A stretch of 64,000 bases of DNA from Balamuthia mandrillaris (lineage: Eukaryota). The notes under the pieces were generated by a model. It searched no databases. It was not told where the DNA came from and saw only the letters and a program-made list of their open reading frames with translations. The translations under genes and the position numbers were made by a program. Within the stretch, counting starts at the first letter, position 1, and the number at the start of each line of letters is the position of its first letter. The stretch spans positions 1 through 64,000 of the forward strand of contig JAVKOQ020000084.1 of the NCBI GenBank assembly GCA_031835245.2. The letters run 5' to 3'. Positions 1 through 64,000 of this stretch are shown here, piece after piece.

Positions 1-706
1 CTTTGAAGAAAGCATCAATAAAGTTGTTCTCAGGGCGGTAATAAACATCGCCACCAGCTCCAACGAACCCCAGCTCCTTAAACATGACTTCATTCAACAT
101 GATCAACTTCTTCGCCGCATCCTCCATTTTGCTATCTCGCTCGCTCGGCCCTTCTTCCTGCTCCAAGGACGAAACAGAGGAATAAGCACGCAAGTCATGC
201 GTCTGCTGTTCCAGTCGTTCTCACCCTTTCAGCGATTTCATCCAACTGACGATGAACTCGAGAGCGATCGATGGAACGTTTGTGAGAGCTTGTATCCAAC
301 ACTTCACATCTACCATAAATCTTTCTCCGTTTAGATTAATCTTTGGTGAGGTTGACAATGATGTAGAAGAGGCAGTTGGTGTAGAGGACAAACAGGACAG
401 CAAAAAGGTTAGTGAAGAGGTTGCTGAAGAGGGCCATGAAGAGGTTTGCAAAGAGCTTGGCAAAGAGGTCGACGAAGAGGTTGGTGAAGAGGTCATCAAA
501 GAACTTGATGATAAGAGCCATGAAGAAGTCAGCAAGGAGGTTGGCACGAAGGATGGCGAAGAGGTCGGCAAGGAGGTCGGCAAAGAGGTTGGCACGAAGG
601 ATGGCGAAGAGGTCGGCAAGGAGGTCGGCAAGGAGGTCGGCAAGAAGACTATCTTGCTAGTAGCAAGGAGATCAGCAGATGTGTAAGCAAGGGCTGAAGA
701 GAACAA
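1..706 (-). pseudogene. SirB1/FBXO21-like transglutaminase-fold protein with Ser/Thr/Pro-rich N-terminus, interrupted by an in-frame TGA; runs off the window start
   Basis: ORF 221..706 ends ...WMKSLKG-TGA(221-223), but the same frame continues ERLEQQTHDLRAY...AAKKLIMLNEVMFKELGFVGAGGDVYYRPENNFIDAFFK to position 1. This matches the LNxVLFxELGFxGxxxxYYxPENSF pattern of the Transglut_core2 (SirB1/FBXO21) family. The true start is uncertain. Confidence 0.6.
410..645. repeat. Degenerate 12-bp tandem repeat (GAGGTCGGCAAG-like) with a near-exact 48-bp higher-order duplication
   Basis: GAGGTTGGCACGAAGGATGGCGAAGAGGTCGGCAAGGAGGTCGGCAA occurs twice in tandem (~538-632); on the minus strand it encodes PTSLPTSLPTSSPSFV repeats. 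Confidence 0.85.
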
Positions 707-792
707 GGTGTGGAGGTGCCTTGGGTCTGGCGTGCAACCAACTTAGCTCGCTTCTTCTTTGCGTAGTAGCGTTGGTTTCGCTCCTGTCGAAG

Positions 793-954
793 CCGCTTTT
801 TTCGCAGAGCCTTTGCTGCTTCCTTCGATTCTTCTTCTTTTTCTTTCTCACGATTTACTTTTTTTCGAGCTTGATACCGCCGTTGAGCCTCAGCAGCCCT
901 CTTCCGTCGAATTCCCTTCGCCTCTTGCAGGCGCTTTACCTCTGCTTTCTTATC

Positions 955-1001
<47 letters not shown>

Positions 1002-1264
1002 CTTTCGAAGGTAGTACTCTCGGTTGTAGGCTTTGCGGTCTGTAAAGGTTAAGGCAGACAAAAAAAACTTTCAGCCAGCAGCAGGGAAATCCACAGCGTC
1101 TCTGCCTTAAGGGGGCTTCTGGTGTTGAAGCTGATTTTAGCAGAGGAAGAGGGCTGCTGAGGCTCAACGGCGGTATCAAGCTCGAAAAAAAGTAGAACGT
1201 GCGAAAGAAAAAGAAGAAGAATCAATCGAAGAAAGCAGCAGCAGAGGCTCTGCGAAAAAAGCGG
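793..1264. repeat. Long inverted repeat (arms ~793-905 and ~1145-1264) around a (CT)n-containing spacer
   Basis: 856-905 is the exact reverse complement of 1145-1194 (50 bp); similarity continues outward with a few mismatches and indels. Confidence 0.9.
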
Positions 1265-1583
1265 ACCAGAAGAAGCGGTTAGCAGCGTACATCACGGACC
1301 CGAGCAGCAACGTTCCCTTTCTTGCGTACCAGCAAAACGAAGAAGCTTAGTGAGCTGGGATGGTGCAGAGACTGAGCAACTCAACTCGGGTTTTTTTGTA
1401 TGCATCTTGATATTATGGGATAATAAGCCCCCTTACATATAATGACGACATGATATTCCACGTCAGCGTCCCCCAAAACGATCTATTGCTGGGGTGGGTG
1501 ATATCTAGGAGGCACAAACAACCCGGGTGTTAAAAAAAAAAGCGCTTGTTGGGTTGCCTGTTTTCCCGCTACTACCCCCATCC

Positions 1584-2729
1584 ATGGAGTCTGGGTCAGG
1601 CCATGAGCTGAAACTCTTGAGTGAAGATAACGAGGAGCTTTTTTCCAGAGATCTGGTCGAAAAGGCTTCCAAACTCTCTGTGCGGAAAGGGAAGCGAAAA
1701 GAAATTCACACAGTTAAAATAAAAGAGGGGCAGGTAGTTGTGTATCCTTCACAAGGAACTCCTTTCAGGCTCAACGCCGCAAGCGCCACCGTGGGAGAGG
1801 TATACACTGCCCTAAAAGAAACCTTTCCTCGGCATATAAGAAACCTTTTTCCCGAGGAAGTTGGTGAGTGTCTTCCCTACACTTGAAAAAATAGTCACCA
1901 ATTATTTTCGACTTACAACATCGTTCTCTCGACGCAATAGGGCAAAAATCAGTCCAGGAACAGCTCCAGAGGGAGAAGGAGCTGCGTTTATTGGCAGAAA
2001 ACGAGCTCCAGAGGGAAAAGGAGCTGCGATTATTGGCAGAAAAAGAGCTCCAGAGTGAGCGGCAACTTAGAAAGCTATCCTCCCTCAGCGCCGCCAGCTA
2101 TGCCTCAGTAGGAGCGCAAGTCTGTCGTGGCCAAGAAGACCCAACTGAAATAATCACCAACTATATTGAACCGGTGGACACTACAACACTCCAATCCCTG
2201 TGGGTGCGTGTCTTTAACGAAATACCCATCCCCGAGGCTGGTGGTGGGGAGCCACAACTTCAACACTTCATGGACCAAATGGTGCGGCTAATTACACACC
2301 AAGGGCCACTAAAAGAGTTCAACAACAGGTACCTAGCAGGTGTCATTTTTCAGATAGCGTTTATACACTACTGACCATTATAATACCAAAACTACAGCTA
2401 CATTCTCCCGTTAAGACCTGACATTTCCTTGGTTTCATCCACTGACAACTGTGTTCAGTGGAACAACCTGGTGATGACAGGCGAGATTGAAACGAATTTG
2501 CAGGAGAAGCTGAACCACGGACTTGGGCAAGCGGTTACCTATGGTTCGCGCGCATTGTTGGCCCAGACAGCTCGGCAATTTATTTTTTGTATTCTGACTT
2601 CTGTAGACGAAATCATGTTCGTCAGGATAACGAGGGAAGAGAAGATGATCGCAAGGACAAACAAAATGCCACTCTTCCCCTTAGTACATTCTTTACCTTT
2701 CTCCTTCATCCTCATTCATATTAACGATT

Positions 2730-2773
<44 letters not shown>

Positions 2774-3784
2774 CTCTTTACACAGGGATCTTCCAGGCCC
2801 ACCTTTCCGACTGAAGGCTTCGAAATACTAGTTCGCCTGCTGCGGTCCAAGCCTGATAAGCACGGTTATCAATTGCCAAGTTTTCCTGAGACGCTTGTGG
2901 TGGGCGAGCATTGTCTTGACCTGAACTCCCTTTTGGGCCTCTCAACGAGCCTAGTCTACAAGGCGACAATGGAAAGCGGAACGGTAGTGGCTGTCAAGTG
3001 CACTCCGCAAGGAAATGGGCAGTTCCAATCCGAACTGCAAGCGTTGCAGAAGCTGAAGGGCATAGAAGGCGTCCCCTCCCTTATAGGGTATGGAGCTTGC
3101 TTGGGCCTAAATTACGATGCGTTGATAATGGCCCCCTGTGGACTCCCTTTACTACAAATGATCCAATCTGGTGACGGGTTCCTTCCTTGTGAACAAGCTT
3201 ATATCTTCGCCGTGCAAGTGTTGGGTGTCCTTGAGGAAGCTCATCAGCGTGGGGTGATGCACGGAGACATTCGTCCTCACAACCTTGTTTTAGCCAACGA
3301 ACGGATGATATTAGTGGACTGGGGACTTGCTCTTCTGAGTGAAGATGTGGCGGAAATTATCGTTCGGGGCTCTGGTCACTTTTCCCCAACCGGACTGCTT
3401 TTGGCGGAAGAGGAGCAACGAGCCTACACCTACACCATGCATGATGACTTGGAAAGCCTGGCTTACACTATTGCCTGGATGATGAACGGCATGCTCCCAT
3501 GGCAGTCTTCTTCATGCACCACCCGAAAAGCCCTGCTAAAGAGCAGAGACTCCTTCCAGTTCCCAAATGCTGTGCAATGCTTCCTTGACGAGATTCGTTC
3601 CCTTCGAGGCGTGAGTTTGACCAGCGAACACTATGATCGCTTGCGTGGGTGTTTCGCAGATGAGAAACAAGAAGAAGCCTGCGAGGCCATTCTCAGTTCT
3701 GGAAGGCGCAAAGGAAAAAAGTGTGGAAGGGTGCGTTGCCATTATCACACTACTAAGCCAACGGCAATCGAGTGTCATGCTTAG
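1584..3784 (+). CDS. Crinkler (CR)-like protein: N-terminal domain, coiled-coil repeat, PD-(D/E)xK REase-like domain, atypical (FunK1/CR-type) protein kinase and C-terminal Cys/His motif; 4 exons
   Basis: Introns 1864-1940, 2329-2397 and 2684-2785 (all GT-AG) join the ORF pieces in frame. REase-like motifs: RPDISL...GEIE...GQAVTY...FCILTS. Kinase motifs: VAVK, HGDIRPHN, DWG, DDLESLAY. C-terminal CEAILSSGRRKGKKCGRVRCHYH. Confidence 0.75.
1958..2054 (+). repeat. 42-bp tandem coding repeat encoding LQREKELRLLAE(N/K)E coiled coil (~2.3 copies)
   Basis: AGCTCCAGAGGGAGAAGGAGCTGCGTTTATTGGCAGAAAACG is followed by a near-identical copy and a partial third copy. Confidence 0.85.
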
Positions 3785-3893
3785 CTAGGAACACATTCCA
3801 TTATTCTCTATTCATTGCTCACTTTACCTCTTTTTTTTGTATAAAGCCGTCGTTTTTTCTTTTCTTTTCTTCTATTAAACATACACAAACCCG

Positions 3894-4160
3894 TTAAAGT
3901 CCACATATGTCCTGCATCTCCACCTGGGAACAAGGCATTCTCCAGGGACTTCCAGGCCACAAAAATGGCACGCAAAGGTCTTGCTGGCCAGATGATTCTG
4001 CTGCTCTTCCCAGATGATCCTCGTGTAGGAGGCCGCAGGTCACATAGGTGTAAGCTTCGTCGCAAATAATGACCTGGCAGGAAGGGCATTCTCTGGCCTT
4101 GTTGATCAAACGCTTTCCGAAGGGCCGGCGCTCGGCTTCGCCATTTTCTCTACTGGTCAA
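3894..4160 (-). pseudogene. Possible degenerate IBR/RING2-like fragment
   Basis: ARECPSCQVII...YVTCG...FLWPGSPW resembles the RBR RING2 pattern KxCPxCxxxIxKxxGCxHMxC...FCWxCxxxW, but several metal ligands are missing and there is no ATG. Confidence 0.3.
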
Positions 4161-4559
4161 ATTTGCGGAAATACGGCCGGATATCTGCCTTCTTTCTCCT
4201 CCATATTAGTTAAACTAAACAAATAAACGGCCGGATATACACTGGGAGGCAAATGTGTTTACCGTTTATACGAGCGTTTATACGGTCCATTACCAAGAAG
4301 AGGATGCACTGTCTACTTCATTCTTGTTTTCTTCGTCAAAGTTTTCTTCTTGTTCTTCTTGTTCTTCTTTTTCTTCGTGGTCTGTTGTTCAAAAAAAAAA
4401 AGTAAGGCTAACATTCGTCTGCACAAAGGACGGATGAAGCCAGAGCTTGAACGCAAGCTAGCAGAGGGAGAGAGAGAAGAGGGAGAGGGAGAGGGAGAGG
4501 GAGAGAGAGAGAGAGAGGAAGAAAGAGAAACGACAAGAAAGAAGTTACCATCTCGCTTT

Positions 4560-6080
4560 AATGTTCTGCCAGGGGACCCTATCTCTACAACTTTGATCTG
4601 GAGACATTCGATGCGTAACACTCCCGTAAGTTCTATATCTATTCCAGCCTCTTCCTTGGTCTCTCGTATGGCCGCTTCCCCAGTTTCTCACCTTTAAACA
4701 ATGCTGGTCAAGAAATGAAAGGAAAGAGAGAACAAGTTTGAACAAACCAGCATCAACCCTGCCAGCAGCCGGTATTGCAAAACTCTTGCACAAGCAGAAA
4801 ACGTCCATCCGAACAAACCACCAACGCAAATGCATATATCACTATTGGTAAAGAAGAAGGAGAAGAAGGAAGAAGGAAGAAGAAGGAAGAAGAAACAAAA
4901 CAAGACAAGAAGAACAACGAATAAGACGATCAACATAAAAGAACAAACAGGGAGAGGATGTTAGAGGTTTGAATCTGATGGAAGAGGATGAGTTTGGCAA
5001 GGTTTACATGACTCAGTCGTGTCTTCGATATGTGCTCCAGGCGGGGCGTGCTCATTGAACAGATGTACAGGGAATCGGCTCCACTTTCTTCAATGGATGA
5101 TAAAACATCATCAACCCATCGAAAAGGAGAGAGGAGAGAGGAGAGAGGAAAGAGGAGAGAGAGAGAGCAGAGAAAAAACATAGAACAGAGAACAGTACTT
5201 CTTTTTGTTCCCCTCGTTGGTGCAGAGAGGGCAGATGGTTGGGGTGTTGGGTTCACATGGTAAAGAGGGTGATGCGCGTACAATTGAAAGGCCGTGAGGT
5301 TTTCCAAGCCACACGTTGGGCACTGATACACCGTCTCGTTGCTGTTTCGTTTCCTCCATCATCAGATGAGATCAAAAGGAGGAGGAGGAGGAGGAGGAGA
5401 AAGAGAAGGAGAACGTACTTGTTGTTGGTGCCTTGGGCGGCGATGACCGTGAGAGTGGAAAGCAGGTCCGAGGTGGAGGCTGTCACCATGTTGGCTCCCT
5501 TGTCAAAGCAGGCCAACCGCGTGTGCGCAGAGTTGGCCGCCGTCCAGCTGTGCACCGCTATGAAGGTGCGTTCGTCCGCCTGCCTGACCGCTTCCACCAA
5601 CGGCAAGCCTTTTCATTTGAACACAAAGTGAGCGATGCTGCAAAGCGGACAATAAGAGAAGAAGGACAAAGGAGAAGGAGAAGGAGAAGCAAAGAGAATA
5701 GGTTCAAACGTACGCATTCGATCCATTAGAGTGACCGCCAAGTTTGGTCACCACCAGAGTAATACGGCAAAGCATCAGCAGATGTTCCCACCTCCCCCTC
5801 CTTCATCGTCTTTGTCTTCTTCTTGTTCTTCTTCTTGTCCTTCTTTTGGCTGCTCTTCTTCTCCTTCTCCTTCTCGTGCAACTTCTTCAAGGCGGTGGCC
5901 AGGTCGGCCGCATGCTCCACCTCAACTACCCAAGCCCTCCATCGCCACCAACAGTGAGGAGGCCTCCCCCGTCAGCTCGTTGGACCGCCCGCCCGCAAGG
6001 AACAACAGCCGCGGCGGCCTTCTCCCTCTCAGCGCGGCTTGCGGTTGTTGGAGAGCTCCTTCCTCCACGTCTCCTTCCAT
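4560..6080 (-). pseudogene. Multi-exon Di19/KCMF1-type zinc finger + Nudix hydrolase (NUDT18-like box) gene, disrupted by several frameshifts/deletions
   Basis: Segments in different frames: MEGDVEEG... (ATG 6080), VEHAADLATAL, TLVVTKLGG, FIAVHSWTAA...CFDKGANMVT, YQCPTCG...LYAHHPLYHVN / TICPLC, FALVVCSDGRFLLVQEF, AGRVDAG|EKL..EAAIRETKEEAGIDIELTGVLRIE (Nudix box). Frame breaks lie near 5930, 5761, 4768 and 4681. Confidence 0.65.
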
Positions 6081-7042
6081 GCTTGTTGTTTTTATTTTTT
6101 TTGTGATTTTTTTGATTAAAGAAATTTAAATCAAAATGATAAAAAATTAAATATTTTTTAATTTGCTTTTTTTCTGTGAAACCAAAAAATAAATTTAAAA
6201 AAGAAGGAAAAGTTTACTTGCATTTGTTTGTGTTTTTATGTATGTATGTAAGTTTCAGCAAAAACTCACTAAAACAACAAATAAAATAGGTTTTTAGATT
6301 AGGGGTGTTTTTGTTTTTGTCTCTTCTTCATTTTTGTTTTTTGAAGGGTTATTGTTATGGTTACTATTGTGGTGGTCCGTTTGCTGCTCTCTCCTCTGCG
6401 TCATCCTCCTTTCCTTCTGCTTGACCCTGTTCTTCTTCTTGTTTTTTGTCATTTTCATCCCTATTGTTTTATTTGTTGTTATTGTTGTTGTTGTTTGTGC
6501 CAAGCCAAAAGGTAAAACCTTTTAACCCAGGAAGAACTTGAAGGCAACTGGAAAAGAAATAAAAAAGTTGTGTGATAAGGCTGGTGAGGGAACAACCCAA
6601 TGGATACCAACTCGTTGTGTATAAGGAAAAGACCTTTAATATAATGAAAGAAATAAATATATATACAAGGAGAGATAGGGATAGGTATTATGGAAGAGTG
6701 GTATAACAGTTTATTGTAGGAGCCCAAGGCCTTGCGATCCTTGGTGAGGGGTTAGAGTGCCCTGCTCACCTTTGCTCCTTCTTTTTTTTCCCTAACCAAA
6801 GACAATAAGTTTGTCCTTGAAAATAAGTTTGCTTTTACAAGAACCACTCTCATTGGTCCATGTCCAATCAAGACGGAAGGAAAAAAGATCACACACAAGT
6901 GATTTTGGTGCAAATGCATGCAAGCATGCAGTTGTTAACTTAATAATAAAAGGAAAAAGAAAAAATGAAATGAGAGAAAAAATAAGAAAGAAAAAGAGAA
7001 AAGGGAAAGGAACCAGTATCAGACCCAACAAAGGAGTAGAAC

Positions 7043-7140
7043 AGAGGAGTGGCCCAGCAGAGGAGTGTAGGAGCAGCCCAGTGGAGGAATAGAAGAGTGG
7101 AGGAGTGGCCCAGCAGAGGAGTATAGGAGTGGCCCAACAA
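7043..7140. repeat. Short degenerate tandem repeat (AGGAGTGGCCCAGCAGAGGAGT-like units) inside the CpG-free block
   Basis: GAGGAGTGGCCCAGCAGAGGAGTGTAGGAG at ~7044 and GAGGAGTGGCCCAGCAGAGGAGTATAGGAG at ~7100, plus partial copies. Confidence 0.75.
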
Positions 7141-7892
7141 AAGAGCAGAAGAGTTATCCATAAGTGATTCTTCAAAGATGATGTATATCACTATTTCTTG
7201 CAGAAATACAAACAAAATGAAACAATATGAAACAAAAAGAAACAAAAGTAAGTATCACAAAAAAAAAAAAACAAAACAAAAACAAAAAAAACAAAACAAA
7301 AAAGCAGCAAACCAACAAAAACCAAATAATGACCTAAAGGTATAGCTTTCTGGCCACTGAAGCACATCATGACAATTATAAACACAGTACTTCAATCTAA
7401 GCTGTGTTTTCCCTGTGTTTGTCAAATACTTGACCATAATATCAAGGGCCATCACTAAATAAGAGCCATGTTTGAACTCTCTCTTTGTGTGATGGCCAAA
7501 CACATCAAAGATCTCTTGCTCTGTACAAAGGGTATGTTCTTCTGAAGTCCCAAAAAAGCAGTATGGAAGATAGAGTGAAGAGGAGCAGCAGTTATCACAG
7601 GAAGCTTTTATGGCTTGCATTGAATAGCTCATTTGATTACTGGGCCAAGTGCAGAAAAATCTCTGTCTACTACAGTTTCCCAAGGAATCACCAGTAGTTG
7701 TGCTCTTATCCTCTCCTCTTCATTCTTGCAAAAGTAATCTATGGTTCTTGCTCTCTAACTACCCAAAACAAATAAACAAAAACAAAAAAGTTAAACAAAT
7801 CAAATCCCAAAAAAGGTGTTGCTCAAAGCAACAGCTTGGCATGAAATTGAAATTCATTATTACTAGAAATTTCCTACCATTTATGGCAAAAA

Positions 7893-7900
7893 TGTCGACA
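7893..7900. promoter_or_regulatory. Palindromic TGTCGACA candidate promoter element (also at 17639, 39621, 50851, 56032, 56144; variant at 32368)
   Basis: Recurs in short intergenic regions, mostly about 175-280 bp upstream of start codons. Confidence 0.55.
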
Positions 7901-8124
7901 ATTTATTTCTCTGATGGAGTATTTGGGTTTTGAAATCCTATTGAACGATTCTCTTTAGATTGATGATTGGTTCAAACAATTTTTAACTCAATTGCTGCTG
8001 CCAGCTGGAATCGAACGCGTGACTCCAATATTATTGATAATATTGCCGATAATTACGCATAATTGAGAAAAAATAGGAAAAGAAAAGGAAAAGAAAAAAA
8101 AGAAAGAAAAGAAGTTGACCGGTA

Positions 8125-11100
8125 ATGATCCCCTCTGCGGCAGCTGCCGGCACGACGGCCACCCCGCCCTCCTCCTCCTCCTCCTCCTCCACCTCCAACC
8201 TGGAGGGATGGCTGCACAAGAAGGGAGAGAAAGGGGCCGTCAAGGCCTGGCGCTTGCGCTGGTTCATCAAGAAAGGCAACAAGCTCTTCTACTACAAGAC
8301 CAAGGCCCCCGACGAGGAGCCCAAGGGCTTCATCGACCTGCTGCAGGCCACGAAAGTGCAGCCCTTGTTCATCAAGTCACGCGTACGTCTTTTTTATTTA
8401 TTTTTTGTTTTGAAAAACAAACAAAACTGACCAACAACAACAAAATAAAAGAACGGTTACGGCTTCCGTTTGACTGTCGCTCAACGAGATTACTTTCTTT
8501 GTGCTGCCGTTCGTCGTTTAACTTCTTCTTCTTCTTTTTTTTTTGTTGTTCCGTTCCCTTCTCACCAAAAAAACAAAAAAAAAAACAGACGTACGAGGAG
8601 CGTCAATGGTGGATCGACCAGCTGACCAGCCATATCGTGGAGTTTAGGCAAGGCCTCCTGAGCAGAAACCGTGGCAGCACGGCCGCTATTACCGGTACAT
8701 GGCCTCCCCTCCTCTCTCTTTTTTTCCCCTCCCTTGGGCCTTCTCCGTCTTCTCGATCGTTTTTTTTTTTTGTTGTTGTCCTTTCGATCCTCTGCTCTCT
8801 CTTTCTCGTTCTCTTCTCTGTGTTGTTCTCGTTCTCTCCTCTCCTCCACTCTCCCCTGCTTCTCTTCGCGTTAACAACCGCACGAACAGGAGGAGCATTG
8901 TTGAGCCCACGAAGCAATGGCACCATTGAAGCATCCAAACAGCACGCCGAAGATACGAAACCACCTCACGTGCCGCCTGAGGTCTTGCTCTCCTTCGATG
9001 AGGAAATCTACATCGATGAAGACTACAGCCCCAACAACGAACAACAACCAACCCATTTACCTCCGCAACGTCTCGACACAAACACAAATTTGAGCAACAA
9101 CAACAACAACAACAATACCAGAACACTAAAGAAAACATATTCTTTGGAGGCATCGGCGTTGCAGCGTCACAAGCAGATCAACAACGACCGGCCCAGCCCT
9201 TCTCCTCGTCTTGCCGTCGACACGAACTCGATGGACGTTAGAGCCGCCTCCTCGTCTAAAGACGAAGAAGAGGGAAGAAAGCGAAGTCGTTTTCATGGAA
9301 CGATGATGGAGTTGAGGCCACGCGAGCTGATGGAAGGAGAAACGATATTGCACACGCAGCACCGGGTCGTATTTTATCGCTCCTCTGCGATGCGGTTCCA
9401 AGGAAGCCTGTTTCTTTCCAACTTTCAACTCATTTTTGTTCCGGATCCTTTGTTCTTGGTATTTTTTTTAACTCTTCCTTATATCATGGTCGTTTCTTTT
9501 CTTATTGTTGTTTCTTTCTTTTGCTTTATTACCCCAAACCAGCCAGAAGATACCTTCTACGAAGAAGTTAAAGTACCAATGGCAACCATAGCTCGAGTGG
9601 AAATACTCTCTTCCGATTCGAACGGCGGTCAAGAGGGAGGCACATACTATGGTAGACTCTTTCGCTTTCCTTTGGGGCAGGGCAAGAACAAGAAGCACGC
9701 AAAGAACGTGTCTGCAGTCAACACCAACAATGAGTCGCAACAAGTCGAATTCTTGGAAGTCATTTCCAAAGATATTCGGGTCCTGCGGTTCTCTTTCTTC
9801 CCTAAAACAGACGCACGAAAACAAGTATGTATTCTTCCTTCTTCCTTCTTCTTTCCTCCATCTTCCTTCTTCCTCCTATTTTCTCTTCTGTGTCTTCTAT
9901 CTGCTTCCTTTTTCTTTACGGCTGTATTTTCAGTATTTCTTTTCAGGTTTCGTTCGTTTACCAGTTTTTCTTCTCTGTAGTTTATGGACGCAATAAGCAT
10001 TCACTCACCAGCTTCCATCAACGGAATGTTCGCATTTGCTTACAACCCTCCCGAGAATGAACATTCATCACCATTTTCTTCACAGAATAACATAAGCAAC
10101 GATCGCTCTTTATCTGATCCGGCAAACGTAGGTGGAAAACCGGCTTTTACCTCCAAAGAAGCTCCTGCAGCCCTTCCTTCTCCTTCATTATCTTCCGGAT
10201 CTTCATCTTCATCATCTTCTTCTGCTTCATCTCGTAAACCACTACCACCACCTCCTCGTCCTCCTCGTCAAAACAACAACAACAATAGCAACAAGAATGA
10301 TCCTACTACTAGCATCTTTCCTAAACGTGCCCCTTCTCCTCCTCCTACTTTTTCTTCTTCAAAATCTCGTCCCTTACCTCCTCCTCTTCCTGCCAAACCT
10401 CCCCTTTCTTCGGCTTCGACTTCTGCTTCTTCATTTGTCCCAACTCACTTCAAGTCTCCTCTTCCGCCCTCTTCACTTGACAACAATAAACAACAAACAA
10501 CAAACAACGAAGAACAACGAGATGATGATGATGGATGGAAAGTTTATGATGCAGTTGCGGAGTATGATCGTTTGGGTTTACCAAACGATCATTGGGTGCT
10601 TCTCTCTGATGTGAACAGCACGTTTGGGCTCTGCCCCACGTACCCGCAGGTGCTTTGCCTGCCGAAACGTTTTCCTCCCGAGCTGTTACCCAGCGTGAAG
10701 GAGTTTAGGACCAAAGGCAGGATTCCTGTTTGTTGTTGGAAGCACCCCACTAGCAATGCTGTTATTACAAGGTTTTTTATCTGCGTCTCCTCTCCCTTCT
10801 TTTCTCTTTTTTATTTTGTTGTTCATAAATCCTCTTGTTGGTTTTCTTCTTCCTCATTATCAAAAACAGATGCAGCCAGCCTCGAGTGGGCCTCTCTCGT
10901 CAACGAGGCCACGCCGACGAGCTTCTCATTGCCAACATCCTTCGCGCCAATCCTACCTCCGAGACGCTGTACCTGATGGACGCTCGGCCGAAAGCCAACG
11001 CCATGGCTAATCAAATGGCTAAAGGAGCGGGCTACGAGAGAGAAGACGTATACAAGGACACCAAATTCAAGTTCCTCAACATCGACAACATTCACGTCAT

Positions 11101-12100
11101 GAGAGAGAGCCAGAGACGCATTTTGCTGCAGTGTTATCCGTCTTTAATGAACACTTCTCCGTCTTCATCGTCTTCCTCTTCGTCCTCTTCAAATGGTTCT
11201 TCTTCCAACGGTAGCTCGAACAAAGAAGAACATGCATTTGCCGCTTCGGAGTCTTCTTTTAGTTCGTCAGATTCTTCTTTTTTGCAGTACAAAGAGAACG
11301 ATAACGATTGGAACAATGCAGTCAATTCGTGGATGTGGCATCTAAAGTCTGTGTTGAGGGGTGCCGTTAAAGTCGTTCACGCCGTCGAAGAATGCTCTTG
11401 CTCTGTTCTTATTCACTGCAGGTTTATTTTCCTTCTTTTACCTCTTGTCTTTTTCTTCTGTTGCTTTCTAACATTAAAAGCACCACATAAACATAACAAT
11501 AGCGATGGCTGGGATCGTACGCCACAAGTGTCAGCCTTGGCACAGCTCATGCTGGATGGCTACTATCGCACCTTGAAAGGCTTTCAAGTGCTTATCGAAA
11601 AGGAATGGTTGAGTTTTGGCCACAAGTTTGCTGACCGATGCGGTCATTACAACGCCAAGTTGGGCAACCACAAGGAAAACGAGAAGGAACAAGCTCCTAT
11701 CTTTCATCAGTGGATAGAGTGCGTATGGCAGCTAACGCAACAATACCCTCGGCACTTTGAGTTCAACGAACAACTGCTTATCGCTCTCAGCGACAACATC
11801 TATTCGGGGCTCTACGGCACTTTCCTTTGCAACAGCGAGAAAGAGAGAGTGGAGGCCAACCTTCGGGAACGAACCTTTTCGTTCTGGTCTCAGGTCAACC
11901 ACCCCAAGAACACCCACAAGTACCTCAACACAAAATACTTTATGGCGAAGCAGCAACACAAACAACAGCTGAACCGAACGAAGAGAGGAATGGGGGTGTT
12001 GCCCGACTTTCACAACTGTTCGGACATGAGGCGGCTGCAGTTTTGGCGAGAGTATTACTTTCGGCACAACGAAGACCTGTTGCCTTGTACCAAGCTTTGA
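8125..12100 (+). CDS. Myotubularin-family phosphoinositide 3-phosphatase with an extra N-terminal PH domain, PH-GRAM domain and Pro-rich insert; multi-exon
   Basis: PH: LEGWLHKKGEKGAVKAWRLRWF...LFYYK...PKGFIDL...EERQWWIDQL. GRAM: GSLFLSNFQLIF. Myotubularin: CPTYPQ, FRTKGRIPV, SQPRVG, DARPKANA, IDNIHVMRES, catalytic HC|SDGWDRT split by a GT-AG intron (11421-11502), LIEKEWLSFGHKF, YGTFLCN. Stop at 12098-12100. Confidence 0.93.
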
Positions 12101-12172
12101 GGAAAATCCTCAAAAAAAAAAGTTAAAGGCTATACATTGTTCATTCACGACATTGTGATAACGTTGGAGACA

Positions 12173-13802
12173 TCATTTGGAGGGAGGAGAGAGCATGGAG
12201 ACGATGTCGTCCATGGTGGGGCGGTCCTTGGGGTCGTATTGCCAGCACGCCTTCATGATGCCTTTCAGCACCTCCGGAATGTCCTCCGGGATCTCCGGCG
12301 TCGCTCCTTTTGGACAAACATAGCAGACTCGTTTCAGGAAACAAAATAAAAACACATGCGAGAGGGCATACATACTCTTATCAACCACGGCGATGGCAGC
12401 TTGAACAAGAGAGAGGTCAGCATAAGGCTCCTCTCCAAAGTTGACGATCTCCCACAAGACCACCCCATAGCTCCACACGTCCGACTTTTGGGAGTAGGTT
12501 TGTTGGGATATGCTCTCTGGGGCCATCCTGCAATCCAGGTTAAATGGTTTTGTAAAAAACATGAGCAACATCATTTGGAGAACCGTACCATTTCAAGGGA
12601 CCCACTTCGGACCTGGTTGTTTGCTCATCGGTCTCCGTGTCCCTTTTCAGCCGCGACAATCCAAAGTCTCACCGTTTGGGCATGACGACAATAAGCAACA
12701 ACACAACGGGCAACATGTTAACAGAGCGGTGAACATACCACTTATCTTGATGGTCAACTCCTCGGTGAGCAACAAGTTGCGAGCAGCCAAATCGCGATGA
12801 ATGATGCCCTCCGAATGGAGATGGGACATGCCCACCGCGATCTCTCTGGCCATTTGAACCATCATCTTGTAGTTCACTATTGCCTCCCCTTCCTCCGACA
12901 TGAGGAAATGTCTCAAGTCTCCTTTGGGCATGAACTCCGTCACCACGTAGTGATTGTGGAAATCGTCTTCGCACACTCCCAACAAGAGAAGCACGTTTCC
13001 ATGTGGACGCAGGTTTCTGTATCATTGTGAGAAAGGGAGAGAGCGAGAGCGAGAGAGAGAGAAAGCTTAAGGTAGAAGAACCGAAAGAATCAGAATAGAC
13101 GCAAACGTACTGCATGATCTCCATCTCGCTTCGCATCTGCTCCAACTCATCATTGTGCTTGGCAAGAATCTAGCAAACAATCAGATTAGATAGCAAACAT
13201 AAACTAGAATAAGCGAGTACCTGTTTTATTGCCACGGGTGTTCCTCTCCACTTTCCTTTCATCACCACGCCAAACCCTCTGAAAAAACGCGAATAAGAAA
13301 GAAGGAAGAATAGAAAGAAACGGCGTCGAAGAAAATACAAGAAAGACACAAACCACAAGGAACGACAGGAAAGAAAGAATTGGCAAGAAAGAAACACATA
13401 TAAGAAAGCAAATGCATATACATACCCTCGCCCAATCTCTTCGCCGAATGTCAACTCAGAGAATTGAATGTTCCAACTGAAACCCAGTCCTCTGTCTTCT
13501 CCACCTCCATGTCTTGCGCGATTTGAATGCTTGCTTGGTTGGATGGGATTCCTTTGGTACATGTTCTCTCCTCCTTCCTCCAGGTCTTTCTGCATTCTTC
13601 TCCTTTTCGCCATGGTCCTTCGTCTCAGCAGCACTGCCGCCACGACGCCCGCCACCAAGATCAACAACAAGGGCAGACCCAGACTGAGGCCCAAGGTGAG
13701 AGGGAGGTTGCTGTCACCGTCTGCCGTATTCCGTTCACTTGTGTCTTCATGCATAAAGATTAGCCTACAAAGGAGCATGCCAAAGAAAAGAAATGGAGAC
13801 AG

Positions 13803-13849
<47 letters not shown>

Positions 13850-15113
13850 AAGAAAGAGAAAGAGAACCCGTATCGCTGCTACCACTACTTGAGCTCTCCT
13901 CATTGCTGACACTGCTTGAAGCGGGGTCTAGTTTGATGGCAGTGAAGCTTGTGGTGCATTGGACCCGCGTACCATGGGCATCCTCCACCTTCACTATGAC
14001 GTCGTGCAGACCAGCAGCAAGAAGGGTGCCCGGCGGAGGGGTTTGGGTGATGTTGATGGGACTATGGCAAGTGCCCACCACACGAAGAGAAGTGGAGGTA
14101 GTGAAATCAGGCACTTCTATTTCTGTCTCCTCTTTCTCTGCGCTCATTGCCTCGCTGCATGAGACGATGGCGAGCGGTTGAGGAGCAAACGACCCGCACC
14201 CTGTTATGCGTTCGTTTAAGTGATGTTGAGGCAGGAAGATAGGCCGAGCATACATACCACTCATGGAATAAAACAAAGCATTGGCCATCAGCTCTCTTCC
14301 GTTTGTGGACCTATTCCAACCACCGTTGCCGCGTCCTGGTGCATCAAGATCCTCCGTACCTCTTAGCTCCGTGACAGGATGGAAGTTGAGGTCCACACGA
14401 TTGCTCTTGTTGGGACCAACTTCATCGCGAACTACCATCAGCACCACCCCATCGTCATAGTCAGCCACCACGTAGGACCCTTCCTCCATCTTCTCCACTT
14501 GAGCAGGTAGAACGTTGGCGCGAAGGGCTTCGCCGCCGGTTCCAAAGGAGGTGACGTTGAGCATGGTGGGATGCTCCGGCAAGTGCACCACGCCAAGCTT
14601 TCTACGTCCTCCTCCTCCGCCAGGAGTAGTCGTGACCTCACCAGCTTTCTGGGGCAGGACAACGGAGGAATGAGTGACAAAAGCTCCTTCGAGGCCGGTC
14701 GGTCCGTTGAAGCCAGCTGCAGCAAGCACTACGCCCTTGCCTTGCTCCACGTAGCCCTGCAACAAGTCTCCCAACTCCTCCGGCTTGGGGAAGGGTGCCA
14801 CTTGAACGATAGGGTAGTCTGAAGCCAGGCCGGACCAAACGAGGAGGGCTTCGAAGTTTTGCACAAGTTCTTCCAAGGTCGGGAGGGAGCTCACGTTCAA
14901 GTAGGTGATGCTCTCGAACCGCCCTGTTTCCTCCAACCGCAGCGTCACGTCCGCTCTGTAGCGCGGGTCCACTTCAGTGGTCAGCAGCCCAATCCGCTGT
15001 CCGTCGATGCCGCTGCATGTGAGGAGAGCTTTTATCACCACCAGCGAAAGAACTAGAAACGTCCGCAGCGGCAACATTGGGGCTGCTGAAACACTTGCTT
15101 TTCCGCTTATCAT
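12173..15113 (-). CDS. Receptor tyrosine-kinase-like (TK/TKL) protein: signal peptide, GATase1-like ectodomain, HYR-like domain, single TM helix, kinase; multi-exon
   Basis: Hydrophobic N-terminus LRTFLVLSLVVIKALLTCSG; TM LGLSLGLPLLLILVAGVVAAVLL followed by RRR. Kinase: EIGRG|GFGVV, VAIK, HRDLAARNLL, D|FG split by an intron, VGPLK|WMAPES, SDVWSYGVVLWE, CWQYDPKDRP. Stop at 12173-12175. Confidence 0.9.
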
Positions 15114-15426
15114 TTTTGCTTGTACGAACTCCGCGTATACCAGCACACCTTCTCCTTCGGTGCGTTATTGACTCATTTCCAATGTTAATTACAACACTAA
15201 TTCTATCGTTTCGGTCTTTTTATTGATCTGCTCCTTTAATATAGCATCTTATGAAAAACCATTGGTTGGGCCTGAGAACCTTAATTAGAATCTAGCCAAC
15301 AAAAATTCTAACACCTCAACCAATCCAAAACCAAAAAAATAAAAAATCAAACGGAAATGTGTTCGATTGGTGCACAAGTGCTGCTCATTTGATATCTTCC
15401 CAATAAATAAAAAAAAAAACAAAAAA

Positions 15427-17470
15427 ATGATCGGATCAAAAGAGAAAATGGAGGTGGAGGAGGAGGAGGAGCCCAACCACAAGAAGGCATGCCATGAAGA
15501 GGACATGAGAAGGCCGGAGGGTTTGAGAAAGGTCATCGATCAACTCGGAGCCAAGGAACCGGGCGTTGCTGTTGCTGCCACCGAAGCCATCGTCCGATGG
15601 AGCCGACTTGGTTGCTACTCTTTTTTGTTTTTTTTCGTTCTGCAATGGAGTATTGACTGTTGCTCTTCTGTTTCTTCTTTCTTTCTTTCTTGTCGTTCTT
15701 CTTCGTTCATCTTTCTTCTTCACACGCAAACACAAAAAGAGAACAACATATATGAAGCAAGGGACACGTTGTTGTTGGTACCGGCGTTGATCCGCCTGCT
15801 CTCCTCCAATGATGCTGCCATTAAGAAAGCTGCGCTTACTGCCCTCGTGGCGTGTGCTTCCGCTGGTTCGCTTCACCTCTTTTCTCTCTGCTCTCCGCTC
15901 TCTCCCGTTCTTTGTTACTAGTTAGTCATTACGAACATTCTATGATAATGCAGAGGACATAAAAAACGAAGTGGAAGACGCTGGTGGTTTCCCTATTCTC
16001 AACAAACTCGCTCGTAGCAATTCTTCATCTTCTTCTTCTTGTTCTTGTTCTTGTTCTTCTTCTTCTTCTTCTTCTTCTTCTTCCAGCACCAATAACGAGG
16101 TTTGTAGCTTAGCTATGGAAGCTCTTAATCTTTTACAAGCGCCAGGTCCGTTTCTCTGCCGCTCTTCTAAACCTCAAAAAATAACTGACTCCTGACTATC
16201 CATTATGCAGCAACAAATAAGATACGAACGTTTCGGTTTGTCGGTTCTTCAGCAAATGATAGCGTCGAAGACGGAAGCAGTAAGGATGAAATGGTGAGAA
16301 ACGAGCGAGTGATTCGGATATGCGTTGATCACATGGACAACGTTGGTGTTGGCTGGAAGATATGGGAATCTGCTATCATTCTTGCTCGGTCATTTTTCTT
16401 TACTCTCTTTTTCTTTGTATGTTCTCCTTTTTCATAGCTTTCTCATTACTACTTACAGGTGGTGGCATTCACGTCAAAACTTGTTGGAAGGAAAAAGAGT
16501 GTTGGAGTTGGGAGCTGGAGTAGGCCTGGTCGGCATTTTGGCTGCTCCTTACTGCCGTGAAATAGTCATTTCTGACTGCGTCGATAAGGTACTCTTTCTT
16601 CTTTCTTTGTGTTTTCTTGTTCCCCCCCCCCCCCCCCCCCCCCCCCCCCTTCTTCTTCTTGTTCTTCTTCTTCTGCTTCTTGTCCTTCTCCTTGTACTTG
16701 TTGATGAAGCAAGTAGTAAAGTAACACGAGCAATTGGTGGATGCGGTGAATACTTCGTCTTCATGAATGTCCGTGTTGATGATTCTCATGTGTCTTGATA
16801 TATTCAGCTTGTGGAAGACATTCAATACAATTTGAGCTTGAATAACCTTCGAGACAATAATGTACAAGTAATGTAAGTAATGCTCGCTTTCTTCTTATGC
16901 TTCTCCTTCCAACTCTAGTTTTTGAACAACAAAAGAAATTTGGATTGGAGCATCATTCAACGGCAAGAGCAACAAACTGCTTCTGAACAGTATCACCGCT
17001 CTCCAGTTGCAGTTCCTGACTTAGGCCGTTTCGAGGTGATAATGGGATCTGCTCTCATCTACGACAAAACATCAGCAATGCATTTGGCCGACGTGGTTCA
17101 TCACTATCTTCATCCGGAGCAGGGTCTATTTTACACAGTTACCCATCGCAACCGCCTTGTAATGCTTTCTACCCTTTTTTCTAACTTTTATCTTTCAGTT
17201 TCATTTTCCTCCTTTTCTCTTTCTCTTCCGTCATTTCACTTTCTCTTCTTCTTTTTCTTTCTTCTTTCCTTCTTCTTTCTTTTCTTATCTAACACAAAAT
17301 AAAACCAGGGAATAGCCGAGTTCACGAGCCGAGCGAAAGCTTTAGGCCTGCATTGTCTCAAAGAGGACGTTACACAGCGTTCCCTCTTTCAAGACTTTAG
17401 CGAGAGCAGCCAATGGCAGTGGATCGTTTGTTGCCGAAATCCATCACTGCTTGCATCCCTTCCCACTTGA
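15427..17470 (+). CDS. Armadillo-like repeat + class I SAM-dependent protein methyltransferase (family 16, METTL21/Efm-like); multi-exon
   Basis: ARM-like: LLVPALIRLLSSNDAAIKKAALTAL...EDAGGFPILNKL. MTase: VGVGWKIWESAIILA, LLEGKRVLELGAGVGLVG, VISDC, NLDW, FEVIMGSALIY. The last exon ends at TGA 17468-17470. Confidence 0.82.
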
Positions 17471-17775
17471 CAAAAGAAAAATAGGATTTTGCTCACTGAA
17501 GAAGAAGAAGGAGAGAAACAACCAGACGAAACAAAATCGATAGCCACGTCGGAAGAGAAGGAGCACAACGCTCGAGAAGAAGTACAAGCCGTGAGCTCCT
17601 ATCCCGACCAGGGAGCAATATTTTTGTCGACTCCTAAATGTCGACATGAAAAAACAGACTAATAGGTTCGTTTTGGGCGGGTTTTCCACCAAATTTCCAA
17701 CTCTGAAATTTCCCCCGGAAATTCAAGCAACAAAAAACAGAACGGACGTCATTCATCTCTTAAAAAGCTGATATC

Positions 17776-17783
17776 TGACGTCA
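17776..17783. promoter_or_regulatory. CRE-like palindrome TGACGTCA (also at 29154 and 30904)
   Basis: Three perfect copies, all intergenic and upstream of genes (TFIIH p62, cyclin, SDR). Confidence 0.45.
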
Positions 17784-17814
17784 ACAGAAAAAAAAAAAAA
17801 AAAACAAGAAAGAG

Positions 17815-19097
17815 ATGAATGCTCTCGAGCTCAACGAAGGCGAGGAGGTCGTTCTCCAAAGCGACGCCAAGCACCAGAAGCGCGACGGCACCCTCATCCT
17901 CACCAACCACCGCTTGATCTTCTGCCGCGCCGCCACCAACGAAGTGATGGTCCAAATCCCCCTCAAGGACCTGCACTCCCATTTCGTCAGCAAGTCGGCC
18001 GCCCCGCCGCTCTACATGAAGGTCATGACGGAGGAGGACGAGCGGAGGCGGATCGAGGAGGAGAGCAAGAAGAAGCCCAACGTGCGGGAGAGGACCACCC
18101 GCAAGAAGAAGACCTTTGGCCGCGTCTTTGAGTTCACCTCCCGGCTGGGTCCTGAGTCCGCCTTTGGGGAGAGGGACGGCTTTCGGGACCTGATCGCTCA
18201 GTTTGTTCCCCTTCACAAAAAGTTGGCGCAAGAAGAGGCAGAAGCAGAAGAAGAGGTGAACAAGAAGAAGAGAACCAGAGAAGAGGAAGACAGTGAAGAA
18301 GCTACGAAATTAGAAATGGATCTGATGCAAGTGATGGAAAAAGCAGAGGAAGAACAACCAACAACAGCAAACGAAAAAGGCGCGCATGGAGGAACAACGG
18401 CAAAGGGGTAAGCCCATGGTGGAGAGAGTGGGGGAGAAGGCCAAGTTACGGCTGGAGGAGGCCAAGCAGAGGGCTGCGTTGTTGGCGGGAAACGACACGC
18501 TGCGGGCCTTGCACGACGAGCTCGTTATTTCTGGTATCATCTCTGAGGAAGAGTTTTGGAGCAGTCGTAAGGTTTCTCGCTTGCTTTCTTCTCTCTCTCT
18601 CTCTTCTCTCTCTTGCTTCTCTTCTCTTCTCTCTCCTTTCTTCGTCCATAACATAACTTTAAAAAAAACAACAGCAAATGTTAGAAACAGAAGCACAAAG
18701 CGTTGCAAAACAACAACGTGGAATGTCCTCCGAACTGTTGGCTGACGTGAAACCAGCTCTAGAGACCTGCAACGCCGTTCACTACCGCCTCACTCCGACC
18801 GTCATTCGCCAGATCTTTGTGGAGTATCCCGCAGTGAAAAAGGCTTATGAGGAATGGGTTCCCGATAAGCTCAGTGAGACTGAGTTTTGGACAAAGTACT
18901 TTCAAAGTCAATACTTTCATAAGAGCAGAGGGGGCGGCTCCCTCTGCCTCTGCTTCTTCCTCCGCTTCGGGCCGTCCCAAAGAAGTGATGGACTCTTCGG
19001 TATATAGTGCTGATGAGGTGTTTGCTGGCTGCGCTGAAGAGGATGATGAATTGATTCAAGAAGGTGAGGCAATGGTTTAAAGAGAAACGCGAGAAAG

Positions 19098-19129
<32 letters not shown>

Positions 19130-20421
19130 CAGGAGAGAGACAGAGAGAGAAAAACAAAAGACAGAGAGAGAGAGATGAAGACTTAACACAAAACTCTTCC
19201 TTCTTTTGGAATAGATTCTGCACGATTAGGGGCAAAAGTAAAGCACGTAGAAATTACCTCGAACTTGGCTCTAGCAAGAGATACTCTCATCACTGATGTG
19301 CGGCTCTGCTACTCCTTCCCTTTCCTCTTCAACTTTCTATTCTTTTAACTTTTCACATCACTGACAAAACCCAATATAAAAGGATGGCTATGGTAACGTT
19401 AGCGACTCTGTTGTAGGTCCGACAGCACCCAAAGCTTCACGTGCTCTCACTCTCCTTCGTCGCTACAACCGTCATGGCGCTTTGGTTCTCGGCACGGATC
19501 GCTCTCTCCTCTCAGGTGGTGGCTCGTCCTCCTCGCTCTCTTCAGCTACTAACAACAGTCAACTCGCAAAACGGCTCCAAGACAAGATGAAAGAAGAAGA
19601 GGAGAAGGAGAAAGAAAAAGAGAAACAGAAGGAAGAAGCAAAGAAGCGAAGTGTTTCTCCACCACCACAACGCAACAAAGAAAATGGTATTCGTGAAGCA
19701 GCAAAGGATGGTCGTAATCATAATCATGGTGCATCGCTAAACAAACAAGTGGTGCAGCAAAGCACCGAGTGGACAGAATTGGAGGAGCGCAAAGAGGAAC
19801 AAGTCGTGGAATTGAACATCACCGACCAAAGACGGTACTTTGAAGGTCATACTTCGACTGGGATCCTTGGTGATAGTGATGTACGCACATTTTCTTTTCT
19901 CTATGCTCTTCTATTCTCTTTGCTCTTTCTCCCTTTCGTTTTCTATTTCTAACAATGAGAAACAAGAGCGAGAGCACACCAGAGCAACTCTGGGAGTGGT
20001 GGAGCAACGAACTTAGACATTGGTTGGAGGAGAACGCACCCGCGCCACCTCCTCCTCCCAAATCCAAAAAGAAAAAGAAAAAGGAGAACGAGAAAGAACA
20101 AGAAGAAGCATACAGTTCTTCAGCTGCTTCAGTTTCAATCAAACAACCTAAATTCATTCCCAGCCAAGTAGCGATGGACATTGTGTTAGACATCGGAAAG
20201 CTTGCCAAAGACAGAACGCATCACCGTAATAACAATAGCAGCGAACAGCAAGAAGAGGGAGGTCAGTTGGCGCACCAAATGGAGCAGCTTTCAGAGGAGG
20301 ACAAACGGAAGCTCTTTGCAAATTTCACTCGGGCTAATGAGTTACTGCGGCACTTTTGGGGATCTTATCCCATCACCTCCAAAGCTCTCGCTGATAAAGG
20401 TTTCTTTCTTCAATCCTTTTA

Positions 20422-20466
<45 letters not shown>

Positions 20467-20643
20467 ACTTTTGTTCCACTCACCAAAGTGACGCGAGTGG
20501 CAAATTCGATCGGAAAACTGTATGATGACATCCAAAAAGAGCGTTTGCAAAAGAGAGGAATCTACGCCAAAGTGCTCGCACCAATCCTTCAAGCTCTCGA
20601 CCAAGCTGTTGAAATGCGACAAAGCAAACGAACACTGTTGTGA
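17815..20643 (+). CDS. GTF2H1: General transcription factor TFIIH subunit p62 (PH domain + two BSD domains); multi-exon, with an apparent +1 frameshift in exon 1
   Basis: N-terminal PH (AKHQKRDGTLILTNHRLIF); BSD1 LRALHDELVISGIISEEEFW; BSD2 LTPTVIRQIFVEYPAVKKAYEEWVPDKLSETEFWTKYFQS; LLRRYNRHGALVL; ELLRHFW. Stop at 20641-20643. Confidence 0.88.
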
Positions 20644-20720
20644 CGCAGTAAAATCTTTTTTCTTTCTCTCATTCAAATAATAACAATAACAAAAAGAACG
20701 AAAAGGGTTCTTCTTCTCGC

Positions 20721-21652
20721 TTAATGCTTTGTGAAGGAAGCAGCGGAAGGATCAAAAGAAGATGATGAAGAGGAAGAGTCGTGATTCAACAAGTAATCGA
20801 TGGTGAGTCGCTCCTTTTCAGGTGAGATAGGACGAGAGAACCGCTGCTCCACATGGTTCCTTCTCGTGGTTTGTTCATCTTCCTCGCTATTGGCCTCGTC
20901 TCCACCATCAAAAGTACTTGATATATCTGGGCTCCTTCTTCTTCTTACTCTTCTATCTGTCCCTTCTGTTGGAGCAGTTGAATAGACATCTTCATTCGCC
21001 TCTGCAAATGAACTGCTACTTCTATCTTCTACTTCTTCCGCAAATACGTTGCTCAATGACGAACTTTGTCGAGAAGATGAAGAAGAGGTAGGAAGATTCC
21101 CGGTTCCCTCGTTGCGGTATTCTCCTCTGGAACTTTTTCGTTTGCCCTTGCTTGTGGAGTTGTTACTGCCAGTTTGAGAGGAAGAAAGAGAAGTGGGAGA
21201 GGAAGGGCCTTCGCCAACGGAATAGCTCTTCCACCGAAGATAAAATGTAGATTTGTTGTTCTTGTTGCTTTTATGATGTTCTGATGAAGAAGAGTCTCCT
21301 CGGGTAGAGGTTATCAACATCGGTTGCTGTGATGTTTGTTCGGAAGGACTAGAGGGGGAATACATTGTAGGAGAGGTATTTGCAGAGCTTTTTCGTCGTT
21401 CTCTTTCTGCAGGACTTTGTCTTTTCCGTCGATGCTTTGTTTTGTTGGCAGAAGTAATTGTTGATGCTGTGGCAGAGGTAGAAGGGTTTGTTCTCTGTTT
21501 TTGGAGGCTTTGTTGGGCGCGGATGAGTTTGGTCCGAAGCTCCAACGTCTCTTTGGTGGAGCAGTAAGGGGCAGAGTCTCTTGGTTTCATCTCAGTCTGT
21601 GTTTTGAGTGTGGTTAAAGAGAAAGCGAAAAGCTTAGCAAAAAATAGAGAAG

Positions 21653-21702
<50 letters not shown>

Positions 21703-21924
21703 AGAAAGACGAAGAGAGGGAAGAAGATAAAGGAGAGAGGCAAATACTTTGAAAGAAGAGGAAAAGGGGTTGAGAATGGGAGAGACGATGGTTTGCACGC
21801 AGTGCTCCAGCTCTTCCATCTGTTTTTCCATCGAGGAGCATTGCGCTGCTGTCAGTCGTCTGTTCTTGGCGAGGGCGGCCAGTTGTATTACCTGGTGGGC
21901 TATTTCTACCGCCTTCGAAAGGAG

Positions 21925-21960
<36 letters not shown>

Positions 21961-22772
21961 GAGGGAAGAAGAGATTGGTTAGAGAGGGGGGAAACCATAC
22001 AGTGAAAACAGAAAAGATGAAGAAGATGAGAGGGAGAGGCGCACTTGATCGCAAGCAAAGGTGTATTCGTTGTCCTCTTCCTCATGGAAGAGCTGTGTCT
22101 CGCTTTCCACAATGGGCAAGCCATAGTTCCGCAGAGGCGCCGCGTCCTGTTGGGTCAATAGTGTTGGTGAAAAGGTGAAAAGAAAAAGAAAAGAAAAGAA
22201 AAAAAGATGAAAGAAAACGGAAAAAAAAAATAAAATAACGGACGGAAAAAAAAAAGACGAAACATTCCTAACCCCACACGTACCATGGAGTGAGTCTCTC
22301 TCTCCATCCAGGATGAGGAGGATGGGCCGGATAGAGAGCCATACCCTCGAGCAGCAGCAGCACTGCCGGTCGGCGGATGCTGGGGATGGAGCGGGCGCTG
22401 CAGTTGAGCAGGCGAGGAGTGATGACGAGGGTGGGGATGAAGACGTCCATCCGGCATGGTGGAGAGCGGGGTCGTTGGCATCGAGGAGGAATGCGGTGGG
22501 TAGTGCTGCTCCACAAAAGAGACGTCGCGGCTGTTGAGTTGATGAGGCGAGGCGGACTGATGCGGGGTCATGGCGTTATGGTCGTTGATCAGGAGCGTCC
22601 TCGATGGCGCATCCGTTGATGATGGTGGTGGTGGTGGTTGAGGATGCCGTTGGAGGTGGTGTCGCGACAAGTCGGTGAGGTTGGGAATGCTTTGGAGGTC
22701 GTGGGTGCTGGTTGATCCTGAGGCTGGCGTCTGATAGGCGAATCCCCACCACCCCTCTCCTCCCCCAAACAT
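20721..22772 (-). CDS. Hypothetical low-complexity (His/Pro/Ser-rich) protein with a helical core and C-terminal LTIDYLLN motif; multi-exon
   Basis: ORFs 22155..22772 and 20721..21743 are joined through minus-strand introns containing (CT)n. The middle exons encode DAAPLRNYGLPIVESE... and EIAHQVIQLAALAKNRRL...MEKQMEELEHCV. No family recognised. Confidence 0.55.
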
Positions 22773-25007
22773 ACCTTTGTTGTTGTTGGTCTCACAACAA
22801 CCGATCCCTTCACCTCTCCTCTCCTCCTCTCCTCTCCTGGGTGGGTGGGGGTCGGTTTGTTTCTCCTTTTTTGTGCCAGCACCCAGCTGCTTGGGAGGGG
22901 GATTCGGTGGCTTGGTTTGTTGTGTGGTGGCTGTGTGGTAGCCGAGGAGAGGTGGTGAACCAAAGTGGTATGAAGCGAGGCGAGGATCGTTATTTCCGGG
23001 TTTGTTTGTTTGTTTGTTGCTTGAGGCTCAACCAAAGCAAACCAAATAAGTAGAACGTTGGATGCAGTGGGAGGAAAAAAAAGCAAGCAGTGAGGAGCAG
23101 GGAATGAGGGGGATGATGAAGATGAGGATGATCCAGGAGGATACGTCGGGAAACCACTGCTTCGGTGTGGTGTTTGGTTGTTGGTCCCCAACAAGAACAA
23201 ACTCTCGCAATAAAAAAAAATAATGGAAATAATAATTAAAGTGGTCGTTGGAGGGAAGGAGACAAGAAGCTGCCTTGTTCTCTTCCTTGGTGGTTGGAAA
23301 GAGAAGGAAGGGCAGCAAAGCGTGGTGGGGAGGTGTTGGCTTCTCGAAACAAAATAATGGATAGAATAAAAATCGGAGTTCCTCTTTGTGGTGGTGTGAA
23401 AAATGTAGCGTTGGCCTCGCACCACTTGCTATCTGTTTTCTGCAGATTCCGCTGTTCTCTCATCCGTCTATTGTGTCGTCTCTCGTGCCCATAATCTTGC
23501 TCTATCTTGTGTTTATAGGATTGGGGTGTTTTCTGCTTTTATGGGGTTTTCTCGCTCTTCCCAACCTCGAAAGGTTCGACTTACAGGTTGTATGCTTACG
23601 CTTTCGGCCTCCTACAAAGGAGTTGCGAGTTTATTTATTTTTTGAAAGAAGCCCCGCTCCGGAAGATCGCACAAGATTGAGAGAACAGAAACTGAGAATC
23701 GGCTTCGTTTCCTAAATAAAGGAAAACCCAGAACCGACAGAGAATTTTTCCGCAAACTGGACTACGCGTGTGAGGAGAATCCTGTTCCGACGAGCACAAG
23801 GAGTTCCGGGCTTTGGTGCTGTTGACGCGTCTGTTTGACTGACGCGGATTGGTGCAATTCAAACGCCATAATCTTACGAACATTCCTTTTAGGGTATATT
23901 TATCCATTTATGGGCCTGCACATGCCATTCTCAACCGGACTTTTAATCGAAATTTCTGTAAACGCGGGTGCACGACCTGCGTTTCCCGGCTCCTCCTCGC
24001 CTTAAAATATTTAAGGTACCGCGACCTGACACGTTGTAGGACAAGATAAAGGGTCGCAGATTGAATCAATCTAATGCTCCCACCTATCTCGCTCACTTAC
24101 CTCTGCCGCAGCATCTGGCGCCATCAAGGTGGGGTGCTGCTTTTCCTTCTTTCTTTTTTTCCAAAGATATTGCATCGGTACGCAAAATAGGGCATGACCG
24201 AAGAACAGGAAAAAAGTAGAAACAACACGGGTATTATTTTTTGGCCTTGTTTCCGTTAAGGTGTAACACACACCGGTGTCAAAAAGAGATTGAGGAGAGA
24301 TTCGTGCTTGTTAAATTGTTGGAGAAAAAATTGGTACATTGGTGGGCCTCAAGCAGAAACAGGAAGGGAGGCTGGAATGAACAAGCTCTCTTCCTCCTCT
24401 GGTCTTTGTATCCAAGCCAACTCCGAGATAAACCGTTCTTCTTTGAAAGCATCGTTGTCTCTCCTTTTAAAAAAAGAAATGGCACTTCTCCCGAAATGTG
24501 TTGCATGTTCCACATGGAAAGGTCTCAGTCGAGAGAAGTAACGTGGTTGGTTTGTGTGGTGTGTTTTTTTTTTTTTTTTTTTTTTGGGAAGCTGGCGTTT
24601 GGTGCATTGCGGCTATTTTGGTTTTGAGAAGAGAAATTAGTCAGAAGGATGGAATGTTGAAGGGAGGGAGAGAGATCAGTCAGAGAGAAGAGCGAGAAGA
24701 CAGCACAGAAAGAGAGAGAACGTACAGGGCAGGCAATTAAAAAGGGTTTGAAAGTATGTACACCGGCCGGCATTATAGAAAAAGAGAATAGGCTTTCATA
24801 CAGCAATCAAGGCACTCAGTTGTTTTTTCGGTCTTCTTCACCGTATGGTTTGCCACGGAAAGACTCTGTTCTTTTTTCTTTCTTTTTTTTTTGTTCTTTT
24901 TTTGTCTATTTTTTGTTCTATTGTTTTTGTCTTTTTTTTGTTTTTTTTTGTCTTGTTCTTTTTAGATCTTCTTCTTGCTTTTTTGCTTTCTCGTTTCTTT
25001 GCTCGCT

Positions 25008-28000
25008 TCACAAAGGCATTCTTCCTGAAGAAGCATAAAAAGAAGAAGATGAAGAAGATGAAGAAGACGAAGAAGATGAAGACGAAGACGTCGATGATTG
25101 CGGTAGTTGGCTCTTCAAACGAGCCTTAAACTCCAATATGTCCCCAGTGGTCAACCCAAAGCGAAAGTCAATGGCGGCCAAGAAGTTAGCCTCGTTTTGG
25201 ACGATATAGCTCTTGGGAACGTTGAAGATCTTGGAGTACGTGACGGTACTCACACTCTCATCGCACCAGTACTTGACGGTGAGGATGATACTGGTGAGGA
25301 AGACTTCAAAGATATGCTCCGCGTCCAACTTGCCAACGCTGCGGATGTATCGCTCCACATAGATCATGGAAGGCAGCAAAAAGTGCTTCATCTTCCAGGA
25401 GCAGAGGAAGACGTAGAGCACTTCGAGTGGCACTCGGATTTGTTCCTCCAGAGAAGGACCAGAAACTTCTTCGAGTTGGTCGTCGAGTTGATCTTCTCCG
25501 TCTTCATGTTGTTCGATGGCGTCAATGAATGCAGAAGAGGGAGAAGAAGCGCGAGAAGAGCAAGAACCACAAAAGGAGGATTGAGGTTGCTGTTGGGAAG
25601 GATTCCAAAAGATAGAATCTCCACAACAATAACAGACAGAAGCGTCATCCTCTTCTTGAAGAAAGTGCTGATATTGTTGTTGATGAGCAGCAGAAGGAGC
25701 AGAGCGAGCGAGGCAAGGGGCAGAACGTGCTCTTCCGCTCTCGCTACAACTGCGAAGATGTCTCTCTCCAGAACCACTGGCAACATAGTGGGGGTCGTTG
25801 TTGCAAGGGGAGGAGAAGAAAGAAGAAGGTGAAGAGTGCACAATAGATCGCTTCTGTTGCTTCTTGTGGTTGTTAGAAGACGGAAGAGGAGAGGAATAGA
25901 ACCAGTTTCTCCTCGCCATCGTGGTGATATCCTGTAGGAGGCGAAGTATTTCTTGCTCCGCCCTTGGTGAACTGTAAAGACTCTTGCCCAAAGGCGAGGG
26001 AGAAGGAGAAGGAGAGACCCTGTAAGGATGCGCAGCAGTATAGTGATGATCGCCTCCTATCGCTCCTCCTGTTGCTACTACCACTGTCCCTCCTCTTTGC
26101 AATTGATGAAGACTTGGTTGCTGTTGTGATGACGACAGCGAAAGAGGTGGCAGTTGAGCATAAGCAGAAGCTGGATAATCAGGGAAGCAAGGGTGCATAG
26201 GTTGCTGGTCAGAATGAGTTGGTGCCGCCATTGCGCCTGCGTTGCTGCCATAGAGGGACAGCTGATGTTGCTGAAGGTCTTCGAAGGCAAGGAGCATGGC
26301 GCAACCCTCGTCATCGCTATTGTCATTGTAGGCGGAGTGACGACGACTGCGAGCCAACGAAGAAGAGGAAGAAGTAGAAGAACAGGCCTCTCCTCTAGCT
26401 TGCTGCTGGTGATGAGGATGAGTCGGTTGTAAAGACGTCATCATAAGGTCCGAGTAAGGATTGTAGAAAGTAGCAACGGCCTCTTCTTCGTTACTGCTCG
26501 TCGCCATTTCCATCGCTCCTCCTCTTCCTCCTACTGCCAACGGGCCAAACATCGGTGCAAACGTTTCCTCGTGAGAGAAGTGGTAAAGCGATTGCTGAGG
26601 AGGGGCTCCTCCTCTGTGCTGATGTTGTCCTTGCTGTTGGTGTTGCAAAGAAGCAGCGACAAAGGTGCCGTTGTTGTCAAAGTCATCACAACCGCTGAAA
26701 TACGTGTTGCTTTCTGGTTGAGAAGAAGATGATGATGACAAGAAAGAAGCGGGATGGACTCCAACTCCACCCGTTGCCACCGCCAACGCGCTCTTTTGCA
26801 TGACCTGTAACAGGCCCGCTGTCGTCATCATGTACCCCAAAGGAGACTCAGCTCCATGACCACTGTCGCTAAACAGTGGTTTGTTGGCAGCGAGTGGCCT
26901 TGACGAAGAAAGGTGTTGCTGTTGTGGTTTCATCGTAATATCGCCGCGCGAAGTGGAAGGAACTGTAGCGGGGACGAGTTGTCGCTGATGAGGATGAACA
27001 TGGGAGCCAACGTGCTGAACGTTGTCATCACCATCATCGTTACAATAGTACGCAGCAGCATCATAGGTGCGTTGGTGGAAGCCACCGCTCTCGTTGCTAT
27101 TGCTGTTGTTGTGAGAAGTAACAAACTCTAGGCTTCGAGTGCGCGAGAGGTTCGCTGTTGTTCTTGTTGGAGGCATGGGCGGCTGTTGCTGTTGTTGCCG
27201 ATGAGGATGGAACGAGGCCAACGATTGACGGCTATCATTAGAATCCGCAAAGTAGGAAGAGCAACTACTCCTCTGCACGCCATCCGTCTCTACAGCGCTT
27301 GTCATCTCATCCCTTATTGCCGATGATGACGATGAAGATGGAAAGCCGCCAACATACATCGAGAGATGGCCAGATGCAGACTGATGATGCGGAGGAGCCG
27401 AACAGGAAGAGGGATTGGTCGTAGCAGACGCCACACACGACGAGGAGAAGAGAGAGGAGGAAGAGGAGTCCGGCAGAGCGTAAAAGGCGGAGAGGAGAGA
27501 TGGTTGGGCAAAGAAGTAAGGAAAAGGGGGAAGCTGTTGTTGGGAGCTGCTGGCAGAGAGGTAGTGGTGGTGTTGAGGAGGTTGTTGATGATAGGAGGAG
27601 GCAAGGCAGCTGTACGGTTGTTGTGGTGCTTGTTGCTGCAGCAGTTGTTGCTGTTGAATAGGAGAAAGCACCGGACAGTAGGCTGAGTAAGGGAAGAGGT
27701 TGTATTCGCTCCTCTTCACAGCCTCTCCCTCTTCCTTGTTCCTACGGCCATTGAAGTAACTGCCAGTGCTGTTGCTCTTCTTGTTCAGCGGATACTGGGC
27801 TGTTGACTGTTGTTGATACAGAGAAGAAGCTAGAGTAGAAGAATGACCGTATGAGTGCTGCTGTTGGTGCCCGCTACCGTGGTTGTTGTTATTATTGGCG
27901 GCGGGGTCTGCGGCAGCACCGACAGCAGAGTAGGATCCGTAGTAAGGTTGGTGGTTTTGGGTGCGTTGTTGCAACTCGTGTTGTTGGTAATGCTTTTTTT

Positions 28001-28253
28001 GAGAATGAAGAGGAGCCTGCATTGGAGCAGAGTGTTGTTGTTGCTGCTGCTGTAGGAGCAGCTGAGAAGAAGCAGTGGAGTTCCGCACAAAGGCACCAGA
28101 TCCTCCCACTCCTCTTCCGCTTGCAGCTGCTCCTCCTATTGCTCCGTAGCTTCCTGACAAGCCGTACAAGCTGCCACCGCTACCACCACTAGAGAAGGGC
28201 TGATGATGAGGAAAAGAGGTCGTCGAGTGTTGAAGTTCAAATAAACTGGCCAT
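25008..28253 (-). CDS. Intronless 1081-aa protein: long Gln/Ser/His-rich disordered region followed by a C-terminal Pho80/Pcl-like cyclin box
   Basis: One ORF from MASLFEL (ATG 28253). The C-terminal LLPSMIYVERY...VFLTSIILTVKYWCDES...YSKIFNV...EANFLAAIDFRF matches the Pho80/U-type cyclin pattern (IYIDR...LLxxxxxxAxKFxDD...ExxFLxxLxFxL). Confidence 0.85.
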   Translation of the reverse strand: MASLFELQHSTTSFPHHQPFSSGGSGGSLYGLSGSYGAIGGAAASGRGVGGSGAFVRNSTASSQLLLQQQQQQHSAPMQAPLHSQKKHYQQHELQQRTQNHQPYYGSYSAVGAAADPAANNNNNHGSGHQQQHSYGHSSTLASSLYQQQSTAQYPLNKKSNSTGSYFNGRRNKEEGEAVKRSEYNLFPYSAYCPVLSPIQQQQLLQQQAPQQPYSCLASSYHQQPPQHHHYLSASSSQQQLPPFPYFFAQPSLLSAFYALPDSSSSSLFSSSCVASATTNPSSCSAPPHHQSASGHLSMYVGGFPSSSSSSAIRDEMTSAVETDGVQRSSCSSYFADSNDSRQSLASFHPHRQQQQQPPMPPTRTTANLSRTRSLEFVTSHNNSNSNESGGFHQRTYDAAAYYCNDDGDDNVQHVGSHVHPHQRQLVPATVPSTSRGDITMKPQQQHLSSSRPLAANKPLFSDSGHGAESPLGYMMTTAGLLQVMQKSALAVATGGVGVHPASFLSSSSSSQPESNTYFSGCDDFDNNGTFVAASLQHQQQGQHQHRGGAPPQQSLYHFSHEETFAPMFGPLAVGGRGGAMEMATSSNEEEAVATFYNPYSDLMMTSLQPTHPHHQQQARGEACSSTSSSSSLARSRRHSAYNDNSDDEGCAMLLAFEDLQQHQLSLYGSNAGAMAAPTHSDQQPMHPCFPDYPASAYAQLPPLSLSSSQQQPSLHQLQRGGTVVVATGGAIGGDHHYTAAHPYRVSPSPSPSPLGKSLYSSPRAEQEILRLLQDITTMARRNWFYSSPLPSSNNHKKQQKRSIVHSSPSSFFSSPCNNDPHYVASGSGERHLRSCSESGRARSAPCLARSAPSAAHQQQYQHFLQEEDDASVCYCCGDSIFWNPSQQQPQSSFCGSCSSRASSPSSAFIDAIEQHEDGEDQLDDQLEEVSGPSLEEQIRVPLEVLYVFLCSWKMKHFLLPSMIYVERYIRSVGKLDAEHIFEVFLTSIILTVKYWCDESVSTVTYSKIFNVPKSYIVQNEANFLAAIDFRFGLTTGDILEFKARLKSQLPQSSTSSSSSSSSSSSSSSSSFYASSGRMPL

Positions 28254-29488
28254 TTTTTTGTCTTTTTTAGTCTTTTTTTTTGATGTTTTTTTTTTTGGTT
28301 TCGATCGATTGCTTTTTTTTGTGTCAAAGGGGTCGTAGAATGTAGATTGAGGACGAAGCAGAGAAGAAGAAGGAAAAAATAACGACAAGAAAGGAGTAGA
28401 GTGAACGGAAGAATGTAAAAGTAAGGAAGGAGAGAAGCAGAAAATAAATAAAGGAATAGAGTGGAGATGAGGTTGAGATCTGTTTGTTATCCGCGTCGGT
28501 TTAAAATAATCCTCCTCTAATCGGAGACTTGCTAGTAGATGCGGAGAGCTTAAGAACTCAGAAGAAGAATTTTTGAAGACGGATGGAAAGTGAGAGGGAA
28601 AGGGAAAAAAAGTTGAAAGATTTTTTGGGGGGGATTGTTTGCTACGTTGATGTAGAAGAGAATTTAATGCTGCATTTTTTTGTCCACCTCGAGTGGTTGT
28701 TCGTTGTGTTGGCGCGTAGAAGAAGCACGAAGACGCAGGAGGAGGAGGAGGAGAAGAATAAGACGAAGAGCGAATCTTTTGAAGAAAAAATCAACGCTCT
28801 CCTTTCTCACGCTGTCTTATCGTTTGTTTTTTTCCCCCACGGGCTTTCAACTCTGGTTATTTGGACAGCTCCTCCGTTTCCACCGACCAACCGAACCGAA
28901 AAAAAAAACGCAACGGGGTGGTGGTGTCCTCTCTTTGCTTTGTTCTCTCTTCCGCCTGCCGCTACGCCTGGGGACCGCCTCCTCTCTCTCCCTTTCTCTC
29001 GTTCCTCCTTGTTGTTTCGCTACCTTTTTTTTTGCCTTTTATTTATTCTTTTGAGGGGTTTTTTCAAACTTTCCAACGAAAATTGCCATATACGGGATAA
29101 TAGGGCAAAAATAGGACAAGAGATTGAAATAATTTTACTTTATAAGGCTAAGCTGACGTCAAGCTCCAGAGGAGTGGAGAAATGAACAAGAACGGAGGAA
29201 ATAAAAGAGCAGAAGCTCTGAGTGGCACCCTCATTTTTTTTTTGAAGTTGTTGCTTCCGATGATTCCGCGTTAGCAAGGGAGAGAAGAGAACCAAAGTCC
29301 ACCTCAAAAATCGGACGAATTTTCGATGGATTAAGTAATGCCCCGAACCCCAAGGGGGTTTTTTTTTACTAATAAAATTTAAGGAATCTTGTCAACCATT
29401 GGTGCAGAAATTATGTACAACTTTAGAAGAGGGTATGCCCGAGTTTTAGGTAGGACCAACACAGGCAGTCTCAGTTCGGTGCTTGTGC

Positions 29489-29950
29489 TCAGAACTTTTC
29501 CGAGTATGGTCTTAGGTCCAGTTCATGGGTCCAAGTGGTCTGGTTGTGGCAATAGAGATAAAATCGATATTCAGTCCAGCTGTTATTGCAGGGCAGGCAA
29601 GCAAGAACCTTACCTTATCCTGCGAGTGTAGGTTCCAGTATTCCTTCGCGATAGCGTCAGAGCTCAAGAAGGAGTCGCGAGGACGATCTGGTTGAGCCTG
29701 AACAAAAAGACCAAGCACAAATGTTAATGCTGGTGAGAATGGTTTTGCGTAGGGTGGTGTGGTTTCGTACCCCAACTTGGTATTCGTTATCGATCTGCCC
29801 ATCGATGATGACGTGAGCCACGTGAACGCCTTTTGGGCCATACTCTCTTGCCATAGACTGAGCCAGCGACCTCAACCCCATCTTTCCAACCGACTGTACG
29901 GTTTGTTCGTTTGTTGTTGGGAAATGTTAAGCAAGCCAACAGTGATACAA

Positions 29951-29986
<36 letters not shown>

Positions 29987-30711
29987 GTGAAAACAACTGC
30001 AGGAACAAACCAAACAGGAAAAGTTGGCAGCACCACGTAACGAGGCAGTGGCTCCTGTGAAGATAATTGTGCCTCGTTTCTGTTCAAGCATGTGAGGCAG
30101 TACCTGTTGCGCCGCCAGGAAACCTCCGAAACAATTGCTCTTCCAACATTGCTTTTCATGCCCGGTAACAAAGAGACCAAAAAGTGAGGGGAAAGAGAGA
30201 GGGGAAACAAAGGTAGGATGGAATAGAGAGAAGAAGAGAAGAGAGGGGAAGGAAGGAACGTGAGACACCAGAGAGGAAAGGATGGCAAGTTTGGGTGAGT
30301 TACCTCAAAAGTTTCTGGAGTTATATCCAGAATGCCTCCTCTTTTGTAGGCACCGGCGTTGTAGATCATGACCTCGGGGTGTCCCAGCCTCTCCACCACC
30401 GTCTTGAAGCTCTGCTCCATGGCCTGAGGGTCGGTTGCGTTGGTGGGCACGCACAGCAGGGATTCTCTTGGCAGCCCTCCTCTTTGGCTGATGCTGTCGG
30501 CAACAGCCTCCAGCTTTTCCTTGGAACGAGCAAGCAGCGCCACCGAGAAGCCTTGTTTCGCAAATCTTTGTTTTTCACCGCAAGGAAGAGGCTCAGGGAA
30601 AGGAACAAGAACAACCAACTTGAAACTCGGGCCTTACCTCTGCGCTGCAGCACGACCAAGACCAGGACCCACGCCCACAACAACGCACACACGAGAAAGG
30701 GTTTGCTCCAT
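29489..30711 (-). CDS. Short-chain dehydrogenase/reductase of the bacterial-like subgroup lacking the canonical YxxxK; multi-exon
   Basis: VVVGVGPGLGRAAA, YNAG, TIIFTGATASLRG, LSVGKMGLRSLAQSMAREYGPKGVHVAHVIIDG, WTHELDLRPYSEKF-stop (29489-29491). Introns are GT-AG. Confidence 0.9.
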
Positions 30712-30944
30712 GTTCGTTTGTTTGTTCGTTCGTTGTTTGAGTAATTATGCCCTCTCGCTCTTCTCTCTCGTTCTCTCTCACTTGGTTGTCTCAACCACCA
30801 GGAGGAGGCTGGGGGTGAGACACATGCCGCACTACTCCATCGGCAAAAAAAAAAAACATGCAAGGCGGTTTCTTTTTCGAAGGGATGTCCCCCCGATGCA
30901 ACCTGACGTCATCCCTTCGGAGAAAAAAACAAAAAATCCTCCGA

Positions 30945-31999
30945 GGAGAGAGAAGGAAGACGGAAGACGGAGGAGAGTGAAGGACAGCAGAGCGCGACTG
31001 ACTAACTTTGATTTGATTTTGATTTTCCTACTTTATCTTTCCCCTGTCTAATTTGATCACTCCGACTTGCGTGGGCGGTGCCGAGAAGGTATGAACGTTG
31101 GCGTTAACCCTTCCCCTCCCTTTTATGGGGGCACTCGCCCATGTAAATCTTACGAGTGCCGTGGGAACACCCAACCACGTCAATCCGAAGGGTGCCCTCG
31201 ACTTTTGTGGGTAAAGTTGAGTGTATGGGTAGCTCCAAGCACGCCCCCCACCATCCCATACGAAAAATCACGAAAAACCCCCTCACACAAAACTGCAAAT
31301 CTTGAATCTCTCGCATCTAATTCTTTGAATATAAATACTTATGCTAACACAAACACAAATATAAGCCCAAACACACAAGCAAACAAACGCACAAAAACAA
31401 AAACCAACAAAACGAACCATCCTTATTTCCTCCTTGTTGGCACAACAAGTGAAAAACCTAGACTTTTGGAAAGGAGAACTCCCCTACTATCTAACGGTAC
31501 ACGGCACCAAAAACAAAGATATCAATAGCATCACCCACATTATCGACAGCACCAGGACCAATATTTTCCTCAAGCGAAATGAGAAACTCAAAAAACTGCA
31601 TTTCCTCGACGACTCGTAACAAAACCGAGCGGCCTTCCCGAAAAAGCCCACAGGAGGTTAGACCTCCTAAAACCTGCCAGCCCGGTCAGGTGCCAGCGGA
31701 CTGCCAGCGGAATCCGTGCCTGGATGACACATCTGCCTTTGCACCTCCAATGGAAGCCAACCTATCTACCACACCATCCCAACTTCAAAACTTGGAACAA
31801 GCGATCTCTCACACCCACCACACCCTCCCAACTTCAAAACGTGTAACAGGCGATCTCTAGCAACCTATGTGCCTCCCAACGCACTCTGCCCGATGGGCAT
31901 TGACGCCAGTAAGCGGTGCCGTAGGTATTCTACCTACGAGGTTGAGCGGCCCCGCCCACTAGATAGCCAATAAACTATTTCCAAAAAAAAAAAAAAAAA
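30945..31999 (+). mobile_element. Non-autonomous, internally deleted non-LTR retrotransposon (LINE) derivative: structured 5' region, ORF2-like C-terminal remnant, 3' UTR, poly(A)
   Basis: Bounded by AAAAAATCCTCCGA (30931-30944) and A17-CCTCCGA (31983-32006). Ends with AATAAA and an A17 tail. The remnant ORF ...HIIDSTRTNIFLKRNEKLKKLHFLDDS-stop (31619) resembles the IWxxRN motif at LINE ORF2 C-termini (by eye). No RT motifs are present. Confidence 0.65.
31768..31859 (+). repeat. ~49-nt tandem duplication in the retroelement 3' UTR
   Basis: ACCACACCATCCCAACTTCAAAACTTGGAACAAGCGATCTCT versus ACCACACCCTCCCAACTTCAAAACGTGTAACAGGCGATCTCT. Confidence 0.85.
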
Positions 32000-32006
32000 C
32001 CTCCGA

Positions 32007-32331
32007 GGGGCCCACCCCCATGGCCGAGTGGTCTACCATTTGGTCATAGCCTGCCAGAAAGGGGAAGGCCGCGTGTTCGACTCCAAGGAGCCGCACTTAG
32101 TGGTCGACGAAAAATTTCAACAAGCCTGGCCTTGGCCTCACCCGGCGAGCCAAGAAAAATACTCTGCCGAGAACATGGTGGCGATTTCTAGCAACCTTTG
32201 TGTCTCCCAAAGTGCTCTGTCCACTGCGGCAGTGGGACAAGTAAGAGGTGCCGTTTGTATGTATGTACCTACGAGGTTGAGCGGTTTCAACCCACTAGAT
32301 AGCCAATAAACAATTCCTTAAAAAAAAAAAA
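32007..32331 (+). mobile_element. tRNA-derived SINE (~325 bp) whose 3' tail is homologous to the adjacent LINE derivative
   Basis: Pol III A-box TGGCCGAGTGG (32021-32031) and B-box GTTCGACTCC (32075-32084). The tail 32180-32319 aligns with 31849-31982. Ends AATAAA plus A12. Flanked by AAAA(T)CCTCCGA on both sides (to 32006 and 32339). Confidence 0.8.
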
Positions 32332-32646
32332 TCCTCCGACCCCAAAGAAGGCGTGACGAGAGGTCACGTCGACATTTTTTACGAATGAGGGTTCCTCCCC
32401 CGGTGCGAATAGGCAGGATTTGGCCTTGCTTTCCTTTGAAAGGCAAAAGAAAAAAGCCAAAGGAAAAAGCAAGAGCAAAAAAAAAAAAAAAAGCGTAGCG
32501 CGCGGTGGGGGTTTTTTTTTTGTTTTGTTGCAGAGGAGAAGAAAGAGAGAGAGAGAAGCCAACGTCTGTTTTTCTATTTATTTTTAGATTTTGGAGTAGT
32601 GGTTGTGGTGGTGGGTGGTATCAAAAAAAAAAAAACAAAACAAAGA

Positions 32647-33538
32647 ATGGCGTCCGTGGACTATGACTACCTCTTTAAAATCCTGTTGATTGGCGACTCG
32701 GGCGTGGGCAAGTCGGCGCTGCTGCTGCGTTTTGCGGACGACGACTACTCGGACACGTTTATCAGCACCATTGGGGTGGACTTTAAGATCAGAACCATTG
32801 AGCTGGACGGCAAAGTGGTGAAGCTTCAGGTGTGGGACACAGCCGGTCAGGAGAAGTTCAAGTATGTTGTCGTTTTTTTATTATTCTTGTTTGGAATTTG
32901 TTGCTCCTTCTCTCTTGTTTTTCCCCTTTTCATTGTCGTATCGTTTCGATTTGTTGTTTGTTCTTTCTGTTGGTTTGATGTTAGCCCTTGCATGATTTTT
33001 TTTTTTGTTGTTTTTTTCTCTTTTTTTCCTCCAAACAACCAACCCAATCTAATCATCATACGTATCGATCGACAAATCAAAAAAAAAAAAAAACAGAACC
33101 ATCACAAGCAGCTACTACAGAGGCGCACACGGCATCATCATAGCCTATGACGTGACGGACGAGGCCTCCTTTAGCCACGTCAAGACCTGGATCGGGGAGA
33201 TTGAGAAGTATGCCAGCGACAACGTGACCAAGCTGCTGGTCGGCACCAAGTGCGACCTGGAGACCAAGCGAGTGGTGGAGGAGAAGCGCGGTCGGGCCCT
33301 CGCCGAGGAGCTCGGCATGAACTTTGTGGAGACCTCGGCCAAGGCCAACACCAACGTGGAGAAGGCCTTTGAGACCATGGCCCGCGAGATCAAGAAGACC
33401 ATGAAGCCAAACAACGGGGCGGGAGCCGGAGCGGGATCTGGGGCTGGAGCGGGATCTGGTGCGGGACGAGGGACCGGTGGACGGGGCGTTGATCTTTCTG
33501 GAAGCACAGCAGTGGAAGAGGGTGGTTGTGCTTGCTAA
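32647..33538 (+). CDS. RAB1: Rab1-family small GTPase; one intron (32862-33096)
   Basis: [67 protein letters not shown]-terminal CAC prenylation motif. Confidence 0.92.
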
Positions 33539-33649
33539 AGAAGAGAGAGACAGCGACAGAGGAAAGACGGAGAAGAAAGATATTTTTGTTGTTTGGAGAG
33601 TGTAGAAAAAAAAAAGGGGATGTTTTTTTTCTTTTATACTTGCTTACAG

Positions 33650-35661
33650 TTATGAGGCAGAAGAGGCAGAAGGAAAAGAAAGACGATGATGAGCGTTGTT
33701 CCAGAACTTGAGGCGCTCCCGGTTGCTGATGAGGCTGAAGAAAGAAGAGTCCTCCGCAGTGGCTTGGCCCACCCAACACAACACCAATTGTTTTGCTTTC
33801 ACCTTTTTTTTGTTGTTGTTTGAGTGGAATGAGAAAGAGCCGATAGCGAAAGACAGAGCAAACATGACAGAGAAGAAAGAGATAATGGTACCCATTGGTT
33901 CTCGTTCATGCTCGTCAGCGTGCGACCCACAAAGTCAAACAGTTCCTTTGAAAAGTCATCATCACCGCTGTTCTTCTGGCTTTCCTCTCTCGTTGCTTCC
34001 TCCGTTTTGCGGTCTTCTTTCGCTGCGGGTGCATCAAACAGACGAAACGACACCTCCTCGATGATTGTGAGGAAAAGCGGGATCATTTGTTGGGAGAAGA
34101 ACGGAAGATATTGCTGCAGCTTGGCAAAGACTCTGCGTTGGCTGTTGTTGGCTTTGTGATGCATTGCCAAGTCGGACAACTCTCTGTAACTTTCATCGAT
34201 CTGTTATGCGGTTTGTTTAACAACAACTGGTAAAATGAAATCAGAACGAGAGAGAGAAAAGACGTACTTGAGAGATGATAGAGATACAATCGGATACTAC
34301 CTCGTGCAATAGGTGAATGACGCAGAGCTCATACTTGGAAGGATGGACTTTTCTTGGCAATAGTGCAAGCCCACTATTCGCTGCTTCGTCGTCGTCGTCT
34401 TTCTCTTCCCTTTCTTTGTTGTTCTTTCGGTTGTCGTGATGATGGAGAAGAGGAGTAACGCCAAAACGGGTTTGCAAGTAATTCTTTGCTTCTTCAATAA
34501 TTGCATTCACCCGATCTGACATTACCTCTTCATCCTCTTCTTTTTTTTCTTCCTTCTTTTTTTCTATCTTCTGAGTTCTTTCTTGCTTCGTTTCGTTCAG
34601 TTCTGCGCTTCGTTGTCGTTGTTGCTTGTGTTCATCTTCTCTTTGTTTTTGTTCGATTCGAAAGACGTTCACATCATACTCGACGAGTCGATTGAGGGAG
34701 ATCCATGCTTCGCGACATTGAAGCGTCTTTCTGTGAAGAAAACTGACTGGATGAAAAAAAGAGATGTACGGCCGTTTTTCTATCCACCATAAACATTTCT
34801 CAGCAAGTGAAGAATGCTCATTTATCTTCTCTTTCAAAGAAGAAGAAGAAGAAGAAGAAGAAGAAGAAGAAGAAGAAGAAGAAGAACAAGAAGGAGAAGA
34901 AGAAAGAGGAGGTGGGGAAAGGTATTTAAAACAAAGAGCGAGAGAGATGGTGAAGAGAAAATCAGTAAGATGCTTGCTAAGAGAGGCGCTGTGAGCAACT
35001 CCGTGCGATAACTGTAATAGAGGGGGTAAGGCAAATAGAAGAACCACAACAAGAGCAAGAAAAACAGCAAACGGACCTTGATTCTCAAACGAGGTCCTTC
35101 AGCTCGTTCGAACAAGTCAAGCAGAGCATGCATGAGAGGAGCACCAAACTCATGACACAGAAGATTAGGCTGGCCATCTTCAAGCTTCTCGCTCAACAGC
35201 AAATCCAGCGTTGTATAATGTGTTGCCGGTTCTTTTCGGTTTGAATATCCAGTGATTAGAACGTTGTGAAGGACGAGGATCAGAAGGAGAAGGAAGAAGA
35301 GAACGGGCGAAAGAAAGTATATAAAAACCTGCAGTCAAAATACGATCAGGACAATTGTTGACACGGACAAAAACTTGCCGAATGCCGTGCTCCAATTGAG
35401 GCAGCAACAAAACGAGGCAGCGATGGTGTCTGTGTTGTAGCAATTCCTCCGACTCAGCAGTAGTTGTATCCTCATCATCATCTTTACATTGCTCTTGCCG
35501 TATAGAGAACCATTCTTGTGTTGCCTCTTTCCACAGATCTACTCGTTGTGGCAATACAAACCAGCTTCGTTCGAATAAGGAATAAAGTTCTAGCAAATCG
35601 CTCTTTGGAAGCATTCCTATGATACTCGTCAGAAGAAACAAAAGCAAGAAAATATGAGGTA

Positions 35662-35697
<36 letters not shown>

Positions 35698-35742
35698 GAG
35701 ACAAGCAGGGCATTTTAAAGGAAGTGAGGAGTGAGAAGAGAG

Positions 35743-35780
<38 letters not shown>

Positions 35781-37389
35781 GGAGTACCAAGTAAGGAAAC
35801 ACGAGGACTGCCCAAAGCAATCATAGAACCATCCCACACTTTATCCATGCGTTCCATGCGCCGAGGATGACCAAGAAACACTCCCTGGTACTTAGCAAGT
35901 CTGCCTTTTTTGGCTTGTTGCTTCTTGGTTCCTCCTAATCCTTTCTTTTCTTTGGTTGCGTTATTGCTTGCCTCTCTTCTTTCTCCGTCTATTTCCACTT
36001 GTTTCCTCCATTTACAAACAGCTGACAACATGGATTCCATCTCGCTTTCTTCGTCCTCTTCTTCGTCATCATTACCGCCTTCGTTTTCTCCGTTTTCTTT
36101 GTTTTTTCTTTCTCCTCCTTTTCCTGCTTCTTTGCTCGAAACAGCAGAAGCAGAAGAACCAGATGGTTGTTCAGAAAGGAAATGTCCAAGCGAGCAAACG
36201 AGACAAAGCAAAAGAGAGGCCCATGCCCCGTGGAACTCATGTGTGGAGAGAAATCCATGCCAACATACATTACGAAGATTGATGCCACTCGGTGGACCTA
36301 TTACTGTTCTCAACAAATATATCTGGTGCAGGTAAATAAAGCAAAGAAAGAAAGAAACGACAAGAAAGAAGAAAGAATGAAAGCATACCACATCGGGACC
36401 GAATATCTCAAGAAGAACAGGATGAACAAGAAGATCGTTTAGTCGTCGTGGTACCCGTTCCCGCCCTTGGCTTTTCCAAAACACTGTTGTTATGTTTTTA
36501 ATAAACAGTTTTCAAAGAAAACACAAAGAACAAAGAAGCAGAAGAAGAAGAAGAAGAAGAAGAAGAAGAACAACAACAACAACAAAACGAAAAATTGTGA
36601 ACATAGACGCTAACACAACACAACAAACCCAGGTCACCGAGAGCACGCTCCAAGTAGCTTACTGCTATGCAAAAGAAGACCAGCGGGCTGCCTTGATGAT
36701 ATTCCTTCAGCAACTTTTCGCCAAACGTCTGTTCTTGGTTGTATGTGATATTATCAAACTACAAGAAAGGAAGAAAGAAGAAAAAAACAAGAAGAGAGAG
36801 AGAGAGAGAGCAACAAGGAAAGCAAAGGTACGTGGTCAGCATTTCTCAGCCAGGAAAGCTGCTCCAACAGCATGTTCCCATCGAGAGAAAAACCCAAAGT
36901 CCCATCCGACGGGACAGCGGCAGGCGCCCACCCGCTCTTCATGTGATGGTGTATGAGCACGGCCGCCCTTTTCACCCTCCACATGGCCACGAAGAACTCT
37001 TTGAAGTAGGTCCAGCTGCTGATCTCTTGCTGGGCGGGTCCCACCCTCAGCCCTTCCTCTTGTCTCGCTTGGACCTTCTTCCGCAGGATCGACCATGACT
37101 CATCCCCCTCTTCCGCTCGTTCTCCTTCTGGTTGGCCCCATGCACAAAGCGAAGCAACGTTCCAATAGGTCTTAAAGGATAGCAGGGGAAGAAAAGAAGG
37201 AGGAGGGGAAGAAGGGCGGGACAGAAGCACCTGCTGCAGGAGAGAGAGGCGATGGGGTAGTTGGAGTACGAGTTCGTCTTCCTCCTGGATGAGCACCATG
37301 GTGGCGACCATCGGCGACAATGAAGAGGAACATAGGTTGGACGAGGAGGAAAAGGAAGAGGAAACGCTGTTCGGCTCTTCTTCTTTCAT
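33650..37389 (-). CDS. ERMARD: ERMARD/C6orf70-like (DUF4209) protein; multi-exon
   Basis: GPPSGINLRNVCWHGF, LLLPQLEHGIRQVFVRVNNCPDRILTA, HALLDLFERAEGPRLR...LSHG. The 3' end is approximate. Confidence 0.75.
34837..34886. repeat. (GAA)n trinucleotide tract encoding poly-Ser on the minus strand
   Basis: Directly visible; lies in ORF 34241..35047. Confidence 0.9.
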
Positions 37390-38382
37390 CTTTGGCTATC
37401 TTTTTTCTGCTGACTAATTAATTTCCTTTGTTGGTAACTGATGATGTAAGCTTTCCCTTTTTAAAACATCATGACATCACTAAGTTCTTCCAGGAAGAAA
37501 GAAACGAGGACTTTCTTGGTTGTGGGTTCTTATTCTTTTGTTCGTCATCTTGTGGCGGTCCATTGGTACCCTCTTGTTATCGTCGGTCATGGCATACTTG
37601 TGAAAGCAAAAGATGGATGAGACTTTTTCACTTTCCGGGGTTTTTTTCCTCTTACATTTCACTACTCTCGGGTCGGCAGTACTGCGACAGCACCAGGGGA
37701 GGGGGGGGGGGGGGGGCGGGCGGGGGTGGATTGCCAATCCTGTCGTTCGGCTGTTTTTCGAAAGCAGGTACCTGAACAGGTTGACCCGGATTAATATGCG
37801 ACTTCATACGGAATAAAACGAGGCCACGGAGAAGATACCAGCCTACTCTTGTGTCCCCTGGACATTATTGACCCTTTACCCTAGTTTCAGGTAATGGCCC
37901 AATAGGAACCGCATAAAGTAATTCCAGGAACGCATGAGAATCTGAAAACAGTTATTGATCGGGAAAATAATGAAAATAATCCGACAACTGGGAGACAAGG
38001 GAACGGGAAAACAAAGTCCATTTGGCTGCCAACTCGAGGCAAGGCCGGAGGGCACACCGTTGTCAGCGGCGATTTTCCAGTAATTTCGCCCACCCTAGCT
38101 GAAGGAATATTTTTTCCAAATATGGGCGGGCAATGGCGATCTTTCGAGCAGGAGGTTAAAAACGGGCAACGATAAATCGCCAGTTATCGGACTACCTTAA
38201 CGACCTGACTGGATAGTCCCCGACCGGTTCACTTCAGCTTCTTCCTTTCAAACAAGAGCGTTCCTCTTTCGTCCTTTTTTTTTTTGTCAACTTTCCTTCC
38301 CGAACGCTTCACACTTTTCCTCGCTCTCTCCCTTCTGCCTCTCTTCCCCTTCTAGAACGCACTCGCACACATCCCCCAAAAA

Positions 38383-39416
38383 ATGGACCAACAGCAAGAA
38401 CAGACGCAACAGCTTCTTCAAAAGCTGACGCCTGAGCACTTGGCCGCTTGGGACAGGGACGGCTTCTTGGTGATCCCACGAGAGCAGCTCTGGACGGAGG
38501 AGCAGGTCAAGGAGATCGTGCAATGGACCACAGACGTTGGCAACTGGCCAGAGACCCCCGGCAAGTGGATGATGTACTTCTCCAAGTCCCTGAAGGACGG
38601 CTCCCGCCTGCTCCACCGCATAGAGAACTTTTTCGACTACCACCCCGAGTTCATGGAGCTCTTCAACTCGCCTCGCTTCCTGGGCTTCGTCTCCCAGCTC
38701 TTCGGCGAGCGTGCCCTGCTCTACAAGGAGAAGATCAACTTCAAGTACCCTGGAGGCGAGGGCTTTGAGCCGCACCAGGACCACGCCGCCGGCTGGTGGC
38801 TCTACGGACACACCCTTCACATCACCGCCTTGGTAACCGTCGACAAGGCCACTGCCGCCAATGGTTCGTTGGTCAACACAAAAACGACCCTCCTTCTTTC
38901 TCTATCACACGTTTGTTTCAAACGGCTTGGAGCGGTCCACTTTCTGTCCTCACTCTGTGGGTTTTCTCGCTAACCTGTTTTTTTGACTGCCTCTCATAGG
39001 AGCTTTGGAGGTAGTGGCTGGCCGACACAAGGAAGGACTGTTGGGAGGCAAGTTCGAGGCCGTGCCCAAGGAGGAAGTGGAGAAGATGACATGGATACTC
39101 ACCGAGACCAACCCTGGTGACTTGGTCTTTTTCGACTCGTTCGTGCCGCACCGCTCCGCCCCCAACCTCTCGGAGGAGTCCCGGCGGGTGCTCTACGTGA
39201 CCTACAACAAAGCAAGCGAGGGCGATTACCGGGTGCAGTACTACCAAGACAAGCGAAAGAACTATCCTCCCGGTACCGTTCCTTCTCTCCTTCTCCTCTG
39301 CTCTTTTTTTTTTTGTTTTATCGGAACGCTTACCCATCTGTTTGTCATTGTTGTCGCACTGTCCGGTGACAGACTGCGAAAGAGAGGAGGGCAAGAGCTA
39401 TGAGTACAAGATCTGA
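38383..39416 (+). CDS. Fe(II)/2-oxoglutarate dioxygenase of the PhyH family, PhnY-like; 3 exons
   Basis: WDRDGFLVI, LYKEKINFKYPGGEGFEPHQD (HxD), NG|ALEVVAGRH, PGDLVFFDSFVPHRSAPN (distal His), RRVLYVTYN, YYQDKRKNYPP|DCEREEGKSYEYKI-stop (39414-39416). Confidence 0.88.
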
Positions 39417-39811
39417 AAAAAACAAAAACTACACACAAGCACCAACACTTCAACAAACACCATTTTTTTATTTAAAAATAAACCAACAAAAAAAAAAGAG
39501 TGACAAAGAGTCGCTGCCCCAAACAAAGAGAAAGAAGAAACCACCAATGACTATTCCCCCTCGGTCTTTTCGCTTTGGAGACTTTTCGCCCATTGGGAGG
39601 GAAAAAGCCCGCCTCGAAAATGTCGACAAAAGGTGAATTAAGCACCCCTCGTGTTATGTCTACAGAAAAAAATAGAGATTTTTTTTGGCGGGAAGAAGCG
39701 ATTTTTTGGCGGGCTTTTTGTTTTTGTCAGTCATTTTCCGCAGCCCGGCAAAAGAGAGGGAGAAAGAGGAGAGGAGAGAGAAAGACTTTACAGAAAAAAT
39801 AAAAAATAAAA

Positions 39812-40598
39812 ATGAACGCAGCAGCCATTCAAAAAGTAGTGGAGAGCCAGCTGTTGAAGGCGGCGCAGGAGGTGGAGGAGCGGCTGGACTCGGAGCTGGA
39901 CGCCTTGGAGCGGTTGGACGAGGATGACCTGGAGGCGCTGCGGGAGAGGCGCCTCCAGCAGATGAAGCGGCAGGCCCAGAAGAGGCAGGAGTGGAAGGCC
40001 AAAGGGCACGGCGTCTACTCGGAGGTCCCCGATCAACCCGGTTTTTTCGCGGCCACCAAGGAGAGCGAGGTGGTCATTTGCCACTTTTATCGCGCCACAA
40101 CTTGGAGGTAATCTTTCTCTTCTCTCTACTTTTTTTTCGAAAAATAAAAGTCCACTCGAAGATGTTAACGAACAAAAAAAAAAAAGATGTGGAATCGTAG
40201 ATAAACATTTGACGGAGCTGGCTCCTCGCCACTTCGAGGCACGTTTCATCAAGCTGGACGCAGAGAAGAGTCCCTTCCTGGTGGAACGGCTGAACATCTG
40301 GATGCTGCCCACCATCATCGTCATAAAGAACGGAGAGACGTGCGACAGGATCGAGGGCTTTGACTCGCTGGGCGGCGTGGATGACTTTCCCACCTCGGCC
40401 ATGGCGCGGCGGCTGGCCAAGAAGGGAGCCATTCGCATCACACAGGAGGAGGAGGTGGACGAGGAAGACGGGGGAAGCATGGGAGGCAGAGGAGCGGGGC
40501 GTATCGCGCTGCGAAGGGCAGGCAAGCAGAGAGCAGCGGACTACGTTGGGGCTGGCGATGAGAGGGAACGGCAAGAAGAGGACGATTGGTTTGACTAA
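39812..40598 (+). CDS. TXNDC9: Thioredoxin domain-containing protein 9 / phosducin-like protein 3; one intron
   Basis: LEALRERRLQQMK...GHGVYSE...VICHFYR...R|CGIVDKHL...FIKLDAEKSPFLVERLNIWMLPT...GFDSLGGVDDF. Confidence 0.9.
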
Positions 40599-41326
40599 AG
40601 AATAAAAAAAGACTCATAAAATAGAAAGAAAGACTCAAAAAAACCACTTTAGCTCTCTGCTTTGTACCCCGGTGTTATTTTTCTTACTCCGGGTGCTCTC
40701 GTTCTGATTGCCTCGGGCTCTCTCTTCGCTTGTCCCTAAGCTTTTTATTCTCCATTGTTCTCCTCTCCTTCCATCGTCCTCTCTTCTTTGTCTTGTTCTC
40801 CCTTGGCTCGCTCTCTCACTCCCCCTCTTTCCTCTCCAGTGAACGAACACAGCAATGCAGGTCTGACATACCGCTCCTCTCATTCTCTCTCTTCTCTCTC
40901 TTCTCTCTCTCTCTCTCTCTCTCTCGGGACAGCGCCACCAGGTCACCCCCCCCCCTGTAGATCCCATACTCAAAAGGCAGGACGGCGGGAGCACCGCTTA
41001 AATTCCAGGGTTGTGGTTCTGTGGTTGACTTATTCACCCACTTATACCTGATGCCTCTGTTTCACCCACAAAATATGAATGAAACACGAAGGTAATTTCT
41101 TGTGGGCAAAGCGACTCGCGCGGTCCGTCGCGAGAGGGAACCGAAAAAGGCGGTGCCCATCACACCCGCCGTTGCATCTCCCTCTCGTCCGCTTGTGGAG
41201 GTGGACCATCGTACATTTTTTTTTGGGGGGGGGGGGGGTTCCTCATGCCCCTCTATTATTATTGCATGCAAAGAGGAAAGGTGTGCGTGTGTATTCGTGT
41301 TTTTTTTTTTTAAAAAAAAGTTGAAG

Positions 41327-44300
41327 TTAAACACGTTCCCAATGCATGGAGACGGACTCGCTGCTGGTAGCTTTCCTGTTGGCCAACACCCCGATCTCAT
41401 GCTTCAGGAAGAGCATCCGCAGCTGCTCCTTGCGCGAGGGATCGAGGAACAAGGGGCGTCCTCGTTTGAGGCCAAAGTCCTCCTCTCCGTGGGAGTCCAG
41501 GTAGGGAGAGAGGTAAAAGGTGCCCTCGATGCGGTGGCGGAGCAACACCACGATTGTGTGATTCAGAAGGAGGAACATGCCTTCTCCTGCTCCACATTCT
41601 TGCGCGTGCTATGTGTGTCATTTTTGTTTGGTATTTGTGTTAGTTTTTGCAAATGAAGAAGAGAGAAGAGCAAGAGAGGCAAAGCGAGGAGGGAAGAAAC
41701 AACAAAGAAACCAGAAGAAAGCAGAAAGAAAGAAACCACAAGAAGAGGGAAGGAGGCTTGCATACTTGATTGCATTCACCAAGATGACTCTTGGAGCAAC
41801 AACTGCTGCCAAAGCAGAGGAAGCGACCACAAATGAGGCAATAAGCGGGTTGATCAGGAGTGATGCCGCATTGCTTGCACTTGTTGGAGTCCGGAAGGTC
41901 AACCGTTTTGAAAAAGTGCATGTCTTGATAGAGATAAGGTAACGCGCGACGGCACAAGTCGAAAGGAAGTGTTGACGAAGGCGACACTTCACAGAGAACA
42001 AATACCTTTTTTTTTGGTTGATATGTGAATGTTAGATAAGATGAACGAAAGTCGGAGAAGAACAATAAAGCGAGGCGTACTTTGAACAGTTGAGTGTTGT
42101 TCTTTGATTGTTGTTGTATTTGCAAGTGTAAAGCGTCGTCATCTTCATCTCCCAATCGATAAGTAGGGTGATAGTTGCGTTTTCGTTTCGAGAAAGACAA
42201 CGCCAGTTCTTTGCACCACCCGGAAACTACGCTTCTTAGAGCGCAATTAGGAGCAAGATGACGAACAAGCGAAGAGAAGGAGGTGTCAAGTCCTAATATC
42301 GAACACAATGCTTTAAACTCGTTTTCTTTTAGCTCATCTTCACTCATGTTGTTGCTAAAAGGAGATGATGACGAAGAAGAAGATGGCAGAGAACATTTGA
42401 AGCAGACGTGGAAGAAAAGAATGACTCGTCGAAGAAAAGGAAGAACATGATCGATGACGCCCATCTTAAACCGCCGCCAATTAATACTGGAAGAAGCAAA
42501 GAGAGTTTGAGTGGATACGCTGGTTGGTAAATAAGGCGTAAGCGAATCGCCCAAAATCTGACAAACAGCAGCCAATTGCTTGTCTTCTTCTTCGTCAGCG
42601 TCTTCTTCCTTTTCTTTGTCTTTTTGTTTCGTGGGAGATGAAGGAGAAGGTGTCACGATCATTTGCGTTAAGATAGACTTGATCAAGCAATGCAAGAAGA
42701 GTAATGGTAGGCTGCGTCGTAAAAATTTGACGTCTGTATCTTCTTTCAATGGCGATTGACGCCGTTGACGCTCTTCCATTGTTCGCCCTAATCGAAGGAA
42801 GATTAACTTACTCCAAAGAGAAAAGGAATCTCGCTCCAAGAATGACCTCTCTTCTTTGGTTGCATCTTCTTGTTCAGTTCGTTCAATAACTTGATTCAGT
42901 TCCGTTAGAGCTCGATCATATTCAGTTTTTTCTCCGTTTACGTCTCCTCTATCGTCGTTTTGAGGGCTGTAGATAGAAGCATAAGCGATAGCAGCTTCTG
43001 TGATGGCAACAATATGAGCTTGATTGTTGCTATGTGACACTATTTCGGCAATCTTATCAGCGATAAAAGAAGGCGAAGAAGAAGATGAAGTGTTGAGACG
43101 CGAAGGGGATGGGGAAGAGGAAGAGGAGGATGTAGAGTTGGAAGCAGAGTCTCCGTTTGGATCTTTGGGTTTGCCTCTTCCTGTTACTTCCATATTGGCA
43201 ATCATGCTGGCAACCTGTTTCAGGAGAGTGAGTCAAAAAGAATGAGCAGAAAAAATAAAGAACGAAAGGCCAATAGGAAGAAGGAGCAAGTATTTACCAA
43301 AGACCAAAGGAATGTGGAGAGAGCTCGGTGATGCACATCTACTTTATCAAGGGTAACATTGTGATAGGCAGCGTAAACCCTTCTTGCAAAATCCTGAAGA
43401 GACATGCAGTACTCGTCGTTTGTCGTTTGTTTCGTTGTGTTCGCTTCTTGTTCATTTTCAGTTGTCAACTTCATGTTTCTTCCTTTACTTGCTTCTTCGC
43501 TTTCGAACAAATGCGCCCACCCTCTTTCATCTTCTTCCTCCTCTTCTTCCTCTTCGTTTCTAAAAGCAGAAGAAGGATCACTCAAGAGTCCAGAGCAAAG
43601 TGAAGCTGATACTTCCGAAAGCGAAAGCATAAAAGAAGAAGATGGGGATGACGAAGAAGAAACCGGTATCAACGTATTTGCGATTGTTCTGCACAGAGGG
43701 CACTTGAACTCTCCTCTGGAAATGCTCAACGGAGACATTTGTGGGTGCATAAACGCGTTCGCTTCCCACAGTTGCTGCATCAACGAGAGGCAATACTTGT
43801 GGCGACAATTGGCATGCATGTAGTGACCGCAGCTGCTCGAAAAGCATCCTTGTGTCCTTTCTACGTTTCTATGTATTTCGCTTCGCCAAATGTCTTGCGT
43901 TGTCGTTGGTGAAGATGGTGTAGTTGATGTTGTATCACTGCTGCTGCTGCCTTCTTCTTCTTCCTCTTTTTCTTTTTCGTGTTTGCTTTCAGCGCTCACT
44001 CGGCCGCCACTCTCTTCTCCCCCAGGTTCGGTCATTCCTTGTTCCAGCTCCTCTTGTCGCCCCTCCGTTTCATTCTGTTCTTCTTCCTGTTCTTCTGCTG
44101 GTTGTGTTTCAAGTATCATCTCTTCGCCACCAGCTTTCACTTTTTCCTCCATTTCGAGCACTAACTCCTTTTCCATTTGTTTCTCCACATCTTCCAACTT
44201 ATCTTTGCCTTTTTCTTCTGTTTCTTCTTCCTTCTTCTCATCTTCTTTAACTTCTTCTTTAACTTCTTTTTTCAGTGATTCGTTCTCGAGAAGCGATTCC

Positions 44301-47004
44301 AGCAATGCTCGTTCTTGTTTCTTCTTCACAATTGGCAAAACGTTGGAAGGCCGCACGAAAGCAAGAAGCCCCAATGGATCATCCTCGCGATGACCTTCTT
44401 TACAAAATACACACATCGGTTCTTCTTCTTCTTCATGTAACACGTTCTTGTCTTTTGCTGTTGTTGTCGCTTCAGTTTGGTTTGTGGTTTCTTCTGGTGT
44501 CTGTGTTTCTGTTGCAGTTTTACTGCGTTTAATGGCTGGCTCTTCGACCTCCATTTGCTTAAACGCATCTCCTGAAGCCTTCAGGAACGCTTGTTGCTGC
44601 GAGTTGAAATATTAGTAATGTTTCATTACAGTAAAGAGGCAAAGGGAACGCAGACAGACGACAAAGGTTAAAAAACATAAGAACACAAAAAAAAAAAAAA
44701 AAGATAAACTTACCTTAGCAGCAAACTGAGCGAGAACAGCAGCTTGTCGTGCCTTCAACATTCGTTTCCGTTTCGTCTCTTCATCTTCCTTTTGTTCACT
44801 ATCTTTGCCTGCACTACTGCCATCATCACCTCCCGACCGAACAACTTGCTTTCCTTTCTCGCCACCCTCTTCACCTTTTCTTCCCATTTTAAAGCCTGGT
44901 TCCGTTGCGTTGCCAAGCGTTTTGCTGTGTTCTTCGATTATGTCAGTTACTGACTTTCTTTGTTGTTTGAAAGGATAAGAGAGCGCGTCGAGTTTCTTCA
45001 TCATCTTCAGAATTTCCACCAACACGGTTTGTTGTTCAGCCAAAGTGGGAGAATGGAGATCGCAAAGTTGAATGAGGAACATAAGAATGCTGCCTTTTGT
45101 TGTTCTTGTACTTTCTCCTCCTTCTTTTGGTGTCTTCGTTGACGAACAAAGCACAGTAAATTCTTGAATGAGATTTGCCAACAAGTCATCGTAGAATGAA
45201 AACTCCATATCGTAAATGTTCTTTACGATGGTTTCTGCCTTGGCAGTCTCTTCCATTTCTGCTGTTACTTCTTTTTCTTTTTCCGTTTCATTCCGTGTTT
45301 CATCCGCACGCTGTATTTCCAATTCAAAGAATTGCAAAGATAGAAGCAAAAGGTTGAGAAAGCTGTTAAGAATCGGTTCAGAAAGCTTGAAACGTTCTTC
45401 CTCGTCTTGTTGGTGTTTTTCCATCTCTTCCATTTCCTCTTCTTCCTCTTCTTCTTCTTGTTTCCTTTCTCCCATTTTTTGACCATCGTTGATAGCTTGT
45501 CGATCGTGTAATGCTTTCATGAAAATTGTGAACATGAGGCGCAATACGACGTGCGAGTGAACAACTTCACGTACTCCGACGAATAGTGACAGTGGAACCG
45601 GTCGCAGCGATACACGGGGCATGTCTATTACTGATGTCTTTCCTTTTACTGAGCTCATCTTTTTGTTTGTGTTGTTATGGTTGGTTTTAAAAATCATGAT
45701 TAAGCTATTGAAGGGGAGAGCGAGAGAGAGCGAGAGAGAGAGCGAGAGAGAGAGCGAGAGAGAGAGCGAGAGAGAGGGAAGGAGAGAGCACAGAAGCAGA
45801 GAAGACAGAACAAAGAAAGATGAAAGAAAGAAGAAGAAACACAAACCTTTTTCATGTGATGTTTGTAATTTTCAGTAGCTTTTTCTAACTCACGAGTGGA
45901 AAAATGTGGGAAGTACGGATTGAACAGCCTCCAATACTCCGGTCTCAAGCTGTAGGTTCCTTGTCTCATGCCCTCCGCGTTACTAAACTCGGCCACTTCC
46001 TCCAAAATCTCAGAGATGAGAGACAGCTTATGATAAGTGGTCACCGTTTTGACAAGGTGCGGAGACAGTCCTTTCATCAATTGGCTATGGGTCATAGGGC
46101 TGATACAAAGGTACTGTACGATTTCGTGTTTGATAAGATCTTTAACGTGCCGTCTGCTCTCTTCCTTTCGTCGCTTCTTCCTCTCTTCCAGAGAATAAGA
46201 GGCAAATGGAAAGCCTCCTTCAGAAGAAGAAAATTGTTCGTTTTCGTTTTGGCCTAATGGAAGGCCTACGACCGTTCGTTCGTTGATGAGGTTGATCAAA
46301 AGACGAGCAAAGTATTCAGCTAGAACCGTCTTTTGTTGCAGAGTGCATTCTTCCATTGCCGCGAGTTCGTGAATGTGTTCTTCAAACGCGTCTCCTATCT
46401 CTTCCAACGAAGCATCATTATCCATCAATGCCATCAACTTTTCTTGAATGCCCGTCAAAATACCAACACGTCCATTGCCACTATGATCTTCCTCTTCTTC
46501 TTTCTCTTTTTCACCTTGTTTCTCTTCCGCTTCTTCACCAAATTGCATCCCTCTCTTTCTTCTTTTTCTTCTTTTCAACTCGGCGACTGACTTGGGCTCA
46601 GTACCCCACCAGTTGAAGAACTCAGTTAATCCAAAACGGTCCAAAAGAGTGGCCACGAAAGCGTCTTTCGTATTTGTTTTGTGTTTGTTATCCTCCCGTT
46701 CTTGTAATTCTTCTGGAAAGATCATCTTGTTTATGTCCTCTCTCTTTGTGGCGCAGTTGTGAAGAAGAGCAGCGCTGCATTGCATCATGGCGAGGTCGAG
46801 GTCGGAGAGATGATTGGCGCCGATGGTGTGACGGTAGAGAAAGGCCTGTTGGTGCATTTGTTCGCCATTGCGAACCCAAAGGCCTGCTGAGATTTGTGCA
46901 GCGAGTACCTGAATTAAAAAAAAAAACGAAATAAAACGATTAAATCAATGGAAAAGCAAGTGAGAGACTGGGAGTGAGAGTGAGAGCGAAAGAGACAGGG
47001 ACAG

Positions 47005-47047
<43 letters not shown>

Positions 47048-47927
47048 AGGTTAGGTACCTGTACACGCAAAGGATGTTCCAATAACAGCAACGCGATGTC
47101 CTCTTGGGACAACAGCCATTTCTTGTGTCGCAAATTGGCGAGGGCGTCAGGAATGGGCCCCTCATCACCGGGCACCACATGTGCCATCATCTTAGGAAAG
47201 AGGTCTATCATGGAAAGACCAAACTGATTGCTAGCATCAGCGAACAAACGTGCCAAAAGACGATTAAGCGGCAAATGAAAGGTGACCGGCTCTCGCATGA
47301 CATCAAAGTTGATGATGACATGTCTGCCATCAAACTTGTTCCTCTTTCGAAACGCGAATTGAAAAGATGAGGGTTTTGCCAGCTGTTTTTGGGCCAGTCT
47401 TTCTTCTTTAAGTCGGTTATGTTTCACGCGTTTAAACTCTTCGTGGATGAACGTCAGCAACGAGAAGATCGCTTCTTGGATGGCGTTTTTCAGAACAGGG
47501 ACTTTCCACTGTTCGTCGTCCATAGAAGAAGCCCGATCGTTGTTGCTAAGGAAGGCGCGAATGAGGCGATTGTCTTCGCGATTATCCGGAGAGAGCTCCA
47601 CCGAAAGATAAAGCTCTAACATGGCCTCACTGAGGAAAGAAACGATCGGTTGCAACAATTCCAATTCTAGAGAGAAAGCATCTCGCCAGGTTTCGTTCTC
47701 GTACTCTATGTGGCCCAAAGAGGAGGGTCTTCTCTGGTAGTAGTTCATACCCTGCAATAAGTACCATAACTCCAAGAAGAGCGAATAGTTATTTTCTTCT
47801 TCACTATTGGACGAAGAGCTATCGCAGGCGTACTGTTTGTTGCACAAAGAAAGCAACAAATACAGCAGAATATGAGAGGAAGAACAAGAAGATGAAGAAT
47901 GTTAACAAGAAGCAGAACAAGAACAAG

Positions 47928-48004
<77 letters not shown>

Positions 48005-49363
48005 GGAGTTATACCTGTTCATCCAATCCAGCAGAAAATAAAAGATGTTGTGTTACACTAGGAACGGAGCAAGTAGCTCTAAGATCGTGACAAAGATACC
48101 AATACTTCCGTTTGCGTAGGATAATGCTGCTGTCATTCATCACGCGTTCCATATACTCATCCAAATCGGGCTCGCTATCTCCATCTTCCTCGGATTCTTT
48201 CTATTGAGCGAGAGAAAGTTAGAGAAAATAACAAGACCGAGACTATCGCACAAGTAACAAAGCAAGAAATAAATTTTAAGCCTACAAACCGGTTTCATTA
48301 CAAAAACACTCCGCAAAGTAGAGGTCAGCTTCGACAACAGACTGGTCAGCAGAGAGGGCTCTTGCACCAAAAGAGGGATTAGTTGAGGGTGAAGAAACTG
48401 GGTGGACATCGTCAGCGGCGTTTGATACTGCGCGATTTCTTCTCGTTGTCTTTCCAGTTCTGCCACCTCAAACCCTCTTTCCTCGATCTCTTCTTTGGAG
48501 ATGCCATCGTCAGGCTGCTGCTCGCTGCGTTCTTGTTGGGCTCTCAATTCTTCATGAAGAAGTTCAGTGAGCTGTTTTTTCTCGTACTCGTTATCGATAA
48601 CCACGTCGATGAAATTGCAGTACACTTTGACAAAGGCACGAGCGAATCGCCGTTTGAACAATGTGTCTCCTAGTATATTTTTTGATTGACAATGTTAAAT
48701 ATCAAGCCTTTTTAGTCGCGGTAGCCTTTTAAAAACGATAAGGCAACAGATGGAGAAAAAAGCATACCTATTAACATGAAATAAAACTTCCGTAATTCCT
48801 CAATGATTACAGAAGGAAAAATGTGATCCACGAGCAACAACCACAAGATTACCGAGTTATCATCGACGTCTTCCAACTCTTCTGGGGTTTCCAGTTCTTT
48901 CTCTTTTTCTTCTTTCTCTTTCTCTGCTACCATCATCTCCTCTGTTGCCTTTATCTTTTTTGTACAGGAGGCAGTATAAGCAGCGGCGGCAGCGGCGGCA
49001 GCAGCTGACTTGAGCTCAGCAAGTGCTTGCTCGGTCTCCGGTCTCTCCAACCGCATACCATAGCCCGAAGGCAAGCATTGGTTCATCACATCGCATAGGA
49101 TTCTGCGCATACCATCTCCAAACCACTCCACTATCTTCATGAGCCACTGTAACATGAAAAGCGCTTCATTGCGCAAGGCGTCTCGTTCTTTGGTAAGTTG
49201 TTTTCTTTGGCGCTCTCGCTCTGAGGCGGGTATTCTCTCAGCATCGTTTTCTGTTCCTCTCCTTCCCTGCAAGATAGAAAGAAATGAAATGGAGTTAAAA
49301 ACGAGAAAGCACACAAATAGAAGAGAGATGATAACAGGTGAGAGGGAGAGGGAGAGAGAGAGA

Positions 49364-49412
<49 letters not shown>

Positions 49413-50641
49413 GAACAATATGAAAGGAGACTGGAACAAATCGGAGAAAAAGGACAAGAGTTAAAATATAAGGGAATAAAGTGAGCATTACTTGTGCATG
49501 ATAAACAGCGTTCATTTTAGAAGTATCGTTCACATATCCAAGACGCAACAAACGGTACACAAGTTCCTGCACGAAGCGAGTAAGTGCTATCTTAGATACC
49601 TCGCGCATCTTTGGAGGAAGCATGGCTGTAGGATCGTCATCCTCGGTTGCTCCTTTATGAAAACGGCAATTGCCCTCTGGTCTCCAAGCCAAAGGATCGC
49701 CACAATCGCAACAACCTCCACCAACTCGTATCATGTGATCTATTGTTTGCGCACACAGCAAGTGAAAAGGTTTTTTGTATAAAACAACGCGAAGAGACGA
49801 GAATTAGCGAAAAAGAAGAAAAAGAGAGAGGGAAAAGGTGCATACAATCATGGTTGGTGTGATCGCCAGCTTGAAAACATTCCACACAAATTGCACTGTT
49901 ATTTTTTTAAAAAAAAAGCATGCGTTAGCAACACATGCGCAGAAGAGTGATGAAATAACGGATAGGCGTAGAGCAAACCATGGTTCATCGTAGCCACAGT
50001 CTTCACACTTGTAGGCAATGTCCCCATTCTTCCAAATCTTGCCGCACACGTTCGACTTACCAGCCGTCTTGCGTTGAATCTCATCCTTCACTTGTGCTGG
50101 AGTTCCACACCCTGTTTATGGAAAAAACGAACAGCAACAACATAAGACAACAACAAAACATGATGAGCAACATAAAACGTAAGAAGAAGGAAAGTGGAGA
50201 GAAGAGAGAAGAGAGAAGAGAGAAGAGTTAGAGTTTACCAGCGCACAGGATCCAAATGCAAGTGCTGACGGTCTGCTGTATCGTCTTCGTGGCGAACAGC
50301 CACGTCATAAAGGTGGGAATCTCCTCGGCGTCACTGCCCAGGAGTCGCGCCACCTCCTCCAGCCCACGCGCATGCAGCCGCTCCGCAGCGGCGCACACCG
50401 CGTCCCAACCCTGAGGCTGGGAAGAGGAGGAGGCAGAGGAAGCAGCAGCAGCAGCGGAGCCCTGCCCCTCCCACGCCTGCCAAAAGTAGGGCGGGCGGAA
50501 GAGGCCGCTCGGGTCGGGGGCGCAAAGGCGCTCCTCGGGCGACCACATCTCTTCCAAGGGGAGCCACCGCACGTCCGCCAGGTTGGTGCTCACCCTAGGG
50601 GGTGGTGGCGTTGGTGTAGAAGAGGCAGCAGAGGAGCTCAT
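41327..50641 (-). CDS. UBR1/UBR2/PRT6-like N-recognin E3 ubiquitin ligase; many exons
   Basis: UBR box CGKIWKNGDIAYKCEDCGYD..CAICVECFQAGDHTNH...GGGCCDCGDPLAW...CRFH; HIEYENETW; HLPLNR; GLWVRNG; winged-helix THSQL; RING-H2 CVFC...SCGHYMHANC...FKCPLCRTIANTLIP; C-terminal CLICG and PYLDSHGEEDFGLKRGRPLFL. Confidence 0.93.
47928..48003. repeat. (AAC)n microsatellite inside a UBR intron
   Basis: About 25 perfect AAC units, directly visible. Confidence 0.95.
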
Positions 50642-51030
50642 CGTGTTCGCTCTCTCTCTTCTCTTTTCTCTGCTACTTTTTCTTTGGTGTTTTGAGGGGC
50701 CAGAAAAAAATTTTATGGTCCGCAAAAAAAATAAATGCTGAAAAATTTCAATTATTTGATAATTTTCAAGATAAAACACGCCAAATTTCGATTTTTTGAC
50801 AAACCGAAAAATAATGGCGAAATGGCGCTAATTGGTACGCGGAAGTATTGTGTCGACACCTTTGCAGACAAACAAACGGAGAGAATTATTTTTAAGGTGT
50901 GTGTGGGCGCTTGCAACCGGCCGCACTACAAGTATACTCTGTTTGTCTCTCTCTCTCTCTCTCTTTTTTGTTCCTCCTCCTCCTTCTCTACTAGCTGCTG
51001 TGATCTTCCTCCTTTTGTTTCAAGCCAACC

Positions 51031-51471
51031 ATGGTTCGTTTTTTTTTGTTCTGCTTCTTCTTTTTGTGTGTTTTTGTCCCGCTGTGTGAGTGTCTCTTGG
51101 AAAAAATGTGCTGCGTTACTTTTGTTGTGTTCGTTCACTTCCTTTTCAAATCGCACTCTCTCCTTCTTTTGTTGTTGCTGTTGCTGCTGTACTGCTTATG
51201 CTGCTCTGTAACGTGTGTGTGTTGTTCAGTCTGAGAAAAAGCAACCCAAGAAAATTACTGCCAAGGAAGTGGTGACCAACAGCGTCTCTGGAGGGGTCTC
51301 TGGAGCGCTGGAGATCATGTTCACCTTCCCCTTTGAGTTCGCCAAGACCCAGATCCAGCTCAACCCACACAAGTACAAAACGACTTGGGGTTGTTGGAAG
51401 TTGACCACCCAGCAATATGGCTTTACAGGTTTGTTTTTGCTTCTCTTCTCTATTTCTTGTTTTGTTGTTTT

Positions 51472-51507
<36 letters not shown>

Positions 51508-52603
51508 CTTAAGCGCAGAATAAGAGAGAGGAAGAGCGAAAACAGAAAAAGGCGTACTCGGGAAGAAGAGCGAAAAGGGAACTAGAAAGAAAACGCTAAG
51601 AGAGAGAGAGAGAGAGAGAGAGCACCAGAGAACACGCGGGAGAGAGAAAACTGATTGGAGAATTTTCTCTAATCTGCCTTTGTTGTAATATGCAGCCTTG
51701 TATAGAGGCATGCCTCCTCTGATCGTGTTTGGTATTCCCAGGAATGCTGCCCGTTTTACCGCCGCAGAGTATACCAAGAGCATAATGGACATTTATGCTC
51801 CAGACATGGGACTCGTCCCTCAAAACATTATCGGAGGTTTCGTTGGTGGTTTCTCCGAGGCAGTTTTGGTTACCACTTACCAAGAGACCATGAAGGTTTG
51901 CCTCTCTGTTCTTATTTTACTTTCTTTCCCTACTATCGCTCTTTCTATCTTCACTCTCCTCTTTGCTCTTCTCTATTGCTCCTTTGACTCGTACTCTCGT
52001 TCTCTCTTCTAGTTACGCTTAGTCTATAGACTTTTGTCTTTCTTCACTTCTTGCTTCTTTATCTCTTCATATTTAACTTCCGAAACTCTCCAAAAAAAGG
52101 TCCGATTGATTCACGACCGCCTCTCCGAAAAGCCCCGTTTCAGGAATACCTTCCACGGCATCACCACCATCTTGCGCGAGCAAGGTTTCTCCGGCGTCTA
52201 CAAAGGGCTCACCGCCACCATCATCAAGCAAGGCAGCAACCAGGCTATCCGGTTCCCCGTGTATTACTACCTCAAGAATCAGATCCTGGGCGACCCTAAG
52301 GCCGACTTCAGCAAGAACGGCGTGGTCTGGGGCAACATCCAGGGCCTCTTTGTGGGTGCCGTGGCCGGAGCAGCCTCCGTGGTTGGCAACACCCCCATCG
52401 ACGTCATAAAGACCAAGATGCAGGGCTTCGAGTCGCAGAGGTACGGCGGCATGGGCAACACCATCCGCCTCATTTGGAAGGAGGAGGGCTTCATGGGCTT
52501 CTACAAGGGCATGGGGGCGAGGCTGGGGCGTGTGTCGGCGGACGTGGCGCTGACGTTCTTGTTCATGGAGCAGGTGAAAGTCATGTTGAAGAAGTTGTGG
52601 TGA
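51031..52603 (+). CDS. SLC25A1: Mitochondrial tricarboxylate (citrate) carrier, SLC25A1/CTP1-like; the first coding exon is apparently only ATG
   Basis: Carrier signature repeats PFEFAKTQIQ, YQETMKV(R) and PIDVIKTKMQ; GIPRNAARF; RLIHDR; KQGSNQAIRF; ARLGRV. ATG 51031-51033 is spliced (51034-51229) in frame to SEKKQPKK. Confidence 0.85.
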
Positions 52604-53056
52604 TGAAGGAAAAATTTTTTTCTCGCGTTTCATTCTCTTATCCTTCTCTCTCTTCCTTCATTTCTTCTCCCGCATGTCTACAAAAACGATGAAATATATC
52701 GATAATCGGTCCTATTTGTCGTTACAAATTTTGGAACATTACCAAAACAGTTGAATAGAACGAATGTGGATTGGTTGCCGTTTTTGTTTTCCATCCTCCT
52801 GATCTTGATCGTCACCCAAAAAGAACTTTTTGGGTGAAGTTTCTCTTTTTATTTGCAAAAAAAAAAAACCAAAAAGCATTCATAGGGGAAGTGAAGAAGT
52901 AAGCGAAAAGGTTTGCTCTTCTTTCATAGAAATAGGAAGCCTTGGTATTTTTTTTTTTTCAAAAAAAAAAATCTGTGCGATGACCTAACCACACACACCA
53001 CTTTTTGTACAAACGTTGAAAGCAGAAGCAAAAAGCAAAAAAAAAATACAAAACCA

Positions 53057-53467
53057 ATGGGAGGAAAACCATCACGTATTCTTGGCACCACTTTTATTCA
53101 GGGCGGAAGCGATGTGCTGCGAGATGGGGAGTGGTTCCGTGCGAACGGCGTGACGGACGTGGTTTCCATTTGCGACGTCTACCCGGACCGAAGCATCATT
53201 TCGGAGGAACGGAATATTTGGATAGACCTCTATGACGTGGAAAGCACCAACTTGCTCGACCACTTTGAGCGGACCACTCGCTTTATTCACAAAGCAAGAG
53301 CGAGCGGAGGTTGTGTTTATGTATGCTCCTTTCCTCTTTGGTTTTTTGTTTGGAACCATGTTTTATTTTGTTTCTTTTAATAACCTGGTTGCCATTACAC
53401 TTCCGTCCATAGGTACACTGCGCTGCAGGTTTGTTTTTCTCTCTGCTCTTCTTCGTTCGTCCCGTTT

Positions 53468-53499
<32 letters not shown>

Positions 53500-53921
53500 G
53501 CTTCCAGATTTTTTGTTTCTATTTTTCTTTACTTCTTCGTCTTTTTTCTTCACCTCTATTCTCCTCTCATCTGTGTGAAAACCAAACAAAAGGAATCTCT
53601 CGATCGTCGACGATTTCAAGCGCCTATTTAATGTGTTGGTTGGAGTTGACGATGGAAGAGGCACTCCAAGTGCTCAAGCTCTCTCGCCCGGCCGTTTCGC
53701 CCAACAGAGGGTTCCGCGAGCAGTTGAAGCGGTTCGAGGCCAGCGAGCTGAGAAACCTCCTCGTGGAGGAGTTCAAGAAAGAGCGAGAGGCCAACGGCGA
53801 ACTGCAAAAGCTTTATGAGGCGGACCAAGCTGACATCGCGCAAAAGAGGGAAGCCAGTGCCCAACAACAACAAGAAAAGTCAGGGGCCTCTGGGTCTTCC
53901 AACAGTTATTTTGTTTACTAG
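53057..53921 (+). CDS. Atypical dual-specificity protein phosphatase (DUSP15/22-like, potential Gly2 myristoylation); 3 exons
   Basis: MGGKPSRIL..., DLYDVESTNLLDHF, spliced catalytic motif VY|VHCAA|GISRSSTISSAYLM, RPAVSPNRGFREQL. Confidence 0.9.
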
Positions 53922-54264
53922 TTTCTCATCAAAGTTTGTTCTCTTGCTTGCGGCGTCTTTTCTTTTGTTTGTGATGAGATCATTATTCATTTTGATTTTC
54001 GATTGGACGTTGCAATTTGTTTAGATGACGACATTTCATCCAAAATTGGCAAAATCTTATGTCACCACTTCACTGAAAAAGTAAATTTGACTCTTGTAAG
54101 GAAAAAACACAACGATGATCAGGAAATAGGAAATCAAACAATCAAACGACGAAGAGAGAAAGAGAGAACACACATAAAGCAGAAGCGCCTCTGTTCATCG
54201 TCATTCTGTTTCAAGCTTCTTGTGACAAGCCGACCTGTTTTTTTTTTTTTTTTCGTTACAGCAA

Positions 54265-54831
54265 ATGCAACACGAGGACGAAGAGGGCAAATCGTCCACT
54301 TTCAGCAGCACAACGCTCCGGTGGCGCGAGATCAAAGGAGCGGAGAACATCCCTCGGACCGGCCGGTTGTGCCACACCATCACGCCCATTCACGGCCACC
54401 GCCTGTTCTGTTGGGGCGGCTGGGGTGGGGAGGAGGAGAGGTACACCGATGCCTTCATTTTCGATGTGGAGCTGGAAGAGTGGACCCCGGTGGAGTGCAA
54501 GGGCGACGTCCCTGCCCCTCGCTCCACTCATTCGGTATGTTGCTGCGTTTGCTTTCCTTCTGATAGTGATAAACCTTCATGTACCTCGTGTTGCCGTTCA
54601 TCCAACCATCGTTTTTTTTTTTGTTAAAACACAAAGATGACGAGCATCAATGGAGGCAAGCAGCTGTTACTCTTTGCTGGCTACCTTGGCGGTGAACGAC
54701 GGGCCAACGACATGCACATTTTAGACGTTGGTAAGTGTCGCTCTTTCATAGTTTCTCTCTCGTTCCTGTTCCTGTTCTCTTTTGTTCTTTCTCGTCCCCT
54801 CTATTTTCTCTCTCGTTCTCTGCTCTCCCCC

Positions 54832-54882
<51 letters not shown>

Positions 54883-54900
54883 GTTGCTTTTTGTTTTTCT

Positions 54901-54940
<40 letters not shown>

Positions 54941-55190
54941 ATCGTTCTTGTCTATCTTCCTTGAGTCTATCATATCTTCACTGAGAAATGTTCACTCTCT
55001 CTCTTTAAAAAAACAACACAAAGACTCTTTAACATGGAGACTCATCCAACCTAAAAATGGCGTGGTGCCGCCAGCTCGAAATACACATACCGCAACTTTG
55101 TTAGGCGATGGCCGTCGCATCGTCGTGTTTGGAGGAAGGAACAGCTCACACTTCTTCAACGATGTTTGGATGTTTGATATCCGTATGATA

Positions 55191-55230
<40 letters not shown>

Positions 55231-56024
55231 GATTTCTCTCTCTCTTCGGCTTTCAATCTCTTGGTTGCCTTATCTAATATTCTTCTTCGAACGAACAATA
55301 TCAACGAACAGCAACTACGACATGGACACCATTGACCATGAGTGGTAATGACAACATTCCAAGTGGACGTTCTGGCCATTCGGCCGTCCTCAAAGGAGAC
55401 AACCGCATCATTATCTTTGGGGGTTGGGACGGTGGCCGGAATCGCTTTGGCCAAGTATGGGAGCTAGACCCTTGTGCGTACTTTTTCCCTCTTTCATCAT
55501 TCATCTCTTGTTTTGTAGCACTCGTTTCTTATGCCACTCCAAAAGTAAACCAAAAGTGGATACTACATGACCCAATGGCCATCGATAGCCACCAGCCAGC
55601 CGCTCGTTCAGGGCACACCGCCGCCCTGCTTAACCAGCAGGAGATGGTGGTCTTTGGCGGTTGGGGCGAAGGAATCTACCGCAGCGACGTGTACATACTT
55701 CACCTGGAGAGGATGGAGTGGCGACTGGTGGCGCCGGCAGGTATAAAGTGCCCCAGCCCACGTCGCTTCCACGCCATGGCAAGCATTCCTCCCTTCGGGG
55801 CGTTCATTCACGGAGGAAAGAGCCACGATTACCAGCATCAATACAACGACATGTTTGTGTTGAGCGTTGGGCCGCCTTCTTTGCAAGGCATGTGTAAACA
55901 GCATATCAAGGACAACTTGGCGCGGTATAAGAGCGAGCGGGAGTGGCCGGCGATTCCTCTGGAGCTGCGTTCCTCCATGGAGAACAGCGCTGAAGAAGAA
56001 GCAGAGAAAGAAGAACAGCTGTGA
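54265..56024 (+). CDS. Kelch beta-propeller protein with C-terminal BC-box/SOCS-like motif (KLHDC3-like cullin adaptor); multi-exon
   Basis: Six repeats of the PxxRxxHT/S...FGG...ND...W type (GRLCHT, PRSTHS, ARNTHT, GRSGHS, ARSGHT, PRRFHA); C-terminal PPSLQGMCKQHI...IPLELR. Confidence 0.85.
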
Positions 56025-56349
56025 AAAAATATGTCGACAAATCAACGTCGACACAAATTGTTCCATTTGACTCCTCATCCTGTAATGTCCACAAAAATTG
56101 AATGACGTAATTTCACGTAGAGCCAATCGATCTGCATCTTTATTGTCGACATCTAAAATTCAAAAAGAAAAAAAAGTAGAAAAGAGAGACGAAAGGGCCT
56201 TCACTCCTCTCTCTTCGAGTGCTCCCCTCCCCTCTTTTCCTTTTATTTTTTTAAACCCCCTCTCCTTTGGATCCTAGCCATCCCCAATCCCTTTCCGGAG
56301 AGTGTCAAGTTCAAAAAGAGGGTGGGTGATCTTTTACAATCACAAATAG

Positions 56350-56565
56350 ATGCAGAGATCCAAGGCGGTGGACATCCAGCAAGAGGGCAGGACTTATTTC
56401 TCCCGAAGAGAGCCTCAACAAGCTGCGGCTGACGTGCTTCTTCAAGAGGACTCCGAAGAAGAGGTGACGGAACAACCAAATGGCGACGACGCACCACCAG
56501 ATGCAGACGACAGCGAAATTGGTTTGCTTGCTCCTTTTTGATTTTTTTTTTTTGAAGTTGAGGTT

Positions 56566-56600
<35 letters not shown>

Positions 56601-57636
56601 TCTCCGTGTCTTCTTTCTTCCCTCTTCAATAGGAGCGCTGTTCACAACCAATCTGTCGTCGCAGGCATTAGACATAGGCACAGTCATCCTGAAGGACATT
56701 TGCGTGCTGCGAAAGTTCACCGTCATCAATCTCAGCCCAGACAAGGTGCTGCGCATCGGCCTCTCCTCCAGTTTGGGGGAGGAGCAGATTGGCTTTCAGC
56801 TGAACAATGAAAATCTACACAGCAACTTGGATGAGGATGACTACAATCAGGTACGCACTCCCTGTTTTTCACTCTTCATCATTTTGTCTTGCGCCAAGTT
56901 TTTAGTCTCTCGCTCATGTTCTTCTTCTTCCCCTCTTCTCGTTCTTTTTTCAACCGGCAAAACTTCTTCTGGCTTGTCTTTTGTTCTTTTGAATGCAGCT
57001 CTTCAATTTCATTAATAGGATAGATGAAGTCACTCTATACCCTCGCCAGAAGAAAAGCGTTGTACTGTCCTTTCTGCCTCAACCGCTTCAAGAAGAAGAA
57101 GAAGATACTTCTGTACGTCTTTCTCTTCTTTCCATTTTATATTATAACTATCTGATGGCTCTCTCGTTATCCATCTAACTATCACTGAAACAGGCTTCCA
57201 TGAACACGAGCGATAAGCCTCACAGCTTTTTCAACGTAACCGGAGAGATATATTTGACTTTGTTATCGGCTGTCACTCAGTCTGGAGAAAATACGAGTCT
57301 GGAAGATGAAGCATTCCATCCTTTACCAGTGGATGAACCACCTCAACAACAGAAGGTATGTTGAATCTCTCCTTCTCTCCTTTGCTTTTTTAGTTGTTGA
57401 CAAACCGTCTTTTTTTCCAGTTGGCCATTCCATTTATCGCCAAAGTGTGTCGCTCGGAACTACGGATAGATGTCCATGAAATTGCTTTTGACCATTGCGT
57501 CCTTGGCGGTAGCTACGTCAAAGATTTTACCATTCGCAACTTTTCGGAGATGCCTCTCTCGTTTACTGTCAAGACGGAAGATTTCATTACTAGAGAAAGG
57601 ATTTTGCAGTTTACTGACACAGCCACCGGCTCTCCT

Positions 57637-57682
<46 letters not shown>

Positions 57683-60600
57683 GCTCGTTCCCTTCCCTTA
57701 CACTCCATATTCGCTGCTTTCTCGCTTGTTTGTGTATCTCTGCCACTCTCTTTTTCTACTATATGTCTTATGTCATTTAATAACCCTCAATTTTACTAAC
57801 TCATTCTATTAGTTCATGATCACGTTATTCCAAGTTACTCTTCTCTTGACGTCCGTGTCATTTTCAAACCCATAGCTGAAGGAGAAGCCAATTACACTAT
57901 TCATATCGAGAACACCAACGATCCAAACAACGTTGAGAATGTCAAAGTTCGCTCCTTCACCACCTCTCAATCGTTCCAGAAAACGCTCTTTGTGGACACT
58001 CAACGACTCAATTTTGGAGATGTCTACTCGAACGTGCCAACCTGTCAACTGTTGACTATTCGCAACGTTAGCGATGAAGCGTTAGAAGTCCATTTAGACA
58101 GCAGTTCCTCTTCGGAAGTTTGGTTCGTGTTCGATCCCGATGAAGAGCAAAACGAGGAGGAGGAAGAGGGGAGCGGTGACAGTGGGAGCAGCAGCAAAGA
58201 AAACATGAGAGATTTGGCGCTTGACAAGTCTCACTCACGCATCGAAGAAATCAGTCTCAACGTGGGAGAAGAGAAGAAGATTCACGTGTGGTATTGCCCT
58301 GAGCCAGAAGAAGAGGAAGAAGAAGAAGGAGAGCTTTCCAACAAACGCTTGAACAAACGAAGAGCTCAAGGTGTGGATAGACTGAGCAACATGAGTGACA
58401 GCTCTAAAGTAATGGCGAGAAACAAAGGCAGTTCCTCGTTGTCGGATATCGGCACCGCCCATGGCAGCGGAGGAGGAAGTCTGTCATCGGAAACAGGAGA
58501 AGAGAATGCGGACATTGCAAAAGAAAAAGAACGAGAGGAACAAGCCAAGAAGTGGAAGAAACTAGGTAAATTGTTGCCGAGGGAGTTTTCGCTGTATCTC
58601 AAGTGCAAGACCCCAGAAGGCAAGTTGAAAGCCAAGAAGACCATCACTGGTTCGGCGAGAGTCTGCACCTCCATCATCCACATTCCTCGAAGTGTCATCA
58701 ATCTCGGTGATTGCGCAATTGGATCTTGGAAGGTATACTTAAGTTTTTATTTGTTTGCTTCGTGTTCTTTGCCCCGTGTAGTTTCCTGACTAGTGTTTCA
58801 CCTTCTCTTCTGCCTCACCAGTCTGCAGTGGTGGAAGTGCACAACATTTCGGAATTACCGGCAAAGATAGCAATGAAGTATCAATCCAAGGTCGTGACGT
58901 TTAAAGACCAGGATGAGATCATCATCCCGGCAAAACAAACTGCTGACCTGAAGATGAACTTTGTGCCCAGAAAGATAAATCCAGATTACAGAAAAGAGAT
59001 CACCATGATTAATCTAAACAATCCGCGAAACGATCAGTTTGTTGAGGTATTTGCTTCTTTGTAATTGCTCTTTCCTCTCTTTCTCTCTTCTACTTGTGGT
59101 TCTCTTACAATTTCATGTAATGTCTTCAGGTGCGAGCGAACAACATCGATCCGTTGAGAATTACGTTTCATTCGCTGTTCTACCATGTCATAACACCCTA
59201 CTCGCGTAATTTTCTCAATTTTGACAACGTGATAGTGGGCAGCCCTGTCGTGCAAACCTTTGTCATCAAGAACGTGACGAAAAAGCAACTTCGGCTCGAG
59301 TTTAAGACGTCATTGCCAGATGAACTCACTGTACTTCTCGCTCTGCTCTGCTTTTCTCTTAATAATTTTGTTAACTTGGTTACGTTTCAGTTGTGGAAAC
59401 AAGGAAGCAAAACCTTCACAGAACTGTCCAAATCGCCGCAATCCAAAACGGAACAATTGCTCGAACGGTTCGAACAACAGGAAGAACTTAGGAAAAAAGC
59501 AATGACTGACGAACTTCGTAAAGCACACAGACACCGAAGACTAACCGCATTAGAGACTCTAGATCTTCCACTGAAACCAGAACTATTATCAACGGGTACC
59601 AAAAGAAGAACGAACGACTGGAATGATAAAGACAAACAAGAGGAAGGGCAACAACATAAGACACAGCTGCAAGATGAAAAGGAGAGAGAAGGCGTTGAGG
59701 AGAAGGAAGCAGAAGAAGAAGGAAAAGAAGAAAACGAAATGGACCTTCATTATCGTGGTAGCCAACATTACTTGGATTTGGCCTTCACTCCTTCCAGAGC
59801 AAAACATGTCTTCAAGAAATCAGCTTCTCTTGTCAAACTTGGTGGCTTGGATTCTACCATGACGCCTCCGCTTCATCGCAGTTCTGGCGCTACTGGAGGA
59901 GGAGCAGTTGATAGAGGCAACAACAAAAAAATATCCGAGGACAACAGAGATCCTACCAACAAATCTCAGCCCTCGGAAGATGGAAGTGAAGGAACTAGAA
60001 AAAAAGGGTTGCAGCAGAGGTCAAGTGGCGAGAACTTGCATTCACAGAGAAGGCATTCTAGTTCGGTCGTTTTGGAATCGCTGACTCAGCCCCTAACGCT
60101 GCCAACACCAGAAGTCATCACTTTATCTCATGTTGGAACATTGCCGGCGGCGGCGCATCCTTTGGAAGAAGAGTTCATCCTCCAACAAGAGAAGAAGTTC
60201 AAAGGTCTACAAAAAGCCATCAAAGAGGGGTTGTTGGTGCCTTTGTCCAGAGAACTCTCCAACAGTATGCAAGAACATTTCAGCAGCGACATAGGTGGCA
60301 ACAGCAGTAAGCATCGTTCTAAGACAACCATGTCGCAATGCAAAAGCGTCGACGATTTTCGAATAATGAGTGGCAGTGTTTCGGGGCGGTTGCGAAGGTA
60401 TTATCTCTTTTCTCTTGCTTTCTTGCTCACGTGACCTTATTGGATTATAGACAAAGAACTCAAAGCACCGCGGCAAAACAAATCCTCACTCTGGATGCGG
60501 AGGAGAGGTGTGTGATTTATGTTGTGTTTCAACCCTCTCCAGATAAGCGTCCTTGGCTTCGTGGAAAGCTTAAAAAAGTGAAAGGAACAATCTCCATGAA

Positions 60601-63600
60601 ACTGATCCGTACGCATTCTCTCTCTCTCTCGTTCTTTTCTTAATAGTGGTTCTGCTGTCTTTCAAATTAGGATACGATCGCGACATGTTGAAGAGTATCA
60701 TAACGGACGAGGAAACCGAGGACATTCCAGTAAGAGAGCTGTTGGTCACTGCCAATATTTGTCGCTCGATCATGGAGTTGGCCCAAAAGCACATCAACTT
60801 CGGGACTGTGACGCTATCTTCACATACAAAATCGAAGTCGTTGGTCGTCAACAATTTGTCGGAAGTTCCACTTCTTTACCGGGTGAAAAAATCTGGTTCC
60901 ATTGCTTCTATGGCCATGGAAATCGCCAAAGAGGATCGTGTGGGCATTATACGACCCTATAGGTATGTTCATTCCCTTTGCCCTCTTCTCTCTTTGTTCA
61001 TGTTATGTTATCCTCTTGTCCTCATTCTCTTCTATGCGCTCTTCTCTTCTTTTGTTGTTTTTTCCTTTCGAAAAATATTCAAACAAAAAAAAAAAAAACA
61101 CAGGCGCAGAGAAATGCGGTTTCAATTCAAGCCAACGTTGAGTGGACCCTTCTCCGAAAAGCTGATCATAGAGAACATATATGACCCAACAAACACCCAA
61201 ATCATCAGCGTTAAGGCTTTCGTAAAGCCAAAGCAAATCTTTTTCATCCAAAGCCTCGATATGGACTTTGCAATCTGTGCCCTTCGTCAAAAATCAAAGA
61301 AGCAGAAAATCGTTTTTTCCAACGTGACGAACCAAAAACGAATCTTTGAAATACGCCGAGATGAAAATGCAATGTAAGTTGATGCTTGTAATCTCACATT
61401 CTCATTTTCCTCATTCTCGTTTTTCTCCTCTTCTTTGTCTTTCTTCTGGATATAATCATAGGCCTGAAAGTTGCGATTACGATGTGTACTTCCGTCCTGA
61501 GCGCAAAGACATCATTATCCTTACCAAAGATGAAGAAGTGGAGATAGCAGGCCTGCAACAAAAAGTCAAGATCGGCAAAAGAAAGTCCAAAGACGTATCA
61601 AAGCTAGAACAAAAGATTAGGGACATTCGGAGTGGTTTGTTACGGAAAAAAGGAGGAGTCTCCCCGGCAAGCTCTTCTGCTGCTGATCACCCTTCTGCTA
61701 CTTCTCCGTCTGGCGAAGGAGCAGCGAACATACCCTTTGAAAAGAACTTGCTTCAATTCACGGTGGAACCGAACGGCGTTGTGTCTATAATTGCCATTCT
61801 TCGCCCCAAACCTAAAAGAAGAGAGAAACCATCAACAACAGATGGCGATGTTAACAAGCCCTCATCCACCAAAGAAAAAGAAGTGGAGGTCATCTCTGGG
61901 AAGTTTTTTGTGAACGAGACGAAAAACGTGGACGCTATCAAAGCGATAACGTGGAAGGCAACGTTGTGCAGAAATGAGACGGCCTACGCGCGATTAACCT
62001 TGCAAAGAAAGAAGGAAGAGGAGGTTGCTGCCAAAAAGGCTGTACTGACCAGCGTCAGCGCCATCGAAGACGATGTCATTATCAGCAAAACGGACCTCAA
62101 CAAACGGCGCTCCTCCGTTCTACCATCTATTCTTGAAGAATCGCAACGACAACCGGCAGAGAATGACGCAATGTCAAGCATCGATTCAGAAGGGCTTCAA
62201 ACTTACCTTGCTTCGCTCTCTGGAAGAACCACTAGCAGCGAAGACACTCCTTCTTCTACTGTTGAGACCGTTTCAAACGACAAAAACAAAACCAACGAAG
62301 GAGAGGCCTTCACTGCAAAACCAACCATTGTTGCAAAAGAAGGAGTGGAAGGAGAGATTGACGAAGGCTTTCTTACTCCTCCGAATTCTCCATTCAACTC
62401 GGATGTGGATGAGAATGATGATGATGAAGAAAAGGAAGAACAAGGGCTGGGGCTGCGTGCTGTGCTAGCAAGTGCCTCCGGTAGAGCTTCGCCTGCGCCG
62501 AGCACCTTGCTGGAGACTTTCGAGCACGAGATACGCGAACAAATGCGGCTCAGAGAAAGCGTGAGTGTTGTTGTCTTTGTGTGTTTTTTGTTCTTGGTGG
62601 TATCTGTAAGTTTATCTTGTTCTGGTTTTAACTTTATTCTCGCGTTCAGTACAAGTTGACACTGGAACCATCCACAATCGAACTGGGCAAGGTGCAAGTG
62701 GGCGAAAAAGTTTTTTCAGAGTTTTACATCAAGAACGAAGCTCCCGAGCCTATCAGCTTCGATATACTCTACATCGCTCCCCACAAAGCCTCACAACAAT
62801 CATCCAGCCCAGGTCGCTCACGCTCCAGAAGTGGCACCAATAAGAAACAATTGTCTCCATCTCATCAATCACACCAACCCCAACAACAGCAGCACCAACA
62901 ACAAACCCAGCCCGTTTCCTCTGAAGCACCAACCCCTCCTTTTATGTCACCTCCTTCTTCGGGCTACACCACTCCTTCCTTTGCTTCTTCTGCTGGAGGC
63001 AAAGAAGTTGGCGATGAGTCATCCACATTAATGCAGTTTGACCAGTACCAAGGCACAATTGCTCCAAATGGCGGCGTGCGTCGCATCGGCTTTAGCATGC
63101 TTTGCTTGCCGCCCATTCACGCTCAGAGTCATCGAGTGGTGGTGAGGAACCTCAGTACGCTCGCGGAGAGTACCCTTACCGTGGAGCTCACTCCCATCCA
63201 ACCCCGTTTCCTACGGTTCCCAAGCTTGGAAGTGGATGAGCAAACGGGGGCCTCCTTCCTTGATCTTGGCTTTTGTTATGTGACAGAGGATGCGCCGCTT
63301 GCCTCGGAGAAAGAAGCCTATGCTAAAGTGTGCTCCATTCCTATCGAAAACGTGTCAGAGGTACATTGCCGTTACTTCTCACGATTCTTCATCATTTTTT
63401 GTTCTTCTAATCATTGTTTTTCGTTTTCGCACAATTCACATTCCATAAAAATTACTTCTCTCTAGAAAAACCTGGTGCTCTCGTTAACGACCAACATCTC
63501 GGCACAAGCTGTACTTTTCCAGGACGAAGCGCTGCAGCAATCAGGAGACTTCGTCTACCTACCCTCCAAAGAGCAACGCACCGTCTACATCTGCATCCTT

Positions 63601-64000
63601 CCCAATCGTAGTCGCTTTGGCAAGTCCTACAAACAAGGAGTCTGTCGTGACCTCATCGGTGGCATTCGTATCAAAGTGCACGACCAAGCCACAATGGATG
63701 CAAGCATGCTGGCAAGAATGTCTCCTCCTTCCTCCGCTTTTAGTTCTGCGCTCCTCGCCCCTGTTCCCATGCGTGCGCCGCCTTCTTTCATGCTTCCTGG
63801 TTCTTCTTCCTCCTCTGCTACCCCAACTCCTTCCTCGTCACCGCCACCACCAACAACAGATCACGCGGAACTTGCCGCCTCGCTTCGTTCTCCTTCTCCC
63901 ACTCCCACCATTTCCTCCCCACTTGTTGAAGCAGTGCCACAGCCGCGTTATCTCTATGAGAGGACAATTAAGTTTATGGGAGTCATTGGCCAAAGCGTGT
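56350..64000 (+). CDS. Very large uncharacterised protein with many tandem Ig-like (ASH/PapD-like) domains; multi-exon, truncated by the window end
   Basis: Recurrent units such as LDIGTV...FTVINLS, IAFDHC...FTIRNFS, LNFGDV...LTIRNVS, INLGDC...VEVHNIS, LNFDNV...FVIKNVT, INFGTV...LVVNNLS, IELGKV...FYIKNEA and LDLGFC...IPIENVS, matching the xFG...xxIxN ASH/PapD-like pattern. Confidence 0.7.

Follow-up and report, generated by a model that had tools for sequence, protein, structure and literature searches.

Tandem of a Deleted LINE Derivative and a SINE-Type Element Framed by Likely Copies of One Host Site in Balamuthia mandrillaris

Two A-tailed elements with a common 3′ end lie in tandem at one intergenic site of Balamuthia mandrillaris, and the three motif copies that frame them are likely a duplicated host site, not a sequence that the element family seeks. 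The upstream element (E1) is a non-autonomous LINE derivative that has lost an internal part, and the downstream element (E2) is a SINE-type element with A and B boxes and an E1-like tail. Within the 64-kb window, by which we mean the whole stretch of DNA that was analysed, the motif AAAAWCCTCCGA occurs exactly three times, always on the plus strand (30933-30944, 31995-32006 and 32328-32339), against an average of 0.03 occurrences in 100 dinucleotide shuffles, none of which (0/100) reached three. The motifs frame E1 at 30945-31999 (1055 bp) and E2 at 32007-32331 (325 bp), and both elements carry AATAAA just ahead of the A tail. The exact pattern count thus bears out the preliminary description, in which a thrice-repeated motif bracketed two A-tailed elements of about 1055 and 325 bp. 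The left copy (30931..30944, plus strand) reads A6-T-CCTCCGA and is likely a 14-bp outer target-site duplication. The middle copy (32000..32006, plus strand) is CCTCCGA without the T and stands directly behind the A17 tail of E1. The right copy (32326..32339, plus strand) is again A6-T-CCTCCGA and merges into the A tail of E2, reading in full A12-T-CCTCCGA (32320-32339).

The tandem is flanked by two genes that point away from it, an SDR-like one with its ATG at 30711 (minus strand) and a Rab1-like one with its ATG at 32647 (plus strand), both named by eye. The insertion site is about 220 bp from the SDR-like start and 308 bp from the Rab1-like start. The depth of the flanks is that of single-copy sequence per haplotype, and no Rfam family was found at the target site, so that the target lies outside any known multicopy gene. 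No further copies of E1 or E2 were observed within the window. A 10-bp perfect inverted repeat at 30879-30919, with TGACGTCA in its spacer, lies 12 bp ahead of the target site (fold z of -3.0), and a small hairpin (32350-32370) behind the right motif is followed by a T6 run, a possible terminator of polymerase III transcripts. Elsewhere in the window, a repeat-rich ORF and a kinase-like ORF at 186-3784 have few introns, unlike the neighbouring genes, and are possibly an expanded or mobile gene family.

Public contigs of four sequencing runs (X1, X6, X8 and X11) were compared with the window, to which a fifth run, the raw RNA run X19, contributed 0 reads; the region is partly present in 17 runs of eight studies. 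The earlier reading of E1 (30945..31999, plus strand, including an A17 tail) as a deleted LINE derivative held up, on the strength of a coding remnant at 98% identity and of contigs at the deletion junction. The element begins with a variable GA-rich head (30945..30988, plus strand); other copies diverge before 30989, and some have 6 extra bases at 30988. The next segment (30989..31419, plus strand) probably corresponds to the 5′ part of the parent LINE (UTR and/or ORF1 start); Pfam gave no hit there, and the 23 listed substitutions show no codon-position bias. A GC-rich stretch of this part (31065-31265) is predicted to be structured (z of -2.3 on the plus and -2.5 on the minus strand), matches no Rfam family and could be a promoter, a ribozyme or a translation element. 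At the internal deletion junction (31419..31420, plus strand), loose ends from X1, X6 and X11 carry other sequence on one side or the other: the sequence behind 31419 differs in X6 and X11 contigs, and the sequence before 31420 differs in four X1 contigs, where it encodes, by eye, the start of P0008. One X8 contig (31059-31971) bridges the junction under a 31-letter rule, and contigs of X1 (depth 549) and X6 span it with a shorter side of 30 letters, one fewer than that rule asks. The deleted form of E1, with both ends kept, is itself multi-copy.

Behind the junction, E1 holds the last 66 codons and the stop of the parent ORF2 (31420..31619, plus strand), and then a 3′ UTR (31620..31982, plus strand) that contains a 49-bp tandem duplication (31768-31865), the tail shared with E2 from 31849 onward and AATAAA at 31969. 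The two halves of the duplication are 86% alike, and one X11 contig is without 41 bases of it. Seven bases at 31642 are absent from the window's E1 and present in the main X1, X6 and X8 contigs and in one X11 contig, so that this copy has either lost them or been misassembled. Rfam gave no support for a ribozyme at the 5′ or the 3′ end of E1.

The reading frame of 31420-31619 is 98% identical over 66 residues to the C-termini of Balamuthia mandrillaris hypothetical proteins (P0001/P0003). P0003 has a CxxC..E..H zinc-finger-like stretch with an RNase H-like end upstream of it (motifs read by eye), and its ORF ends about 80 aa behind CxxC..E..H. Its look-alikes by protein features include a eukaryotic cluster (score 0.94) with RNase H in 79% and zf-RVT in 16% of the members, a match of 167 shared features that falls just below the guide value of 170. 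P0003 overlaps P0011 at 89% over 66 residues. P0011 resembles Pfam RNase_H below the cut-off (E = 0.0015), and the predicted structure of its first 189 residues can be aligned to RVT_1 with a TM of 0.49, at a score that meets the Atlas naming bar; its feature matches under 0.9 serve as leads only. P0002, with a locus tag adjacent to that of P0011 and on a contig of equal length, translates on through an E1-type 3′ UTR. Given this overlap chain from the E1 remnant through P0003 to P0011, together with their domain matches, the parent ORF2 likely runs in the order RT, RNase H, zinc finger and short tail.

Eight proteins of this kind lie on seven contigs of one named assembly. Three further proteins (P0006, P0007 and P0009), found among the eight hits of one protein search, are repetitive and were dismissed as chance. 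P0005, P0008 and P0010 come from separate loci and share the same starting methionine, nine codons before the window's deletion point; fragments of the LINE family are annotated as hypothetical host genes in these NCBI proteins. The preliminary description had called for a full-length element encoding RT and endonuclease. No full-length ORF2 or endonuclease was found among 821 candidates of 376-2000 aa in a search with P0001, a result that counts as weak evidence. Behind the zinc finger of P0003, neither inspection by eye nor Pfam gave a restriction-like endonuclease motif. Single-sequence AlphaFold models of P0003 and P0011 have a mean pLDDT of 39, and PDB sequence searches returned weak matches only (an RNase H chain, E = 0.016). 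Relatives of P0003 in metagenome contigs (69 pattern matches) and of P0011 in viral contigs (15 pattern matches) were not found, with 0 matches confirmed in either set.

E2 (32007..32331, plus strand) spans 325 bp including an A12 tail, and its other copies start at 32007/32008. Its head carries a putative polymerase III type-2 promoter (32021..32083, plus strand), with an A box at 32021-32031 placed 54 bases ahead of a B box at 32075-32083; this is the sole A and B pair among 10 B-box matches in the window. The boxes were identified with consensus patterns. ARAGORN at its default threshold and Rfam both called no tRNA in E2, so that a tRNA origin of the head is putative. ARAGORN calls an E2 tRNA only at a threshold of 70%, and 80% already yields 120 noise calls in the window. 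Of the earlier label "tRNA-SINE", the SINE-type nature with A and B boxes is retained, and the tRNA part, which is suggested by the promoter boxes only, stays putative.

The preliminary description missed that the two elements are related at their 3′ ends. E1 at 31849-32006 and E2 at 32180-32339 are 78.5% identical over 163 columns (E = 1e-30), giving a common 3′ end of about 150 nt. In E2, the putative LINE-derived tail (32180..32319, plus strand) is 78.5% like the E1 tail and is predicted to adopt a common multi-hairpin fold. Covariation in the shared tail amounts to three compensatory pairs of 37 (60/500 shuffles), which is not significant with two sequences. Tail patterns had no match in metagenome contigs or viral contigs. 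E2 is a multi-copy, dispersed element with a LINE-related 3′ end and an A tail.

Runs X6 and X8 were treated as RNA because the SDR-like gene appears in spliced form and the spacer flanks have no depth. Their depth was dismissed as a measure of copy number in view of this RNA-like behaviour, and copy estimates come from X1 and X11 only. The deleted form of E1 and E2 are both present in these RNA-like libraries, which carry no information on level, start or strand. In the DNA run X1, which may be the window's own source, the depth is 549-695 for E1 contigs and 479 for E2, compared with 37 and 46.5 for the two flank haplotypes; the E1 and E2 contigs thus stand at 11-17 fold one flank haplotype, although contig depth is a poor copy count. 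The depth relative to the flanks shows that E1 and E2 are multi-copy and not single-copy, in agreement with the earlier proposal. The family is diverged and scarcer in the DNA run X11, where E1 stands at about 5x and each of two E2 heads at about one. Over the last 60 bases (32261-32324), the summed depth in X1 reaches 2650, or about 60 haplotype equivalents, with several different upstream loose ends. The depth of these last bases and the variety of the loose ends suggest that further LINE/SINE families, or truncated copies, share this end. In X1, two haplotypes at the SDR-like gene start (30600-30900) differ by 15 substitutions in about 150 bases, which indicates that the sample is strongly heterozygous or mixed.

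Alleles without the tandem were also observed. Joints that skip both elements run from 30929 to 32395 in X1 and from 30929 to 32414 in X11, ending 55 and 74 bases past the right motif, with the intervening letters not read. The empty allele anticipated earlier is therefore supported in that two DNA runs skip both elements, and a clean empty site with one motif was not read. Furthermore, an X11 contig aligns over 32320-32440, that is, over the A-run, the motif and the right flank, without E2. CCTCCGA was considered as a part of the element ends and was ruled out by this contig, in which the motif is present and E2 is not; the motif is therefore part of the host site. An allele with one element only was not seen among the three element-free contigs, which are few enough to miss one.

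If the family sought this sequence, its copies elsewhere would be expected to share it, and the preliminary description proposed just such a strict specificity for AAAATCCTCCGA. The exact re-use of one site, for which the chance expectation is low, speaks for that proposal. Of 33 loose-end rows, 15 were listed; seven of these mark element ends and show letters of the flank, and the other eight are internal divergence points or bare A tails. The sample is thus a small one, weighted towards diverged copies or related subfamilies, and a second table has a further 42 rows outside those listed. Among the rows listed, CCTCCGA is present in 0/4 readable 3′-flank rows, which represent five contigs (X6 at 32328, two X1 contigs at 32308, X1 at 32313 and X11 at 32309) and differ from one another, and in 0/2 readable 5′ flanks of E2, both from single X6 contigs. 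The X11 5′-flank row is a mixture of two contigs with about 8 of 30 letters alike (agreement 0.63); since the two are unlike each other, at least one of them is without CCTCCGA. The mixed consensus before 32007 may nevertheless hide a motif-like flank in one of these contigs, and the listed flanks come without the youngest X1 copies. Three E1 5′ loose ends at 30989 are rich in purines and stop short of where the motif would lie. In X1 and X6, the deep E2 contigs end at 32008 without entering the motif, which argues against strict specificity, although this stop is a blank without a positive control, as the window's own junction is also unseen. The target site has no Rfam hit, and behind the P0003 zinc finger no restriction-like endonuclease motif was seen by eye. 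Strict specificity is therefore regarded as very unlikely: an endonuclease specific for AAAATCCTCCGA is unsupported, and the flanks of copies elsewhere proved unrelated, albeit in a small sample, which is an outcome that the preliminary description itself had named as refuting. The different neighbours of the other copies suggest that the motif is likely not sought by the family. A looser preference may still exist, either for A-runs or like that of ingi. The two X6 5′ flanks show a TT/AA step 12 and 18 bases ahead of the element, a weak observation made by eye and post hoc. L1-type nicking would leave such a step.

Target-primed reverse transcription duplicates its target, so that an insertion re-creates the site on both sides. 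We give slightly better than even credence to an account in which both elements were inserted, probably sequentially, at one A-rich host site by an enzyme with a loose preference, the site acting as a local hot spot. A full-length LINE with RT, RNase H, a zinc finger and a presumed endonuclease would supply the enzyme in trans. This enzyme would recognise the tail common to E1 and E2 plus poly(A), nick the T-run that faces the A-run on the bottom strand, and begin reverse transcription there. E2 would have arrived before E1 and left a 14-bp duplication, of which the left copy then received E1; this second step would have made a 7-bp duplication or been followed by loss of the T. The E2-first order is favoured because the left and right copies keep the T, whereas an E1-first order needs the T to be regained. 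For R1, insertion into the 5′ duplicate has been proposed (PMC2718515). The preliminary description had likewise supposed two successive insertions by a sequence-preferring endonuclease; the succession is the part that we tentatively keep, and a preference for the motif is not supported by the unrelated flanks.

The Balamuthia draft genome is given as 44.2 Mb (PMC4665321), and the density of A5+ runs in the window would then translate into about 283,000 such runs. With 15x12 to 60x60 copies, 0.001-0.025 pairs in the same A-run are expected by chance. Since chance re-use is unlikely, a hot spot must be assumed, and the A-rich spacer between two divergent promoters would play this role. Sequential re-use with a loose preference is weakened by the fact that published tandems stem from strictly or relatively site-specific elements, and by the count of single-element alleles, which is 0/3 in element-free contigs.

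Both the low chance of re-use and the 0 single-element alleles would fit a single coupled event, to which we assign a clearly smaller, though not negligible, probability. The E2 RNA would be copied from the nick, followed by a jump to the 3′ end of the upstream target strand, the copying of seven bases and a switch to the E1 poly(A). At the end of such an event, which we consider rather doubtful, RT would finish on the same upstream strand end, so that both elements enter through one nick pair. This explains why both 5′ junctions are on the same base without a second hit, and it explains the absence of the T from the middle copy. Template jumps of R2 to tRNA and U12 RNA have been described in vivo (PMC3414825). 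Conversely, two jumps with a target copy between them are needed, and no paper showing that path was found; in experiments cited by PMC3820030, human tandems arose from independent insertions; and three element-free contigs are too small a set for the lack of a single-element allele to be taken as secure.

The assembly itself could also have produced the tandem, as a join or a recombinant of two single-element alleles. The middle motif copy as placed in the window was seen in 0 of the runs analysed, the depth at 31989-32004 is zero in 4/4 runs, and neither of the window's E2 junctions as assembled was seen in any of them. The lack of seven bases at 31642 in the window's E1 and the missing T at a long A-run point the same way. 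However, depth holes at repeats prove nothing, as rows were dropped there. Moreover, a join still needs two insertions at one site, and a single-element allele was seen in none. A join or recombinant is considered highly improbable.

Alternatively, the second insertion might have been guided by the SINE. The LINE would home just upstream of A/B-box units, and an inserted SINE would act as a tRNA-gene mimic for E1. The E1 end lies 7 bp ahead of E2 and about 14 bp ahead of the tRNA-like body. The parent has RNase H behind RT, as described for NLTR-A/B, and NLTR-A of Dictyostelium purpureum is reported to insert 2-6 bp upstream of tRNA genes (PMC5006619); Balamuthia and D. purpureum are both amoebozoan. 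Against this, the 64-kb window holds no tRNA gene, so that the first insertion here was not tRNA-guided, and the four readable 3′-flank rows, at 30 letters each, look by eye unlike tRNA or SINE starts. Polymerase III-guided targeting is accordingly judged unlikely, and sequential insertion at an A-rich hot spot is kept as the preferred account.

The arrangement has close parallels among described retroposons. Trypanosome ingi/RIME, L1Tc/NARTc and Tvingi/TvSIDER1 likewise combine RT followed by RNase H, poly(A) and short non-autonomous partners, and different partners occur in tandem with only the target duplication between them (PMC3820030, PMC12278014). Tandems split only by the target duplication are reported for ingi/RIME and R1 (PMC3820030, PMC2718515), and the same arrangement is described for R1 arrays and their SIDEs (PMC2718515, PMC3414825). 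Unlike the trypanosome pairs, E1 and E2 have a common 3′ end and no common 5′ signature, E2 has polymerase III boxes, and the duplication is 14 or 7 bp, whereas theirs is fixed at 12. Amplified internal-deletion copies with both ends kept, as in E1, are found in Drosophila R1/R2 SIDEs and in Dictyostelium TRE5-A.2 (PMC3414825, PMC3159450). R1 and R2/R1 SIDE tandems are split by a 14-bp duplication, as here (PMC3414825), and TRE5-A.2 is an amoebozoan deleted LINE that is moved in trans and needs a structured 3′ module (PMC3159450). R1/R2 are described as strictly 28S-specific and TRE5 as tRNA-gene-targeted, whereas the E1 and E2 copies have unrelated flanks and the tandem lies in a unique spacer without a tRNA gene. 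Unlike R2, R1, Tx1 and Utopia, the copies in the small, biased flank sample have no target in common, and the site here belongs to no multicopy gene or repeat known to Rfam; unlike R2, NeSL and Utopia, no restriction-like endonuclease was recognised behind the C-terminal zinc knuckle (by eye, and with no Pfam hit).

With its A/B-box head, unrelated middle, LINE 3′ end, predicted hairpins and A tail, E2 resembles the "stringent" SINE/LINE pairs of a 2013 survey, although, unlike tRNA-type SINEs, its head no longer scores as tRNA (PMC3747384, as far as seen). In the table of that survey, the amoebozoan pairs are those of Entamoeba only, with unknown promoter and R4-type partners, and only three SINEs with L1-clade tails are counted. 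The Entamoeba LINE/SINE pairs are said to insert near T-rich stretches with no specific sequence (PMC3118788). Among amoebozoan non-LTR elements, dictyostelid NLTR-A/NLTR-B also carry RNase H behind RT, a likeness drawn by description only, and their insertion sites lie a fixed distance upstream of tRNA genes (PMC5006619). RNase H is otherwise known from the I group, plant L1, Proto1 and Dualen (PMC4640811).

The sections seen of the Balamuthia draft-genome paper mention only a Ty3/gypsy-type element and recombinase-like ORFs, and no description of this LINE/SINE family was found in the Balamuthia literature (Repbase, subscription journals and supplements being outside the scope). Apparently, the human-pathogenic amoeba thus harbours an undescribed, recently mobile trio of LINE, deleted LINE and SINE, of a kind that is already known. 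The design of an A/B-box SINE with a LINE tail is listed for no amoebozoan in the 2013 table (PMC3747384, in the part seen). Alleles vary in whether they carry the elements at this site, and samples vary in copy depth, so that such insertions could be used to mark strains; the high-copy tail common to E1 and E2 could be a sensitive detection target. The tandem is no evidence for a new sequence-specific endonuclease. It would carry greater weight if the re-use of the site were polymerase III-guided or a single two-RNA event. There is a small chance that an RT-RNase H LINE homes to the bases immediately ahead of polymerase III units, so that its own SINE becomes a mobile landing pad for it and SINE-seeded stacks are built. 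If true, this would extend tRNA-gene-type targeting beyond the dictyostelids and direct it at a parasite of the element itself.
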